A stretch of 64,000 nucleotides of DNA from Promethearchaeota archaeon. Lineage in GTDB: Archaea > Asgardarchaeota > Lokiarchaeia > Sigyniarchaeales > SOKP01. Location: assembly GCA_048938005.1 (NCBI GenBank), contig JBHLMQ010000012.1:29161-93160 (forward strand), given 5' to 3'. The first letter of the stretch is position 1; each line of letters opens with the position of its first letter. The notes beneath the pieces are model-generated. The model did not search any database. It saw nothing but the letters and a program-made list of their open reading frames with translations, and had not been told where the DNA came from. A program made the position numbers and the translations under genes. This document shows, piece after piece, positions 1 through 64,000 of this stretch.

Positions 1-2
1 TC

Positions 3-560
3 TTCCATACATTAGAAGGCGGGGCCCTTACATATAATAATTCAGAATTAAAAGATACTTTTTATCTTCTGAAAAATTTTGGGATTAATAAAAAAAATAT
101 AGAAGAAATTATATTACCAGGAACTAACGCTAAACTTAATGAGTTACAAGCAGCTATAGGACTAATAAATTTGAGTTTAATAAAAACGGAAATTGAAAAG
201 CGAAAGTATTTATCATCTATTTATAGAGAAAACCTTAATGAAGTTGAAGGGATTAAACTTGTAAATGAAAAAAAGGATGTAAAGTATAATTATCAATATT
301 TTCCGATATTAATTGATGAGGGTCAATTTAAGTTTAATAGAGATCATGTTTTTGAGTATTTAAAGAAATTTAATATATTCTCCCGCAAATATTTTTATCC
401 ATTATGTACCAATTATCAATTCTTAAAAGCTTTTATACCAAGCAACATTCCAAATGCTGAAAAGATATCAAATCAAATCTTGTGTTTACCTTTATATGGA
501 GAGCTAGCTCCACAAGATATAAAGCAAATCTGCGACATATTGAAGAGTATAAATAATTAA
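3..560 (+). CDS. DegT/DnrJ/EryC1/StrS family PLP sugar aminotransferase (VioA-like), 5'-truncated by the window edge
   Basis: Frame is open from position 3 (FHTLEGGAL...KNFG...GTNAKLNELQAAIG) into the listed ORF 171..560, which ends in the typical C-terminal RKYFYPL...ILCLPLY. Confidence 0.9.
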   Translation, partial: FHTLEGGALTYNNSELKDTFYLLKNFGINKKNIEEIILPGTNAKLNELQAAIGLINLSLIKTEIEKRKYLSSIYRENLNEVEGIKLVNEKKDVKYNYQYFPILIDEGQFKFNRDHVFEYLKKFNIFSRKYFYPLCTNYQFLKAFIPSNIPNAEKISNQILCLPLYGELAPQDIKQICDILKSINN

Positions 561-603
561 ATCATTAATTTTTAATATTTTATCATAAATTTGAGGAAAT
601 CAA

Positions 604-1182
604 ATGCATCCTTTAATAAATAAAATAAAATCTTCCATTTCCTATGGAAGGAAACCTGAAAATCTACATATTTTTGAATTTACTAAAATTATCAATCCTG
701 AATTTTTATTTGTTGGAGATAATGTGATTATTGACGATTTTTGTTTGCTTTATCCAAAAGAAGATGCTGTAATAGAAATAGGTTCATGGGTTCACATAGC
801 AAGTTTTACATCTATTACAGGAGGGCCTGTTAAAATAGGTAATTTTTGTGCTATAGCTTCTGGTTCTCGAATTATTGCTGGATCTGACCATTATGCTAAC
901 GGAGCTTTAATGAATCCACCAATCCCTGAAAAGTTTAGAAATGTTTCAAGAGAAGGGTGCATAATGGAAGATTTCAGCTTTCTCAGTGTTAATACAATTG
1001 TTTTTCCGGGAGTTAAAATTAGTGAAGGCGCTGTAATTGGTGCAGGTTCAATTGTTAGAAAGGATGTTGATCCATGGGGGGTTTATATTATGAAAGATGG
1101 GAATATGGTAAAAATAAAGGAACGAGATAAAGCAAAAACCATCCAAAATTCGATAAAATTAAAACAGGAGTTAAATTTGTAA
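604..1182 (+). CDS. Hexapeptide-repeat sugar N/O-acetyltransferase (VioB-like)
   Basis: Left-handed beta-helix repeats (VGDNVIIDDF, IGSWVHIAS, VFPGVKISEGAVIGAGSIV, DVDPWGVY); directly follows the aminotransferase. Confidence 0.85.
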   Translation: MHPLINKIKSSISYGRKPENLHIFEFTKIINPEFLFVGDNVIIDDFCLLYPKEDAVIEIGSWVHIASFTSITGGPVKIGNFCAIASGSRIIAGSDHYANGALMNPPIPEKFRNVSREGCIMEDFSFLSVNTIVFPGVKISEGAVIGAGSIVRKDVDPWGVYIMKDGNMVKIKERDKAKTIQNSIKLKQELNL

Positions 1183-1310
1183 AAATAAAAAAACGAGATT
1201 CGCTGTTAATTTATGAATAGAGATGATAGATACTCTCTTATAGAGGAAAATGTATTTATACTTTGTAAAAAAATTATGAAATAATATTTTAATTCTTTAT
1301 CACATTTATT

Positions 1311-2183
1311 ATGAAAGGAATTATATTAGCTGGTGGAAGTGGCTCAAGGCTTTATCCAATTACACATGCAATAAGTAAGCATCTAATTCCAATTTATGAT
1401 AAACCGATGATATATTATCCCTTATCTGTCCTAATGCTTGCTGGTATTAGGGAAATTCTTATAATTTCAACACCGCAGCATGTAAATCTATATAAAACAA
1501 TGTTAGGAGATGGTAGTAAGCTAGGTTTAAAATTTTTTTATATGATTCAAACTAAACCTCGCGGGTTGCCGGATGCTTTTATTGTTGGAGAAGAATTTAT
1601 AGCGGGTGAAAAAGTTGCTCTTATTCTTGGGGATAATCTTTTTTTTGGTCAAGGGTTCACACCAGTTTTAAATGAAGCATCCTCGTTAAAAGAAGGAGCA
1701 GTAATCTTTGGTTATTATGTTAATAATCCTAAAGAATTTGGTGTTGTTGAATTTGATAAAAATGGTCAAATTATCTCAATACATGAAAAACCATTAAAAC
1801 CAAAATCTAATTATGCCATTCCTGGACTTTATTTTTGCGATAATGACGTTGTAGATATGGCAAAGGCTTTAGAACACTCACCGAGAGGAGAGCTTGAGAT
1901 AACTGATTTGCTTAATGGATACCTTAAAATGGAGAAATTGCGAGTAAAACTTTTAGGAAGAGGATTCGCTTGGCTTGACACGGGTACATATGACGGATTA
2001 CTTGAGGCATCCAATTTTGTACGAACAATTCAGAAACGACAAGGACTATATATTGCATGTATCGAGGAGATTGCATATAGGAAAAGATATATTACCCGAC
2101 AAGATCTGAAAAAGATCGCAGATACCATGTTAAACACAGATTATGGGAAATACCTAAATAACATTTCCCAAGAAGAACGATAA
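1311..2183 (+). CDS. rfbA: Glucose-1-phosphate thymidylyltransferase
   Basis: MKGIILAGGSGSRLYP, YDKPMIYYPLS, LILGDN, RGELEITD, GRGFAWLDTGT. Confidence 0.97.
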   Translation: MKGIILAGGSGSRLYPITHAISKHLIPIYDKPMIYYPLSVLMLAGIREILIISTPQHVNLYKTMLGDGSKLGLKFFYMIQTKPRGLPDAFIVGEEFIAGEKVALILGDNLFFGQGFTPVLNEASSLKEGAVIFGYYVNNPKEFGVVEFDKNGQIISIHEKPLKPKSNYAIPGLYFCDNDVVDMAKALEHSPRGELEITDLLNGYLKMEKLRVKLLGRGFAWLDTGTYDGLLEASNFVRTIQKRQGLYIACIEEIAYRKRYITRQDLKKIADTMLNTDYGKYLNNISQEER

Positions 2184-2577
2184 GTAAAATATCATTCCAA
2201 ATTTTTCTGCCCAATCCAACCTGATTTAGGCAAAATTGAAGAAATATGAAATTATTATGTTTTAAGAGGCCTATAATACTTCTTATCTAAAATTGAAAAA
2301 TTGTATTGTGACTTTGCCAAGATTTTTGAAAAGAGAAAATGCATTATATAGAAGAATTCAAATATATTTAAGTGGAGGGAAGACATAAGAGAATAAAATA
2401 TTCTGGAAAAACCTGAATCCAAAATAATATAACAAATGTTATATACAATTTCCAATTATTTCTTTAATTTTAAATTTCAAGATTAATTTTATATTTCACA
2501 TTAACCAAAATAATTTTTAATTTATGAGAAAAATGGAAATTTTTTATATAAAAAATTTTAATGGGGATTTAGAATAG

Positions 2578-4185
2578 ATGGAAGAATTCTCGAGCTTTAT
2601 CCGAAATACGAGAAATTTGATTATCGGAGAAATTATCAGTTTTGCATTATCCTTCGGGATTAATTTTTTCCTCATCAGATTCCTTTCAGTTAAGGATTAT
2701 GGTAATTATAATTTAATCTTAACGGTTCCAGTGATCTTATTATATATCGCGGATTTTGGCCTTTATCATGGTTGTTCATATTACGTTGCGCGGTTAGGCA
2801 AATTAAATAAGAAAGAGCAAGTACGAAATGTTATAAAGATTACATTGGTCACTAAATCCCTAATAGGGATCGGTTTGGCTATGACTATTTATTTCCTTGC
2901 TGAGAAATTTGTTCCTCTTCTATTAGGAACACAAAACCATGTACTAATTCCTCTTGTACAATTAGCCTCAATTCTTTTAGTGACTAAAAATTTATTGGAA
3001 GCAGTCAATTCCATTTTAATCGGCTCTATAAAAATGAATTTTTTCATCATATTGCTTGTAATTCAGAATGGTACAATATTTGTTATCACAATCTTTTTGG
3101 TACTGCTTGGTTGGAACCTTTTCGGTCCAGTCGTAGGATTAGTCATTGCAACTGGTATTGCAGGATTAATGGGACTCTTTTATATCCGGAAAAACCTTTT
3201 AAGGTATAATGGAAAAAAGCAAAGTATTGATTGGAAATGTCTGCCGAAAGTAGTGAAAAGAGGGTTCTCTTATTCCCTGATATCAGTAATACATAATGTT
3301 AGATATGAGGTTTTTATTATTTTTTTAGCAATATTTGGTTTTTATACTGAAGTTAGTTATCTCAAAGTTGGAGTTGGTATTTTCGCAATTTTCTACGTGA
3401 TACTAAGACCTGTTATGATAAGTCTTTTCCCGATTTTCTCAAGGTATTCGTGGAAAATTCAAACAGAAAAAACTATTTTAAACCAAATTTTTCAATATTC
3501 CATTAAATTCTGCATTCTCTTCATTTCTCCATTGATAATATTTTGCATAATTTTTGCTTCTGAGTTAGTTCCTTTGGTCTTTGGTTTGAATTACTTGGCT
3601 GGTAGCCAATTCATATCCGTATTTTTAATTTATTTTCTACCACTCACTATTGGTATGGTGGCAGTACCATCTTTTTTTTTCAGTCAAGGTTACCAGAATC
3701 TCGCATTTTTAATAGAATTTTTTTCCTTTAGTGTAAGTATCCTTTTAGGTATTTGTTTTTCACTCTTCTTAGGAGGAGGTTTTGGATTTGCAATAGGAAT
3801 CCCTCTCGGTGCTATTTTGGGGCTTATATTTGGAATTTTGATGACCAATCAAAAATTTGGGAAGGAGCTCTTTTCAAAAACTAAAGAATCAATTTTGATC
3901 ATAGTTATTGCAGGATTATTATGTGGGCTTTTATTTGGCGGTTTTTATCTTTTCAACTTGATGATTGTGCTGGAGAACCCTATTCTCAAATTACTGATAA
4001 TCGGTGGAATATTCGTTTGTTTCTACATTTTGCTCTTAATTGTACTAATCCGGGTTAACCTTATTAGATACCAGGAAATATCTTATCTCATTCAGGAGTT
4101 CCAAAATATTCCCATTTTCAATAGGATCCTACATTTTATCTTTATTATTGGGAAAAAATTGTGGAAAAAAAAAGATGATTTTTAA
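2578..4185 (+). CDS. Wzx/MOP-superfamily oligosaccharide flippase
   Basis: About 14 hydrophobic segments; N-terminal RFLSVKDYG and ADFGL motifs; glycan cluster context. Confidence 0.85.
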   Translation: MEEFSSFIRNTRNLIIGEIISFALSFGINFFLIRFLSVKDYGNYNLILTVPVILLYIADFGLYHGCSYYVARLGKLNKKEQVRNVIKITLVTKSLIGIGLAMTIYFLAEKFVPLLLGTQNHVLIPLVQLASILLVTKNLLEAVNSILIGSIKMNFFIILLVIQNGTIFVITIFLVLLGWNLFGPVVGLVIATGIAGLMGLFYIRKNLLRYNGKKQSIDWKCLPKVVKRGFSYSLISVIHNVRYEVFIIFLAIFGFYTEVSYLKVGVGIFAIFYVILRPVMISLFPIFSRYSWKIQTEKTILNQIFQYSIKFCILFISPLIIFCIIFASELVPLVFGLNYLAGSQFISVFLIYFLPLTIGMVAVPSFFFSQGYQNLAFLIEFFSFSVSILLGICFSLFLGGGFGFAIGIPLGAILGLIFGILMTNQKFGKELFSKTKESILIIVIAGLLCGLLFGGFYLFNLMIVLENPILKLLIIGGIFVCFYILLLIVLIRVNLIRYQEISYLIQEFQNIPIFNRILHFIFIIGKKLWKKKDDF

Positions 4186-4380
4186 ACTTTAATAAAATAT
4201 AAAGTCCAGAAAAAGAAATTATTTTTTCAGATGTTGATTTTTTGTTCTTAAGGATGTTCTTTACTTGAATATGATAACTTTTTTAGTGCAGATTCATTGT
4301 TAAAATTTGGGATTTTATCATAAAACTATATTTAAAGCGATATTAATCAAAAAAATTAAAATTAACTTTTAAATGGCATT

Positions 4381-5403
4381 ATGAAAGTTTGTCTTGTTAC
4401 TGGTGGGATGGGATTTATCGGAAGTAATTTTATAAGATATGTACTTGAATCTTATAACGATTTAAAAATTATTAATGTAGATAAATTAACTTATGCGGGA
4501 AATCCTGAAAATTTAAAAGATATTGATAAAAAGTATCCTAACAAATATGAATTCTATAAAATTGATATATGTGAATTTAACGCTGTTGATGAGATAATTC
4601 TTAAGAATGATATAGATTATATCATAAATTTTGCTGCAGAATCTCATGTTGATCGTTCAATTAATAATCCAACTTTGTTTTGTGATGCCAATATTTCTGG
4701 TACAATTAGTTTATTAAACTCTGCTAAAAAAAATAAAATCAAAAAATATCTTCAAATATCTACAGACGAGGTTTATGGGTCTTTAAGCTTCAGTGACGCT
4801 CCTTGTGACGAGAATCATAAATTGCTTCCTAACAGCCCTTATTCCGCAAGCAAAGCCTCTGCTGATCTTTTAGTAAGGGCATACCACAAGAGTTTTAATC
4901 TTCCTGTAAATATAACTCGGTGTTCTAATAACTATGGACCTTATCAATTTCCTGAAAAATTAATACCATTAATGATTAATAATGCACTAAACAACAAAGA
5001 ACTACCCGTTTATGGTAAAGGAATAAATGTGAGAGATTGGATTTATGTAAAAGATCATTGCAAAGCTATTTTAAAAGTATTATTAGAAGGAAGAATTGGG
5101 GAGATTTATAATATAGGAGGAGACTCAGAGATTCCTAATATTGAATTAGTAGAACTATTGTTGAAACTTCTAGATAAACCCAAATCATTAATAACATTTG
5201 TTAAAGATAGACCTGGTCATGATTTAAGATACGCAATAAATCACAATAAAATAACAAAAGAATTAAATTGGAGACCTGAAGTAGATTTTGAAAAAGGATT
5301 AAAAATGACTGTTGATTGGTATATTTCTAATAAAAATTGGTTAGAAAATGTGACAACTAAAGAGTATTTAAAGTTTTATGAGAAACAATATAAATATAGA
5401 TAA
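4381..5403 (+). CDS. rfbB: dTDP-glucose 4,6-dehydratase
   Basis: VTGGMGFIGSNF, DKLTYAGN, AAESHVDRS, STDEVYG, YSASKAS, NNYGPYQFPEK, DRPGHDLRY. Confidence 0.97.
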   Translation: MKVCLVTGGMGFIGSNFIRYVLESYNDLKIINVDKLTYAGNPENLKDIDKKYPNKYEFYKIDICEFNAVDEIILKNDIDYIINFAAESHVDRSINNPTLFCDANISGTISLLNSAKKNKIKKYLQISTDEVYGSLSFSDAPCDENHKLLPNSPYSASKASADLLVRAYHKSFNLPVNITRCSNNYGPYQFPEKLIPLMINNALNNKELPVYGKGINVRDWIYVKDHCKAILKVLLEGRIGEIYNIGGDSEIPNIELVELLLKLLDKPKSLITFVKDRPGHDLRYAINHNKITKELNWRPEVDFEKGLKMTVDWYISNKNWLENVTTKEYLKFYEKQYKYR

Positions 5404-5495
5404 TTGTAAAATGAAAATATTAATAATAGGCATAATTTGATTTTTTTATGTACTTCTGTTTGATAATTTAAGCTCCCCTGTAATGATATTAATAT

Positions 5496-7781
5496 TTAAA
5501 TAACCCAATAATACGGAGTACTCCTTCCATCTTCACTTTTTGAAACACAGATTCTATTTAAATAAGTTAAATTATAATACATTTCAATCTCTTCATCGGT
5601 TAAATAACCAATTAATTCTGAACCTGATACTAAAAGATAACTATCGGTTACTATTAAGAAAACATCCTTTCCTGAATCATTTTTTAATTCAACAAGGATA
5701 TTTGTTCCATTTTGTATATGTAGCCTAGGATTTAGATAGTCTTCTGAAACTGTAAGAAAAAGTATAATGGAAGTAAGTGGGCGAGATGCATTATTTTCAT
5801 CAAAAGGATAATCATAATAAATAAAAATGGGACCCCATCCAAATTCTGCTATTATAACATTTTGATTAGAAGTATAGTTAGAATACCATTGAACAGTGCT
5901 TACCTCTCGTCTTTTTAAACTATAAAATTCAATTGAGGATTGAGCTTCGAAATAAGTAGCAAATAAAGAGAAAGTTATTATAAATATCATAAAAAATTTT
6001 AATTTTATTTTCTGTATTGAGTTGGCTTTAACTAATTTATAGAAATACGATACAAATCCAATAGCAATTAATATAGATGATAAATAAAATATTCTAGAAA
6101 AAAAAGTAAATGAGCCTGTAATGAAATCAAATAAAAAACCAGCAATTAAAATAATTCCTAATGCAAATCCCCATAATAACAATGGTTTTCCCCTTGGTTT
6201 GTATTGGAGTATCCATAATCCCCAAATTGCAAACGCGCATATAATTAATATTTCAAATCCAGTAAAAACTACTACAAGGCTAAATTTAAACAACAATATA
6301 TTAGTAATCGCGAAGATGAATGTAAATATTATACCAAAAGTAAAAATGAGAGGAAAAAGTAATTTTTCTTCTATTTTTTTTAATATTTTATGTTTTTTCC
6401 CTTTAATAATTAAAGAATATCTACCCCTCTCAAAGCTCATTGACTTACGATAATGTAAAAGTACGAATCCTTCCAATATTCCAAATATTATTACCCCAAA
6501 TAAAATATAGTACCATGATATGGTGGTTAATCTATTAAAAACAATGAAATGTCCAGTACTAATATTTAAAAAATAAAAGATAAAAAAGATACATAAACAA
6601 CCACATAATAAAATAAAATCATTACCTCTCCTATAACTTTTAAAAAAATAAATTAAATAAACCCATAAGAAAGAAATTAAAAAAATCATAGCGATTAATG
6701 AATGAACCAAGAGACAACTAATAAAAATTATGATAAATAAAAAATATGTAAAAAACATGCCAGAGAAAATCTGCTCCTTACTTGGTTCTTTTTCTTTAAT
6801 TAAACTTTGCAATCTTATATATAAAAGAAAAAATAATGTTATTCCTTGAATTAAGGCTAAACTAGAAGGCCAAAACTGAGACATCATACTTAAGAATCCT
6901 AATGATGAAAAAACTAAAATATAAATCCCAAATATTGCTAAATTCTTATTTCTAAAAATCCTCATAAAGAGATTATATATAATTATAGAAGATAATGGAA
7001 ACGTATAAAAAACAAAAAATTTGGGAATTAAAAAAATATCTATTCCTGAAAAAAAATGGAATATAGCCCCAAAAATGTGGAATCCAAAGGTGCCGAAATA
7101 ATCAGTTAAAGGCAAATAATTTATATCTGTTATAAATTTAATAATTGAAATATGCATCCAAGGGTCTGTTCCTATAAATATACTAGTCCCAAAAATTCCT
7201 AAGATACAAACCAAAAAAATAAAAATACTTAATAAAACAGAGGTTGAAAATCTAAACTTTTTAATAGAATTTAAAATAGAAAAATTCTCAATAAAATTAT
7301 TTTTATAATCAGAAGTAAATTTTAATTCAATTATATTAAATTTTCCTTTCTTCAAATCAATAATAAAAATCCATAAAATAATTAATAAGTAAGTTATCAA
7401 CAAAATAAAGAAGAAAAACAATCCAGTTAAAGCAAATCCTAAATAAAAGCCAAAAATTCCAACAAGTATATAAAAGGATAAATTAGCTACAAAGGTAATA
7501 GCTAATCGTTCTAAAAAATTCAATTTTTTTTTTTTAAATATAATAAAAACAATCGGATAAAGAGGTAAAAATAAGAGTGTAAACCCTGTACTTATATAAA
7601 CAATTAAATGAAAAAACCAATCTAAAAAAATAATTTGCGATAAACCAGAAACTATATTAAAATTTATAATTCTGAGAAATATAAATATTAAGGATATTAT
7701 AGAGATTAATATTATAAATAGATGAATCCTTATTTTTATGAAAAAAATTATAGTATTAAATTTCAAATTTTGAATTTTCAT
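5496..7781 (-). CDS. Large polytopic membrane protein, possible GT-C-fold glycosyltransferase
   Basis: 761 aa with many TM segments; GTDPWMH in an early external loop; short soluble C-terminal domain. Confidence 0.55.
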   Translation of the reverse strand: MKIQNLKFNTIIFFIKIRIHLFIILISIISLIFIFLRIINFNIVSGLSQIIFLDWFFHLIVYISTGFTLLFLPLYPIVFIIFKKKKLNFLERLAITFVANLSFYILVGIFGFYLGFALTGLFFFFILLITYLLIILWIFIIDLKKGKFNIIELKFTSDYKNNFIENFSILNSIKKFRFSTSVLLSIFIFLVCILGIFGTSIFIGTDPWMHISIIKFITDINYLPLTDYFGTFGFHIFGAIFHFFSGIDIFLIPKFFVFYTFPLSSIIIYNLFMRIFRNKNLAIFGIYILVFSSLGFLSMMSQFWPSSLALIQGITLFFLLYIRLQSLIKEKEPSKEQIFSGMFFTYFLFIIIFISCLLVHSLIAMIFLISFLWVYLIYFFKSYRRGNDFILLCGCLCIFFIFYFLNISTGHFIVFNRLTTISWYYILFGVIIFGILEGFVLLHYRKSMSFERGRYSLIIKGKKHKILKKIEEKLLFPLIFTFGIIFTFIFAITNILLFKFSLVVVFTGFEILIICAFAIWGLWILQYKPRGKPLLLWGFALGIILIAGFLFDFITGSFTFFSRIFYLSSILIAIGFVSYFYKLVKANSIQKIKLKFFMIFIITFSLFATYFEAQSSIEFYSLKRREVSTVQWYSNYTSNQNVIIAEFGWGPIFIYYDYPFDENNASRPLTSIILFLTVSEDYLNPRLHIQNGTNILVELKNDSGKDVFLIVTDSYLLVSGSELIGYLTDEEIEMYYNLTYLNRICVSKSEDGRSTPYYWVI

Positions 7782-7902
7782 TATAATAAAATATTTTACT
7801 TAATTTTTAAATCAATTTTATAATTATTGCAATACCAATTTAAATAATCCTTTAGATCTTGCTCTTGATTATACTCGAGCTCGAATTTAATTAGATCTTT
7901 TG

Positions 7903-7920
7903 CTTTAGATATATCTAAAG
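7903..7920. promoter_or_regulatory. Perfect 18-bp palindrome in a divergent intergenic region
   Basis: CTTTAGATA|TATCTAAAG, between divergently transcribed genes and followed by a T-run. Confidence 0.35.
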
Positions 7921-8146
7921 TTTTTTTATTTTCAAAAGACAAAATCAAACAAATAAAATTATTTAAGTCATTATTAAAATTTGATGAATATTACATTTAT
8001 TTTTTTATTTAATTAATATTAATTGTATTCGATTTTGAAATAATAAAAATACATTAAATAAATAAAATTATTAAAAGATTTAATTTAGGTATCAATATTT
8101 TTCATTAAAAAAAAATTTATGATAATTTGAAATTTTTTCCTAAGTT

Positions 8147-9118
8147 ATGATTAAAAATAAAACCATTATAATAACGGGCGCTGCTGGTTTTATAGGGACT
8201 CATTTGACAGAATTATTATTGAAAAATAATAATTTTTTGTTATTAATTGACAACTTTAATGATTATTATTCAGGTAAAGAAGAACAGTTAAAAGAAATAA
8301 CAAAAAATTATCAGAATAAAAAAGATTTTATTCTATTTAGAGAAGATCTTACAAATAAATCCTTGTACAAAAACATGGAATATGAAATTGATTATATTTT
8401 CCATCTTGCTGCTCAAGCAGGCGTAAGATACTCGATTATGCATGCTACTGAAGTTAGTAAAAACAATATTATAAGCACCATTAACATATTCGAATATGCT
8501 CTTAAAATAAAGACAATTGAAAAAATTGTTTATGCATCATCTTCATCAGTATATGGGAATCCTATTTATACTCCTGTTGATGAAGATCATCCAAAAAATC
8601 CTATTTCACCATATGCAATATCAAAATTATGTGGAGAAATCTATGCAAATTATTATTATCAAGAATATAATTTACCAATTACCTCATTAAGATTCTATAG
8701 TGTTTATGGACCAAGGGGTAGACCAGACATGGCTATAAGAAAATTTTTTAATCTAATGTTTAAAAATAAAGAAATATCAATATATGGAACCGGTGAACAA
8801 ATTAGAGATTTCACTTATATCTCAGACATTATAAATGGATTAATATTAGCTTGTGAAAGAGATGCATCTAATGGAGAAATTTTTAATTTAGGGTGTTCAA
8901 ATCCCATAAGTATTAATGATTTAGTAAATAAAATGTACAAAATAACAAATAAACAAAGAAAAATTAATTATATCGATAAACAACAAGGAGATGTTGATAT
9001 TACCCATTCAAATATAAATAAGGCAAAAAATCTTTTAAACTACACTCCAAAAATTGGAATAGATGAAGGATTATTATCTCAATATCAATGGCAGATTAAA
9101 ATTTTATCAAAAAATTGA
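8147..9118 (+). CDS. NAD-dependent NDP-sugar epimerase (UDP-glucuronate 4-epimerase-like)
   Basis: TGAAGFIG, HLAAQAGVRYS, ASSSSVYG, SPYAISK, VYGPRGRPDMA. Confidence 0.9.
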   Translation: MIKNKTIIITGAAGFIGTHLTELLLKNNNFLLLIDNFNDYYSGKEEQLKEITKNYQNKKDFILFREDLTNKSLYKNMEYEIDYIFHLAAQAGVRYSIMHATEVSKNNIISTINIFEYALKIKTIEKIVYASSSSVYGNPIYTPVDEDHPKNPISPYAISKLCGEIYANYYYQEYNLPITSLRFYSVYGPRGRPDMAIRKFFNLMFKNKEISIYGTGEQIRDFTYISDIINGLILACERDASNGEIFNLGCSNPISINDLVNKMYKITNKQRKINYIDKQQGDVDITHSNINKAKNLLNYTPKIGIDEGLLSQYQWQIKILSKN

Positions 9119-9320
9119 AAAATCTTTACATACTTACCACTTTAAAAAAATCTTTAACATTTCTTTTCAAATTAAGCGAAAATCAACTTTTTAATTTTAT
9201 ATATCTTACAAATTTAATAATTAAATAAATTTTAAATTGAATAATATTAATATTAATCCCAATAAAATTCCAAAAAACTTAACTTGAAAAAGTAGAGAAC
9301 TAATAAAAGGAGCCTTATTT

Positions 9321-10178
9321 TTGAAAACTTTAAGTTCAAAGAGGAAAACAAAAACCTTAAAAAATAGATCTGAAACAAAAGATGGTAATACAAAATACTT
9401 ATATCAAGATTTATACGATTACATCAAAAATTTCAAAACTAAAGAAGGTCAGATCCTTATCTCAATTATTTTACCTATGTATAATGAAGAAAAGACAATA
9501 AAAGTAGTTTTAGAGGAATTACCATATAATAACTCTATAGAGATTATCGTTGTTAATGATCATTCAACTGATAACAGTTTAAAAGAAATTGAAAAAGTTA
9601 AATTAAAAAGAGCGATTAAGGTAATAAATCATAAAAGAAATCGGGGTTATGGAGATGCGATAGTTTCAGGAATTTCACATGCGAATGGTAATATTATTGT
9701 AACTATGGATTCAGATGGTCAACACAGTTCTGATGATATCTTTTTTTTAGTAAAACCAATATTCGATGGGGAAGCGGATTATACAATAGGTTCAAGGTAT
9801 AAAGGAACTTACTTTTATAAATTACCTGTGTTAACTAGATTAGGAGAAGTACTAGTAGAAAAATTAATACAAATATTTTTTGGTAAAAGAGTAATGAATA
9901 ATCAGACGGGATTCCGCGCTTTTAGTAGAAAAGTTCTTCCTATTTTTGATAATATCAAATATCATAGATATGCTTTTTGTACAGAACAAATTTTAAAAGT
10001 TTCATTATCGGGATTTAAGATAAAAGAATGCCCAATCAAAGTTTATAGACGTGAATATGGATCCTCAAGTATTATATTAACAACATTAGCTAGAAGAATT
10101 TTTTCTTGTTTATTTTATTATTATATTCAAAAATTGAAATTAATGATGAAAAAAAGAAATAAAAATCGAAAATTTTGA
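9321..10178 (+). CDS. GT2 glycosyltransferase, DPM1/polyprenol-phosphate glycosyltransferase-like
   Basis: SIILPMYNEE, VVNDHSTD, NRGYGDA, MDSDGQH, IGSRY, QTGFRAF; AGGAG upstream of a TTG start. Confidence 0.9.
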   Translation: MKTLSSKRKTKTLKNRSETKDGNTKYLYQDLYDYIKNFKTKEGQILISIILPMYNEEKTIKVVLEELPYNNSIEIIVVNDHSTDNSLKEIEKVKLKRAIKVINHKRNRGYGDAIVSGISHANGNIIVTMDSDGQHSSDDIFFLVKPIFDGEADYTIGSRYKGTYFYKLPVLTRLGEVLVEKLIQIFFGKRVMNNQTGFRAFSRKVLPIFDNIKYHRYAFCTEQILKVSLSGFKIKECPIKVYRREYGSSSIILTTLARRIFSCLFYYYIQKLKLMMKKRNKNRKF

Positions 10179-10277
10179 AATCCTAAAATTATATATACAA
10201 TTTTAATTTGAAACTTTTAAAAATCAATTATTAATAAAAACAAAAAATTTTTGATATTTTAGTACTTCTAAGATACT

Positions 10278-11348
10278 ATGAGAAAAATTATTACGTGTAT
10301 CGGAATTCGACCAGATATTATTCGTCTTTCCCAGATTATAAAAAAATTAGATTTCTATTTTGAGAACATCATTGTTGATAGTGGACAACATTATGATTAT
10401 AACTTAAATAAAATTTTTTATGATCAGCTCGGAGTTCGCATCCCTGAATACAATTTAAATATAAAAAGTGGTACTCATGCTTCTCAAGTGGCCAAATTAA
10501 TGATTGAGTTCGAAAATACTTTATTCAAGGAAAAACCATATTTTGTTGTAGTTTTAGGTGATAATAATAGTAGTTTGGGTTTTGCTTTAGCTACTTCTAA
10601 ATTAAATATTCCATTAGTCCATATCGAAGCCGGAATGCGAAGTAAAAACTGGTCAATGCCTGAAGAAAAAAATCGTGTTATCATTGATCATCTAGCAGAT
10701 TTGAATCTCTGTTATTTACCCGAACATAAAGAAAATTTATTAAAAGAAGGGATAAATCCTCGGCGATGTTGGGTAGTAGGGAATCCCATTATAGAAGTTG
10801 TTCATGCCGTAAAAACAGATTTTAAACAAGATTCTCCGTTTTATTTGGTGACTTGTCATCGTGCAGAAAATACTGAAAATGAGAAAAATCTAAGGACAAT
10901 CATAACTTTTCTTGGAGAGCTTTATAAAAAAAAAAATATTGAGATAAAGTATATTTTAATGCCTAAAACAAAGCATATGATGGAAAAATATGATTTAAAA
11001 TTTCCAGAGGGTGTTAATTCAATCCCCCCACAAGGATTTTTAGAATTTTTAGGAATGGAGAAAGAAGCAGAATTAGTGATTTCTGATAGTGGAACCGTTG
11101 TTGAAGAATGTGCTATTTTAGGAACTCCTTGCATGACAATACGGGAAAGTACTGAAAGAATAGATTTGATTGAACTTGGTGTAAATGTTCTAGCGGGTAT
11201 TGATATTAATCAGATGCTTGATTCAGCAGAATTAGCATTATCTCGCAAGATTGAACCAGTATCTCACTATGGCAAAAATATCTCAGATAAGATCTGTAAC
11301 ATATTAATAGGAAATTCTTTGAATTTCTATAAAAATCTTGAGAGATAA
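10278..11348 (+). CDS. wecB: UDP-N-acetylglucosamine 2-epimerase (non-hydrolysing; WecB/FnlC-like)
   Basis: GIRPDIIRL, SGQHYD, VLGDNN, HIEAGMRS, PEEKNR, SDSGTVVEE, RESTER. Confidence 0.9.
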   Translation: MRKIITCIGIRPDIIRLSQIIKKLDFYFENIIVDSGQHYDYNLNKIFYDQLGVRIPEYNLNIKSGTHASQVAKLMIEFENTLFKEKPYFVVVLGDNNSSLGFALATSKLNIPLVHIEAGMRSKNWSMPEEKNRVIIDHLADLNLCYLPEHKENLLKEGINPRRCWVVGNPIIEVVHAVKTDFKQDSPFYLVTCHRAENTENEKNLRTIITFLGELYKKKNIEIKYILMPKTKHMMEKYDLKFPEGVNSIPPQGFLEFLGMEKEAELVISDSGTVVEECAILGTPCMTIRESTERIDLIELGVNVLAGIDINQMLDSAELALSRKIEPVSHYGKNISDKICNILIGNSLNFYKNLER

Positions 11349-11374
11349 TTTCTTTAGAAATTATTGAATAATTG

Positions 11375-12271
11375 TTAGGATAAGTCCCTGTTTATTATAT
11401 AATTTTTAAGTTCTAAGATGACTGTTTTCATATCTTTTTTTTCTATGATTTTTTCTAGATTAGAATATTTTGTAGAAAGCGATCGATCTATTTTTTCTTC
11501 TGGTTTATTAACTCTATTGATTTTTAAGTTCTTTTCAAATATATCATTGAAGATATGCATTAATTGATATTTATTGACTGTATTGTTTGGTATGTAATGA
11601 TGTATGTAGGATATTTGTAATAATTGATTATAAATATTAGATGATATTATCTGTTCACATAATTGAGCGAATTGAAGTGTAGTTACCCCATTCCATATAT
11701 GGTGCTCAAAACCTCCGATAGTACCTCCTTTAGGTTGACTTAAAAACCATTCAAGTAAGAAATTTGTTCCTTTTTTGAATTCAGGACCAATTATAGAGCA
11801 TCTTATTATTAACATTGAACCATCAAATACTTCACCAAGACTTTTTGATTTCCCATAAACATCTAACGGATCATGTGGATCGGTTTCAATATATTTACCT
11901 CTTTTACCAGAATATACACAATCGGTACCAATCTGAATTAATTTAATATTATGTTTTTTAGCATAACTAGCTAATTTCCATGGAAAATCTGAATTTATAA
12001 GGATTGCTCTTTTAACTCCTTCAGGATCATCATCTTTGGAGAAAGGTTTAGTAATCCCTATACAATTAATAATGTAATCTAATTTTAGATCAAGAAATTG
12101 TTGGTCTTCTAACTGAGAAATTTCATAAGCATCAAAAAGAAACATTTTATCTTTTAAAAAATTAGAATTTCTCACAGTTCCATAAACTTTAAAATTAGGA
12201 TTTTTCGAAAGGTAATCAAAAACCATTGAACCTAACATTCCGCTAACACCTAGAACTAAAATGCCTGTAAT
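11375..12271 (-). CDS. RmlD-like NDP-4-keto-sugar reductase (extended SDR), predicted ATT start
   Basis: TDCVYSG and DVYGKSK motifs. The Rossmann motif ILVLGVSGMLG begins upstream of the first ATG (12238); in-frame TAA at 12287-12289; GAGGT lies 7 nt before ATT at 12271. Confidence 0.85.
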   Translation of the reverse strand: MTGILVLGVSGMLGSMVFDYLSKNPNFKVYGTVRNSNFLKDKMFLFDAYEISQLEDQQFLDLKLDYIINCIGITKPFSKDDDPEGVKRAILINSDFPWKLASYAKKHNIKLIQIGTDCVYSGKRGKYIETDPHDPLDVYGKSKSLGEVFDGSMLIIRCSIIGPEFKKGTNFLLEWFLSQPKGGTIGGFEHHIWNGVTTLQFAQLCEQIISSNIYNQLLQISYIHHYIPNNTVNKYQLMHIFNDIFEKNLKINRVNKPEEKIDRSLSTKYSNLEKIIEKKDMKTVILELKNYIINRDLS

Positions 12272-12301
12272 TCTGATTACCTCTCTTTACTTATTGAAAT
12301 A

Positions 12302-13744
12302 TTAACGATTTTCTACATCCCATATTTCTTTTCCCCAGTAATCTGCAGGAAAGCGGTAGTCATCTCCCTTACTTTCTTCGAGAGAACTTGTAGAAAAGAA
12401 AATAATGCGTGTATCTTCTTCTAATGACCTAAATCCATTAGCATAATTAGGTGGTATAAATAAAACTTGTGGATGTCTATCAGACAAAATATAACGATTA
12501 ACCTCTTGATTTTTTGAAGGTGATTTAATATCTTCAAGTTTTACGGCAGCAACAATAGCGGAACCTTTTGAAACATAGATATATTTAGCTTCATTCATGT
12601 GTCCATGAAATGCGCGAATAGTTGAGGTTGAAAAATTATGAACTTGGTAGAAGCGTTTAACACCATAAAAAGTGAAATCATTAGCAAAATTTAAACTGCC
12701 TCTATCATCAACAGCAATTCCTCCCTCAATTAATTGTAATTCTTTTCTGCCGATAGTCTGTGTTATTTTTACTCTTTCAGCTAATTTTAGATTAGAATAT
12801 ATTCCTTTATGAAAATTCAATATAGTTGGAGATTTAATAATTTCTCTTACTGCATCTTCAATATTATACTTAAATTCGAAGCCAGTATTCATTAATTTAC
12901 TGCTATCTACCATATAGCTTCTCTTATCTACAATATTCTTATCTATTTCAATTTCACAACTCGTAATTTCCTTTACAATTTCACCTAATCGTAATAAACT
13001 TAGATTTTCACCCCTTACATTGTAAACTCCAAGTAAATTATTTTTAATAACATGCACTATAGCTCGAGCTATATCACGAATATGAACAAATGGGCGTTCT
13101 TGTTCACCACCAAAAATAGTTATTTTATTAAATTTTACAGCCCTCGCTGCAAAGGTATTTACAACTAAATCATAACGCATTCTTGGACTTAGTCCATAAG
13201 CTGTACCTAACCTTAGAATACAATGATTATCACCACATATCTCTCTTATAAGACGTTCTTGAGTATATTTAGTTTGACCATAAAAATCAATAGGAAATCC
13301 CTCATCTTCTTCCTTTACAATAACATTTGGTTCACTCCCATAAATACTGCATGTGCTAATATGGACAACAAATTTTTTCATCTTCTTACATATATCAGCA
13401 ATATTTCTCGCACCTATGCAGTTTATATCAATAGCTAAATTAGTGTCTATTAAGCAAGCAGGATCGCCAACAATTGCCGCTAGATTTACTACAATATCAT
13501 AATTCTTAACAATGCTCTCAATTTGATCTTTATTTCGTACATCTGCTTCAATAAATGGATTTGGAGGGTGAAGATCTCGATAAAGATGATTATCTAAAAT
13601 TTCAACTTCCCATCCCTCTTGTTTCATAATATCGTATAAAACACTTCCAATATATCCAAGTCCACCCAAAATCAAAACTTTATTTGGCATAGTTCTTTCT
13701 ATTTGGTTTTTATTCAAGAGATTTTTCTCTAAATCATATTTCAC
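12302..13744 (-). CDS. Fusion of an NAD-dependent epimerase/dehydratase and a C-terminal RmlC/WxcM-like cupin
   Basis: N-domain GGLGYIGS, LAAIVGDPAC, YGQTK, RLGTAYG; C-domain DDRGSL, RAFHGH, LFIPPNYANGF; alternative start ATG at 13690. Confidence 0.88.
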   Translation of the reverse strand: MKYDLEKNLLNKNQIERTMPNKVLILGGLGYIGSVLYDIMKQEGWEVEILDNHLYRDLHPPNPFIEADVRNKDQIESIVKNYDIVVNLAAIVGDPACLIDTNLAIDINCIGARNIADICKKMKKFVVHISTCSIYGSEPNVIVKEEDEGFPIDFYGQTKYTQERLIREICGDNHCILRLGTAYGLSPRMRYDLVVNTFAARAVKFNKITIFGGEQERPFVHIRDIARAIVHVIKNNLLGVYNVRGENLSLLRLGEIVKEITSCEIEIDKNIVDKRSYMVDSSKLMNTGFEFKYNIEDAVREIIKSPTILNFHKGIYSNLKLAERVKITQTIGRKELQLIEGGIAVDDRGSLNFANDFTFYGVKRFYQVHNFSTSTIRAFHGHMNEAKYIYVSKGSAIVAAVKLEDIKSPSKNQEVNRYILSDRHPQVLFIPPNYANGFRSLEEDTRIIFFSTSSLEESKGDDYRFPADYWGKEIWDVENR

Positions 13745-14057
13745 TATTTATTACTAATGTAAATTTAACTAATAATAAAAATTAATTTAATTTTCGTCAT
13801 TTATGAAAGTTTTAGAATTCTCTTATCAAAATATAAAATAACTGAAATAGTAAATTCAGAATAATAATTTACTCCCTGATATTACATTTGAATAATTAAG
13901 TTTTTAATTAAGAATCTCAGATTTTTTAATCCGAATAGCTTTTTTTCTCATTTATTATATCAAATTTTATATTTATTGCAAATATTTTTAATATTATACG
14001 AAAAATTTTGAGTATTTTTTAAGATTTTAAAATAAATCTACTGATAAGAGTTATTTG

Positions 14058-15272
14058 ATGAATATTCTTGTTCTCCAAGAAACAGATTGGCTTACTCGAG
14101 GGCCAAATACACAACATCACATTTTCGAGAGAATTTCAAAAAATCCTAATATTAAAGTTACTGTATTTGATTATGATATTGATAAAACAATGCGTTCTAA
14201 ATCAATTTTCATAAAAAAGCAGATTTTTACTAATATTCATCGGGCAGTGGAACATTCAAACGTACAAATTTTTCGAACAGCTCACATACAAGTTCCTTAT
14301 CTTAGAAGAATATCTTCTTTAATAACAAATTTTTTTGAAATGCTTAACTTAATAAGAAAAAATCACCCTGATGTTATTATAGGATTCTCCTTGACTAATG
14401 GAACAATTGGTTTACTTTTATCTAAATTATTTAGAATTCCTTTTGTATTCTATTATATAGATAAGTTACATACATTAGTACCTATTCAATATGTTAGAAA
14501 AATTGCTATGATTCTTTCAAGGTTTTTATTTAAATATTCAGATAAGGTTATTGTTGTGACAAAGTCTCTTCAAAAATATATTCTAAATGAGGGAATTAAA
14601 CCAGAAAAGGTTAAAATTCTTTTAAATGGAATCTCTTTAGAAAATACACTAGTAAATGAGATAAAACTTAAAAAATTGAAAGTAAAATATTCAATAAAAG
14701 AAAATAATTTTGTTTTATTTTTTATGGGATATTTATATGATTTTGCTGGATTAAAGGAAATTATTGATTATTATAACACAGATGTCAAAAATGGTAAATT
14801 AAAATTTAGATTTATAATAATAGGGGATGGTGGAATATTTAACAATTTAGTCAAATATGTTGAAGAAATTAAGGCAGATTGGGTAGTTCTTACAGGTAGA
14901 ATTCCATTTTTTGAAATCACTGAATATATTGAATTAGCTGACCTATGCCTCATGAGTTTTGCTTTAAATAATGTTACGAGAGAAATAACTCCAGTCAAAA
15001 TCATGGAATATATGGCAATGAAAAAACCAGTTTTATCTAATAGTTTACCAGGGGTTATACGTGAGATCGGAAAAAATAGTGGAGTAATTTTTGCTAAAAA
15101 TCAAGGTGAGCTTATAAAGAAAATTGAATCATTATCCTATAATAAGGAAAGTTTAAAGGAAATTGGACAGAAAGGTTTTAGCTTAATCAAAAAATCTTAT
15201 GTTTGGCCAAAGATCTTAAAAGATTTTAAAAGAATTTTATTGAATGTAATAAAAAATAAACGTAAAGAGTAA
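14058..15272 (+). CDS. GT4 (GT-B) glycosyltransferase
   Basis: FMGYLYDFAGL, IIGDG, PVKIMEYMAMKKPVL. Confidence 0.9.
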   Translation: MNILVLQETDWLTRGPNTQHHIFERISKNPNIKVTVFDYDIDKTMRSKSIFIKKQIFTNIHRAVEHSNVQIFRTAHIQVPYLRRISSLITNFFEMLNLIRKNHPDVIIGFSLTNGTIGLLLSKLFRIPFVFYYIDKLHTLVPIQYVRKIAMILSRFLFKYSDKVIVVTKSLQKYILNEGIKPEKVKILLNGISLENTLVNEIKLKKLKVKYSIKENNFVLFFMGYLYDFAGLKEIIDYYNTDVKNGKLKFRFIIIGDGGIFNNLVKYVEEIKADWVVLTGRIPFFEITEYIELADLCLMSFALNNVTREITPVKIMEYMAMKKPVLSNSLPGVIREIGKNSGVIFAKNQGELIKKIESLSYNKESLKEIGQKGFSLIKKSYVWPKILKDFKRILLNVIKNKRKE

Positions 15273-15289
15273 TCTGGGTATAAATATTC

Positions 15290-16069
15290 ATGAATAAAAA
15301 TATAAATTATGAAGATCAAAAAAGAAGAGAATTAGAATGGTGGGAGCATAGAAAAAAAGGAAAAGTTTCAATTAGTAAATTCTTTAGTTCAAGACTTTTT
15401 TATGATCCTTTAAGGAGTGGTTTTAGTTATATTCTTTCTAAAAAAAGGTTGAAAAATATTGTTCAACAACATTTGAAAAGTGATAAACTTAAGAAAATAT
15501 TAATAGCTCCCTGTGGTGAAGGAGACGACTATAAATATCTAAAAGATTTTTCTCATGAAATTTATGGAATTGATCTCTCCTCTATTTGTATTAAAAACTG
15601 TCCAGCTAAAATGATTACTAAAACAGGTGATATCTTAAGATCTGGTTATTCGGATGAAACTTTTGATCTTATAGCAAGTACTTTATTCTTCCACCACCTA
15701 ATAAAAATTGGATTTCAACCTTTTTTAAAAGAATTTTATAGAATTTTGAAACCAGGTGGAAAAATTGTAATTTTAGATTTTTCTGTTTTTTATCCTTTAA
15801 ATGCAATTACTAGACCTTTAAAAACAATTTTTCGAAATCCTTTTGGGGAAATAGAAGAGGAGGGCCCTTTTCGTCCAAAATATATGATTAACTCCTTAAG
15901 TCAAGTAGGATTTAAAAATCTAGAGTTGTATGGTGGAACTTTTAGTCATTGTTCTTTTTACGTTCCTTTAGCTAAATTAATTCACTTTATTACAACACCT
16001 TTATTAAATAGGTGGCCGTTTAAATTATTTACATGGACAGTAATTTTTTGGGCGCAAAAGCCAATGTAA
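15290..16069 (+). CDS. Class I SAM-dependent methyltransferase
   Basis: ILIAPCGEG, GIDLS, DETFDLI, FHH, EFYRILKPGG. Confidence 0.9.
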   Translation: MNKNINYEDQKRRELEWWEHRKKGKVSISKFFSSRLFYDPLRSGFSYILSKKRLKNIVQQHLKSDKLKKILIAPCGEGDDYKYLKDFSHEIYGIDLSSICIKNCPAKMITKTGDILRSGYSDETFDLIASTLFFHHLIKIGFQPFLKEFYRILKPGGKIVILDFSVFYPLNAITRPLKTIFRNPFGEIEEEGPFRPKYMINSLSQVGFKNLELYGGTFSHCSFYVPLAKLIHFITTPLLNRWPFKLFTWTVIFWAQKPM

Positions 16070-16166
16070 TTAGGGAATTTTTTAATAATCCTTTTACTGA
16101 AAACAACCTGTTTACTTATAATTAATTATATAAATTATGTAATTTTGCTAAATAATAGAAATAAGT

Positions 16167-17309
16167 ATGAAAAAGAATAGTGCTAAACAAAGAGTAATTT
16201 TTTGTACATTTTCGGATTTCGAAGCTGGAAATCAAGGAGATTCTGTAAATGATAGAAAGTTATTTAGGGCAATCCCTTCAGCTTATGAGAAAATTGCTCT
16301 TTATCCTAAATATAAGGAAGTTAATAAAATAGAAATAAAATCTCTGTTCAAATATTTTATAAAATATCTCAATGAAATTGTATCCTCAAATAGGATTTTT
16401 ATTACTCGAGCACCAAAATTAGCTCTTTTTCCAATTATATTGAAAAAACTCTTCAATAATAAAGTCATTATACGAATGGGATGTACACCTGTAGTTTTTA
16501 TTGAAAGAAGAGCATTTGCACGAAATCCAGAATTTCAATATAGTAAAAATTTATTCAAAAGACTTTTCTATTTTCTCGAACCCCATCTAGAGTTGTATGC
16601 CATCCGTCACGCTGATAGATTTATTATAGAAAATGAACGGGCAAAAAATATGGCCATCTTTTATGGTGCTGATCTTGAGAAAATCAAAATTATTCCATAT
16701 TTTGTTCAAGATTATTTCCTTAAAACTATCACTCTTAATTTTGAAAAAAAAAAAGACATTTTTAAAATAGGTTATACTGGAAGGTTTAGTCTATATGATT
16801 TATTAAATCCCGTCATTGATGCAGTTTATTTACTAAAGGAACAAGGATATAAAATTAAATTATTTTTAATAGGTGATGGAATTACAAGAAAAAGTATGGA
16901 AAATTATGTAAAAACAAGGGATTTAGAAGAAAACATTATATTTTTAGGCTCAAAACCTCATAGAGAAGTTTCAGATTTAATAAATCAATATCATTGTCTC
17001 GTTTTGCCAATGTTAAATAATATTTGCCCTTCAGCAGTAGCAATTAAAATATTAGAAGGTGTGATGAAAGGAAAAATTATTATTACAACTGAGAGTGGTA
17101 ATAATGTCTCATTATTTTTAGGGAACAACGATTTAATCTTAAAAGAGTGCACAAGTAATTTAATAGCTGAAAAAATAAAACTAGTTTATGAGAACTATGA
17201 TAAATATAAAGATATTTCAATAAATATTAGCAAATATCATAGGAAAAATCGTTCAAAACAGATTTATAGAGAAAAAATTAAAGCTTTATTAAATGAATTA
17301 TCTTTTTGA
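16167..17309 (+). CDS. GT4 (GT-B) glycosyltransferase
   Basis: IGYTGRF, LIGDG, FLGSKPH, IKILEGVMKGKIII. Confidence 0.85.
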   Translation: MKKNSAKQRVIFCTFSDFEAGNQGDSVNDRKLFRAIPSAYEKIALYPKYKEVNKIEIKSLFKYFIKYLNEIVSSNRIFITRAPKLALFPIILKKLFNNKVIIRMGCTPVVFIERRAFARNPEFQYSKNLFKRLFYFLEPHLELYAIRHADRFIIENERAKNMAIFYGADLEKIKIIPYFVQDYFLKTITLNFEKKKDIFKIGYTGRFSLYDLLNPVIDAVYLLKEQGYKIKLFLIGDGITRKSMENYVKTRDLEENIIFLGSKPHREVSDLINQYHCLVLPMLNNICPSAVAIKILEGVMKGKIIITTESGNNVSLFLGNNDLILKECTSNLIAEKIKLVYENYDKYKDISINISKYHRKNRSKQIYREKIKALLNELSF

Positions 17310-17590
17310 AGATAAAGATCATGAATATCTACTAGAATTAAATCCTAGCTTCTTAATAATAGATAATCAATTAATTTATCCATCTTAGCACAATTTAGAT
17401 GGTTCTAATATATTAAAGAATTTGCAGTTATTTATAATATAAAATATTAAAACAATTTTTTTGGCAATCTTAAAAAACAACTAAATAAATCTGCAAACTA
17501 TTTTATTTTTAGGATGTTTTATAAATATTTTTAAGTAGAAAGTCTATTTTTTATTATAGATAGAAAAAACAAAAATACAACCGTGAAATA

Positions 17591-19264
17591 ATGGATAAAC
17601 AGAGAATTTTGAAAGAAGCTCAACGTATTGCTAAGGAATTTTCTTTTTGGATGGTTTCGGGAAATATATCTCATTTATATGGTTATATATATGAAACTCC
17701 GGAAAAAAAATATGAATTGGAAATCAAGTTTGATGAAAATTTTCCGAATAGTCCCCCTCAAATGATTTATAATAATGAGATTAAAGAATTATTAGGAAAT
17801 TTTCAGTTAAATAATCTTATTAATTGGACACCTGAGTCTAGCGTAGTTAATATTATTTATGAGCTTAAAACAAAAATTGAAGATGTTTTGAAATCACTTA
17901 AAGAAATAACAGAAAAAAGATTAATTCCAATTGAAGAAGAACACACTATTGATAGTACTTCCAAAAGTGAAGAATATATTACACCTGATCTAAATGTTTA
18001 CCCACCAGATTTTCAATATGATGAATATATTACTACTTCAGCTTCTCCTGATGATTTATTTTATAGCGAACAGCCATTTATGAGCCCATCAAGTGATTTT
18101 GATTCATCTCTTATCGACAAATCTGAAAATGAATCCAAAATATCAATTCAAGAAAATATTATAGAGGAGAATAACCAATTAAGTGTTTTAATTAATACTG
18201 AATTAGGTTTAATTCAACAAGAATATGCTTATGATCAACTAGGATCCAAGAGAGCAGATATTAATGTTTATATTACAATAACTCTTACAAAAACATTTAT
18301 AATTTCAATAAATTTCATGAGTTACCCTAAACGACCAATTATAACCTTTCCTGATGAGTTGAACAAAATATTAAGGGATCCTTACAAAACCTTGAGCACT
18401 TTGAGAGAATGGAATTCTAAAACACCATTACACATTGTAGATATCATCCATGAATTAGAGAAAAAATTATTTTTTATTAGAGAAATAGAACTTCAATCTA
18501 AAAAAATTTCAGGCGAATATCAATGTGAAAAAGTTCCTGCTAGTATCACAGCACTACAAGTTCATTTATTAACTTATGGTTTTAAGAAATATAATATGAG
18601 TATTGATCTTGAGTCTTATCCAAATCCCCCTATTCTTGATTTATCCTCTGAATTGGAGGAAATTATCCAGATCCCCATTACAGAATTAAACGCCTATAAA
18701 AATTGGATAGAAAAAGAATCTGAACCAGTCGAAATTATAAGAGAAATTTCTTGGTTAGTTGATAAGAATTCGAGAATTAATTTTGAAATTGATTTATTAA
18801 AAGACCATTATCAAAATATAAAATATGAACCATCAACAGCAACTATAAATATAGAAATGAAAGGTAAAATGAAAACTGAAGATTTAACGTTTGAATTTCA
18901 AATTAATTTACCTATTGAATATCCAATGAAAATGCCCGAAGTTAAAGTTATAAACGAATTTGAACTTGAAGCTCATGAGAAAATAAAAAATAACTTACAT
19001 GCCTCATTTAATGACTTTTTTAATGAATGGACACCATTTAGTTATCTTGTAGATTTATTTAATTTAATTTCTAAGAAAATTTTTGAAGTATCAGTAGTAT
19101 CGTGTGTCATCTGCCACAAAATTGAATGTCCAAGTTGTACTAAAAAAATTGCAGGTGAAGATAATTGTCATTCAGAATGTCCCCATTGTAATAGAGTATA
19201 TCATAAACATTGTTGGGAACAAACTATTAAATCATTTGGTAAATGTGGTTTCTGCTTAAGATAG
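17591..19264 (+). CDS. Tandem UBC-like (UEV/RWD) domain protein with C-terminal C4HC3 RING finger; candidate E3 ubiquitin ligase
   Basis: Four units with (F/Y)PxxP turns (NFPNSPP, SYPKRP, SYPNPP, EYPMKMP), each followed by a W-led helix (NWTPESSVVNII, EWNSKTPLHIVDII, NWIEKESEPVEII, EWTPFSYLVDLF); C-terminal CVIC...CPHC-x4-H-x2-C...CGFC. Confidence 0.75.
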   Translation: MDKQRILKEAQRIAKEFSFWMVSGNISHLYGYIYETPEKKYELEIKFDENFPNSPPQMIYNNEIKELLGNFQLNNLINWTPESSVVNIIYELKTKIEDVLKSLKEITEKRLIPIEEEHTIDSTSKSEEYITPDLNVYPPDFQYDEYITTSASPDDLFYSEQPFMSPSSDFDSSLIDKSENESKISIQENIIEENNQLSVLINTELGLIQQEYAYDQLGSKRADINVYITITLTKTFIISINFMSYPKRPIITFPDELNKILRDPYKTLSTLREWNSKTPLHIVDIIHELEKKLFFIREIELQSKKISGEYQCEKVPASITALQVHLLTYGFKKYNMSIDLESYPNPPILDLSSELEEIIQIPITELNAYKNWIEKESEPVEIIREISWLVDKNSRINFEIDLLKDHYQNIKYEPSTATINIEMKGKMKTEDLTFEFQINLPIEYPMKMPEVKVINEFELEAHEKIKNNLHASFNDFFNEWTPFSYLVDLFNLISKKIFEVSVVSCVICHKIECPSCTKKIAGEDNCHSECPHCNRVYHKHCWEQTIKSFGKCGFCLR

Positions 19265-19569
19265 ATTTGAACTTCTATATACCTTTCATAAATCAATACT
19301 ATTAGATATTTTAACTTTAAATAAAAAGTTTTCAACAATTACTTTTTTATTTTAACATTGTTCAGCTTTTAAAAACCTTAAAATAATTAAAAATGGATTT
19401 TGTTCAAGGCTTTTCTAGCTTGAAATAATGCCCAATTTAAAGATTGAACCTCAATTTGAATGATTTTATGTTGTTGTTAAATTGAAAATTCACATATATA
19501 AGTTTTTAGGTGAATTAATTAAATTTTTTAATCTGAACTTCTTATTATAAACATTCATAATTTTACGAG

Positions 19570-22500
19570 ATGGTTTTCTTGGAAGTATTGGATAAGAAGT
19601 TGAATTTAATAGAATTAGAAGAAAAAGTATTAGAATTCTGGAAAGATCAAGATATATATTCATTGATAAGAAAAAAGGAAGAAGGAAAAAAAGTTTGGAG
19701 ATTTATTGATGGCCCACCTTATACTACAGGTTCAATTCATATTGGAACAGCATGGAATAAAGTTTTAAAAGATTATTTAATAAAATATAAACGGATGAGA
19801 GGTTTTAAAGTTACGGATACACCGGGTTATGATACTCATGGATTGCCAATCGAGGTTCAAATGGAAAAGGAATTAGGCATTACAAATAAACAGGAAATTC
19901 AAGAATATGGTATAGATAAATTTATTAAGAACTGTAAAGAATTTGCACAAAAGAACCTTAAGATAATGAATGAACAGTTTAAAAGATTAGGATGTTACTT
20001 CTGGGATTGGGATAACCCCTATATTACTTTTAAAAATAGTTATCTTGAAGGCATCTGGTGGACTTTAAAGAAAGCCTGGAAAAACGATTTGTTATATCAA
20101 TTTTATCGACCTTTAAATTGTTGTCCGAGATGTGCAACTGCTTTAGCTAAGCATGAGCATGAGTATAAAAATATTAAGGATACAAGTCTATTTTTAAAGA
20201 TAAAGGCTGTGGATATGGAAAATACATATTTTATAATCTGGACAACAACACCTTGGACATTAGTTGCTAATGAAGCTATTATGGCGAATCCATTTGCTGA
20301 ATATAGTAAAGTGTATATTGAACAAATTGATGAGTATTGGATACTTTCAAAAGCATCAATAACCCATCTTATTTCGGGAGAATTAGGATATAAATATAAG
20401 ATTGTAAAGGATTATACAGGTGAGGAGCTAGAAGGGATGAAGTATATTCATCCATTATCAGAAGAAATACCATTTCAAAAGGAATTGGCAAAACAAAGTG
20501 ATACCGTTCATTCTATTATATTATCTGATGAATATGTTTCAGCTTCAGAAGGGGTTGGGTTAGTTCATTCTGCTCCAGGACATGGTCCTGAAGATTTTGA
20601 GGTAGGAGTTGCCAATAATATTCCTGTGTTTACACCCGTAAATATAAGAGGTATATATACAAAAGAAGCAGGAAAATTTGAAGGAAAATTTGTATTTGAC
20701 GCAAATGAAGAGATTTTGGAGTTATTAAAGGAAAAAGGAACCTTAATATTAACAAATGAAATAGAACACGAGTATGCTCATTGTTGGCGATGTGATTCAA
20801 AATTAGTATATAGAGCAACAAATCAATGGTTTTTTAAAACAGAAAGTCTTGTCCCTGAATTACTTAAAAAGAATGAAGAAATTTATTGGGTTCCAGATTG
20901 GGCAGGTAATAGATGGTTTAAAAGTTGGTTATCTAGTTTGAAAGATTGGTGTATATCAAGACAACGTTTTTGGGGTATACCTTTAAGTGTATGGATTTGT
21001 GATAATGAAGAATGTAAAGATATCACTGTAATAGGTTCAGCTAAAGAATTAAAAGAGATCGCTGGAGAATGTCCTGAAGATTTGCATCGTCCATGGATCG
21101 ATAAAGTCACTTGGAAATGTAAAAAATGTAATCAAGGTACAAAAAAGAGAATTCCCGATATTCTAGATGTTTGGTTAGATTCCGGTTCTGTAATATGGGC
21201 TGCTCAAGAAATTTATGATGGGAAAAGTCATTTTGACACATGGATTCCTGCGGATTTTATACTTGAAGGTAAAGATCAAATAAGAGGATGGTTTAATACT
21301 CTTTTATGTAGTGCAATGGTTTCATCTCGACGTAAAAACTATGATGCCTGTTATATGCACGGCTGGACTTTAAGAGAAAAATTAAAAATGAGTAAATCAA
21401 GAGGAACTCAAATTTATCCTGAAGATCTTATTGATGGAACTTTAGAAGAGCTTAAAAAGAATAAAGCTTATTCAAATATAAAAGGAATTGAGACTTTCCG
21501 TTTCTATTCGATGGGTGTAACACAACCAGGTCGGGATTTCAATTTTGTTGCAAAAGAATATGCTGATACTTATAAAATTATTAACACTATCTGGAATGTC
21601 TATGTATATGCTAATGAAAAATTTAATTTAGCAGAATTTAACCCTTCAAAGGTAAAATGGGATGAAAAATCTCTTAGTAAATTAGACATATGGATACTTT
21701 CAAGATTAAATTCTGTAATAAAAAAAATTACTGAATTGGCAGATAATTATGAATTACCATGGATTACTGGCGAATTAAGAGATTTAATTGTAAATGATAT
21801 TAGTAGATGGTATATAATGTTAAATCGAGAGAAACTTGATATTTATTCCGAAGATCCTAATAAATTATTAATAATGAAAGTTCTCTATCACATCCTATAT
21901 GAAGTCCTATTGCTATTAGCACCAGTTAATCCAATGATAAGCGAAACAATTTTTCTCAAAATGTATAAATCACAATTAAAATCAATTGATTTAGAAGAAA
22001 CAGAAAGCATTCATTTACAAAAATGGCCTAAATATGATGAGAGAAAGATTAATTCAGAATTAGAAGAACAAATGCATTTTACGCGAGAATTGATAGAAAT
22101 TGTTAGAGCTATAAAGGATGAAAATAGAATAAGATTACGATGGCCAAACAAAAAGATAATTATAGAGGCAAAAGAGGGTATGCCAAAAATAGAGTTTCCT
22201 GAGATAATTAAGAAAATTGGAAATGTAAAAGAATTAGAAATAGTCAAATCGGTCAAACCCTCAGATAATTTAATAAAAGCTGAATCTAAATTCTGTAATG
22301 TTTATTTAGATATATCGATTGATAATGATCTATTATCTGAACGTCTAGTAAATGATTTAATAAGAAATATTCAGTTTATTCGTAAAAAAAATGGATTTAA
22401 AGTTGGAGAAAAAATATTCCTAAAGATTGGCACGAAAATAAAATATCTGAAAGATTTTCTTGAAAGAAATAGAAATACAATTAAAGATAAAATAAATGTT

Positions 22501-22716
22501 GAAAATCTTGAAATCGCTTCTGTAGATCTTACAGAAGAAAAAGATAAAATTTTTGGAAGTTTAAATATATGTCCAAATCGAGATTGTTCTGCCGCATTAA
22601 AAGATAATATAATTTCGAGATTAAAGAAAAGATTAGAATTAAAATGTCCACATTGTAAATCTAATATAAGTGAGAATACAATTAAAACAATTACATTTAG
22701 TTTTAAGAAAAAATAG
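19570..22716 (+). CDS. ileS: Isoleucine--tRNA ligase (archaeal/eukaryote type)
   Basis: DGPPY, HIGT (HIGH motif), GYDTHGLPIE, WTTTPWTL, DWCISRQRFWG, EGKDQIRGWF, KMSKS. Confidence 0.97.
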   Translation: MVFLEVLDKKLNLIELEEKVLEFWKDQDIYSLIRKKEEGKKVWRFIDGPPYTTGSIHIGTAWNKVLKDYLIKYKRMRGFKVTDTPGYDTHGLPIEVQMEKELGITNKQEIQEYGIDKFIKNCKEFAQKNLKIMNEQFKRLGCYFWDWDNPYITFKNSYLEGIWWTLKKAWKNDLLYQFYRPLNCCPRCATALAKHEHEYKNIKDTSLFLKIKAVDMENTYFIIWTTTPWTLVANEAIMANPFAEYSKVYIEQIDEYWILSKASITHLISGELGYKYKIVKDYTGEELEGMKYIHPLSEEIPFQKELAKQSDTVHSIILSDEYVSASEGVGLVHSAPGHGPEDFEVGVANNIPVFTPVNIRGIYTKEAGKFEGKFVFDANEEILELLKEKGTLILTNEIEHEYAHCWRCDSKLVYRATNQWFFKTESLVPELLKKNEEIYWVPDWAGNRWFKSWLSSLKDWCISRQRFWGIPLSVWICDNEECKDITVIGSAKELKEIAGECPEDLHRPWIDKVTWKCKKCNQGTKKRIPDILDVWLDSGSVIWAAQEIYDGKSHFDTWIPADFILEGKDQIRGWFNTLLCSAMVSSRRKNYDACYMHGWTLREKLKMSKSRGTQIYPEDLIDGTLEELKKNKAYSNIKGIETFRFYSMGVTQPGRDFNFVAKEYADTYKIINTIWNVYVYANEKFNLAEFNPSKVKWDEKSLSKLDIWILSRLNSVIKKITELADNYELPWITGELRDLIVNDISRWYIMLNREKLDIYSEDPNKLLIMKVLYHILYEVLLLLAPVNPMISETIFLKMYKSQLKSIDLEETESIHLQKWPKYDERKINSELEEQMHFTRELIEIVRAIKDENRIRLRWPNKKIIIEAKEGMPKIEFPEIIKKIGNVKELEIVKSVKPSDNLIKAESKFCNVYLDISIDNDLLSERLVNDLIRNIQFIRKKNGFKVGEKIFLKIGTKIKYLKDFLERNRNTIKDKINVENLEIASVDLTEEKDKIFGSLNICPNRDCSAALKDNIISRLKKRLELKCPHCKSNISENTIKTITFSFKKK

Positions 22717-22809
22717 TATTGTTATTATACCAATCTTTTTCTATTTTTATAATAATTCTTTAAGCTCCATATTTTTTATAATAATCCCGCCAATAATCGA
22801 ATATATCTT

Positions 22810-22956
22810 TTAGGGTTTCTTATATTGAATTAAATTCTGTAAGGGGCGATCAGGAAGATCTATACCATAAACTTCTTTACCTTTATTAATACAGAGATCA
22901 GTTAAATGGGATCCTAAAAAACCATTTGCTCCAGAAATAAGAATTTTTTCGCATAT
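22810..22956 (-). pseudogene. Truncated N-terminus of an NAD-dependent epimerase/dehydratase
   Basis: Reads ICEKILISGANGFLGSHLTDLCINKGKEVYGIDLPDRPLQNLIQYKKP* (48 codons, Rossmann motif only); absent from the ORF track. Confidence 0.8.
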
Positions 22957-22987
22957 TAAACTTAAAATTATTAATATTAAATCTGAT

Positions 22988-24121
22988 TTATTTTAATAAT
23001 CCTTTTTCTTTTAATTCTTGTATAGCTTTTTGTGAAGGTTTTTGAATATCATTTTTTTGTGTCTTGATCCAATTAATTAAATCATCTATCCCTTCTTTAA
23101 AAGTAAGTGTTGGGGAATAACCTAATTTATTTTTTATTTTTGAAATATCTGCTACACTATGCCTTATATCACCAATTCTATATTGTTGATTATAGACTGG
23201 CTTTAATTCAGGATTAATTTTTTCAGTAATTAAATCTGCTACTTCCTTTATTGTTACTGGTATGCCAGTACCCACGTTAAAAATTTCACCGTTAGCAGCG
23301 TTTTTTTCCATAGCAAGAATCAAAGCTTGACAAACATCTTTTACATTCACAAAATCGCGTGATTGCATTCCATCTTCAAATATAATTGGAGGTTTTCCAT
23401 AAAGTGCTTTAGTACTAAATATTGCACAAACACCTGTGTAGGGGTTTGAAAGAGCTTGTCTTGTGCCATAAACTAGAAAAAATCTTAACACAGTTGTATT
23501 TATTCCATAGGTATTACCAATCATCAAACTCATTTTTTCTTGAGCTTGCTTTGAGAACGCATAAATTGAACTAGGATTACATGGTGAATTCTCATCTGTT
23601 AAAAGAGGTTTAACCTTAGATCTGCAATATGGGCAATCAAGTTCCCAATCTTTACGTTCCAATTGATCTTGTAGTCTTACTCGAGGGAAAACAACACCAC
23701 ATGTATTACACTGAGCTCTTCCCTCACCATACACGGTGTTAGATGATGCTATAACAACCTTTTTCACATTATGTTTACTATTAACTAATATATCAAGTAA
23801 ATTTGCTAAGCCAAGTATATTATTTTCTATATATTTTTCTACTTGATACATAGATTGGCTTACACCAACTATAGCTGCCAAATGGAAAATAATATCATTC
23901 TCTCCTACTAAATGTTCCAATTTTTTATAATCAGTTACAGAACCTAGAAAAAATTTCGAATTTTTATTTAAATAATCTGGAGGGTGATTGACATTTCCAT
24001 GAACTTGTTCTTCTAAGATATCAAGAATAGAAACTTCATACCCTTTTTGATCAATTAATTTATCAACCAAATGGGAACCAATAAAACCTGCTCCTCCAGT
24101 AACTAATACTTTTTTGGTCAT
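22988..24121 (-). CDS. NAD-dependent NDP-sugar epimerase/dehydratase with CxxC...CxxC insertion
   Basis: VTGGAGFIGSH, HLAAIVGVSQS, YAFSK, VYGTRQALSNPYTGV, FEDGMQSRDFV; CNTC and CPYC insertion. Confidence 0.9.
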   Translation of the reverse strand: MTKKVLVTGGAGFIGSHLVDKLIDQKGYEVSILDILEEQVHGNVNHPPDYLNKNSKFFLGSVTDYKKLEHLVGENDIIFHLAAIVGVSQSMYQVEKYIENNILGLANLLDILVNSKHNVKKVVIASSNTVYGEGRAQCNTCGVVFPRVRLQDQLERKDWELDCPYCRSKVKPLLTDENSPCNPSSIYAFSKQAQEKMSLMIGNTYGINTTVLRFFLVYGTRQALSNPYTGVCAIFSTKALYGKPPIIFEDGMQSRDFVNVKDVCQALILAMEKNAANGEIFNVGTGIPVTIKEVADLITEKINPELKPVYNQQYRIGDIRHSVADISKIKNKLGYSPTLTFKEGIDDLINWIKTQKNDIQKPSQKAIQELKEKGLLK

Positions 24122-24304
24122 TTAATATTCTTAAGACTTATTTTAGATATTTTAATAGTTCATAAGTAATTATTTAAATTAAAGAATATGATAAACTAAT
24201 ACTAAAAGTATATTTTTGTGTGATAGTAAAACTAATCAAATTTTTTAATGATTTATCACGAAAAAATTTGATATTTAAATAATTTTCCAATAACGGTGAT
24301 TAAT

Positions 24305-25315
24305 ATGATAATTCGTTCAAAAGCACCATTCAGAGTGAGCTTTGGAGGAGGAGGAACAGATATGGCTCCCTATTGTATTGAACATGGGGGCTGTGTGATA
24401 AACACTACAATTGATCGTCATATTTATATTACTTTAAAACCAAGAAAGGATAAAAATATCCATGTTTTTTCAATTAATCTCAATAAAGAAGCAACTTTTA
24501 AAATTGGAGATAGAGACTACTCTAATGAATTTGAATTAATTAAAGGTATTATTCATGTTTTAGAAGTAAAAGATGGGTTTGATATCACGATATATTCGGA
24601 ACTTCCTGCTGGTTCTGGAATGGGAGGTTCATCTTCTTTAACAGTCGCAATAATAGGAGCATTTAATAAATATTATAGATTAGGAATGCCTAAACATAAA
24701 ATTGCACAAAAAGCATATGATATTGAACGTATCGAATTAAAACAGAAAGGTGGATATCAAGATCAATTTGCTGCCGCATATGGGGGTCTAAATTTTATAG
24801 AATTCACCGAGGATGTAAAAGTAATTCCTATAATTGCTAGTGAAGAAATGTTAAATGAGCTCCAATTTCGTTTAATTTTATGTTATGTGGGAGGTTCTCA
24901 TTTTTCTTCTAATATACAAGATGAAGTATTAAAAGGTTATGAAATTGAAAAGAAATCATATATAGAAGCAATGCAGGATCTAAAAGATGTAGCCCATTAT
25001 ATGAGAAATATTGTAGAATCCAATAAAATAAATAAATTAAATGAATTTGGAGAACTATTACATAAAGGTTGGTTAGCAAAAAAGAGTTTAAGTACAAAAA
25101 TCTCAAACAAAAAGATTGAGAATTTTTATTTAACTTCAAGGAAGTTTGGTGTTCTTGGAGGAAAATTACTTGGCGCAGGAGGAGGGGGCCATTTATTACT
25201 TTTTTCAGATTATGGTAAGAAATTTAAAATAATTCAAGAACTAGAAAAAATTGGTGGAAAAATTATAAATTTTCATTTTAACCCAAAAGGACTTGAAGTA
25301 TGGGAAATAAAATAA
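24305..25315 (+). CDS. hddA: GHMP kinase, D-glycero-alpha-D-manno-heptose-7-phosphate kinase
   Basis: APFRVSFGGGGTD, PAGSGMGGSS, GGYQDQFAAAYGG, GGKLLGAGGGG; adjacent to gmhA. Confidence 0.85.
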   Translation: MIIRSKAPFRVSFGGGGTDMAPYCIEHGGCVINTTIDRHIYITLKPRKDKNIHVFSINLNKEATFKIGDRDYSNEFELIKGIIHVLEVKDGFDITIYSELPAGSGMGGSSSLTVAIIGAFNKYYRLGMPKHKIAQKAYDIERIELKQKGGYQDQFAAAYGGLNFIEFTEDVKVIPIIASEEMLNELQFRLILCYVGGSHFSSNIQDEVLKGYEIEKKSYIEAMQDLKDVAHYMRNIVESNKINKLNEFGELLHKGWLAKKSLSTKISNKKIENFYLTSRKFGVLGGKLLGAGGGGHLLLFSDYGKKFKIIQELEKIGGKIINFHFNPKGLEVWEIK

Positions 25316-25345
25316 TTAAAAGATAATTAAAAAAGAGAATATATT

Positions 25346-25912
25346 ATGGAAAATGAAATAATTTCAATTTTGGATGAAAATATCAAAATAAAAGAAGCTA
25401 CAAAAGCTTTAACACCGACTATAGCAAAGATTTCTGAAAAAATAATAAATGCCTATAAGAATAGGAAAAAAGTTGTACTTTTCGGAAATGGAGGAAGTGC
25501 AGCTGATGCTCAACACATAGCAGCTGAGTTTGTAGGAAAATTTTATCATGATCGTGATTCACTTCCTTCTTTAGCATTTCATACGAATACCTCTATTCTT
25601 ACTGCAATAGCTAATGATTTTGGCTATGAATTTGTGTTTGAAAGACAAGTGTCCTCGTTTGTGGATGAAGGAGATGTAGTTATTGGAATTAGCACATCAG
25701 GTAATTCTCCAAACGTAATAAAAGGTTTGATAAAAGCTAAAGAAAAAGGAGCAATTACAGTAGGCTTCACTGGCGAAAAAAAAAGTAAAGTTGAAGAAAT
25801 TGCTGATATCTGTCTAAAGATACCTTCATCCGATACTCCAAGAATTCAGGAAGGCCATATAACTGTTGGACATATTATTTGTTATTTAGTCGAAAAAGAA
25901 TTTTTTGGATAA
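25346..25912 (+). CDS. gmhA: Sedoheptulose-7-phosphate isomerase
   Basis: GNGGSAADAQHIAAEF, TAIANDFG, GISTSGNSPN, TPRIQEGH. Confidence 0.95.
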   Translation: MENEIISILDENIKIKEATKALTPTIAKISEKIINAYKNRKKVVLFGNGGSAADAQHIAAEFVGKFYHDRDSLPSLAFHTNTSILTAIANDFGYEFVFERQVSSFVDEGDVVIGISTSGNSPNVIKGLIKAKEKGAITVGFTGEKKSKVEEIADICLKIPSSDTPRIQEGHITVGHIICYLVEKEFFG

Positions 25913-25922
25913 GCGACAATTT

Positions 25923-26558
25923 ATGAAAAAAATCGCAATTTCTATTCATGCAATAGAAGATTTTACACTAAATATTATTAAGGGCCTAAAAGGTTTTGAT
26001 TATATACATGTAGATGTCATGGATGGTAAATTTGTAAATAGCATTAATAATAATTTAAATGTTTTCCACCCTTTAAAAGAAACTTATAATACTCCAATAA
26101 TTGCTCATTTAATGGTAATTAATCCATTTGATTATATTAAAAAAATTATTAAAAATATTGATATATTTTTATTTCATCTTGAAGTATTAAATAATATTCG
26201 GGCAATAATAGAAGAAATCAGAAATAGTAAAAAAAAGGTTGGTCTTGCTATAAATCCAGAGACAAAAACTTCTGAAATTATACCATATTTAAAAGAAATT
26301 GATCTTGTCTTGGTAATGAGTGTAAATCCTGGCTTGTCCGGTCAGGAATTCATTCCAAATTCTGTAAAAAAAGTAAATAAGTTGGCTGAATTTAAAAAAC
26401 ATTATAATTTTGTTATCGATGTTGATGGTGGGATTAATTTAATAAACGCAAAACTATTAAAAAATGCAGATATATTAACAAGCTCAAGCACTATTTTAAA
26501 AGCTAAGGATCCAAATAAAATACTTAAATTACTTAAAAAATCTGGTGAAAATGACTAA
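25923..26558 (+). CDS. rpe: Ribulose-phosphate 3-epimerase
   Basis: HVDVMDGKFV, HLMV, GLAINPET, VMSVNPG, VDGGIN. Confidence 0.92.
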   Translation: MKKIAISIHAIEDFTLNIIKGLKGFDYIHVDVMDGKFVNSINNNLNVFHPLKETYNTPIIAHLMVINPFDYIKKIIKNIDIFLFHLEVLNNIRAIIEEIRNSKKKVGLAINPETKTSEIIPYLKEIDLVLVMSVNPGLSGQEFIPNSVKKVNKLAEFKKHYNFVIDVDGGINLINAKLLKNADILTSSSTILKAKDPNKILKLLKKSGEND

Positions 26559-27093
26559 AAAAAGGAAGGCTATTTTTTTAGATAGAGATGGTGTGATAAA
26601 TAAAGAAGTTAATTATCTTTCCAAACCCAATGATTTTGAATTTATTGAAGGATCAATTGACGCTTTAAAAATTCTGAAACAAAAAGGATACCTAATTATT
26701 GTTATTACTAATCAAGCTGGTATAGCAAAGGGATTTTTTACAGAAGAGACCCTTGAATCTATTCACAGTAAAATGACAAGGATTTTAAAGCAAAATAATA
26801 TAGAATTAGATGGTATTTATTATTGTCCCCACCATCCTGAATTTACTGGTCCATGCGATTGTAGGAAACCAAAACCCGGTATGATTCTGAAAGCACAATT
26901 AAAGTATAATATTGATTTAAATAATTCTTATATGGTTGGAGATACATTGAATGATATTGAAACAGGCAAATCAGCGAGATGCAAAACTATTTTAGTTTTA
27001 ACTGGTTATGGAAAGGAAGAACAGAAAAAAAAAAGCTCGATAATACCAGACATGATATTTAAAAACTTAAAAGAATTTGCTATAAATATATAA
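26551..27093 (+). CDS. gmhB: D-glycero-D-manno-heptose-1,7-bisphosphate phosphatase
   Basis: FLDRDGVIN, TNQAGI, CPHHP...CDCRKPKPGM, MVGD. Confidence 0.93.
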   Translation: MTKKRKAIFLDRDGVINKEVNYLSKPNDFEFIEGSIDALKILKQKGYLIIVITNQAGIAKGFFTEETLESIHSKMTRILKQNNIELDGIYYCPHHPEFTGPCDCRKPKPGMILKAQLKYNIDLNNSYMVGDTLNDIETGKSARCKTILVLTGYGKEEQKKKSSIIPDMIFKNLKEFAINI

Positions 27094-27137
27094 AACTAAT
27101 AATTATTATAATCATCAAAATGTAATAGTGAAGTAGT

Positions 27138-27791
27138 ATGAAATTTTTCATAGATACCGCTAATTTAGAACAAATAAAAGAAATGCAAGAACTAGGTATA
27201 ATCGATGGAGTTACTACAAATCCTACTTTATTAGCAAAAGAAGGAGCTGAACCTATAGAACAATTAAGAAAAATATGTGAACTGGTTGATGGACCTGTAA
27301 GTGGAGAAGTGATAGGATTAACTACTGAAGAAATGGTGAAAGAAGCTCGTGAATTAGCCAAAATTGCTCCTAATATAGTTGTTAAGATTCCCTTTACTAA
27401 GGATGGGATTAAAGCAGTTAAAATACTTGAACCTGAGGGAATAAAGACGAATGTTACACTCGTATTTTCACAGAATCAAATTTTAATTGCAGCAAAAGCA
27501 GGAGCTTCTTATATAAGTCCTTTTATAGGAAGATTAATGGATAATGGCCAAAATGAAATTGATATGTTATGGGAATCAATGGATATAATCCGGGCATATG
27601 ATTTTAAATCTGAAATAATAGTTGCTTCTGTTAGAAACACTAGACATATTATTGAGGCTGCAAAGATGGGGGCGCATATTGCTACAATTCCTTTTTCTGT
27701 GCTTGAAAAAATGTTCAAACATCCAAATACAGATCAAGGGTTGAAAGCATTTCTCAAAGATTGGGAAAAATTACAAAGCGAATTAAAATAA
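27138..27791 (+). CDS. tal: Transaldolase (short TalC/FSA family)
   Basis: [40 protein letters not shown]. Confidence 0.92.
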
Positions 27792-27803
27792 CAATCTAAT
27801 AAA

Positions 27804-28802
27804 ATGTCTCTTATTGATGAGATTTCCAAATGGAATAAAGAAAAAGTATTAATAATTGGAGATGCTTTAATAGATAAGTATATTTTCGGATATACCGATA
27901 AAATTTCTCCTGATGCACCAGTTCCAAATGTAAAAATAGAGAATAGTAATCTTTACATAGGTGCAATTGGATTAGTTTTACAATATATACAATCTTTAGG
28001 GGGAATTCCGGAAATTTGTACTATTATTGGTAGCGATTTTGAGGGAGATTTTTTTTTAAAAAAGGTTAAGGAGTTAAAATTAGATCCTTCAGGAATTCTC
28101 GTAGATGATAGTTTAAAAACACCTCAAATAACTCGAATAAAAGCAATGAATCAACATCTTTTACGTTTAGAAACTGATTATAATAGTGATATATCTCAAC
28201 CTATTATAGACAAGTTTAAAGATCGCATACTAAATATGTCTCAAGATATTGGCGCAATACTAATTTTAGACTATGGTTTAGAAGGAATATTCAAGGATAT
28301 ATTTATTCAGAAATTATTACGTTTTTTAAAAGAAAACTATAAAAACGCCCCTATTATTGTCCGTCCTACAAAATTCAATTACTATCTCTATGAAAATGTA
28401 GAATTAATTAAGATGAATCTTCAGAAAGCTTTAGATACATTTTCAATCGATTGTTGCAATGAAACTAGTATAACAATTGCGGGAAAAAGAATTTTAAACT
28501 CTTCAAAATGTAATAATGTTCTACTGAATTATTTAGAATTAGAATCTTTTCTCTTTTCAAAAGAAAATGAAAAAGTAGAAAAATTTAGTCCAATTTTGCA
28601 ACAACCTGTAAGAAGTTATGTAGCTGTTGGTAGTGTTATAATGGCAGTACTGGGATTATCATTTGCTTCGGGAATTTCAGTTTTAAATGCAGTAAGAATT
28701 GCACTTTTTGCTGCTGCTTTTACGGCAACGCTTCCTCCTGTCGAATTTTATAAAATTGAGAAGCTTCATAATTATATTTTAACTAAAATGAATAAATTAT
28801 AA
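27804..28802 (+). CDS. RfaE/HldE kinase-domain (PfkB) homolog with degenerate catalytic motifs
   Basis: VLIIGDALIDKYIFG...KISPDAPVP and QHLLRLE match the HldE N-domain; the anion-hole GAGD is replaced by AVGS. Confidence 0.75.
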   Translation: MSLIDEISKWNKEKVLIIGDALIDKYIFGYTDKISPDAPVPNVKIENSNLYIGAIGLVLQYIQSLGGIPEICTIIGSDFEGDFFLKKVKELKLDPSGILVDDSLKTPQITRIKAMNQHLLRLETDYNSDISQPIIDKFKDRILNMSQDIGAILILDYGLEGIFKDIFIQKLLRFLKENYKNAPIIVRPTKFNYYLYENVELIKMNLQKALDTFSIDCCNETSITIAGKRILNSSKCNNVLLNYLELESFLFSKENEKVEKFSPILQQPVRSYVAVGSVIMAVLGLSFASGISVLNAVRIALFAAAFTATLPPVEFYKIEKLHNYILTKMNKL

Positions 28803-28823
28803 TTTACTCATTTAAATACTAGA

Positions 28824-29690
28824 ATGGAATTGTCTAAAGCTGATGAACAGAAAATCTTAATTGATATTCTGGATATCAAAAAAGATATTTTGATGATGAT
28901 ATATAAAGCCCAATCGGGTCATCCGGGAGGCTCATTATCGTGTGCTAATATCATATATCTCCTTTATAACTATATTATGAGAATAAATCCTGAAAATCCT
29001 ACATGGGAAGAAAGAGATATATTTATCTTAAGTAAAGGACATGCTGCACCTGCTTTATATGCTGTCTTATCAAATTTTGGTTTTATAAATAGGGGGGAAT
29101 TATTTACTTTAAGGCAATTTGGTTCTAACTTACAAGGCCATCCTGTTAAAAATCCAGAATTCGGAATAGAAATATCTACTGGATCTTTAGGAATGGGATT
29201 ATCAATCGGTGTTGGGTGTGCATTAGCTGCTAAATTAGATTCTAAAAATAAATTAATTTATGTTTTATTAGGAGATGGAGAATTAAATGAAGGTGCTATA
29301 TGGGAAGCAGCAATGTCAGCTAGTCATTATAAGTTAGATAATTTAATAGCAATTGTAGACCGAAACGGGCTACAAATAGATGGATCTACAGAAGAGATAA
29401 TGGCTTTAGAACCTTTAGCAGAAAAATGGAAAGCATTTGGTTGGGAAGTTATTGAAGTTGATGGTTCAAATCTAACAGAAATAATACATGGATTTGAAAG
29501 ATTAAAAACTATAATTGGTAAACCTAAAGTAATCATATCTTATCTAATTAAAGGATCTGATGTATCATTTATGCAACATACTAAAAAATATCATGGACGA
29601 GCGCCAAACAAAGAGGAATATGAAATCGCGCTTAAAGAACTTGAAGATATCAAGGCGGAATTAATAAGAGGTGATAAATCAAATGTCTGA
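28824..29690 (+). CDS. tktA: Transketolase, N-terminal (TPP-binding) subunit
   Basis: SGHPGGSLS, LSKGHAAPALY, LQGHP, STGSLGMG, GDGELNEG. Confidence 0.95.
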   Translation: MELSKADEQKILIDILDIKKDILMMIYKAQSGHPGGSLSCANIIYLLYNYIMRINPENPTWEERDIFILSKGHAAPALYAVLSNFGFINRGELFTLRQFGSNLQGHPVKNPEFGIEISTGSLGMGLSIGVGCALAAKLDSKNKLIYVLLGDGELNEGAIWEAAMSASHYKLDNLIAIVDRNGLQIDGSTEEIMALEPLAEKWKAFGWEVIEVDGSNLTEIIHGFERLKTIIGKPKVIISYLIKGSDVSFMQHTKKYHGRAPNKEEYEIALKELEDIKAELIRGDKSNV

Positions 29691-30606
29691 ATTACCTCTT
29701 AGAGATACATTTGGAACTTTTTTAGTTGAAAAAGGTAAAATATATAAAGATATGGTTGTTTTAGATGCTGATACGTCTTTTTCTACGAAAACCGTTAAAT
29801 TTTCTAAAGCATTCCCCGATAAATTCTTTAATATGGGAATTGCTGAACAAAATATGTTAGGAACAGCATTAGGTTTTGCAATCTCAGGAAAAATTCCTAT
29901 AGTTAGTGGTTTTTCTATATTTACGACAGGGAGAGCATGGGAATTTATAAGATTTGCTTGCCATGATAATTTAAATGTAAAAATAGTAACTACGCATGGC
30001 GGATTTGTTGGAGAAGATGGAAGCACTCATAATGCTTTAGAAGATTTAAGCTTAATGGCATCTCTTCCAAATTTAAATGTTTTAATCCCTTCAGATAATA
30101 TTGAATTACTTCAAATATTAGAATATTCTCTCAATCATAATGGTCCTTTTTATATAAGGCTACCAAGAGGAGCTTTTCCTAAAATTCATAATCAAATTTA
30201 TAAATTTTCTATTGGAGAACCTGATATAATTAAAGAAGGAGAAGATATTTGCTTGATTGGAGTTGGATATGGGAGTATTGTAGCATTAAAATCAGCACCG
30301 AAAATTGAAAAAAAACTTAAAATTTCTATTAAAGTAATTAATTTTCCAAGTATTAAACCAATTGATAATGCATTATTATTAAAAGAGATTAAATCAGTAA
30401 AAGGAATTATTATAATAGAGGAGCATAATATTTACTGTGGCTTTGGAAGTATAATTGCAAGGATCATCTCTGAGAATTATCCAAAAATCATGAAATTTAT
30501 TGGAATCAATAATTCATTCGGTCAATCAGGTAAGAGAGAAATTTTATTAGACTCATATGGTTTAAATGAAAAAAAAATAATTGAGCAAATAAAAAAAATT
30601 ATTTAA
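29683..30606 (+). CDS. tktB: Transketolase, C-terminal subunit
   Basis: NMGIAEQNM, GEDGSTH, GPFYIRL, IEEHN; GAGGTGA upstream of ATG 29683; overlaps the previous stop. Confidence 0.93.
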   Translation: MSELPLRDTFGTFLVEKGKIYKDMVVLDADTSFSTKTVKFSKAFPDKFFNMGIAEQNMLGTALGFAISGKIPIVSGFSIFTTGRAWEFIRFACHDNLNVKIVTTHGGFVGEDGSTHNALEDLSLMASLPNLNVLIPSDNIELLQILEYSLNHNGPFYIRLPRGAFPKIHNQIYKFSIGEPDIIKEGEDICLIGVGYGSIVALKSAPKIEKKLKISIKVINFPSIKPIDNALLLKEIKSVKGIIIIEEHNIYCGFGSIIARIISENYPKIMKFIGINNSFGQSGKREILLDSYGLNEKKIIEQIKKII

Positions 30607-30638
30607 TTCTTAGTTTATTTAGCTAATAGATTTTTAGA

Positions 30639-31172
30639 TCAGTTTGGTAGGTATCCCTTTGAATCTAATGCGTCTAATATTATTGCTTTACATTCTTCTA
30701 AAGTTTGTTTATCAGTTTCGACAACAATATCTACATTATCCGGCTCTTCAAAGGGATGATTAATTCCAGTAAAATCCTTTATTTCTCCTGCTCTTGCTTT
30801 GGCATACATCCCTTTTACATCACGTTTCTCACACTCTTCAAGACTACATTTTACATAAACTAGAATATAATTCCCGATTTCTTTCCGAGAGTACGCTCTA
30901 ATTTTATTGTATGGTGATACAAAAGAAGCAAGAACAACAACTCCATTCCGTGTTAGAAGCTTGGCTACAAATGTAACTCTTTCAATATTCATATTTCTGT
31001 CCTCTTCACTAAATCCCAAATCTTTTGTTAGACTTTTTCTAACAATATCCCCATCAAGTCTTTCTACTTTCATTCCTTTCTCCTTTAAAGTTTCTGCAAC
31101 TGCATCTGCTAATACTGATTTCCCAGAACAAGGGAGTCCTGTAAACCATAATGTAAATCCTTTATGTTCCAT
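30639..31172 (-). CDS. cysC: Adenylyl-sulfate kinase
   Basis: WFTGLPCSGKS, LDGDIVR, LGFSEEDR, SFVSPY, RDVKGMY, FTGI. Confidence 0.96.
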   Translation of the reverse strand: MEHKGFTLWFTGLPCSGKSVLADAVAETLKEKGMKVERLDGDIVRKSLTKDLGFSEEDRNMNIERVTFVAKLLTRNGVVVLASFVSPYNKIRAYSRKEIGNYILVYVKCSLEECEKRDVKGMYAKARAGEIKDFTGINHPFEEPDNVDIVVETDKQTLEECKAIILDALDSKGYLPN

Positions 31173-31191
31173 CTTTTTTATTTTACTTATT

Positions 31192-32580
31192 TTAAAAATT
31201 TATTATATTTCCTTCCATATCATTAGGAATATTTACTCCTAGAATTTTCAGAGATGTTGGAGCAATATCTAAAATGCTTTTAATTCCTAAATTTTTTCCT
31301 ATCTTTTTTATAGGATCATAAATAACATAAATCCCAAACCAATCGTGTACGGCATCATCAGGACCAGTATCATTTTCGTCTAAATACATTGAGTCATACC
31401 CAACTGTCCCTGCGGATCTCCAATTTAGATCATCAAAATAAACAAATAAATCTGGTGGGTCTCCCCTTATAACTTTAAATAATTCCTCAGGTTTAAAGAT
31501 TTTTGTGTTCATTGAATTACCATTATTATCTTTTATGGATTTTAGTTTTTCAATGATTTGATCTCTTACTTCCTCATACTTTTCTTGTTTAATAATCCCA
31601 TGAGGCTCTCTTCCTTCGATATTAAGAAATATTCTAGCATAATAACCACCCCACCCCCATGCATAAGTATTATCCCAATCAACATCAGCATCTGCTAATC
31701 TTGTTTTAGGTTTTGGTTTGGTTTTAAATTTTAGTAATCCTAAATTTTCAAGTGCCATATTGACACACACTAATCCTTTCATTGCTTTAGCACCATGGTC
31801 TGACACAATCATCATAATTGTATTTTCATCCACTAAATCCAATATCTCTCCAATTTTTTTATCTAAATATTGATAATATTTTCTCATTTCTCCTTCAAAT
31901 TTATTTCCCGGTTCATATTTATGGTGACTTTTATCATAGAATTTCCAAAATGCATGGTGGAATCTATCTAAACCAATAATTACAAAATTAAAATAATCCC
32001 ACTCCTTATTTCGCATAATATATTTAACTGTTTTTAATTGAACTTTTGTCATTTCGTAAATCTCTTTCAATAAAACATTTTTATCTTCCACTCTAAAGTT
32101 AACATCTATGATATAATCTCCTACATTTTCTTTAATTTCTTCTTTTAATTCTCGAGGATATGTATAATCTGAGGTTATATCGGGAGTAATGAAACCAGAA
32201 ACTAGACACCCATTAATTGGTTGAACAGGATAGGTTGGGGGAATTCCTACTATGCAAGATCTTAAACCATTTCTCGAAATTATGTCCCATACTTTTGGAT
32301 CTTTAATATTATAAGACGTAGCAATCCAAAAATCATCATATGAATTTCCTTTTCTATGTCTAAATCCATATAATCCTAATGTTCCAGCTTTCTTACCAGT
32401 AGACATCACCATCCAAGCAGGAATGGTAATTGGTGGATCACATGATCTCAATTTTCCATAAACACCATATTCTACCATCTTTTTTATGTTAGGGCAATCA
32501 TCTAAGAAATCTTCAAACAATGTTTTGGGTGTTGCACAATCTAATCCTATGATAACTAATTTTTTTTTATTTTTATTCAT
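31192..32580 (-). CDS. Alkaline-phosphatase-superfamily nucleotide pyrophosphatase/phosphodiesterase
   Basis: IIGLDCA, PPITIPAW, DRFHHAFW, VSDHG, GPDDAVH, DIAPT. Confidence 0.9.
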   Translation of the reverse strand: MNKNKKKLVIIGLDCATPKTLFEDFLDDCPNIKKMVEYGVYGKLRSCDPPITIPAWMVMSTGKKAGTLGLYGFRHRKGNSYDDFWIATSYNIKDPKVWDIISRNGLRSCIVGIPPTYPVQPINGCLVSGFITPDITSDYTYPRELKEEIKENVGDYIIDVNFRVEDKNVLLKEIYEMTKVQLKTVKYIMRNKEWDYFNFVIIGLDRFHHAFWKFYDKSHHKYEPGNKFEGEMRKYYQYLDKKIGEILDLVDENTIMMIVSDHGAKAMKGLVCVNMALENLGLLKFKTKPKPKTRLADADVDWDNTYAWGWGGYYARIFLNIEGREPHGIIKQEKYEEVRDQIIEKLKSIKDNNGNSMNTKIFKPEELFKVIRGDPPDLFVYFDDLNWRSAGTVGYDSMYLDENDTGPDDAVHDWFGIYVIYDPIKKIGKNLGIKSILDIAPTSLKILGVNIPNDMEGNIINF

Positions 32581-32624
32581 GATTTATTTTATCTTGCATT
32601 TCTATTGATAAATAAAAATTTTAC

Positions 32625-33773
32625 TTAGGAAACAAATGGATTTTGATACTCTAGAATAACTTCTGCTACCTCTGGACGCATAACTTCGGGATCTGGGGCT
32701 TTTCCTGATTGTAATGTATTACGAATTTCCCTTCCAGCAAAGTAATTCTGCATCTCTGGAGGATGAGGACAAATTTTATCATTAACTATTGAATTACATT
32801 TGCTGCATTTTGAAAATGATCTGAATTTTATTGGTTCTATTCCTAAATCTGGAAAATAATCAAAAATCTCATGAGCATCATATGGTCCATAATAATTACC
32901 TACACCTGCATGATCTCTGCCTATAATTATGTGATCACATCCAAAGTTTTTTCTTGCTATTGCATGAAAAATTGCCTCTTTAGGTCCCGCATATCTCATT
33001 TCAGTTTCAAATGTACTTAAAACTACCCTATCTTTTGGATAGTATTCTTTTATCAGAACTTGATATGTACGTATAATAACCTCATCTAAAAAATCCCCAA
33101 TTTTCTTCTTACCAATTACAGGATTTATAAAAAGCCCATCTACATAGGTTAAACCTGCTTTTTGTACATATTCATGGCCTAAATGAGGTGGATTTCTTGT
33201 TTGAAAAGCTACAACTTTGTTCCACTTTTTTTCTTTAAAAAGAACTCTTGTTTCTATTGGTTTAAGGTCCAATTCCGGAAAAACTGATTTAGGTTCATTT
33301 ATTAAAAAAATCTCACCTCCAACTAGTTTATCTTTCATTTTGAAAACTGAACTAACACCCGGATGGTTATTATCAAGTGTGCCATACACTTTTTCTGCTA
33401 ATTCCTTTTTATCATAATCATATATCTCTTCAACTGCCATCAGAGCAATTATGGTTTCTTCTGAATCAACCAACAGCACTCTGTCATCAGTGCTAAAAGA
33501 TCTCGCCTTTTCTTCAGTAATATCCAACACTATAGGAATTGGCCATGCTAAATTGTTCTCCAAATACATATGTTCTAAAACATATTTATAATCATTCTTA
33601 TTCATAAATCCTTCCAAAGGGCTGAAGACTCCATGTGCAATATTTTTAATCACCTTTACAGTTGGTTGATTTACTGATATTTTTTCAAATTCATGTATTT
33701 CATCTAAAATTCTATTTTTTTCAATTTTTGGTAATTCCTTATTTATTAAACTACCACCATGAGGCTGAATCAT
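32625..33773 (-). CDS. sat: Sulfate adenylyltransferase (ATP sulfurylase)
   Basis: PHGG, FSPLEGFM, AFQTRNPPHLGHE, MRYAGPKEA, GRDHAGVG. Confidence 0.96.
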   Translation of the reverse strand: MIQPHGGSLINKELPKIEKNRILDEIHEFEKISVNQPTVKVIKNIAHGVFSPLEGFMNKNDYKYVLEHMYLENNLAWPIPIVLDITEEKARSFSTDDRVLLVDSEETIIALMAVEEIYDYDKKELAEKVYGTLDNNHPGVSSVFKMKDKLVGGEIFLINEPKSVFPELDLKPIETRVLFKEKKWNKVVAFQTRNPPHLGHEYVQKAGLTYVDGLFINPVIGKKKIGDFLDEVIIRTYQVLIKEYYPKDRVVLSTFETEMRYAGPKEAIFHAIARKNFGCDHIIIGRDHAGVGNYYGPYDAHEIFDYFPDLGIEPIKFRSFSKCSKCNSIVNDKICPHPPEMQNYFAGREIRNTLQSGKAPDPEVMRPEVAEVILEYQNPFVS

Positions 33774-33827
33774 CTTTATATACTCCGATTATTTATTAAA
33801 ATTCTATATATTATTACTACTTGTTTT

Positions 33828-34067
33828 TCAATCGATATAACCTAAATCTCTAAGGCGTTGTTTAACTTTTTCTTCTTCTTCCTTAGTAAATGCTTGCTTG
33901 GATCGCTCATCTTCCTCTATGGAAGATATTACTTGTCTAAGTACATATGTCACATAACTAGAAACAGATGAAAACCCAGTTCCTTTCATACGTTGCTTAA
34001 TCTTTTCCACAAGGGGTTTAGGTATTGAAACTGTAGTGTATTCAACTTTTAGGTCATCTTCTGACAT
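33828..34067 (-). CDS. Small CopG/ribbon-helix-helix protein with C-terminal EEKVKQRLRDLGYID tail
   Basis: YTTVSIPKPLVEKIK (ribbon-helix), GFSSVSSYVTYVLR (helix 2); first gene of the sat-NPP-cysC run. Confidence 0.8.
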   Translation of the reverse strand: MSEDDLKVEYTTVSIPKPLVEKIKQRMKGTGFSSVSSYVTYVLRQVISSIEEDERSKQAFTKEEEEKVKQRLRDLGYID

Positions 34068-34256
34068 AAGCTTTACCTAAAATTTATTTAAATTATTATA
34101 ATTAAATTTAATGGTATATAATTAAAAATAATTAAAAAAGCTTTTTAAAAATTCTGCTTTGGATTTTACATCTTAAATTAAACTTATTTGGTATTTTTTA
34201 TTTATTTTATTTAATTATTATTAGTGTTATAATTCATTTTGGAATTAAACTAAAAA

Positions 34257-34337
34257 TTTTGTACGAAAAGCTCTTTAGCATTACAGCTTGCTAGTTTAGG
34301 ATATAAAATCACAGGAATTGATCAAAAAAAAGGTTAA
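34257..34337 (+). pseudogene. Class I methyltransferase remnant
   Basis: Reads FCTKSSLALQLASLGYKITGIDQKKG*, a post-motif-I segment typical of SAM methyltransferases; no start and no continuation. Confidence 0.5.
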
Positions 34338-34604
34338 AGATTTTCTTTCAGAGAAGTAATTTTCTAATAAAGTTTCTTTAAATTTTATCTATAAATTTAG
34401 AAATTAAGATTCTGATATTTCTGTTGATTTTTTGTCCTTCAATATTATAATCAAAAGCTCCAAATAATGTAATTAATAAATTTAAAGCGATTAAATAATC
34501 TATTTAACGTAATCTGTTTTAAAATGATAATTTTTTCATCAATTAGTATTTTAAAGTATTTAATATTCATTAAAATGTTATTTAGATATCAAAATTTCTA
34601 AAAG

Positions 34605-35507
34605 ATGAGTAAAACATTGAATCTTAAAAGCATTAAAACACTTTTAAAAAAGATAAAAAACCCATTAACTTTTCGGAATGCTCTTCTATATAAATTCTGT
34701 TCATTTTTATACCGTAAAAACAACGGTTTCTATATTTTTAATGAATCATGGGACAATTTAATCATCTTGGATGCATGTAGATATGATGTTTTTAAAGAGC
34801 AATATTTAAAAAGAAATATGAAAGGGGAGCTATTTAAAAAAGTTTCAAGAGGAGCTCATACAATCTCTTTTCTTTTTGAAAATTTCACAAAGAATTATTA
34901 TGATGATATTATATATATAACAGCTAATCCTTATGTTAATAAATTTCTCAAAGGTAAATTTTATAAGATTATTTCAGTATGGAAAGACAATTGGGATGAA
35001 AAACATCACACAGTTTTACCAGAAACTATGTATGATTATGCTATTAAGACTTTATTAAAGTATCCTAATAAAAAATATATAATCCATTTCATGCAACCAC
35101 ATTTTCCATATATTGGTTATAAATTAGAAAAGAATATTCCGAATAAATCTTTTTTTTCGTTATATGCTGCAGAAATATATACTCATATAGAATATTATAC
35201 TCATATTAAAATTTATAAAAAAAATTTACAAATAGCCCTAACTTATATTGAAAAGCTTATCAATGTATTACCAGGTATAACCATAGTTTCTGCGGATCAT
35301 GGAGAAGCATTTAAAGAAAAATTACATACATTAATACCATTCACATTTTCTGGTCATAGAAGAGGAATTCGTATGCCCTCTTTAGTAAATGTTCCCTGGC
35401 TTATAATTAGACCAGAAGAAAAAGATCATAGCATCAGAAATAACTTATTAGAAGAATTTATAATTTCAGATCAAGTAAATAAACTAAAAAATAAGAAAGT
35501 TATTTAA
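34605..35507 (+). CDS. Alkaline-phosphatase/sulfatase-like superfamily protein
   Basis: LIILDACRYD, TANP, HFMQPHFPY, SADHGE, VPWL. Confidence 0.88.
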   Translation: MSKTLNLKSIKTLLKKIKNPLTFRNALLYKFCSFLYRKNNGFYIFNESWDNLIILDACRYDVFKEQYLKRNMKGELFKKVSRGAHTISFLFENFTKNYYDDIIYITANPYVNKFLKGKFYKIISVWKDNWDEKHHTVLPETMYDYAIKTLLKYPNKKYIIHFMQPHFPYIGYKLEKNIPNKSFFSLYAAEIYTHIEYYTHIKIYKKNLQIALTYIEKLINVLPGITIVSADHGEAFKEKLHTLIPFTFSGHRRGIRMPSLVNVPWLIIRPEEKDHSIRNNLLEEFIISDQVNKLKNKKVI

Positions 35508-35570
35508 GCCTTTAATTTAATTATTTAACTCAAACTAATTTTAACTCTATTCTTGCTAAATACTTTTATT

Positions 35571-36415
35571 TTATTGAATTGATCTTATTTTTTGGAGACA
35601 AAAAGTTAAAAAAGTAAAATCAAAATTAAATCTTTTCCATTTAACTGCTTTTTCTTGGCAATTTAGATCAATTTCTGGATCAAATAATTTAAATCCTTTA
35701 AGGTATACTTTTTTTAATAATTTGCTTAATGCTTCCCTATTATAAACATAAACAGGTTTATGATATGCGATCAAGCCTCTAGTATCCACATCCTCTTCCC
35801 AGTAGTCTGTAGATGTAATTAAGAGATCGTCTTTTTTTAAAATTCTGTTCATTTCATTAAAATATTGGTCTTCATTTACATCATGCTCAATTACACCGAT
35901 GCAGGTTATAATATTGAATCAATTATCCGGAAAGGGAGATTTTGTTAAATTTCCAGGAAAAAAATTAATTTTACCTATTCTAAATCTTTTTTTATAAGTT
36001 AAATTTATACAATATAGATTATAATAACCAAATTGATACAACCAATTAAGTATAAGAGAGGATTTTATTCCTCCAGCGTCTAAAATTTTTACTGATTTAT
36101 TTGAATTCTTAAGAATTATATCTAAAGCGATTAATGAATCCCAATTTTTCGCTAAACTATTGGGATGAAGATTTAAATTAGACTTATGAATAATTTCTAT
36201 TGATTTATAGATGTCTTTTTTTGTTTTTAATGTGGTGTTTCTCCAAGTTACAGATTTTGGTATTTTAGGCGAAAAAGTATAGCTCTTTAGGATTTTTAAA
36301 GAGTTTTTATAAACAAAATGAGATTCTAATAACTTATTTTATATTTTATATAATTTACAATTGAATTACGAACGATTGGGGAACTAATTTTTTTAATTAT
36401 TTTTCTTAACTTCAT
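35571..36415 (-). pseudogene. Class I SAM methyltransferase pseudogene
   Basis: KNWDSLIAL...KILDAGG...SPFPDN*FNIITCIGVIEH...EMNRILK, with an in-frame TGA at 35919-35921 and an apparent frameshift near 36340 after ATG 36415. Confidence 0.8.
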
Positions 36416-36580
36416 CACAAGAATGTAAGATTTCATTTTTTAAATTCTTATATATAGTAAAATTTTTATTTAAGATTATCAAGAAAAGTTATTTGATTAT
36501 TTTAGATTACTTTCTATAAAGATTAATTAAACTAGTCAAACTATATTAAATAATTCGAATATTAAGAAAATTTAAATATT

Positions 36581-37339
36581 ATGGTCATAATCTCTCATAA
36601 GCATAAATTTATATATATCAAAACAAGAAAGACAGCAAGTACATCTCTTCAAGTCTTATTAGCAAATTATTGTGGAAAAGAAGATATTATTACCCCAATA
36701 AAAGATCCTTCAACAGAAGATGGTATTCTATATAATAAAAAAGCAAAAAATTATAGAGGTCTTCTAAGTTATTTATTCCTTCTTAAATACAGGTTTTTAA
36801 ATTTTGTTTCTACAACAAATCATAAAGTTTTTTTTAATAAAATCAAAAATTTCCTTGTAAATAGGCATTATTTAGAGAATTTAAAAGGATTTTTCAGTAA
36901 TTTCACTAGTCATATGAGTGCTAGAAAAGTGAAAATGAAAGTGGGTGAAGGTTTATGGAATAAATATTTTAAATTTACTTTTGAAAGAAATCCTTGGGAT
37001 AAATTAGTTTCATTTTATATGCATCGTAAACCAGGGATACCATTTGATGATTGGGTTCGAACAGTGAAATTAAGTCCTTATAGTCAACCTCTTAATTATC
37101 CGTTATATACTATAAATGGAAAAATAGTTTTAAATTTTATAGGAACCTATGAAAACTTGGAAAAAGATTTAAAATTAATATTTAATACATTAAAACTTCC
37201 TTTAAAAGAACTCCCTTCTGAGAGAACTAATTATCGAAAGGAAAAATCTAATTATAGAAAATATTATAATAACCAATCTAAAAAAATTGTAGAAAGAAAT
37301 TATAATAAAGAGATAAAATTATTTGGATATACATTTTAA
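36581..37339 (+). CDS. PAPS-dependent sulfotransferase, Sulfotransfer_2 (HNK-1ST/chondroitin-4-O-sulfotransferase-like) family
   Basis: 5'-PSB FIYIKTRKTASTS; 3'-PB FTFERNPWDKLVSFY; NFIGTYENLEKD; C-terminal EIKLFGYTF. Confidence 0.88.
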   Translation: MVIISHKHKFIYIKTRKTASTSLQVLLANYCGKEDIITPIKDPSTEDGILYNKKAKNYRGLLSYLFLLKYRFLNFVSTTNHKVFFNKIKNFLVNRHYLENLKGFFSNFTSHMSARKVKMKVGEGLWNKYFKFTFERNPWDKLVSFYMHRKPGIPFDDWVRTVKLSPYSQPLNYPLYTINGKIVLNFIGTYENLEKDLKLIFNTLKLPLKELPSERTNYRKEKSNYRKYYNNQSKKIVERNYNKEIKLFGYTF

Positions 37340-37529
37340 TAATAATTTATTTTTTTAATAAAACATATAGAGATTTAGTGCTGTTTTTTTTTATGAAAAT
37401 GTTGTCAAAGGAACACTTTCCATAAATATTTTCTTAAAAACAAAATTTGTATAATAAAATCCTTAATTCCTTATTTATGAATTTTCCAAATTTATATTTT
37501 TTCTAATAAATATTTAGGATAATATTATA

Positions 37530-39194
37530 TTAATCTCGTATAATTTTTTTAAGAAATCTTAACATTTTTCTAATTATTTTATGGAGAAATGTATCTTTTT
37601 CAAAAAATCTTTCTATACTCTCAACATCAGACTTTGAGAAAATCTTAAAAATATAATTTAAGAATAAAAAGGTTAACAAGAAAGTCATCAAAGAGAAAAA
37701 ATTAAGATTTTGAAATATTAATAAATTTAAAGCTTCAAGCACCATATAATTGATTTGACTTAAATATAAAATTTCCAGAATTATAGCAAATCCTAATGAG
37801 ATAAAAAAGATTATATATTGAAGAAATGACTTTTTTATATTTAATTTAATATTAAAGATCTTGAAATTTAATATTGCAATTAAAATAAAGTAAATAACAT
37901 TTGCGATAAAAAGAGCAATAATAGCTCCAATTAATCCATATAGAATTAAACCTAACAAGAAAGCAGGCATTTTTATTAATGCTGACATTAAGGAAATTGG
38001 AATGATATATTTATATTTAGGACTGGATCTAAGCATACTAAAGAAGAGGCTATTTTGAACGCTAAAAATTATTGTAATTATCATTAACTTTAATATTATT
38101 GAAAATTTTAGGAAACTTTTTCCATAAATAATTCGTAGGAAAAAATCGATAAAAAAATATACTATCCCAGTTATTATCAAAATTAAAAAAGTAAAATAGT
38201 AAAATGCAATCTTAAAAAATTTTTTAAGTTGTTCTTTTTGATCCTTAGCATATAAACTTGAAAAACTTATAATTAACGGGCTATTTAACGATTTAACACT
38301 CTCAAGAGATATGTTTCGATAGTGGACCGAAATATTATAACCTGTGACCATTTCAAGACTCTCAAAATATCCAACACTCTGAATTCTAAATTCATTAAAT
38401 GTGCTATCAATAAAACTCTGAAAACTTAATTGATATCCATAAGCATATAAATTTTTAAGAATTTCCTTAAATTTTAATGGTATTTCTGAAGTTTTTTTAA
38501 TCTTAAAATTTAAAACAAAGAAGAGGATGATGATATTAATTACAAAAGGGATTAAATTTGCAAAAAGTGATATATAAGCAATAAAACTTACCTCAATGAC
38601 TCCATCAAAAAAGAATAAAAATATTAAACCTACAGTATATATTAAATATCTTATCGCAACCATAATAAATACAGTTTTAAACATGTTTAGTGGTCGAAAA
38701 ATATTAAGAAGAATTTTATCAATTCCAAGGATTAAAATAAGTGGTGATAATATAAAAAAGAGATATGAATAATTACCCAAATTAATATTAAATATTCCAG
38801 TAAAAAATAGATATATAAGAATTGCAATAATAAAAACGACAAGGACAAAAAACAATCTAATAATTAACGAATATTTAATAAATGATTTCAATTTATTATT
38901 TTGATTTAATGTTATAAATCGGGGTAAATAATAATGATAAGTAGGTCCCACACTAGGAGGAAAGAAATTTAAAATAAGTATAAAGATATTTACATAAGAT
39001 TGAGAAATTATTAAAAGCCCCCATAAACTTTTGGAAATCAATCTTGCTGTAAAAAAAGAAGTTACTAATGAAAAAAAAATTACAGTATAACTATTTAAGA
39101 AGTTATAAAATGAATTCTTAGCTAATTTTCTATACTCATTCTTTAATTCTTTTTTTTGATTTAACTTATTCTTATTCTTATTATTATTATTCAT
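37530..39194 (-). CDS. Wzx/MOP-superfamily oligosaccharide flippase
   Basis: LAKNSFYNFL...TARLISKSLWG; about 14 TM segments; same overall layout as 2578..4185. Confidence 0.82.
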   Translation of the reverse strand: MNNNNKNKNKLNQKKELKNEYRKLAKNSFYNFLNSYTVIFFSLVTSFFTARLISKSLWGLLIISQSYVNIFILILNFFPPSVGPTYHYYLPRFITLNQNNKLKSFIKYSLIIRLFFVLVVFIIAILIYLFFTGIFNINLGNYSYLFFILSPLILILGIDKILLNIFRPLNMFKTVFIMVAIRYLIYTVGLIFLFFFDGVIEVSFIAYISLFANLIPFVINIIILFFVLNFKIKKTSEIPLKFKEILKNLYAYGYQLSFQSFIDSTFNEFRIQSVGYFESLEMVTGYNISVHYRNISLESVKSLNSPLIISFSSLYAKDQKEQLKKFFKIAFYYFTFLILIITGIVYFFIDFFLRIIYGKSFLKFSIILKLMIITIIFSVQNSLFFSMLRSSPKYKYIIPISLMSALIKMPAFLLGLILYGLIGAIIALFIANVIYFILIAILNFKIFNIKLNIKKSFLQYIIFFISLGFAIILEILYLSQINYMVLEALNLLIFQNLNFFSLMTFLLTFLFLNYIFKIFSKSDVESIERFFEKDTFLHKIIRKMLRFLKKIIRD

Positions 39195-39480
39195 TTTATT
39201 AGTAGTAATTAACAATTCTATTTGTCTAATTATTTCTTATAAATTTTTTTTTAGTATTTTAATTTTGATATTTATTATGATATTCGTTTAAGATGTCTTT
39301 AATTTCATATTAACCATTAGAAGATTCTTAAAAACGATGAAATTTATTTTTTATTAAAAATTACTCATATGAATGGCTGTATATGAATATTGCTTACATT
39401 AATTTAATCAATTAGAAAAAAAGTCAAGCTTAAAATTTATATAAAAAGATATATTTAATATTGTTTTAAGGTTAAGTAAA

Positions 39481-40560
39481 ATGTACAATATTTTAGTAGC
39501 AATTCCAGATCCAAACAAAACACCACAAAAAGATTATTATTTGATTAATCTGGAAAAAAGCCTAATAGAAAAAAATATTAAACTAATATACCTTCACAAA
39601 AGTTACAAAATAATTCCAATATCTAGGAATCTGATAGCGAGTAAAGCCAGATTAATTCATTTTCACTGGATCAAAAATTTTACAAATTTTTCTCTTCATA
39701 AATTTAAAATGATTGAGAGTTCCCTCAAATTTTTTCTGGATCTTGTACTAGTAAAATATATCTTAAGGAGAAAAGTTTTATGGACAGTTCATAACATCCT
39801 CAGCCATGAATTAATTTATCCTAAATTTGAAATTTTAATACGAAAATTGTTTGTTCAATTTGTAGATCATTTTCTTGTTCATTGTGAGTCTGCAAAAAAA
39901 ATTCTTGTAAAGGAATATGGTATAAGAAAAAAAAGAATTTCTGTAATACCCCATGGTAATTATATAAATAATTACCATAATCAAATCTCAAAGAAAGAAG
40001 CCAGAAGATTATTAGATCTAGATAATAAGGACTTTATTTTTTTATATTTTGGAAGAATACGACCTCATAAAGATATAGAACTTTTAGTACAAGCTTTTAA
40101 ACAACTAAAACATTTTAATCGAATTAAATTAATGGTAATTGGAAATCCAATAAAAACATATAAAGAAAGAATCACAAAATTGTTAAAAAATGTTCCAAAT
40201 ATTCTCTACAAGTTAGAATTTATTCCAGATAATGAAATTCAGGTATATATGAATGCAGCTGATGTAGTAACCCTTCCATATAAACGAATCTTAACCTCTG
40301 GGGAAGCTCTATTAGCAATGACTTTTAAGAAGCCTATAATAGCCCCATTACTAGGATGTTTGAATGATATTTTAGATAATGACAATGCTTTTCTTTATAA
40401 GGCTGGAGATATGAATGATCTTAAAAAAAAATTAGAGGAAGCAATAATTAATAAATATAAATTATCTAAAATGGCAATAAATAGTCTAAATAAGGCAAAA
40501 AAATACGATTGGGATAGTATAGGAAAAAAAGTCAAAAAAGTATATAGATTATTAATCTAG
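39481..40560 (+). CDS. GT4 (GT-B) glycosyltransferase
   Basis: HFHW, WTVHN, VIPHGNY, FGRIRPHK, AADVVTLPY, TSGEALLAMTFKKPII. Confidence 0.92.
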   Translation: MYNILVAIPDPNKTPQKDYYLINLEKSLIEKNIKLIYLHKSYKIIPISRNLIASKARLIHFHWIKNFTNFSLHKFKMIESSLKFFLDLVLVKYILRRKVLWTVHNILSHELIYPKFEILIRKLFVQFVDHFLVHCESAKKILVKEYGIRKKRISVIPHGNYINNYHNQISKKEARRLLDLDNKDFIFLYFGRIRPHKDIELLVQAFKQLKHFNRIKLMVIGNPIKTYKERITKLLKNVPNILYKLEFIPDNEIQVYMNAADVVTLPYKRILTSGEALLAMTFKKPIIAPLLGCLNDILDNDNAFLYKAGDMNDLKKKLEEAIINKYKLSKMAINSLNKAKKYDWDSIGKKVKKVYRLLI

Positions 40561-40783
40561 ATGATCCTATATAATGAATATTTAATAAGAATCAAAATTT
40601 TCATTAAATATTTTATTTTTCTTTCAGAACTAATATTAACTCTTTTTGATCCTCAGATTTTATAATATCATAGAGTCGGTTCTGAGGTGAGCGTTAAAAT
40701 TTCAGATAAATATAAATATAAAATTTCAGATAAATAAATAAAAATCACAGATTTTTATTGATAAAATTAGTTTATAAATAGAT

Positions 40784-41983
40784 ATGGATTTAGTTAATCA
40801 AGTTAGAATTTTTATCGAAAATTTAATTGGTATTATATTTTCTGTTTATTTCATCATATTTTTACTATGTATGATTCTAATCTATCACATTTTGGCATAT
40901 TTTATCAAAGATAAAAAATATATAGGAACAATTAAAAAAGGTAAAAATACTAAAGAAACTCAAATAAGTTCTCTTACAGAATTTCCTTTAGTTAATATAA
41001 TTATACCTGCTTGGAATGAAGGAGAGATCTTTAGAGGATGTTTAAAGTGTATTAAAAATTTAACTTATCCAAATTTAAAAGTACTTATAAATGCTGGTGG
41101 TTCTGAAAAAACAATAGAGATAGCAGAGTCTTATAAAAATTTCGAAAATTTCAAAATTTTATATCAAAAAAAGGGTGAAGGGAAGATTAAAGCTATAAAC
41201 GATTGCCTTGCTCATATATCAGAAGGATTAGTTTATTTAATTGATGCTGATACATATCTAGATGATGAAATATTCTTAAAAACAATTCATCCTCTAATTA
41301 ATGAGAATAATAATGTTATAGTGGTTAGAGTTAAACCACATAAATCACTTAAAAGTAATAATTTAGTAAAATATCTTGTTATTAATCGAAATATTAAATT
41401 TCGTGGATATATTTCAAATAAAATAAAATATGTTAGTCAAAATACAGGACTAAAATACGAAGTCATTAAAAAACTTAAAAAATTTTCTGAAAATAAATTA
41501 TCAGATGATGGTTTAGCTATTGGATCAGATCTCATGTCCCAGGGCTTTAAAATTAAACTTCTGGATGATCAAGTTGAATCTTTTAATTTTCCAACTAAAA
41601 TAAAGGGGTATATCAAGCAAAATTTAAGATGGATAGAAAATAGTTTATTTGCTTCAAAAAGGAATCGAAAAGTTAGGATTTTAAAATTTATAGGATTAGT
41701 GTGTATTTCATTTTATTTTTTTCTATCTTTCTTTTTAGCATTTTTGAATATATATTTATTTTTATTTGGCTTATTTTTACTTTTAAGTCTATATCTGAAA
41801 AGAATTAGAAAAATGGTTTTTTTTAAAAAAACCAAAGAGAATAGAAAAATATCTTTTCAGTTTTCTTTCTTTCTTTTTATGATTTATTTTATAATTGTTG
41901 ATTTATTAATAAACATTATAGTCTTTTTAGAGATGATTTTTTTCAGAAAGGCTTATAAAAAGAGAAAAAATCTTTTAGATTAA
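40784..41983 (+). CDS. Membrane-bound GT2 with processive-synthase motifs
   Basis: N-terminal TM, IIIPAWNE, GKIKAIN, IDAD, SDD, QNLRW (QxxRW), C-terminal TMs. Confidence 0.85.
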   Translation: MDLVNQVRIFIENLIGIIFSVYFIIFLLCMILIYHILAYFIKDKKYIGTIKKGKNTKETQISSLTEFPLVNIIIPAWNEGEIFRGCLKCIKNLTYPNLKVLINAGGSEKTIEIAESYKNFENFKILYQKKGEGKIKAINDCLAHISEGLVYLIDADTYLDDEIFLKTIHPLINENNNVIVVRVKPHKSLKSNNLVKYLVINRNIKFRGYISNKIKYVSQNTGLKYEVIKKLKKFSENKLSDDGLAIGSDLMSQGFKIKLLDDQVESFNFPTKIKGYIKQNLRWIENSLFASKRNRKVRILKFIGLVCISFYFFLSFFLAFLNIYLFLFGLFLLLSLYLKRIRKMVFFKKTKENRKISFQFSFFLFMIYFIIVDLLINIIVFLEMIFFRKAYKKRKNLLD

Positions 41984-42020
41984 TTAACAAATTTAAAATG
42001 TCTATTAAGAGTGATATATA

Positions 42021-42755
42021 ATGAAATTACCTCCAGCTATGAGAAAATTGATCAATATATTTTATCGAAACATTTATATTAAATTAATTTACAAACATCT
42101 TGCTAAAAATAAAGATATAAGAAAGCAAATAATCGATAATTTTCACAAACTCTTCTATAAAACCGCTGCGTTTAAAGGTACTTGGCAGGACATGAAATGG
42201 TTAGGTGTAAAGATTCTTAAAAATCCTTTCGATTTATGGATATTTCAAGAAGTAATTTTTGATGTTAGACCAAGTATTATTTTAGAATGTGGAACAAAAT
42301 TTGGAGGGAGTGCTTTATATTTAGCATCTTTATGTGATTTAATCAATAAGGGAAAAATTATATCAATTGATATTGAACATTATAATAATAGACCCCAACA
42401 TAAAAGAATAAAATATTTACTCGGCTCATCTGTTTCTGAAGAAATATTCTTTCAAGTTAAAAATGAAATTAAAAAAAATGATAATGTTTTAGTGATTTTA
42501 GATTCTGATCATCGGAAAGAGCATGTAATTAAAGAATTAAATTTATATGCTCCATTGGTCTCTCCAGGAAGTTATATTATAGTTGAAGATACTCATTTAA
42601 ATGGGCATCCTATAGATCCATTTTTTGGTCCTGGACCCATGGAAGCTGTTAAAGAATTCTTAAAACAGAATCAAGATTTTGAAATAGACAAAACTAAAGA
42701 AAAATTTTATATGACATGGAACCCAAATGGGTATCTTAAAAAAAAAAACGTATAA
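42021..42755 (+). CDS. CmcI family (cephalosporin hydroxylase / rhamnosyl O-methyltransferase-like)
   Basis: WLGVKILKNPFDLW, ECGTKFGGSA, VILDSDH, SYIIVEDT, GPGPMEAV, NPNGYL. Confidence 0.9.
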   Translation: MKLPPAMRKLINIFYRNIYIKLIYKHLAKNKDIRKQIIDNFHKLFYKTAAFKGTWQDMKWLGVKILKNPFDLWIFQEVIFDVRPSIILECGTKFGGSALYLASLCDLINKGKIISIDIEHYNNRPQHKRIKYLLGSSVSEEIFFQVKNEIKKNDNVLVILDSDHRKEHVIKELNLYAPLVSPGSYIIVEDTHLNGHPIDPFFGPGPMEAVKEFLKQNQDFEIDKTKEKFYMTWNPNGYLKKKNV

Positions 42756-42769
42756 ATTTACTATTATAG

Positions 42770-42946
42770 AAATTTAAGAGTAAGAAGTTAAAAAATAAAA
42801 TAGTTTTCCTAATTACAATCGATGCATTAAGGGCAGATCATTTAAAATCTTATGGTTATTATAGAAATCATGCTCCAAACCTAGAAAAATTTATAACCTT
42901 CGGGAAGATTTTTTCTCAATTCTGAATGTAACAATTCCGCCTGTTA
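42770..42946 (+). pseudogene. Decayed remnant of a sulfatase-like + phosphodiesterase gene pair
   Basis: IVFLITIDALRADHLKSYGYYRNHAPNLEKF (paralog of the 43222 N-terminus), then in another frame LREDFFSILNVTIPPV (paralog of LFREGFYSDLNVTIPPV in 44709..46022). Confidence 0.8.
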
Positions 42947-43221
42947 TGCTTCTATTATGGACTTTGGTGTATGCTTGTATCACAATTAGTTTTTATTTCT
43001 ACAAAAAAAAGTATTAATGATATTTTTAATTGGTTCTTTAGAGCAAATTAATATTCCCAGGAGTTACTTAACATTCTGGATTTTAACCAGATAATGATAG
43101 CTCTTTAGATTATTATAATATTTCGAAAAAATTAAATAAATAAATTTAATTTGAAGTAAAAACATACTCTGTTTTTTTCTTCCCTAAAATTATTTAATTT
43201 TGTATAATTATAAATATAAGA

Positions 43222-44694
43222 ATGGAAAAGACTCCTAATGAAAAAGCAGTTTTCCTTATAACTATCGATGCTTTAAGAGCAGATCATTTGAGATTTTATG
43301 GATATCATAGAAATACAGCACCAAATTTAGAAAAATTTTCTGAAAACGGAACCACTTTTTTAAATACTATAACAAATGGTCCAGAAACACCTTCTTCCTT
43401 TTCTACAATTTTTAGCTCCCAATTACCTTTTTCTGGTGGTGGTTATAGCCCTTTACCATTAAATAAAATCATTTTTCCTCAAATACTCAAAAAGAATGGA
43501 ATATTCACATATGGAATTCATAGTAATCCGCATTTAGGGGAATTTTTTAATTACAATCGCGGTTTTGACATATTTTTAGATGGTGAGAGATATAAATCAG
43601 AATTTCATGGACCAAAAAGATATTCATTTAAAACTGTTTTAAGACTAAAAATAAGAAAAATATTAAACTATAGAAATCTTTCGAGGAAACTTACTTATCG
43701 CATTAAAGGATTCAATAATATTAAATATTGGATACGGGAGAAATTTCCTTTTTTAACAGAGTTATTCCTACCTTTTTTATCAATTGCTTACAACGCGACA
43801 TTTGTGACCAAGACCATTATCTCATTTCTTCAAAAATATGAAGGACCACTCTTTTTATGGGCACATTTTATGGATGTACATAGTCCTTTCAATCCACCTT
43901 CTAAAAATATTTTAAATTTTAGAGATAAAGATATTAGATATTTAGAAAGAGAGTTCTTAAATGAACATATACGTTTAAGGCCAGAAGAATTCAACGTAAC
44001 TGAGGAATTAGTTAACAATTTGAAAGATTTATATGATGGTGAGATCAATTTTTTAGATGAATCCTTAGATAATTTGCTCAAATTAATTAAAAAAAAGTAC
44101 AAAAGGGAATGTTTAATAATAATAACTGCAGATCATGGTGAATCTTTTTATGAACATGGGTATTTTCATCATACAGGAAGCATTTACGATGAATTATTAA
44201 AGGTCCCATTATTTCTCGTGGAGATAGGTAAAAAACCTCAAGTAAAAAAAATAGAAAAATTAGTTCAACTAAAAGATATTCCTGTTACTATTCTAGATTA
44301 CTTTAATATCAACATCCCTCAAGATTATCAGGGTAAAAGTCTTTTACCTCTACTCTCTGGAAACCAAATTGAAGATGAAAGGTATGTGATTTCAGAATGT
44401 TATCAGAAAAGCGGAAAAATAAAAAGGAATAATAAAGAGGGTTTTATTTTAATCTCGATAAGATCTAAAAAATGGAAATATATCTATGATGAAGAGAAAA
44501 ATTTAGAACATTTCTATGATCTTTTAACTGATCCAATGGAAAAAAATAATCTTATTGAGGATCCCCCCGAAGATTTAGAAGAATTTCGAGAGATTAAAGA
44601 TCTTCATTTAAAAAGAGTAAGAGATTCACAAGAAAAACTTAAAATTTTAAAATCTATTAGTAAAATTAAATATGAGCAAAATCAAAATAATTAG
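43222..44694 (+). CDS. Sulfatase-like hydrolase/transferase (Thr at the nucleophile position)
   Basis: ITIDALRADH, TNGPETPSSF, HFMDVHSPF, YDGEI, TADHGE, LLKVPL, WKYI, YDLLTDPMEK. Confidence 0.9.
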   Translation: MEKTPNEKAVFLITIDALRADHLRFYGYHRNTAPNLEKFSENGTTFLNTITNGPETPSSFSTIFSSQLPFSGGGYSPLPLNKIIFPQILKKNGIFTYGIHSNPHLGEFFNYNRGFDIFLDGERYKSEFHGPKRYSFKTVLRLKIRKILNYRNLSRKLTYRIKGFNNIKYWIREKFPFLTELFLPFLSIAYNATFVTKTIISFLQKYEGPLFLWAHFMDVHSPFNPPSKNILNFRDKDIRYLEREFLNEHIRLRPEEFNVTEELVNNLKDLYDGEINFLDESLDNLLKLIKKKYKRECLIIITADHGESFYEHGYFHHTGSIYDELLKVPLFLVEIGKKPQVKKIEKLVQLKDIPVTILDYFNINIPQDYQGKSLLPLLSGNQIEDERYVISECYQKSGKIKRNNKEGFILISIRSKKWKYIYDEEKNLEHFYDLLTDPMEKNNLIEDPPEDLEEFREIKDLHLKRVRDSQEKLKILKSISKIKYEQNQNN

Positions 44695-44708
44695 GCGGAT
44701 GATTATAT

Positions 44709-46022
44709 ATAAGAAATATAATTCTCGGAATTGATGGTGGAACATTCAACCATATTATTCCATATATCAAGAAGAGGTTATTACCTAACTTTAAAAAACT
44801 ATTTCGAGAGGGATTTTACTCCGATTTGAATGTAACGATTCCTCCTGTAACAATTCCTTCATTTCCTTGTCTTTTTACTGGTCTGTCAGTTAAGGATCTT
44901 GGATATTGTACTTTTTATGATCCATCATTTGGTATTTTTTCTTCAAAATTATGGAGAGAATGGAGTATAATGAGTAATACTAATCTACGTATATTTTGTT
45001 TAAATCTCCCATCCTCATATCCAGCTTGGAACTTTAACGGTGAAATGATAACAGGGATGATAACTCCCACATTGAATGAAAAAATGTACTTTCCTAATGG
45101 GATTGGTAAAATAATTAGAAAGGACTGGATAATTGACGGATCCGATATTAATGAAATTTTTCAAGCCTTTAAAATTAAAAGTAAATTGTTTTTAGAAAAA
45201 TTGAAAGAAGATTTTGAATTATTTATCTATATCATCCGCGTCCCGGACTGTATAACCCATCACCCTAAATATAGATTAAAACGTACTCAAGATATTATAA
45301 AAGAGGGATATAAAAGAATCGATAATTTTTTGGGAAAAATACTAAGTTCAATAAATTTTGACAATTTATTTATCATCAGCGATCATGGTTTAAAAATTTA
45401 TCAATATGAATTTAATATCAAGCGTTTTCTAGAAAAAGAAAAAGTTTTATTCTATAATAATGATAAAATCTCTAAATTTATGAGTATTTTCGTTAAAATA
45501 TTTGGATTTTTTAATAGAACTCTATTTGATACAACTTTTTTTCATAATAACTTTAAAACGTTCTTAACAAAATTAAAAGCTAAAATTAATCCTTCGGGTT
45601 CTCAAAATAAAAAAATAAATATTCTAAATAAGTCAAGGTTTATACATTTCTATTCAAATTATGGAGGATTATATTTAAGTGAATATGATAAAAAATTCAA
45701 AAAAAAAATTAAAATTATATCAAAAAAATGTAAATATATTGAAGATGTCATAGAATTTGATTCAAAAACATTACCTGATCTCATTTTTTGTTTAAAAAGT
45801 AATTACCTCTATAGTGTTAAGAGTTCTTTTTTCTTAAAAAACCGCTTCAATTCCTTTAATCATTCTGATAAAGGAATTTTTATCGCGTATGGAAAAAATA
45901 TTATACATGGACGTTCTAACGAAACTAATTATTTGGACTTTATTCCTACGCTTTTAAAATTATATGAAATCCCAATTCCTGCTCATATGAGAGGGAGAAT
46001 TCTCAAAATAATCAATAAATAG
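44709..46022 (+). CDS. Alkaline-phosphatase-superfamily phosphodiesterase, predicted ATA start
   Basis: IILGIDGGTF and LLPNFKKL lie upstream of the first canonical start (TTG 44826); in-frame TGA at 44700-44702; PPVTIPSF, PDCITH, SDHG, DFIPT. Confidence 0.85.
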   Translation: MRNIILGIDGGTFNHIIPYIKKRLLPNFKKLFREGFYSDLNVTIPPVTIPSFPCLFTGLSVKDLGYCTFYDPSFGIFSSKLWREWSIMSNTNLRIFCLNLPSSYPAWNFNGEMITGMITPTLNEKMYFPNGIGKIIRKDWIIDGSDINEIFQAFKIKSKLFLEKLKEDFELFIYIIRVPDCITHHPKYRLKRTQDIIKEGYKRIDNFLGKILSSINFDNLFIISDHGLKIYQYEFNIKRFLEKEKVLFYNNDKISKFMSIFVKIFGFFNRTLFDTTFFHNNFKTFLTKLKAKINPSGSQNKKINILNKSRFIHFYSNYGGLYLSEYDKKFKKKIKIISKKCKYIEDVIEFDSKTLPDLIFCLKSNYLYSVKSSFFLKNRFNSFNHSDKGIFIAYGKNIIHGRSNETNYLDFIPTLLKLYEIPIPAHMRGRILKIINK

Positions 46023-46056
46023 GAAATCATCATTAAGAATAGAACGATTTCTAAAG

Positions 46057-47226
46057 TTATGAAACTTTATCAATTAAGTTTCTAAACATTTTGATTTCTA
46101 TTTCAGTTGAATAATTCTTAATTACAAATTCTTGTGCTTGGTTTTGCAGTTGATTGATTTTTTCGGGTGATTCTTTCCATAATTTATATACTTCATTTAT
46201 TTTTTCACAAAAACCCTTGGGGTCTAATTTATCAATAAAAAATGCAAATTCTTTTCCCTTTAATAACTCAATAGAACCTATTGTTTTACTACAAATAATT
46301 ACCAATCTTGCTGCTAATGCTTCCATTAATACTCTAGGAAAGGGTTCTCTTCTAGAGGAAAATAGAAACACATCACTTTTTCCATAAAAATTAGCTATTT
46401 GATCATAGCTAATATATCCATTGAATTTAATATAATTTGGAAATCTTTTTTCTAATGCACAAATATCCGATTCTAATGGTCCCATACCACAAAATTCAAA
46501 AATAACATCATTAGGATTGTTCTTTTCAATGAAGATTTCAATCCCTTTCAGTAAAACTTTTATCCCTTTATGAACATCATCTAAATATCCAACATAGATG
46601 AATTTTAGTATTTCCTTTTTATTTTTAGAAAAATTTCTGGAAACATAATCTTTTAATTGGATTCCATGAGTTATATGCACAACTTTCTTAGGATCATAAA
46701 AATTATCTAAGAATTTTTTAGCATAACGAGATAATGCGTGATGGTAAATTCTTTTCCTAAATAAAGAAAATAGTAATATAGAAGCTCTATATCTTACGTT
46801 GTATAATGAAAATAATTTATTTGAATATAATGGTCTCCTATAACCTATTATAAATTTTGACTTTCGATTGATAATACTTAAAATCATGAACATGAAACTA
46901 ATTTTGAAGTTAGAAATTGAAGTATACACAACATCACTTTTTTTTATTAATCTATAAAGTCTTATGAACTCCCAAGGGTAGATAATATCAAAATTTTTGT
47001 TAGATATTTTAGCAGTCGCAAAATTTAAATGATAAATTCTCTTAATCCCTTTTAGTTTTTTATTAATATCTTCTCTTGGAATTAACTTTTTTCCCAGATC
47101 TCGATTAGTATCTGCAAAAGTTATGTTATAAAATTGATTCAAACCTAATGCTAGTTCCATAGAAGATATTTCTCCCCCTCTTCCATGTTCTAAAGAAACA
47201 GGAGATAAAATAAATATTGTTTTCAT
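46057..47226 (-). CDS. GT4 (GT-B) glycosyltransferase
   Basis: GRGGE, YVGYLDDVHKG, CGMGP, SRREPFPRVLMEALAA. Confidence 0.92.
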   Translation of the reverse strand: MKTIFILSPVSLEHGRGGEISSMELALGLNQFYNITFADTNRDLGKKLIPREDINKKLKGIKRIYHLNFATAKISNKNFDIIYPWEFIRLYRLIKKSDVVYTSISNFKISFMFMILSIINRKSKFIIGYRRPLYSNKLFSLYNVRYRASILLFSLFRKRIYHHALSRYAKKFLDNFYDPKKVVHITHGIQLKDYVSRNFSKNKKEILKFIYVGYLDDVHKGIKVLLKGIEIFIEKNNPNDVIFEFCGMGPLESDICALEKRFPNYIKFNGYISYDQIANFYGKSDVFLFSSRREPFPRVLMEALAARLVIICSKTIGSIELLKGKEFAFFIDKLDPKGFCEKINEVYKLWKESPEKINQLQNQAQEFVIKNYSTEIEIKMFRNLIDKVS

Positions 47227-47328
47227 TCTAATTACTTCCCTTTTAGATTATAGAGTACTGATCAAATAATGATAACAAATTTGAAAATCTCTCTTTATCC
47301 ATATTAAGAATAATATAATAGGAAAAAA

Positions 47329-48045
47329 TTAAAGATTTAAAACTTTTTTTTCTATTTTAATTAATTCTAGAATACCTTTTTGACTAAGTTCAATAATTTC
47401 ATTAAGTTTATCTTTTTTAAAGGCGGCTCCTTCTGCTGTGCCTTGAATTTCAATGAATTCTAAATCCTCATTTGAAACAATATTGAAATCAACATCGACT
47501 TTAGAGTCCTCCTCATAATTTAAGTCCAATAATACTGAATTATTTTTAATTCCTAAAGATATCGCAGCAGTGACTTTATAATCAGGAAATTCATATAATA
47601 ATTGTTGATTATATAAGTAATTCATAGCATCAAAAACCGCAACAAAAGCACCTGTTATTGCAGCACATCGAGTGCCTCCATCTGCTTGTATCACATCACA
47701 ATCTATTTTTATTGTACGTTCCCCAAGTTTTTCATAGTTAAAGGCAGCACGTATACTTCTGCCAATTAAACGTTGAATCTCAAAAGATCTTCCTCTATTA
47801 GTTTCTCTTTGATTTCTTATTTGTGTTGCTCTTGGTAGCATTGCATATTCAGCAGTAATCCATCCTGTTCCTGTGTCTACCAGAAATCTTGGAACAGACT
47901 CTACAACTGATGCTGTCACAATAACTTTAGTACTTCCTTGAATTATTAATACAGATCCTTCTGGATACTTAAGAAAATTTCTTTTTATCATAGTTTTTCT
48001 AATTTCATCAAATTTCCGTCCATCAAATCTTATATTCTCTGGCAT
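47329..48045 (-). CDS. rph: Ribonuclease PH, bacterial type
   Basis: GWITAEYAMLPRAT, EIQRLIGRS, LGERTIKIDCDVIQADGGTR, EIQGTAEG. Confidence 0.92.
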   Translation of the reverse strand: MPENIRFDGRKFDEIRKTMIKRNFLKYPEGSVLIIQGSTKVIVTASVVESVPRFLVDTGTGWITAEYAMLPRATQIRNQRETNRGRSFEIQRLIGRSIRAAFNYEKLGERTIKIDCDVIQADGGTRCAAITGAFVAVFDAMNYLYNQQLLYEFPDYKVTAAISLGIKNNSVLLDLNYEEDSKVDVDFNIVSNEDLEFIEIQGTAEGAAFKKDKLNEIIELSQKGILELIKIEKKVLNL

Positions 48046-48189
48046 TTTAGATTAATCCATCTTTCTTTAAATCAAGGTTATTAAATTCTAATTATGAGAC
48101 ATCAAAATTTAGAATTTAAATTTAAAAGAGTATATTAATATATTTTTTGTAAAGTAAAAAAGTTTCTAAAATTGGAATTAATATGAATT

Positions 48190-48486
48190 TTATTTTTCAT
48201 CTTTAATTTCCAACCCTTGGATAAGTTTACACGCACTTAAGATTTCCTTCCATATCGCTTCAATGCTTACATTTTTTAGTATCTCTGATTTTTTTTTCAT
48301 TCGTTCAATGATCTCTTTTTCTCTTTGTGGTTGAAATATCTTCTTATTAACTTGATTTTTAAGGATTCCGATTTTTTGCACTATTTTTCCTCTTTTGTTT
48401 AAGAGATTAATAAATTTATTATCTATTTTATCTATCTCTCTTCTATATTTACCTAATTTCCTTTCAAAAAATTCTTTCTCTTTCAT
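48190..48486 (-). CDS. Stand-alone chorismate mutase (AroQ / CM type II)
   Basis: RREIDKIDNKFINLLNKR...IGILK...FQPQREKEII...IWKEILSAC. Confidence 0.85.
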   Translation of the reverse strand: MKEKEFFERKLGKYRREIDKIDNKFINLLNKRGKIVQKIGILKNQVNKKIFQPQREKEIIERMKKKSEILKNVSIEAIWKEILSACKLIQGLEIKDEK

Positions 48487-48532
48487 TTAAACCTTGCTCC
48501 TTAATTAATTATCAATAGAGATATATTTTTTT

Positions 48533-50209
48533 TTAAAAAATAGATTGTAAATTTAATTCCATAGCCGCAACTGGGAATTCTAATTTAAAATTTAGTAAAA
48601 CTTCTGGGTGAATTTCACCTATCTCACCAATCTTTTTTCCTTTTAAATAAATAGTTCCACATCGACCATTAATATAGCTAGGGTTATACTCAGATTTGAT
48701 TTCATAATCATTAACAAAGCCAAGTGAAGTCATGATGAAATCCAAAGTAGATCTAATCTCAGTAAAATCAGCAGATTCATGATAAGCAACAGCTGAAAGA
48801 TGAACTTCTCTTTTTGCTCCAGTTTCTTCACTAGGATCTAATAAAATAACATCTCCAACTTCAAAAATCCTTATAGGTTTTTCTTCAGATCGATTATACA
48901 ATAGTGTCTCCATTAATTTTGGTAATATTGTAGTCCTCGTCGTATCATATTCTTTTGAAACAGGATTTGAAATTTGCACGTGATTTGGGGCTTTATATTC
49001 TTGTTTCATATAATCATAATGCCTCTCAGAGTTAGTTAAAAGAAAGTTAAGAACTTCCAGATATCCCGCTCCAATCATTATCATTCGTAATTTATTTGAG
49101 AATGATTGAATCGGATGATATTCTCCAATACAACCTTCTCTGATTGTTTTCGGTAATTTATCATATCCATAACCAATAGCACATTCTTCAGTAAAATCGA
49201 CAATATGCATAATATCTCCTCGAAAAGCTGGTACCCAAACATCTAAATATCCTTTATTTTTAGCTTGTTTAGCATCTAATCTAACTCTATTAAAACATTT
49301 TATCATCTCCTCAGGTGATAAATTTAATCCGATATAATCATTTATATATTCAGTGCCAACTTCCCATTTCTCAGGTCTTAAATCTGGGGTTATTATATTT
49401 TTTCTATCCTCATAGTTCACTTTAACACTTTCAATTTTAGCCCCCATATCCGCTAAAGTTGTAGATAAAATATTTAACGCCAAATTTATTGCTTTGAAAT
49501 CTGTTCCAGTTAAATCTAAGAAAAGATTTTTTGTATCATCCGTTACTGTTGTTATGATTCCATTTATTATTGGAGGAAAGGACAATACTTCATCATTACT
49601 ATCAAATATTATAGGATAAACTTCTTTTCCCTCTAAGATATGAGCATATTCAATGCCTTTTTCATGTAGTAATAGAATCTCTTCTAAATTCATTGGATAT
49701 CCGTCACCATGAAGAGGAATAAAACTCACTGAATCTGGTTTTACCGCTGTATATCTATAAGGTGGTACAATTTTATCAAGATCATGAACACCAATCGCAA
49801 CTTTTTTTCTATCTCTTCCAACAGCCCAATGAAGTTGTTCTTGAATATTCATTAAGGTTGCTACTTCATCTTCATCTAAATCAATTTCTCTAATAACCCC
49901 ACAGACAATGTAAGGTCTAACTTTATTAACACTTGGATCAACATTTAATTCAATTTCCCCAGGAATTATCTCAAATGATGGTATTCCTAGCTCAATTTCG
50001 TAATATCCTTTAAGGGCTCTAGCAATTCCTTCTGGACTAGAAAAATCAGGTCTATTAGGATTATATTCTACTTTAACTATTTGGGCTTCTTCATTAATAT
50101 CTTCTAAATCTAAACCAATCCACTGTAAATCATATTCTAAATCTTTAATATCTAATTTTTTTCCAACCAATCGTTCTAGTCTTTCAATTTTTAATTCTAA
50201 AGTTGGCAA
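48533..50209 (-). CDS. pheT: Phenylalanine--tRNA ligase beta subunit (archaeal type)
   Basis: NRPDFSSPEGIARAL, QEQLH...GRDRKKVAIGVHD, SFPPIING, RGDIMH, GEIHPEVL; likely start TTG 50209 (MPTLE) behind AAGGAG. Confidence 0.95.
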   Translation of the reverse strand: MPTLELKIERLERLVGKKLDIKDLEYDLQWIGLDLEDINEEAQIVKVEYNPNRPDFSSPEGIARALKGYYEIELGIPSFEIIPGEIELNVDPSVNKVRPYIVCGVIREIDLDEDEVATLMNIQEQLHWAVGRDRKKVAIGVHDLDKIVPPYRYTAVKPDSVSFIPLHGDGYPMNLEEILLLHEKGIEYAHILEGKEVYPIIFDSNDEVLSFPPIINGIITTVTDDTKNLFLDLTGTDFKAINLALNILSTTLADMGAKIESVKVNYEDRKNIITPDLRPEKWEVGTEYINDYIGLNLSPEEMIKCFNRVRLDAKQAKNKGYLDVWVPAFRGDIMHIVDFTEECAIGYGYDKLPKTIREGCIGEYHPIQSFSNKLRMIMIGAGYLEVLNFLLTNSERHYDYMKQEYKAPNHVQISNPVSKEYDTTRTTILPKLMETLLYNRSEEKPIRIFEVGDVILLDPSEETGAKREVHLSAVAYHESADFTEIRSTLDFIMTSLGFVNDYEIKSEYNPSYINGRCGTIYLKGKKIGEIGEIHPEVLLNFKLEFPVAAMELNLQSIF

Positions 50210-50226
50210 TTCTCCTTGACCTCTTT

Positions 50227-51762
50227 TTAATATGATTGTTGTCTTAACCATTTAATAGGATTAATATATAAATCTCTTATATCCTCACGACCAAAATATA
50301 ACATAGCCAATCGCTCAAGTCCTAACCCCCATGCTAGAACTCGTGTAGGATTTTTAATTTGCCATGGATAAGTAACTTCTGGTCTAAAAATTCCTGATCC
50401 TCCCATTTCTAGCCATTCATCTAATTTATCATAATATGCAGCTACTTCCATACTTGGTTCTGTATATGGAAAAAAACCTGGTCTGGTAATTATTTTCTTG
50501 AATCCCAATTTTCTATAAAATTCCGATAGTAACCCGATCAAATCACATAAATTTAAATTATCATCAATCACAATCCCTTCTATTTGGGTAAATTCTGCTA
50601 AATGAGATCTATCTACTTTTTCATTCCGGAAAACTCTATCAATGCAAAATACTTTTACTGGAGCATTCTCATTGTTTCTATAGAATTGTGCTAATCTTCT
50701 AATTGTTGTAGATGTTGTATGGGTTCTTAATACTGTTTTTTCTGCCGTCTTAATGTCCCATTCATAGCCCCATCCTCGAGAACCTGATTCTCCACCACTT
50801 TCATGTGTCTCTTTAACTGCTTGAACTCTATCATTTTCAGGCAATTTCGCGATTTTTGGATTATTTAAATAAAATGTATCTTGCATCTCTCGCGCGGGAT
50901 GATCTTGCGGTTGAAATAAGGCATCAAAATTATAGAATGCACTTTCAATAATTGGCCCCCTAATCTCTGTAAATCCCATGGAAATGAAAATTTCTCTGAT
51001 TTGATTTATCAGTCTAATCATAGGGTGAAGCTTACCTGCTTTTAATAATGGTCCCGGCTTAGTTATATCAAACGGCTTTAAATCATAATTTTTCCAGGAT
51101 CCAGAACTTAGCATCTCTGAAGTTATTTTGCTTATTTCTTTTAATTCTTCAATTTTAGAGATAACAATTTTTTTTCCTTTTTCAGTTAAAAAAATCGTCC
51201 GTTGTGTTGTTCGACTTTGATTTATTAACTTTCTTTTATTTAATACATCCAACTGTGATAAATCATCCTTAGAAAAAGCCGAGTAATCGAAAATGCTTTG
51301 TTTTTCAAATTTTTTTAAAAATTTTTCCAATTTCGTTTGAGGAAACTTTTCAGTAATAAGATATATTTTATTTTCTCCCGAAGCTTTACTTTGAGCAAGC
51401 CATCGGTTTTTCTTTAAATTTGAAATACCGATATAAAAAATATTTCTTTCTAAATTCGATATTTTTAACAATTCATCTAAATTTATTTCTTTAATATCAT
51501 TATCTAATAATATATTTAAAATTTGGCGCTCTGGAAGTCCATTCTTCAAATAATACAAACCTTCGTCATTTAGAGAAATTTTATGTATCTCTTCCTCTTT
51601 AAATCCACCTAAATCATGCTCAATTAAATCATTGACAGCTGACATAAGCACAATATAATCAATATTTAATTCTTTTGCTAGATCTATAGCATATACTTCA
51701 GAACGCTTCTTTTTTAATACTTTTAGAATTCCAATTACTTGTTTTTTAAGTTTAATCGTCAT
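50227..51762 (-). CDS. pheS: Phenylalanine--tRNA ligase alpha subunit (archaeal type)
   Basis: NFDALFQPQDHPAREMQDTF, LRTHTT, RVFRNE, FFPYTEPS, GSGIFRPE, AWGLGLERL; likely start ATG 51762. Confidence 0.96.
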   Translation of the reverse strand: MTIKLKKQVIGILKVLKKKRSEVYAIDLAKELNIDYIVLMSAVNDLIEHDLGGFKEEEIHKISLNDEGLYYLKNGLPERQILNILLDNDIKEINLDELLKISNLERNIFYIGISNLKKNRWLAQSKASGENKIYLITEKFPQTKLEKFLKKFEKQSIFDYSAFSKDDLSQLDVLNKRKLINQSRTTQRTIFLTEKGKKIVISKIEELKEISKITSEMLSSGSWKNYDLKPFDITKPGPLLKAGKLHPMIRLINQIREIFISMGFTEIRGPIIESAFYNFDALFQPQDHPAREMQDTFYLNNPKIAKLPENDRVQAVKETHESGGESGSRGWGYEWDIKTAEKTVLRTHTTSTTIRRLAQFYRNNENAPVKVFCIDRVFRNEKVDRSHLAEFTQIEGIVIDDNLNLCDLIGLLSEFYRKLGFKKIITRPGFFPYTEPSMEVAAYYDKLDEWLEMGGSGIFRPEVTYPWQIKNPTRVLAWGLGLERLAMLYFGREDIRDLYINPIKWLRQQSY

Positions 51763-51937
51763 ATATTTTAGCCAGTAGTTTATTTTCTTATTTATATTTT
51801 TAAAAATCTCTAAGGTATTTAAATGTTTCGTGAAGTAAATCACTTAAAATTGCTGGATCTTGAATTAGAACGATTTTCTTAGATCTTGAATCAAAATAAT
51901 TAGGTTCTTTTAATGATTAAAACTAAATCAATCCTCA

Positions 51938-51979
51938 GCCAAGAGAATAACTTCGGTTACAATAATTTATTCCCTTGGC
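51938..51979. other. Intergenic inverted repeat / hairpin
   Basis: GCCAAGAGAATAA ... TTATTCCCTTGGC, a 13-bp stem whose single mismatch is a G-U pair on the minus strand; the loop contains CTTCGG. Confidence 0.45.
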
Positions 51980-52370
51980 AGAATAAAAACTTCAAATGAA
52001 AATGAATCTTGATTGAGTCTATACTTAATAGATAGATTAAAAATATAGTACATCATACTTTACTAATCTCAAGTATTCACTTAATTATAAGTAACCATAT
52101 TAATCCTTTCTATAAAATTTTTACTTAAAACTTTTTAAGCTTCATAATCTATTTTAGTTTTAAAGCAAGAATTTACTATTTTTATTAAAATATAGTTCTA
52201 TTAACAATTATAATGAAATGAAACTAGAAACTAAATTACAATTCATTAAAAAAAGATTTCGTCATTTTGGATAAAATATTCTAAATGACTTGGAAACTTA
52301 TTATATTTATATATTAATTTGACTTATATGTCATCAATAATTTAAAAAAAATTCCAGGTTATTACCCAAA

Positions 52371-54626
52371 ATGAATAAAATACATCATAATATTAAAAGA
52401 GAAATTATAATAATATCGATTCTACTTTTTGTGATTTCTATCAATTTTACGCTTATTTTACCATTCTTAAATCAATCTAATTCTTCAAATAAAATTCAAG
52501 AGAAAAATTCTGAATTTAATGACCTTAAATTTAGTGGACAAGAGATTAATATTACCACTCCAGAAAATATAACCTATACCACACCAATGAGTGGATATTA
52601 TCCTGCGACATATGGATTCGAAAATGAACCAGATGGGACTTCGAGAACATCTATAGATTTTATTTATAATGTTAGTATCGCTGGTACATGTCAAATTGAT
52701 GCATCTCAAGGAACTCACTCAAAAGTATTATATACTCTTGATTCAAGTACAAGTGTTGGAATGAATTTTGGGCACCATATTGATAATCCTCAAACATCAG
52801 GGACATTAGAAGTCTGGGTTTATATATCAGATACATATTTAGGGAATGATCGTATAATAATTCGTTCTAAAGACAATGCTGATACGAATTTTGGGTTTCA
52901 GTTAACATTCGAAGACTCCTTATTTCAAGATGCTCAAGGAAACACCGCGCCAATGGCATATAATGAATGGTATCATCTAAAAATTATTTTTAATTGTACT
53001 GCGGGAATTAATGGTCAGTATGATTGGTATATTAACGGGAATTTAAAATATTCTAATGTGGAAATGGTTGATAGCTGTACAGATGTTTCTAATATTTATC
53101 TTCGTGGACACAGTGCAACGCAAGGGAGAGCCTACTGGGATGCTTTTGGCTTTTCATGGGATCCAAATTATAACATTGGGGATAATCTAAATGAAGGATT
53201 ATTACTCAGTTTCGATACTTATCCCAACTTAAATTGGATTGGATATTCCTTGGATGGTCAAGCCAATAAAACAATTCTAGGGAATACCACTATTCCAATG
53301 CCAAATGATGGTTTACACTCAATTCAAGTATCTGGTAATAATACAGGCGGTACAATGTATCAATCTGATATGAGATATTTTACAGTTGATATAGATAATA
53401 TTATAATAAAAACACCAGAAAATATAACTTATACAGCACCAATGAGTGGATATTATCCTGCGACATATGGATTCGAAAATGAACCAGATGGGACTTCGAG
53501 AACATCTATAGATTTTATTTATAATGTTAGTATCGCTGGTACATGTCAAATTGATGCATCTCAAGGAACTCACTCAAAAGTATTATATACTCTTGATTCA
53601 AGTACAAGTGTTGGAATGAATTTTGGGCACCATATTGATAATCCTCAAACATCAGGGACATTAGAAGTCTGGGTTTATATATCAGATACATATTTAGGGA
53701 ATGATCGTATAATAATTCGTTCTAAAGACAATGCTGATACGAATTTTGGGTTTCAGTTAACATTCGAAGACTCCTTATTTCAAGATGCTCAAGGAAACAC
53801 CGCGCCAATGGCATATAATGAATGGTATCATCTAAAAATTATTTTTAATTGTACTGCGGGAATTAATGGTCAGTATGATTGGTATATTAACGGGAATTTA
53901 AAATATTCTAATGTGGAAATGGTTGATAGCTGTACAGATGTTTCTAATATTTATCTTCGTGGACACAGTGCAACGCAAGGGAGAGCCTACTGGGATGCTT
54001 TTGGCTTTTCATGGGATCCAAATTATAACATTGGGGATAATCTAAATGAAGGATTATTACTCAGTTTCGATACTTATCCCAACTTAAATTGGATTGGATA
54101 TTCCTTGGATGGTCAAGCCAATAAAACAATTCTAGGGAATACCACTATTCCAATGCCAAATGATGGTTTACACTCAATTCAAGTATCTGGTAATAATACA
54201 GGCGGTACAATGTATCAATCTGATATGAGATATTTTTCAATTGATACTCATGCTCCAACATCAATGATATTGTTCACACCTTATAGTGGAATGAATCAAG
54301 TGATCAAATCAACGAAATTTAATCTTACTGCAAATGATGGATTAGGTTCTGGAGTTTCAGTAATTAGATACAAAATCAATAACTCAGGGTGGATTGACTA
54401 TAGTTCTTCATTTAATTTATCCAATTATGATTATGGATACTATATGATATATTATTATTCTGTTGATGTAGTAGGGCATATTGAATCCGAAAATACCCTT
54501 TTAGTAGAATTAATTGAAGAACCAAGTGAACCAATTATATCGGGATATATTACTATGTTATTGATAACATCAATATGCATCGCAGCAATAATTACAATTA
54601 AGAAAAGACTTAAAAATAATTTTTAA
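52371..54626 (+). CDS. Cell-surface protein: signal peptide, 2x (Ig-like domain with inserted LamG/ConA-like domain), Ig-like domain, Loki-CTERM-like anchor
   Basis: N-terminal hydrophobic segment; SGTLEVWVY, NEWYHLKIIF, YDWYINGN (LamG-like); WIGYSLDGQAN...DGLHSIQV (Ig-like); ends ISGY + TM + KKR; many N-x-S/T sequons. Confidence 0.85.
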   Translation: MNKIHHNIKREIIIISILLFVISINFTLILPFLNQSNSSNKIQEKNSEFNDLKFSGQEINITTPENITYTTPMSGYYPATYGFENEPDGTSRTSIDFIYNVSIAGTCQIDASQGTHSKVLYTLDSSTSVGMNFGHHIDNPQTSGTLEVWVYISDTYLGNDRIIIRSKDNADTNFGFQLTFEDSLFQDAQGNTAPMAYNEWYHLKIIFNCTAGINGQYDWYINGNLKYSNVEMVDSCTDVSNIYLRGHSATQGRAYWDAFGFSWDPNYNIGDNLNEGLLLSFDTYPNLNWIGYSLDGQANKTILGNTTIPMPNDGLHSIQVSGNNTGGTMYQSDMRYFTVDIDNIIIKTPENITYTAPMSGYYPATYGFENEPDGTSRTSIDFIYNVSIAGTCQIDASQGTHSKVLYTLDSSTSVGMNFGHHIDNPQTSGTLEVWVYISDTYLGNDRIIIRSKDNADTNFGFQLTFEDSLFQDAQGNTAPMAYNEWYHLKIIFNCTAGINGQYDWYINGNLKYSNVEMVDSCTDVSNIYLRGHSATQGRAYWDAFGFSWDPNYNIGDNLNEGLLLSFDTYPNLNWIGYSLDGQANKTILGNTTIPMPNDGLHSIQVSGNNTGGTMYQSDMRYFSIDTHAPTSMILFTPYSGMNQVIKSTKFNLTANDGLGSGVSVIRYKINNSGWIDYSSSFNLSNYDYGYYMIYYYSVDVVGHIESENTLLVELIEEPSEPIISGYITMLLITSICIAAIITIKKRLKNNF
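52582..54236 (+). repeat. Intragenic direct repeat: two apparently identical 800-bp copies (52582-53381 and 53437-54236), period 855 bp
   Basis: No differences were spotted between the copies by inspection and the translated copies match; flanking codons differ. Confidence 0.93.
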
Positions 54627-54636
54627 AAGTATTTTT

Positions 54637-55080
54637 TTATATTTTTTCTCTTATTGAAGTTGAATTTATTTTTTGATTATCCTTATCTTTAATAATTGGA
54701 ATAACGATTAAGATGAGAGGGTTTAATCCTTTACTTTCTCTAATTTTATTTAATTTTAAAGCATTATCATAGGTTTCTTGACTTACAATCAATCCCTCAT
54801 ATTCAGGATCTTGAGAATAATACTCCATATCCTTCCAATTTTTTATTTCAACAATATTTATACGATTTAAATGTGAAAAAGAATTAATAAAATTCTCTAA
54901 ATTTTTTTTTCTAGTCTTATAATCCTCTATTTTAGAATAATGTTTCTTATTTGCTAATAATTCCTGAGATGTCAATCCAATCTCTACTAATTCAGAAATA
55001 GATAAAGCTGTTTTCAATAAAGATTTATGACCTTCGTGTAGATGATCGAAAGTTCCACCTAATCCAATTTTTTTAAGAAT
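54637..55080 (-). CDS. coaD: Phosphopantetheine adenylyltransferase (archaeal type), predicted ATT start
   Basis: KKIGLGGTFDHLHEGH lies upstream of the listed TTG (55017); IGLTS, IVSQET, LNKIRESKGL, INSTSIR; in-frame TAG at 55093-55095. Confidence 0.92.
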   Translation of the reverse strand: MLKKIGLGGTFDHLHEGHKSLLKTALSISELVEIGLTSQELLANKKHYSKIEDYKTRKKNLENFINSFSHLNRINIVEIKNWKDMEYYSQDPEYEGLIVSQETYDNALKLNKIRESKGLNPLILIVIPIIKDKDNQKINSTSIREKI

Positions 55081-55122
55081 CTGAAAAACACCCTAACAAG
55101 TAAAAGACATTATTATTTTAAA

Positions 55123-55557
55123 TTATTTTTTTACTTTTAAAGTTTCTTGCTTACTTTCTGGTGTTTTACCTTTTTCGGCAGGTCGTTTCAATCTAACTGA
55201 GTATATTTGCTTTATCTCCATTGAGCCCTCACACTTCTCACACTTGTCTCTTCTTTTAAATACAAAATCTCCTTTCTCATAATTTCTTACTTTAGTAAGT
55301 CCACATAATTTACAGATCAAAATTGTTAAAGTTTGTCTTATAGGTTCTTGAGGGCCTTTCTGCATTTGGATCAAAGTAGCACCAAAACAAATTAACATAA
55401 AACCAATTGACCAACTCGTTATTTGATCAAGCCCAAAATTGAAATAAATTAATAATGCGCCGAAGATAATAAGTAAAATTAACAATATGTTTTTTAAAAT
55501 GCTTTTAAGAGTGACTCCTTTTTTTAATACATCCTCATCGTCTTCTTCTTCAATCAT
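55123..55557 (-). CDS. Small membrane protein with a zinc-ribbon domain
   Basis: Two TM helices, then CKLC...RNYEKGDFVF...CEKC. Confidence 0.7.
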   Translation of the reverse strand: MIEEEDDEDVLKKGVTLKSILKNILLILLIIFGALLIYFNFGLDQITSWSIGFMLICFGATLIQMQKGPQEPIRQTLTILICKLCGLTKVRNYEKGDFVFKRRDKCEKCEGSMEIKQIYSVRLKRPAEKGKTPESKQETLKVKK

Positions 55558-55676
55558 AAAAAATGTCTCAATATCTTCTCTTCTATTCTTTATAATAGAA
55601 AAGAATAAATAAATTTTTTTATTATAACAATTAAAAAGATTGAAGTTTTCAAATATACATTAACTTTAACAAAGAG

Positions 55677-56813
55677 ATGAATAATATTTATCAAACAGCA
55701 ACTACAGATCCAATATCCATTATTATATCTTTATTATGGTTCTTGCTCATTTTTATTTCGATGTTTTATGGGCAAAAATTACAAGCATGGCAAGCATCCA
55801 AAAAAATTCAAACTAGTTTAGAAAAACTTAAGAAATGGAACGACGAATGTAAAGAGATATTAATATCGAATTTCAAAGAATTTGCTGATAAAAAAAAAAC
55901 TCAAAAAGATTTAATGTTTCAACTCGAAGATTTCATTACGTTTGTTACTATTTCTCCTGTTTCTCTCGATCCCTATGGAATCGTTCCTAAGTTTGATCAT
56001 GTTGTTGATGTAAGAGATAATAGATTCAAGGAAGAAGTTGAATTATTAGCTCCAAATGCAGATATTATTCAAAGAGCCAACTTGGAAAATTTACTAGAAG
56101 CAACCATGGCAATAGATTTTATTTATAGATTAATTCGTCACTATCTCATCCTAGGAAAGAAATCAAAATCAATGATATTATTACTCCAGATTTCATATCA
56201 ATTAGGATTAATAATGAGTATGGCAAAAGCTTACTATTATGCTGCTAAAGCTTTCGCTGAAGGTAGCCCCATTGGTGATGGGTTTGGTCCTTTAGTCGTA
56301 GCAAGCTTTATTAGAGATGTATCAGACGGAGAAATTGAAGCAAAGGAAATCTTTAGAGATACAATTGTACAAGAAGTGCAATTTGAAGAAAGAACCATAT
56401 ACATTGTTCGGGCAAAAGGTCCCGGTGGAACTGTTGGAAAACCAGGAAAAGCCATTAAAAAACTTATTGATGACTATGGTGAGGATATTTCTAGAATAAT
56501 CATGATTGATGCTGGATTAAAACTTACTGGAGATAAAACGGGATCAATTGCCGTTGGTGTTGGAGCAGCTATTGGAGGCATTGGTATTGAAAAGCATTAT
56601 ATTGAAGAATCAACAACAGGTAAATCCATCCCTATTGATGCATTAATTTGTAAGGAATCTCTAGAAGATGCCATAACAACTCAAAAAAGAACCATTACTC
56701 AAAGTGTCCCAAAATTCGTTGATAATATAAAAATGGCAATACGGAAGCGAACTGAAAAAGGGACGAAAGTAATAATCGCAGGGATTGGAAATACAATAGG
56801 AATTGGTGTTTAA
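55677..56813 (+). CDS. DUF1512 family protein
   Basis: PVSLDPYGIV, PIGDGFGPLV, KGPGGTVGKPG, IMIDAGLKL, GAAIGGIG, GIGNTIGIG. Confidence 0.85.
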   Translation: MNNIYQTATTDPISIIISLLWFLLIFISMFYGQKLQAWQASKKIQTSLEKLKKWNDECKEILISNFKEFADKKKTQKDLMFQLEDFITFVTISPVSLDPYGIVPKFDHVVDVRDNRFKEEVELLAPNADIIQRANLENLLEATMAIDFIYRLIRHYLILGKKSKSMILLLQISYQLGLIMSMAKAYYYAAKAFAEGSPIGDGFGPLVVASFIRDVSDGEIEAKEIFRDTIVQEVQFEERTIYIVRAKGPGGTVGKPGKAIKKLIDDYGEDISRIIMIDAGLKLTGDKTGSIAVGVGAAIGGIGIEKHYIEESTTGKSIPIDALICKESLEDAITTQKRTITQSVPKFVDNIKMAIRKRTEKGTKVIIAGIGNTIGIGV

Positions 56814-57037
56814 TTCCTCTTTACTTTTATTAATAGTAAATCTTTATTTTTTTGAATTTCATTGAATAGTGTTTTTAATTTTTTTTCTCTTCTTAAAATA
56901 ACTAAGCATAATTAGTTCACAAATAAAATAGAAACTATTTTATAATTAAGGGAATAAAATAAATTAATTACTATTTTTAATTTGATTAAAATAAAATTAG
57001 GAAATTAAATAAAAGATATTATTGAGGTGTAAAGAAA

Positions 57038-58906
57038 ATTTACGGTTATATGGGAAAGATTTTAAGAGTCAATTTGGCAAATGGAAAAATTAGCGAAGAA
57101 TTTCCTGACGAACAAACATTAAAATTATATTTAGGTGGAGCTGGTTTAGCAACTAAATATTTAATAGACGAAGTACCTAAGGGTATAGATCCACTAGGAC
57201 CAGAGAATAAGTTAATTTTCATGACTGGGCCATTAACAGGAACTCCCTCTCCTAGTACTGGAAGATATAGTGTAGTTGCAAAGTCTCCTCTCACTGGTAT
57301 ATGGGGTCAAGCGAACTCCGCAGGTTTTTGGGGAAGAGATCTTAAAAGATCCGGGTTTGATGGAATAATAGTTGAAGATATCTCACCAAAACCTGTTTAT
57401 CTTGTTACAGAAGATGGAAAGGCAGAACTTAGGGATGCAAGCCATCTCTGGGGTAAAAATACATCAGATACAACAAGATTGATTAGAGAAGAACTTGGTG
57501 ATAAGTTTAATGTAGCTTGCATTGGTATTGGTGGAGAAAATCTAGTCAAATTCGCTGCAGTAATGAACGATTGTGATAAACCTAATTGGGGGCGAGCAGC
57601 TGGAAGGTGTGGAATGGGAACTGTAATGGGTGCTAAGAAATTAAAAGCTGTAGCTTCTAAAGGAAACACTAAGATTGAAGTAGCGAACCCTGAAGAATAT
57701 AAGGCAGAGGCCAAACAAAGATACGATTGGGTAAACCAAAGCTTATTAAAAATGACACTTGAAGTATTTGGAACAGCTACCATGCTTGATTTAGTTCATG
57801 TTAAAGGTGGTTTACCAACTAGAAATTGGCAAACTGGAATCTTTGAAGGTGCTGATAATATAAATGGAACAGCAATTAACGACACTATCCTTACTGACAG
57901 AAAGCCTTGCTTTGCATGTCCAATTGCTTGTGGACGTCTTGTTGAAATCAAAGAGGGCAAGTATAAAAGTAAAGGAGAGGGACCTGAATATGAAACATTA
58001 GGCACTTTTGGCAGTATGTGCGGAGTTGATAATTTAGAAGCAATCACTTTCGCTCACTTCCTTTGCAATGAATATGGGCTTGATAGCATTTCTGCTGGAA
58101 ATACTGTTGGATTTTCTATAGAATGTTTTGAAAAGGGAATCTTAACCACTGAAGATACCGGTGGAATAGAGCTCAACTTTGGTGATGCTGACCTCATTGT
58201 CGATATTGTACCTAAAATAGGTAAAAGAGAAGGTATTGGTGATTTATTAGCTGAGGGAACAAGAAATATGGCAAATAAACTTGGTAGGGATTCCATAAAA
58301 TTCGCTATGCAAGTTAAAGGCTTGGAACTTCCAGCTTATGATAGTAGGGCTGCTAAAATAACAGGATTAGCATATGCTACGGCAAATCGAGGAGGTGATC
58401 ATATGGCTGCTTGGATCGAAGGACCAGCATTTTTATCAATGCCTTTTATGCTTATTAACGATGCTGATGTAGGTGATCCTCTTCAAGAAATTCCGGAAAA
58501 AACTTTTATCCTTAAAGATTTAGAGGATGGATTTGGAATATTTGACGCAATTGGTGGATGTAAATTTATGGGGATAGTTCTAAGTGCCGAAGATTGGGCA
58601 TCCTTAATTTCTAAATTATTAGGTTATGAATATACGGAGGCTGATTTCAGAAAGACAGGTGAGAGGCTCTTTAATCTCGCTAGGATTTACAATATTAGAG
58701 AAGGATTAACTAGGGCAGATGACACCCTTCCTGATCGTCTGTTAAACGAACCAATGCCCGAAGGGCCGGCTAAGGGACAGACAGTTAATTTAGATCCTCT
58801 TTTAGATGCCTATTATCAAATTCGAGGGTGGGATAAGAATGGTATTCCTACTAAGGAAAAACTTAAAGAACTTGGACTAGATTGGGCAATTAATATCATT
58901 TATTAA
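57038..58906 (+). CDS. aor: Tungsten-dependent aldehyde:ferredoxin oxidoreductase family; probable ATT start (YGYMGKILRVNL), alternative ATG 57050
   Basis: AKSPLTG, AAGRCGMGTVMGAKKLKA, CFACPIACG, GPEYET, QVKGLE, NRGGDH, YYQIRGWD. Confidence 0.95.
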   Translation: MYGYMGKILRVNLANGKISEEFPDEQTLKLYLGGAGLATKYLIDEVPKGIDPLGPENKLIFMTGPLTGTPSPSTGRYSVVAKSPLTGIWGQANSAGFWGRDLKRSGFDGIIVEDISPKPVYLVTEDGKAELRDASHLWGKNTSDTTRLIREELGDKFNVACIGIGGENLVKFAAVMNDCDKPNWGRAAGRCGMGTVMGAKKLKAVASKGNTKIEVANPEEYKAEAKQRYDWVNQSLLKMTLEVFGTATMLDLVHVKGGLPTRNWQTGIFEGADNINGTAINDTILTDRKPCFACPIACGRLVEIKEGKYKSKGEGPEYETLGTFGSMCGVDNLEAITFAHFLCNEYGLDSISAGNTVGFSIECFEKGILTTEDTGGIELNFGDADLIVDIVPKIGKREGIGDLLAEGTRNMANKLGRDSIKFAMQVKGLELPAYDSRAAKITGLAYATANRGGDHMAAWIEGPAFLSMPFMLINDADVGDPLQEIPEKTFILKDLEDGFGIFDAIGGCKFMGIVLSAEDWASLISKLLGYEYTEADFRKTGERLFNLARIYNIREGLTRADDTLPDRLLNEPMPEGPAKGQTVNLDPLLDAYYQIRGWDKNGIPTKEKLKELGLDWAINIIY

Positions 58907-58940
58907 AAAGATAAATTAGATACTAATTATAGTGAAAAAA

Positions 58941-60650
58941 ATGAGTGATAAGAAGGATTTAAGATATGAAGATAAACCGTGGCAGAGTCAATATAAAATA
59001 GGCCCATTTACTCTGAAAAAGACTATGGAGCCATTCCCTAAAATTAATATCTATCAATATTTAGAAGATTCAACTTCGCAATACCCTGATAATGTTGCTT
59101 GTGAATATGCTGATGAAGAAATGACATATAAAGAACTAAAGCTGAAAGTTGATAAATTTGCAAATGCATTAGTAAATTTAGGTGTTAAAAAAGGTGATTT
59201 AGTAGCAACAATACTCCCTTCTTGTCCAGAATTTATAATAGCAGATTATGCTGCTATGAAAATAGGAGCTGTTCATGTTCCACTAAGTATATTGCATAAA
59301 GCTCCTGATCTAATTCATGAACTAAAATTAAGTGGCGCAGAAACAGTGATATGTTCCTATCGACGTCTTGAAAGATTAAATGAAATTAAAGACCAAACAA
59401 AGGTAAAGACAATAATATACACCCCTACTAAATTATTCCCTGATTATAAATTGCCAGAGATGGTACATCCAACAGAAGAAAATTATTATCTTTTAAATAA
59501 CTTAATTGAAAAATATGAACCACTAAAAGACACTGTTGAGATTGACCCTATGGAAGATTTAGCACTTTTACCTTTTACTGGAGGTACAACAGGATTGCCA
59601 AAAGGCACAATGCTAACACATTATAATATTACCTGTTCTATTATCCAATCAGTCCATTGGATGTTGGATAGAATGAAAGTGGGAGTCATGGGAAAAGCAG
59701 CGGTATGTATTTGTGTACCTGTTTTTCATGCATATGGTCATTGGGGAGTATATCAATCAATATCATGGGGATTAAAAATATATTTAATGGATCCAAGAGA
59801 TATTAATAAGATTGCTGAAACTATAAAAAATAAGCGACCTTTCATGGTTTTAGCTGTTCCAACACATTATGGTTACTTAGCAAAGCTTGATCTACCAAAA
59901 ACGGCCATTTTTTATGCGTCAGGAGCAGCGGCTCTACCTCCTGAGCTCGCTGAAGAATTCGAAAAAGCCGTTAGTTTTTATGTTAGTGAAGGTTACGGTG
60001 CAACTGAAACTTCTACAATCATCAGTATGAATCTCTCAGCCATGTCGAAAGTAATGGGATTTATGGAGCAACCAAAGAGAGGTATTGGTGTTCCAGTACC
60101 CGACACAGATGTAAAAATTGTAGATCCTGATACTGGAGCAGAAGTACCTTTTGGAGAACGTGGAGAAATTTGGATAAGAGGTCCTCAAGTAATGAAAGGA
60201 TATTGGCCTACACCAGGGAAAGGATTAACTGAGGATGGATGGCTTAGAATGGGAGATATTGCTGAAATTGATGATGATTTTTATTTTCATATCGTAGATC
60301 GTATAAAAGACATGATAAATGTCTCTGGAAATAAAGTATATTCAAGAGTTATTGATGATCTTCTTTATGAACATCCTGCAGTCTATCAAGCGGGAGTTAT
60401 TGGGATTCCCGATACTGAAAGACCAGGTAGTGAGCGTGTAAAAGCATTTATACAATTGAAACCTGAATATAGAGGCAAAGTGACTGAAGAGGAAATCATT
60501 CAATATTGTAGAGACCGCTTAAAACCTTATGCTGTACCAAAATATGTTGAATTTAAAAAAGACTTACCTTTAACAATGGCTATGAAAATTTTTAAGAGGA
60601 AACTTAGGGACGAAGAAATTAGTAAGATGAAAGAAAGAGGAGAGATTTAA
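58941..60650 (+). CDS. fadD: Long-chain-fatty-acid--CoA ligase (ANL superfamily)
   Basis: FTGGTTGLPKG, EGYGATE, RGPQVMKGYW, GWLRMGD, DRIKDMI. Confidence 0.88.
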   Translation: MSDKKDLRYEDKPWQSQYKIGPFTLKKTMEPFPKINIYQYLEDSTSQYPDNVACEYADEEMTYKELKLKVDKFANALVNLGVKKGDLVATILPSCPEFIIADYAAMKIGAVHVPLSILHKAPDLIHELKLSGAETVICSYRRLERLNEIKDQTKVKTIIYTPTKLFPDYKLPEMVHPTEENYYLLNNLIEKYEPLKDTVEIDPMEDLALLPFTGGTTGLPKGTMLTHYNITCSIIQSVHWMLDRMKVGVMGKAAVCICVPVFHAYGHWGVYQSISWGLKIYLMDPRDINKIAETIKNKRPFMVLAVPTHYGYLAKLDLPKTAIFYASGAAALPPELAEEFEKAVSFYVSEGYGATETSTIISMNLSAMSKVMGFMEQPKRGIGVPVPDTDVKIVDPDTGAEVPFGERGEIWIRGPQVMKGYWPTPGKGLTEDGWLRMGDIAEIDDDFYFHIVDRIKDMINVSGNKVYSRVIDDLLYEHPAVYQAGVIGIPDTERPGSERVKAFIQLKPEYRGKVTEEEIIQYCRDRLKPYAVPKYVEFKKDLPLTMAMKIFKRKLRDEEISKMKERGEI

Positions 60651-60789
60651 AATCTAATACAAATAATTAATTTAATTTTTGTTTTTATTAAAAAAGAGAA
60701 TATTTATTGAAATATTAATTAAATATAATATACAAATAAAAACCTAACATATAGAGTAAAGTAAAATAAACTTAAATTTGAGGGATAGT

Positions 60790-61212
60790 ATGAAATTTGG
60801 TACTCAAGAATGGGCAGATGCCTATAAAGTAGCTGTTAATGAAAATGAAAATTATAGAGATGCTGCAGGACCAGAAGGTTTTCCACCTAATGGATGGGAA
60901 GGAGACTTCGTTTTTATTGTTGAACCTGCTGGCAATTTAGATCATGAACTAAGGATGTTTGTAGGTTTATATCATGGCGAGTGTACAGATGCCAGAGTTT
61001 TAAAAGAGGGTGAAGACGTGGAGGCTGAGTATGAATGGGCAGGCCCGTACGATGCTTGGTTACAAATCCTAAAGAAAGAGTTAGATCCAATCCGAGGATT
61101 ACTTGCTGGCAAGTTTAGACTCAAAGGTGATATGGCTAAAATTTTAAAAGCTACGAGAGCGGCATTGGAACTCGTTAATAGCACAACCATGATAGATACG
61201 GAATTCTATTAA
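60790..61212 (+). CDS. SCP2 sterol/lipid-carrier domain protein
   Basis: FGTQEWADAY, GPYDAWLQILKKELDPIRGLLAGKFRLKGDM. Confidence 0.85.
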   Translation: MKFGTQEWADAYKVAVNENENYRDAAGPEGFPPNGWEGDFVFIVEPAGNLDHELRMFVGLYHGECTDARVLKEGEDVEAEYEWAGPYDAWLQILKKELDPIRGLLAGKFRLKGDMAKILKATRAALELVNSTTMIDTEFY

Positions 61213-61294
61213 AATAAAGAATATTTATTTACTTTTTTTTCCTTTTTTATTGTATCTCAACTAGGTTTTAAAATCTGAGATTTTTTATCAGAAA

Positions 61295-62089
61295 ATGGAC
61301 TTATTCGAATTAACAACTAAGCAGGCCTACTTTTTTGATTTAGATGGTACTACTTATATAGGAAATAAATTGTTTCAAGGTGTAAATGATTTAATTGACT
61401 TATTAAAAGAAAAAGAAAGACATTTATTCTTCCTTTCAAATAATTCAAGCAAATCAACAACAGATTATCTCAAGAAATTAAATTTTTTTAATCTTAATGT
61501 TACAAGAGAAAATCTAATTTTATCACAACATCCGACAATCGATTATCTTAAGAAAAACCACTATAAAAAAATATTTTTATTGGGTACTCAATCTCTTAAA
61601 AATGAGTTTGAAAGTGAGGGTTTTGAATTAATTGAGGAAGATCCAGAAATACTAGTTCTTGCTTTTGATCAAGAATTAACTTTTGAACGTTTAAAAAAAG
61701 CTGCTTATCTTCTTCAAAAAGAAGATTTTCCATATATTGCCACTCATCTAGATAATAGATGTCCTACTGAACAAGGATATATTCCAGATGCAGGAGGTAT
61801 AGCAGCGCTTTTATATAAGGCTACTGAAAGAAAACCAACAGTATTTGGGAAACCTAACAAAGAAATGCTCCTTTTCAAGTTAAACCAACTAAATATAACA
61901 CCTAAAGATGCTGTAATATTTGGAGACCGCTTATATACTGACATAAAAATGGGAAAAGAAGCAGGTGTAACAACAACTTGCGTATTATCTGGAGAAACGA
62001 ATATGGAAATGATAAATAATAGTAGTTATAAGCCTGATTTTATACTAAATGGAATTTGGGAACTTTTAGCAGAATTTAAAAAACAATAA
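61295..62089 (+). CDS. HAD-IIA (NagD-like) phosphatase
   Basis: FDLDGT, LSNNSSK, PDAG, FGKP, GDRLYTDI, VLSGET. Confidence 0.92.
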   Translation: MDLFELTTKQAYFFDLDGTTYIGNKLFQGVNDLIDLLKEKERHLFFLSNNSSKSTTDYLKKLNFFNLNVTRENLILSQHPTIDYLKKNHYKKIFLLGTQSLKNEFESEGFELIEEDPEILVLAFDQELTFERLKKAAYLLQKEDFPYIATHLDNRCPTEQGYIPDAGGIAALLYKATERKPTVFGKPNKEMLLFKLNQLNITPKDAVIFGDRLYTDIKMGKEAGVTTTCVLSGETNMEMINNSSYKPDFILNGIWELLAEFKKQ

Positions 62090-62255
62090 TTGAATTTATC
62101 TTCAATTGATTTCTATTTTTCGAAAATTTTATTTCACTGAAGGAATTCCTAGAATTGAAAACGTTTTACAAATTATCTACGTAAAATATAAAAATTAAAA
62201 GTGTTGTTTTTATCTTATCTAAATTTGGTGATAATAGTGATTTTGGTGAAATAAC

Positions 62256-64000
62256 ATGACAACTACCGAAAATAATAAATTTGTCTATGACTTTAGTGAA
62301 GGAAATAAAGATTTAAAAAACCTACTTGGCGGAAAGGGTGCTAACCTTGCTGAAATGACAAAATTAGGCTTGAGTATTCCACCTGGTTTTACAATAACAA
62401 CTGAAGCGTGTTTACTCTATTTTAGAAATCCTGAAGAGGTTATGGATGAATTAAAACCTAAGGTGAAAGAATATTTAAAAACGTTGGAGAAAAACACAGG
62501 AAAGAAATTCGGAGATAACAAAAATCCTTTGCTTGTAAGTGTGCGTTCTGGTGCTCCAATGAGTATGCCAGGCATGATGGACACAGTTCTCAACTTAGGG
62601 TTAAATGACCAAAGTGTACAGGGCTTAGCAGAACAAACAGAAAATCAGCGTTTCGCTTATGATTCTTATCGAAGATTTATTCAAATGTTCGGAGATGTGG
62701 TAATGGGGATTGGAGCTGAAAAATTCGAGAGGATCTTGGATAAATATAAGAGAGCGATTGGAAGAAATGCTCAAGATACTGATTTAGGAGTAATAGATTT
62801 ACAAAAAGTTATTGCTGATTATAAAGTATTATATGAGAAAGAAATTGGTTCAGCTTTCCCTCAAAAGCCTTTAAATCAATTGTTTCTTGCTATTGAAGCA
62901 GTATTTAAATCTTGGAATAATAGGAGAGCTATTACATATAGAAAAATAAACAATATACCCGATTTTGGCACAGCCGTTAATATTCAAGCAATGGTATTTG
63001 GAAATAAGGGTTGGAATTCTGCTACTGGAGTTGCCTTTACTAGAGATCCATCAACAGGTGAAAATAAAAAATTTGGTGAATACTTAACAAATGCACAAGG
63101 AGAAGATGTTGTTGCTGGAATTCGTACACCTAAGAAATTAGAAGCAATGGGAAAAGAGTTTCCAGAAATTTATAAAGAATTATTAAACACAATGGAAAAA
63201 TTGGAAAAACACTACAGGGATATGCAGGATATTGAATTTACGATTGAAGATAGAAAACTAAATATTTTACAAACTCGAAGTGGGAAAAGAACACCTTCAG
63301 CCGCCGTAAAAATTGCTGTTGACATGGTTAAAGAAGGCTTAATTACCAAAGAAGAAGCAATAATGAGTATAGATTCGAAAAAGGTTTCTAAATTATTGTT
63401 TAAAAGTATCGATGAAAATTCAATTGTTCATGTTTTAGCTCATGGCATTAATGCCTCCCCTGGAGCTGTCTCTGGAATAGCAATTTTTGATTCTGACACA
63501 GCAGAGCAATTGGCAAATCAAGAGCAAAAAGAAATAATATTAGTACGCCCACAAACAAAACCAGAAGATGTGCATGGACTTTATGCGTCAATTGGAGTAT
63601 TAACCCAATTTGGTGGAAAAACTTCACATGCGGCAGTAGTTGCTAGAGGAATGGGAAAACCAGCTGTTGTTGGTGCACAAGATGTTGAAATTGATGAAGA
63701 AAATCGAGAATTTAGAGTTGCTGATATGATTGTTCGTGAGGGAGACTGGATTACAATTGATGGAACGGTAGGGCGAGTTATTGAAGGAAAAGTACCGTTA
63801 ATAGAACCAGAAATTAAAGGAGAATTTCTTGAACTCTTAGAAATATGTGATGAAATGAAGAAATTAGGTGTCCGTGCTAACGCAGATACACCTATAGATG
63901 CAAAAAAAGCTTTAGAATTTGGTGCTGAGGGAATTGGGCTTTGTAGGACAGAACATATGTTTATGGCGCAAGATCGTCTACCAACAGTTCAAAAAATGAT
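62256..64000 (+). CDS. ppdK: Pyruvate, phosphate dikinase, 3'-truncated by the window edge
   Basis: Translated from sequence (not in the ORF track): LLGGKGANLAEM, PPGFTITTEAC, VSVRSGAPMSMPGMMDTVLNLG, AQGEDVVAGIRTP, GGKTSHAAVVARG, GAEGIGLCRTEHMF. Confidence 0.96.
   Translation, partial: MTTTENNKFVYDFSEGNKDLKNLLGGKGANLAEMTKLGLSIPPGFTITTEACLLYFRNPEEVMDELKPKVKEYLKTLEKNTGKKFGDNKNPLLVSVRSGAPMSMPGMMDTVLNLGLNDQSVQGLAEQTENQRFAYDSYRRFIQMFGDVVMGIGAEKFERILDKYKRAIGRNAQDTDLGVIDLQKVIADYKVLYEKEIGSAFPQKPLNQLFLAIEAVFKSWNNRRAITYRKINNIPDFGTAVNIQAMVFGNKGWNSATGVAFTRDPSTGENKKFGEYLTNAQGEDVVAGIRTPKKLEAMGKEFPEIYKELLNTMEKLEKHYRDMQDIEFTIEDRKLNILQTRSGKRTPSAAVKIAVDMVKEGLITKEEAIMSIDSKKVSKLLFKSIDENSIVHVLAHGINASPGAVSGIAIFDSDTAEQLANQEQKEIILVRPQTKPEDVHGLYASIGVLTQFGGKTSHAAVVARGMGKPAVVGAQDVEIDEENREFRVADMIVREGDWITIDGTVGRVIEGKVPLIEPEIKGEFLELLEICDEMKKLGVRANADTPIDAKKALEFGAEGIGLCRTEHMFMAQDRLPTVQKM

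Follow-up and report, generated by a model that had tools for sequence, protein, structure and literature searches.

The window analysed here, a stretch of 64,000 nucleotides from the genome of an uncultivated Promethearchaeota archaeon, carries on its minus strand (54637–55080) the essential coenzyme A synthesis gene coaD for the archaeal phosphopantetheine adenylyltransferase (PPAT), which comprises 147 codons from an ATT triplet (55080–55078) onwards plus the stop codon TAA (54639–54637). Read along the minus strand, the frame is closed by a TAG (55095–55093), followed by GGT GTT TTT CAG, the ATT and then CTT AAA AAA ATT GGA TTA, and a Shine-Dalgarno-like AGGGTG (55094–55089), which overlaps the TAG and is complementary to the 3' end of the 16S rRNA, is located 8 nt before the ATT. 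The codons GGT GGA ACT TTC GAT CAT CTA CAC GAA GGT CAT (55059–55027) encode GGTFDHLHEGH and with it the HxGH nucleotidyltransferase motif, which is catalytic in PPAT. From the TAG onwards, ATG, GTG and TTG are absent from the frame until a TTG at 55017–55015, downstream of this motif. An in-frame ATG (55110–55108), which the original prediction did not mention, sits five codons before the TAG. The frame matches the NCBIfam profile NF001985 (PRK00777) with 138.6 bits at a cut-off of 104 (138.5 bits in the genome search), with profile positions 4 to 144 of 157 corresponding to residues 6 to 150 of the stop-to-stop frame. By profile score and HxGH motif, coaD thus qualifies as archaeal PPAT with a predicted activity in adenylylating 4'-phosphopantetheine, and its N-terminus, if started at the ATT, would read (M)LKKIGLGGTFDHLHEGHK.

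It had been claimed for this locus that the catalytic motif precedes the first canonical codon, that the TAG closes the frame with no ATG, GTG or TTG before the motif, that the ATT follows AGGGTG at a distance of 8 nt and that coaD hence needs an ATT start. Our reading of the sequence bears out the first three statements, and the frame together with the aligned ATT in orthologues supports the fourth. The original prediction had also named two findings that would speak against it, namely an intact coaD paralog and an ATG at this site in the sequencing data. Neither was encountered, as the profile search returned coaD as the sole NF001985 match above cut-off in the genome, and ATT and TAG are identical in contigs of four public runs from four studies. 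The runs listed as containing the stretch include no RNA run.

Among same-genus orthologues, the aligned start codon is ATT in 18 of 18, five of which have a stop codon directly before it. The same holds for 47 of the 62 species-level loci, with ATG being found there in six sister-clade loci, and 28 of the 62 lack any canonical codon ahead of the motif. Either GGTG or GAGGT is kept at the Shine-Dalgarno place, and frame and catalytic motif are intact at 59–77% identity across 17 same-genus relatives. The upstream ATG at 55110 is not conserved. Since relatives carry TAA, TGA or TAG at the place of the TAG or directly before the ATT, the TAG of coaD is a true stop rather than a recoded codon. 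The observation at coaD holds and is caused neither by a sequencing error nor by a pseudogene.

Three further sites in the window, at 12271, 44709 and 57038, had been put forward as showing the same pattern, and all three are present as claimed. The gene for an RmlD-like NAD-dependent reductase (11378–12271, minus strand) has its putative ATT start at 12271–12269 behind a GAGGT (12283–12279) in a frame closed by TAA. Its Rossmann GxxGxxG lies upstream of the first ATG, the profiles PF04321 and PF01370, counted from the ATT, begin at residue 4, and TIGR01214 likewise begins before the first ATG. In seven sequences of the genus, including its own, the aligned codon is ATT, ATG (three times), GTG, ATA and ACG. 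A gene of the type I phosphodiesterase/nucleotide pyrophosphatase family (44709–46019, plus strand) would start at ATA (44709–44711) in a frame closed by TGA, with the first canonical codon following 39 codons later and residue 4, as counted from the ATA, corresponding to position 2 of PF01663. The gene has a weak Shine-Dalgarno motif, and the single orthologue found (genome G008) shares the ATA at the aligned codon, which there follows GGTG and 7 nt.

The third site belongs to a gene for an aldehyde:ferredoxin oxidoreductase (AOR; 57038–58903, plus strand), whose candidate ATT start (57038–57040) is preceded at a distance of 8 nt by GAGGTG (57024–57029) in a frame closed by TGA. Position 4 of the profile NF007354 aligns with residue 4 of the frame taken from stop to stop. 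Across 23 orthologues the start codon is ATT in 22 and ATA in one, the Shine-Dalgarno motif is invariant, two spacer codons vary, and the Y-G-Y codons before an internal ATG change synonymously. This ATG (57050) is located four codons downstream of the ATT, and a protein started there would be only four residues shorter. Because it is available, AOR does not strictly depend on the ATT. A frame devoid of canonical codons from the in-frame stop to the conserved N-terminus is therefore seen in coaD, at 12271 and at 44709, but not strictly at 57038. A glycosyltransferase gene (9288–10175) was considered as a fifth case and rejected, as its TTG is conserved in the two matches (paralogues) found in genome G017. 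Elsewhere in the window, a methyltransferase-like pair (35574–36338) looks broken and gave no Pfam match.

The genome, at a G+C content of 30%, was obtained as a metagenome bin, 7% of which is contamination. The 3' end of its 16S rRNA, GGATCACCTCCT, confirms the anti-Shine-Dalgarno sequence, and for 1318 unambiguous ATG starts the Shine-Dalgarno spacing peaks at 7 nt with a range of 5–10. We took a census of in-frame ATT, ATA, ATC, ACG and CTG codons that lie upstream of the first canonical codon and behind a Shine-Dalgarno motif at ATG-type spacing. The motif was required as a strict 5-base match, a definition outside of which coaD itself falls with its 4-base GGTG core and spacing of 8. Such a motif precedes 70 of 2504 near-cognate codons vs 41 of 8690 control codons (odds ratio 6.1, p = 2.9e-20); in a comparable census of ATG, the count was 126/2143. 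At a spacing of 7, in-frame hits were obtained for ATT (18/1198), ATA (18/982), ATC (6/236) and ACG (3/45) vs none for the controls AAT (0/1134), TAT (0/735), TTA (0/1045) and TTT (0/1071). As such, in-frame ATT, ATA, ATC and ACG peak at the spacing of ATG genes, whereas out-of-frame and control codons show no peak. The near-cognate peak of 7 nt equals that of ATG, in agreement with the claimed resemblance in spacing, with coaD and AOR both at 8 nt. When Shine-Dalgarno motif and triplet were counted without reading-frame context, the signal was swamped by GGTG in coding regions.

From the strict 5-base match alone, the excess amounts to about 60 sites. The candidates comprise ATT 35, ATA 25, ATC 9, ACG 4 and CTG 1, and 63 candidates are located at least eight codons before the first canonical codon. 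Pfam was run on ten of these 63, and in eight, representing eight unrelated families, the profile already begins before the first canonical codon; a uL15-like and a thiolase-like N-terminal piece, the remaining two of the ten sampled, gave no Pfam match. The second-codon composition of the candidates was not discriminating. A test of N-termini against a close congener (G022) called 97 of 299 pairs 'extended' by at least five residues upstream and was dropped as a count, since it over-calls because most of these extensions are conserved 5' untranslated regions. In orthologue pairs with more distant relatives, read by eye, near-cognate starts were seen in 6 of 149, and in the window they occur at four of about 52 genes. 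From these two small samples, we roughly estimate that 4–8% of the genes would use a near-cognate start. Since a weaker signal is also present in other families (G038, 7/391 vs 6/1509; G071, 6/413 vs 11/2078), the habit seems to be graded and not sharply bounded among the genomes compared, none of which is known to lack it. Overall, census, Pfam sample and orthologue start codons support the view that AUU and AUA initiate translation systematically across this genome and its family, as had been proposed, and they extend it to AUC, ACG and, rarely, CUG.

Candidate near-cognate starts were also found in essential genes other than coaD. The gene for the ribosomal protein uL16, with the predicted N-terminus (M)AHKRPWR, has ATC as its putative start in this genome and ATG, GTG or TTG at that position among congeners. 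In a comparison that drew on sixteen 91-base stretches, the codon was ATC in three, ATG in four, TTG in two and GTG in one of ten genus genomes, and ATG in seven and GTG in one of eight genomes of other families. The gene for the fidelity factor aIF1, with the predicted N-terminus (M)KDDEICPICSFPK, has ATT at its start in 27 of 28 family genomes (22/22 in its own genus, g1; 3/3 in g14; 2/2 in g12). Seven genomes of family f2 have GTG, TTG or ATA and never ATG; at the level of the phylum, 30 aIF1 loci were collected, 7 of them unread. Taken together, the data show that the predicted near-cognate starts of this lineage are needed for want of a canonical codon, that they are either conserved or interchange with ATG, GTG or TTG at the same aligned codon, that they are associated with a Shine-Dalgarno motif and that they occur in the essential genes coaD, uL16 and aIF1.

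The original prediction went one step further and postulated an altered fidelity of aIF1 or aIF2, which the present data do not show. The initiator tRNA, whose inspection had been suggested, looks ordinary with A1:U72, a GGG/CCC anticodon stem and a CAU anticodon. A residue comparison further revealed that aIF1 retains the LQGDHR motif and departs from the remaining Asgard aIF1 sequences at several positions that are conserved elsewhere, with, for instance, F replacing G in the I-x-G stretch and S replacing C in ACGGT; these differences are common to family f2 and could not be linked to fidelity. The aIF1 gene itself starts with ATT across the family. The fidelity-factor gene thereby carries what appears to be a conserved weak initiation signal, and this links the factor to the phenomenon, without proving altered fidelity.

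From our point of view, the data are best explained by coaD being an intact, single-copy and essential gene whose AUU start at 55080 is placed by the Shine-Dalgarno motif, as one case of a lineage-wide near-cognate habit, a reading to which we assign a probability of roughly 85%. One could instead imagine that weak starts are an isolated, gene-specific means, as in infC or pcnB, to keep expression low at a few genes such as coaD and aIF1, with no genome-wide relaxation. The ATT being invariant instead of toggling at coaD (18/18), AOR (22/23) and aIF1 (22/22) indeed resembles selection for a weak start. This proposal is nevertheless improbable given the codon-specific census excess and the Pfam-confirmed starts in unrelated families, and because start codons interchange freely at uL16 (ATC, ATG, GTG, TTG) and at the RmlD-like gene (ATT, ATG, GTG, ATA, ACG), a general tolerance is indicated. 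A dedicated decoding of AUH by a further initiator-like tRNA or by an anticodon carrying a modification, possibly with Ile inserted in place of a mismatched initiator Met-tRNA, is a little less credible still. Among the 27 tRNA genes detected (ARAGORN, 9 without and 16 with intron search; Rfam tRNA, 25), the only one with A1:U72 and the GGG/CCC stem has the CAU anticodon, even though many of these genes contain introns and the set is incomplete, which leaves some room for such a tRNA. Likewise, AUH outnumbers CUG and ACG among the candidates, as dedicated decoding would have it, but the A/T mutation bias by itself predicts this excess, and an AUH-specific tRNA would leave the ACG and CUG starts unexplained.

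The other explanations fare worse. Downstream canonical starts yielding N-terminally shortened proteins would be feasible for AOR, and several public gene calls pick such starts. In coaD, however, the HxGH motif would be lost, as would the nucleotide-binding loops of RmlD-like, ThiF, ABC and Ras-like genes, synonymous changes are seen in the upstream codons of the AOR orthologues, and the Shine-Dalgarno motif is positioned for the AUH codon and not for the downstream one, so that we regard this option as very improbable. We give hardly any credence to a translation of coaD from ATG 55110 with the TAG at 55095 read as an amino acid, which is the way in which one protein-collection entry was built from this in-frame ATG. 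It was rejected on comparative grounds, as the relatives show no conserved TAG with an upstream ATG and instead have TAA or TGA, or a stop directly before the ATT; TAG furthermore serves as the stop of 518 among 3939 long open frames in the genome, and the other window sites are closed by TAA or TGA. Equally negligible, in our estimation, is that start codons were mutated or mis-called in dead or mis-assembled genes. The contamination of the bin and the broken methyltransferase-like pair could be cited in its favour; against it stand the intact frames and catalytic motif in the 17 same-genus relatives, the same coaD ATT in 47 species and in the contigs of four runs, and the involvement of single-copy essential genes (PPAT, uL16, aIF1).

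If a lineage-wide near-cognate habit is accepted, the AGGGUG 8 nt upstream would pair with the 3' end of the 16S rRNA and thereby place the ribosome at the AUU of coaD. Throughout this Lokiarchaeia-type family of the Promethearchaeia, several per cent of the genes, by the above estimate, would similarly begin with AUU, AUA or AUC, less often with ACG or CUG, most of them behind a good Shine-Dalgarno motif at the spacing of AUG genes. The ordinary initiator Met-tRNA (CAU) could read these codons with one mismatch, such that the proteins would still begin with Met. A/T-biased mutation at 30% G+C may convert ATG to ATH, and ATH may be tolerated owing to a start-codon proofreading that is lenient where the mRNA is held by a strong Shine-Dalgarno motif. 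With its invariant AUU start, the aIF1 gene might further couple the abundance of the proofreading factor to the extent of AUU initiation. One could speculate, as a possible though rather doubtful extension, that this AUU acts as a feedback sensor of cell-wide start stringency, with a lenient set-point letting Shine-Dalgarno-led AUU, AUA and AUC serve several per cent of the genes, ribosomal protein genes among them, under the A/T pressure that turns ATG into ATH. If aIF1 became scarce, AUU initiation would rise and more aIF1 would be made. A negative feedback, in which a high level of eIF1 suppresses its own translation, is described in the available part of PMC6237735. If true, archaea would possess, at the base of the eukaryotic lineage, an equivalent of the loops of bacterial infC and eukaryotic eIF1, and the ATT-invariant genes coaD, AOR and aIF1 would form a regulon responding to the aIF1 level.

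In model bacteria, AUU start codons are restricted to one or two genes per genome, such as infC, which encodes IF3, and pcnB; infC is autoregulated, and its product is the factor that rejects such start codons. The archaeal case is similar in that a Shine-Dalgarno-led AUU would begin an intact conserved gene and that aIF1, the functional counterpart of IF3, has AUU in 27 of 28 family genomes. It differs in that several per cent of the genes, including one for a ribosomal protein, appear to be concerned, that AUA, AUC and ACG are used in addition, and that the host, an archaeon, has initiation factors of the eukaryotic type (aIF1, aIF2), with autoregulation being only considered for aIF1. The mRNA of eukaryotic eIF1, the homologue of aIF1, has an AUG in poor context. 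In both cases the mRNA of the proofreading factor itself bears a weak initiation signal, which in aIF1 would be the codon itself behind a Shine-Dalgarno motif and not the Kozak context. Eukaryotic near-cognate starts are widespread and serve mostly upstream reading frames and protein extensions, whereas in this lineage they would be the sole start of main genes.

Archaea accept GUG and UUG starts, and the choice of start codons in prokaryotes is regarded as nearly fixed to ATG, GTG and TTG, with AUU seen as an oddity confined to one or two genes. The aIF1 of Saccharolobus solfataricus causes a model mRNA with AUU to be rejected by the 30S complex, as far as reported in the available part of a review (PMC4705826). 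This experiment would predict AUU rejection, whereas the Asgard lineage studied here seems to use AUU routinely. A 'rare ATT start codon' was proposed for the tubulin AtubA in the genome of a Kariarchaeaceae member, a Heimdall-type Asgard archaeon (PMC13394414). The case resembles that of coaD in that the conserved N-terminal strand of AtubA is recovered only via an ATT at plausible distance from a ribosome-binding site; in the accessible text, AtubA is treated as a rarity of a single gene, with no claim for a genome or a lineage. Our literature search found no paper describing systematic AUU, AUA or AUC starts in an archaeal lineage. An Asgard lineage in which several per cent of the genes, including coaD, uL16 and aIF1, probably have these codons as their sole start would hence represent a natural system for studying how stringency is tuned by the aIF1/aIF2-type machinery, from which the eukaryotic one descends, and the AUU start of aIF1 makes the autoregulation of an archaeal fidelity factor directly testable in comparison to bacteria and eukaryotes.

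The habit also has practical consequences. Gene finders limited to canonical starts truncate or miss genes with near-cognate starts, and metabolic reconstructions and structure predictions of Asgard archaea are therefore affected, with AtubA, as presented in the accessible text of PMC13394414, exemplifying a protein prediction that depends on the choice of the start. The systematic 5' mis-annotation that had been predicted is true for some pipelines and not for others. Entries for coaD of 141–144 aa in ENA, JGI and Logan start at internal codons, and the protein-collection entry P0001, with 157 residues (MSFTCQGVFQ...), runs from ATG 55110 with the TAG read as Q. The NCBI proteins of relatives, in contrast, begin with MLKKVGLGG, i.e., at the ATT.

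The gene for the archaeal phosphopantetheine adenylyltransferase, coaD, lies on the minus strand of the window in a frame that runs TAG (55095-55093), GGT GTT TTT CAG, ATT (55080-55078), CTT AAA AAA ATT GGA TTA and then, as read from the sequence, the codons of the catalytic GGTFDHLHEGH motif (55059-55027). The original prediction had placed this motif upstream of the first in-frame canonical codon (ATG, GTG or TTG), the TAG as the stop that closes the frame upstream and an AGGGTG 8 nt before the ATT, and all of this could be confirmed on the minus strand, with a TTG at 55017-55015 as the first canonical codon and AGGGTG at 55094-55089. Against NF001985, the archaeal phosphopantetheine adenylyltransferase model, the stop-to-stop frame scores 138.6 bits (cut-off 104) and the Leu that follows the ATT (residue 6) aligns with profile position 4, so that the N-terminus of the family fits an ATT start. 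A search of the window's own genome (assembly GCA_048938005.1, 95% complete by marker genes) with both the protein and the family model gave coaD as the sole gene above the cut-off, next to two weaker nucleotidyltransferase relatives (48.9 and 26 bits). In four public DNA runs, each from a different study and one of them possibly the source of the assembly, the contigs are identical to the window at 55078-55080 and 55093-55095, with ordinary strain differences elsewhere in 54900-55250.

When the 5' ends of coaD orthologues from 40 relatives were read, ATT was found at the aligned codon in 18 of 18 same-genus sequences (own included), and roughly 8 nt ahead of it stands GGTG or GAGGT. Five of these loci (L005, L006, L008, L011 and L014) have an in-frame stop as the codon immediately preceding the ATT, and hence no other start is possible there. 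An in-frame ATG that the original prediction had not mentioned is present at 55110, five codons upstream of the TAG, and could in principle serve as a start if the TAG were read through. Such read-through is ruled out, however, since both the identity (TAG, TAA or TGA) and the place of the closing stop vary among the congeners, and the ATG at 55110 is not conserved. In other families of the order, most readable coaD loci have an ATG a few codons upstream of the motif. A species-level scan (one genome per species, 80 loci, motif parsed in 62) gave, for the codon seven positions before GGTFD, ATT in 47 loci and ATG in six; GTG, ATA and TTG occur once each, and the remaining six, more distant sequences have other codons. 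Of the 62 loci, 28 contain no canonical codon at all from the stop to the motif. All six ATG cases come from sister-clade sequences (identity about 51-62%), whose ATG-Leu/Phe-Lys/Asn-Leu is the counterpart of ATT-Leu-Lys-Lys. Because this ATG aligns at the same codon, the ATT is best read as descending from an ATG start and as having been retained since then across dozens of species. As far as sequence comparison can tell, initiation of coaD at ATT is well supported.

Three further sites in the window had been put forward. At ATT 12271 (minus strand), in an RmlD-like reductase gene, the frame reads TAA AGA GAG GTA ATC AGA ATT ACA GGC ATT TTA GTT CTA GGT GTT AGC GGA ATG, the glycine-rich dinucleotide-binding loop lies upstream of the first ATG, and matches to PF04321 and PF01370 begin at residue 4 from the ATT. 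The aligned codon in seven genus sequences is ATT (own), ATG (three), GTG, ATA and ACG, a direct picture of putative start codons exchanging at one position. For ATT 57038 (plus strand), in an AOR gene, an ATG four codons downstream could serve as start. In 23 orthologues, the GAGGTG is invariant and the two codons that follow it up to the ATT vary freely, while the start codon itself is ATT in 22 and ATA in one; the Tyr-Gly-Tyr codons from the ATT to the ATG vary synonymously, and these residues are also within the AOR profile match. The weakest of the four sites, owing to its poor Shine-Dalgarno motif, is ATA 44709 (plus strand) in a gene of the phosphodiesterase family. Here, a TGA closes the frame, the first canonical codon follows 39 codons after the ATA, position 2 of PF01663 corresponds to residue 4 from the ATA, and the one orthologue found (in the relative G008) likewise carries an aligned ATA, 7 nt after GGTG.

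For a genome-wide census, 3116 non-overlapping stop-to-stop frames of at least 100 codons were listed from the own genome (3.72 Mb, 29.8% G+C). Upstream of about 1,320 (1318-1319) unambiguous ATG starts, a G-rich signal is found at -13 to -8 and five-base matches to GGAGGTGATC are most frequent at a spacing of 7 nt from the ATG (range 5-10); since the 16S rRNA ends in GGATCACCTCCT, a match of this type represents the genome's own Shine-Dalgarno motif. Counted in frame from the upstream stop to the first canonical codon, minus the four codons adjoining the latter, ATT (18), ATA (18), ATC (6) and ACG (3) show a sharp peak at spacing 7. In the same census AAA occurs there in 4 cases and AAT, TAT, TTA, TTT, TTC, ACT, ACA and TCT in none; ATT, ATA and ATC have no spacing peak in the +1 frame, and the other shifted frame gives peaks for AAT and TAT only, one base ahead of the in-frame ATT/ATA sites. 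The TGA inside GGTGA shares the reading frame of a start at that spacing and is a possible source of spacing bias, but it would affect all codon types alike, and the control codons are without such a peak. At spacings 6-8, the near-cognate codons (ATT, ATA, ATC, ACG and CTG) account for 70/2504 cases versus 41/8690 for twenty control codons (odds ratio 6.1, p = 2.9e-20), the corresponding figure for first ATG codons being 126/2143. Together with the comparative support, these counts lend good support to the proposal that AUU/AUA initiation is systematic in this genome.

The census left 63 candidate near-cognate starts at least 8 codons upstream of the first canonical codon. Ten of them were submitted to Pfam, and in eight (uL16, ThiF, Usp, enoyl-CoA hydratase, ABC transporter, Ras-like GTPase, response regulator and AOR N-domain) the profile match sets in (position 1 or 2) well before the first canonical codon, at residues 2-22 when numbered from the candidate start; Pfam gave no match for the other two. 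Essential, strongly expressed genes are affected too: the one for uL16 (L10e; contig C29:5830-6219, minus strand, outside the window) has an ATC start with AAAAGGTGA plus 6 nt upstream and its first canonical codon 39 codons downstream. The aligned codon is ATC in three, ATG in four, TTG in two and GTG in one of ten genus genomes (own included); among eight genomes from the order's other families, seven have ATG and one GTG. By the same criteria, a uL15-like gene has an ATT start, although its truncated piece gave no Pfam match. As an independent test, stop-to-stop translations of the own genome were set against a distant congener (G017, 220 kb) and a member of a sister genus (G083, 180 kb); in 13 of 149 orthologue pairs, similarity ran at least 8 residues upstream of the own first canonical codon. 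Reading all listed pairs that extend by at least 5 residues gave six near-cognate starts, one of which (a_2597) extends by only 6 residues; the partner codon is ATG in some, and other pairs match ATA with ACG, ATT with ATA or ACG with CTG. Two probable selenoprotein genes preceded by TGA and one probably broken gene account for further extended pairs, and the remainder fit no clear class. We roughly estimate that 4-8% of genes may start at a near-cognate codon, taking together the four cases among some 52 window genes, the six among the 149 pairs and the surplus of about 60 census sites whose Shine-Dalgarno match is strict.

By the same census method, the ratio of near-cognate to ATG hits is 0.56 in the whole own genome and, with small counts and related genomes that are not independent, 0.67 in 400 kb of G022, 2.3 in the 220 kb of G017 and 1.5 in the 180 kb of G083, all of the same family (f1). 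In 800 kb each of G038 (family f2) and G071 (family f7), where counts are likewise small, it is 0.19 (near-cognates 7/391 versus controls 6/1509, p = 0.008) and 0.12 (6/413 versus 11/2078, p = 0.049), respectively. The habit thus appears strongest in family f1 and fainter elsewhere.

The initiator tRNA, to which the original prediction had drawn attention, looks canonical in sequence: among 27 tRNA genes detected in the 95% complete genome, only one combines A1:U72 with three G:C anticodon-stem pairs, and its anticodon is CAU. Introns interrupt most of these 27 genes, in some cases at non-canonical positions; that of the initiator is 32 nt long and follows position 40, and one elongator tRNA-Met has a 65-nt intron.

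The start-codon fidelity factor aIF1 (SUI1) is encoded by a single gene (contig C41:33718-34038, minus strand, outside the window) with an ATT start behind a conserved AAAGGTTGTGA. Its frame reads TAA GAG AGC ATT AAA GAC GAC GAA ATT TGT CCT, and ATG, GTG and TTG are absent before the zinc knuckle. All 22 genus genomes share the ATT and its upstream AAAGGTTGTGA, and two of them have a stop one codon ahead of the ATT. The ATT recurs in 3/3 and 2/2 genomes of two other genera (g14 and g12), whereas the start is ambiguous in a third (g13; GTG or ATA); in all, 27 of the 28 family f1 genomes have the ATT. None of the seven family f2 genomes has an ATG start; three have TTG, and two each have GTG and ATA. 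In other Asgard families, 23 of 30 loci were readable: 15 have ATG, 2 have GTG, 3 have ATA with no canonical codon that could replace it, 2 probably have CTG, and the last is ambiguous. The protein of family f1 departs from the Asgard consensus at several conserved positions, with LQGDHR kept.

In Saccharolobus, aIF1 is reported to cause rejection of an AUU mRNA by the 30S complex (review PMC4705826). If a factor that rejects AUU is itself made from an AUU start, this might constitute negative feedback on start-codon stringency, and it would parallel the eukaryotic eIF1 as described in the discussion of PMC6237735. We infer that proofreading may be lenient for mRNAs held by the Shine-Dalgarno interaction, that this leniency is possibly set by aIF1 feedback, and that A/T mutation pressure would act together with it. 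Bacterial infC offers a further parallel for feedback of this type.

Concerning the predicted systematic 5' mis-annotation, ENA, JGI and Logan entries for coaD (141-144 residues) indeed start at internal codons, whereas those of relatives at NCBI (147-148 residues) begin with MLKKVGLGG, so that the NCBI pipeline already accepts the ATT. The protein-collection entry P0001 (54640-55110, minus strand; 157 residues) starts at ATG 55110 with TAG 55095 read as Q, an artefact of a gene caller trying an alternative genetic code. A full-text search of literature outside subscription journals found no paper on systematic AUU/AUA/AUC initiation in an archaeal lineage or on near-cognate initiation of an aIF1 gene; the closest precedent is a 'rare ATT start codon' proposed for one Asgard tubulin gene in the methods of PMC13394414. 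Near-cognate initiation as such is already known, but its lineage-wide use as the sole start of main archaeal genes is not described in the literature searched. On comparative and statistical grounds, systematic near-cognate starts are well supported.

Some other genes deserve mention. On the minus strand at 35574-36338, a single in-frame TGA (35919-35921) splits what, judging by the motifs ILDAGG and ITCIGVIEH, looks like one SAM-methyltransferase-like gene into two neighbouring frames. The first frame is without ATG and about 25 N-terminal residues short versus a G017 relative, neither frame has a Pfam match, and the gene is probably broken, although the TGA might conceivably be a selenocysteine codon. 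On contig C86, outside the window, the neighbouring paralogues a_2836 and a_2837 share a conserved in-frame TGA followed by x-Cys-Lys-Leu; ARAGORN finds a tRNA-Sec(TCA) in the genome, and both are probably selenoproteins, presumably of the selenophosphate synthetase or a related family. The plus-strand frame at 52371-54626 encodes a secreted or membrane-anchored protein of 751 residues with many N-x-T/S sites and a near-exact internal duplication of about 270 residues, in which ITTPENITYTTPMSGYYPATYGFENEPDGTS...SDMRYF occurs twice. In the GT2 glycosyltransferase gene at 9288-10175 (plus strand), the Pfam-type domain does not set in until residue 58 of the frame; the start is probably the TTG at codon 12, conserved in two G017 paralogues, which would give a 46-residue N-terminal extension.
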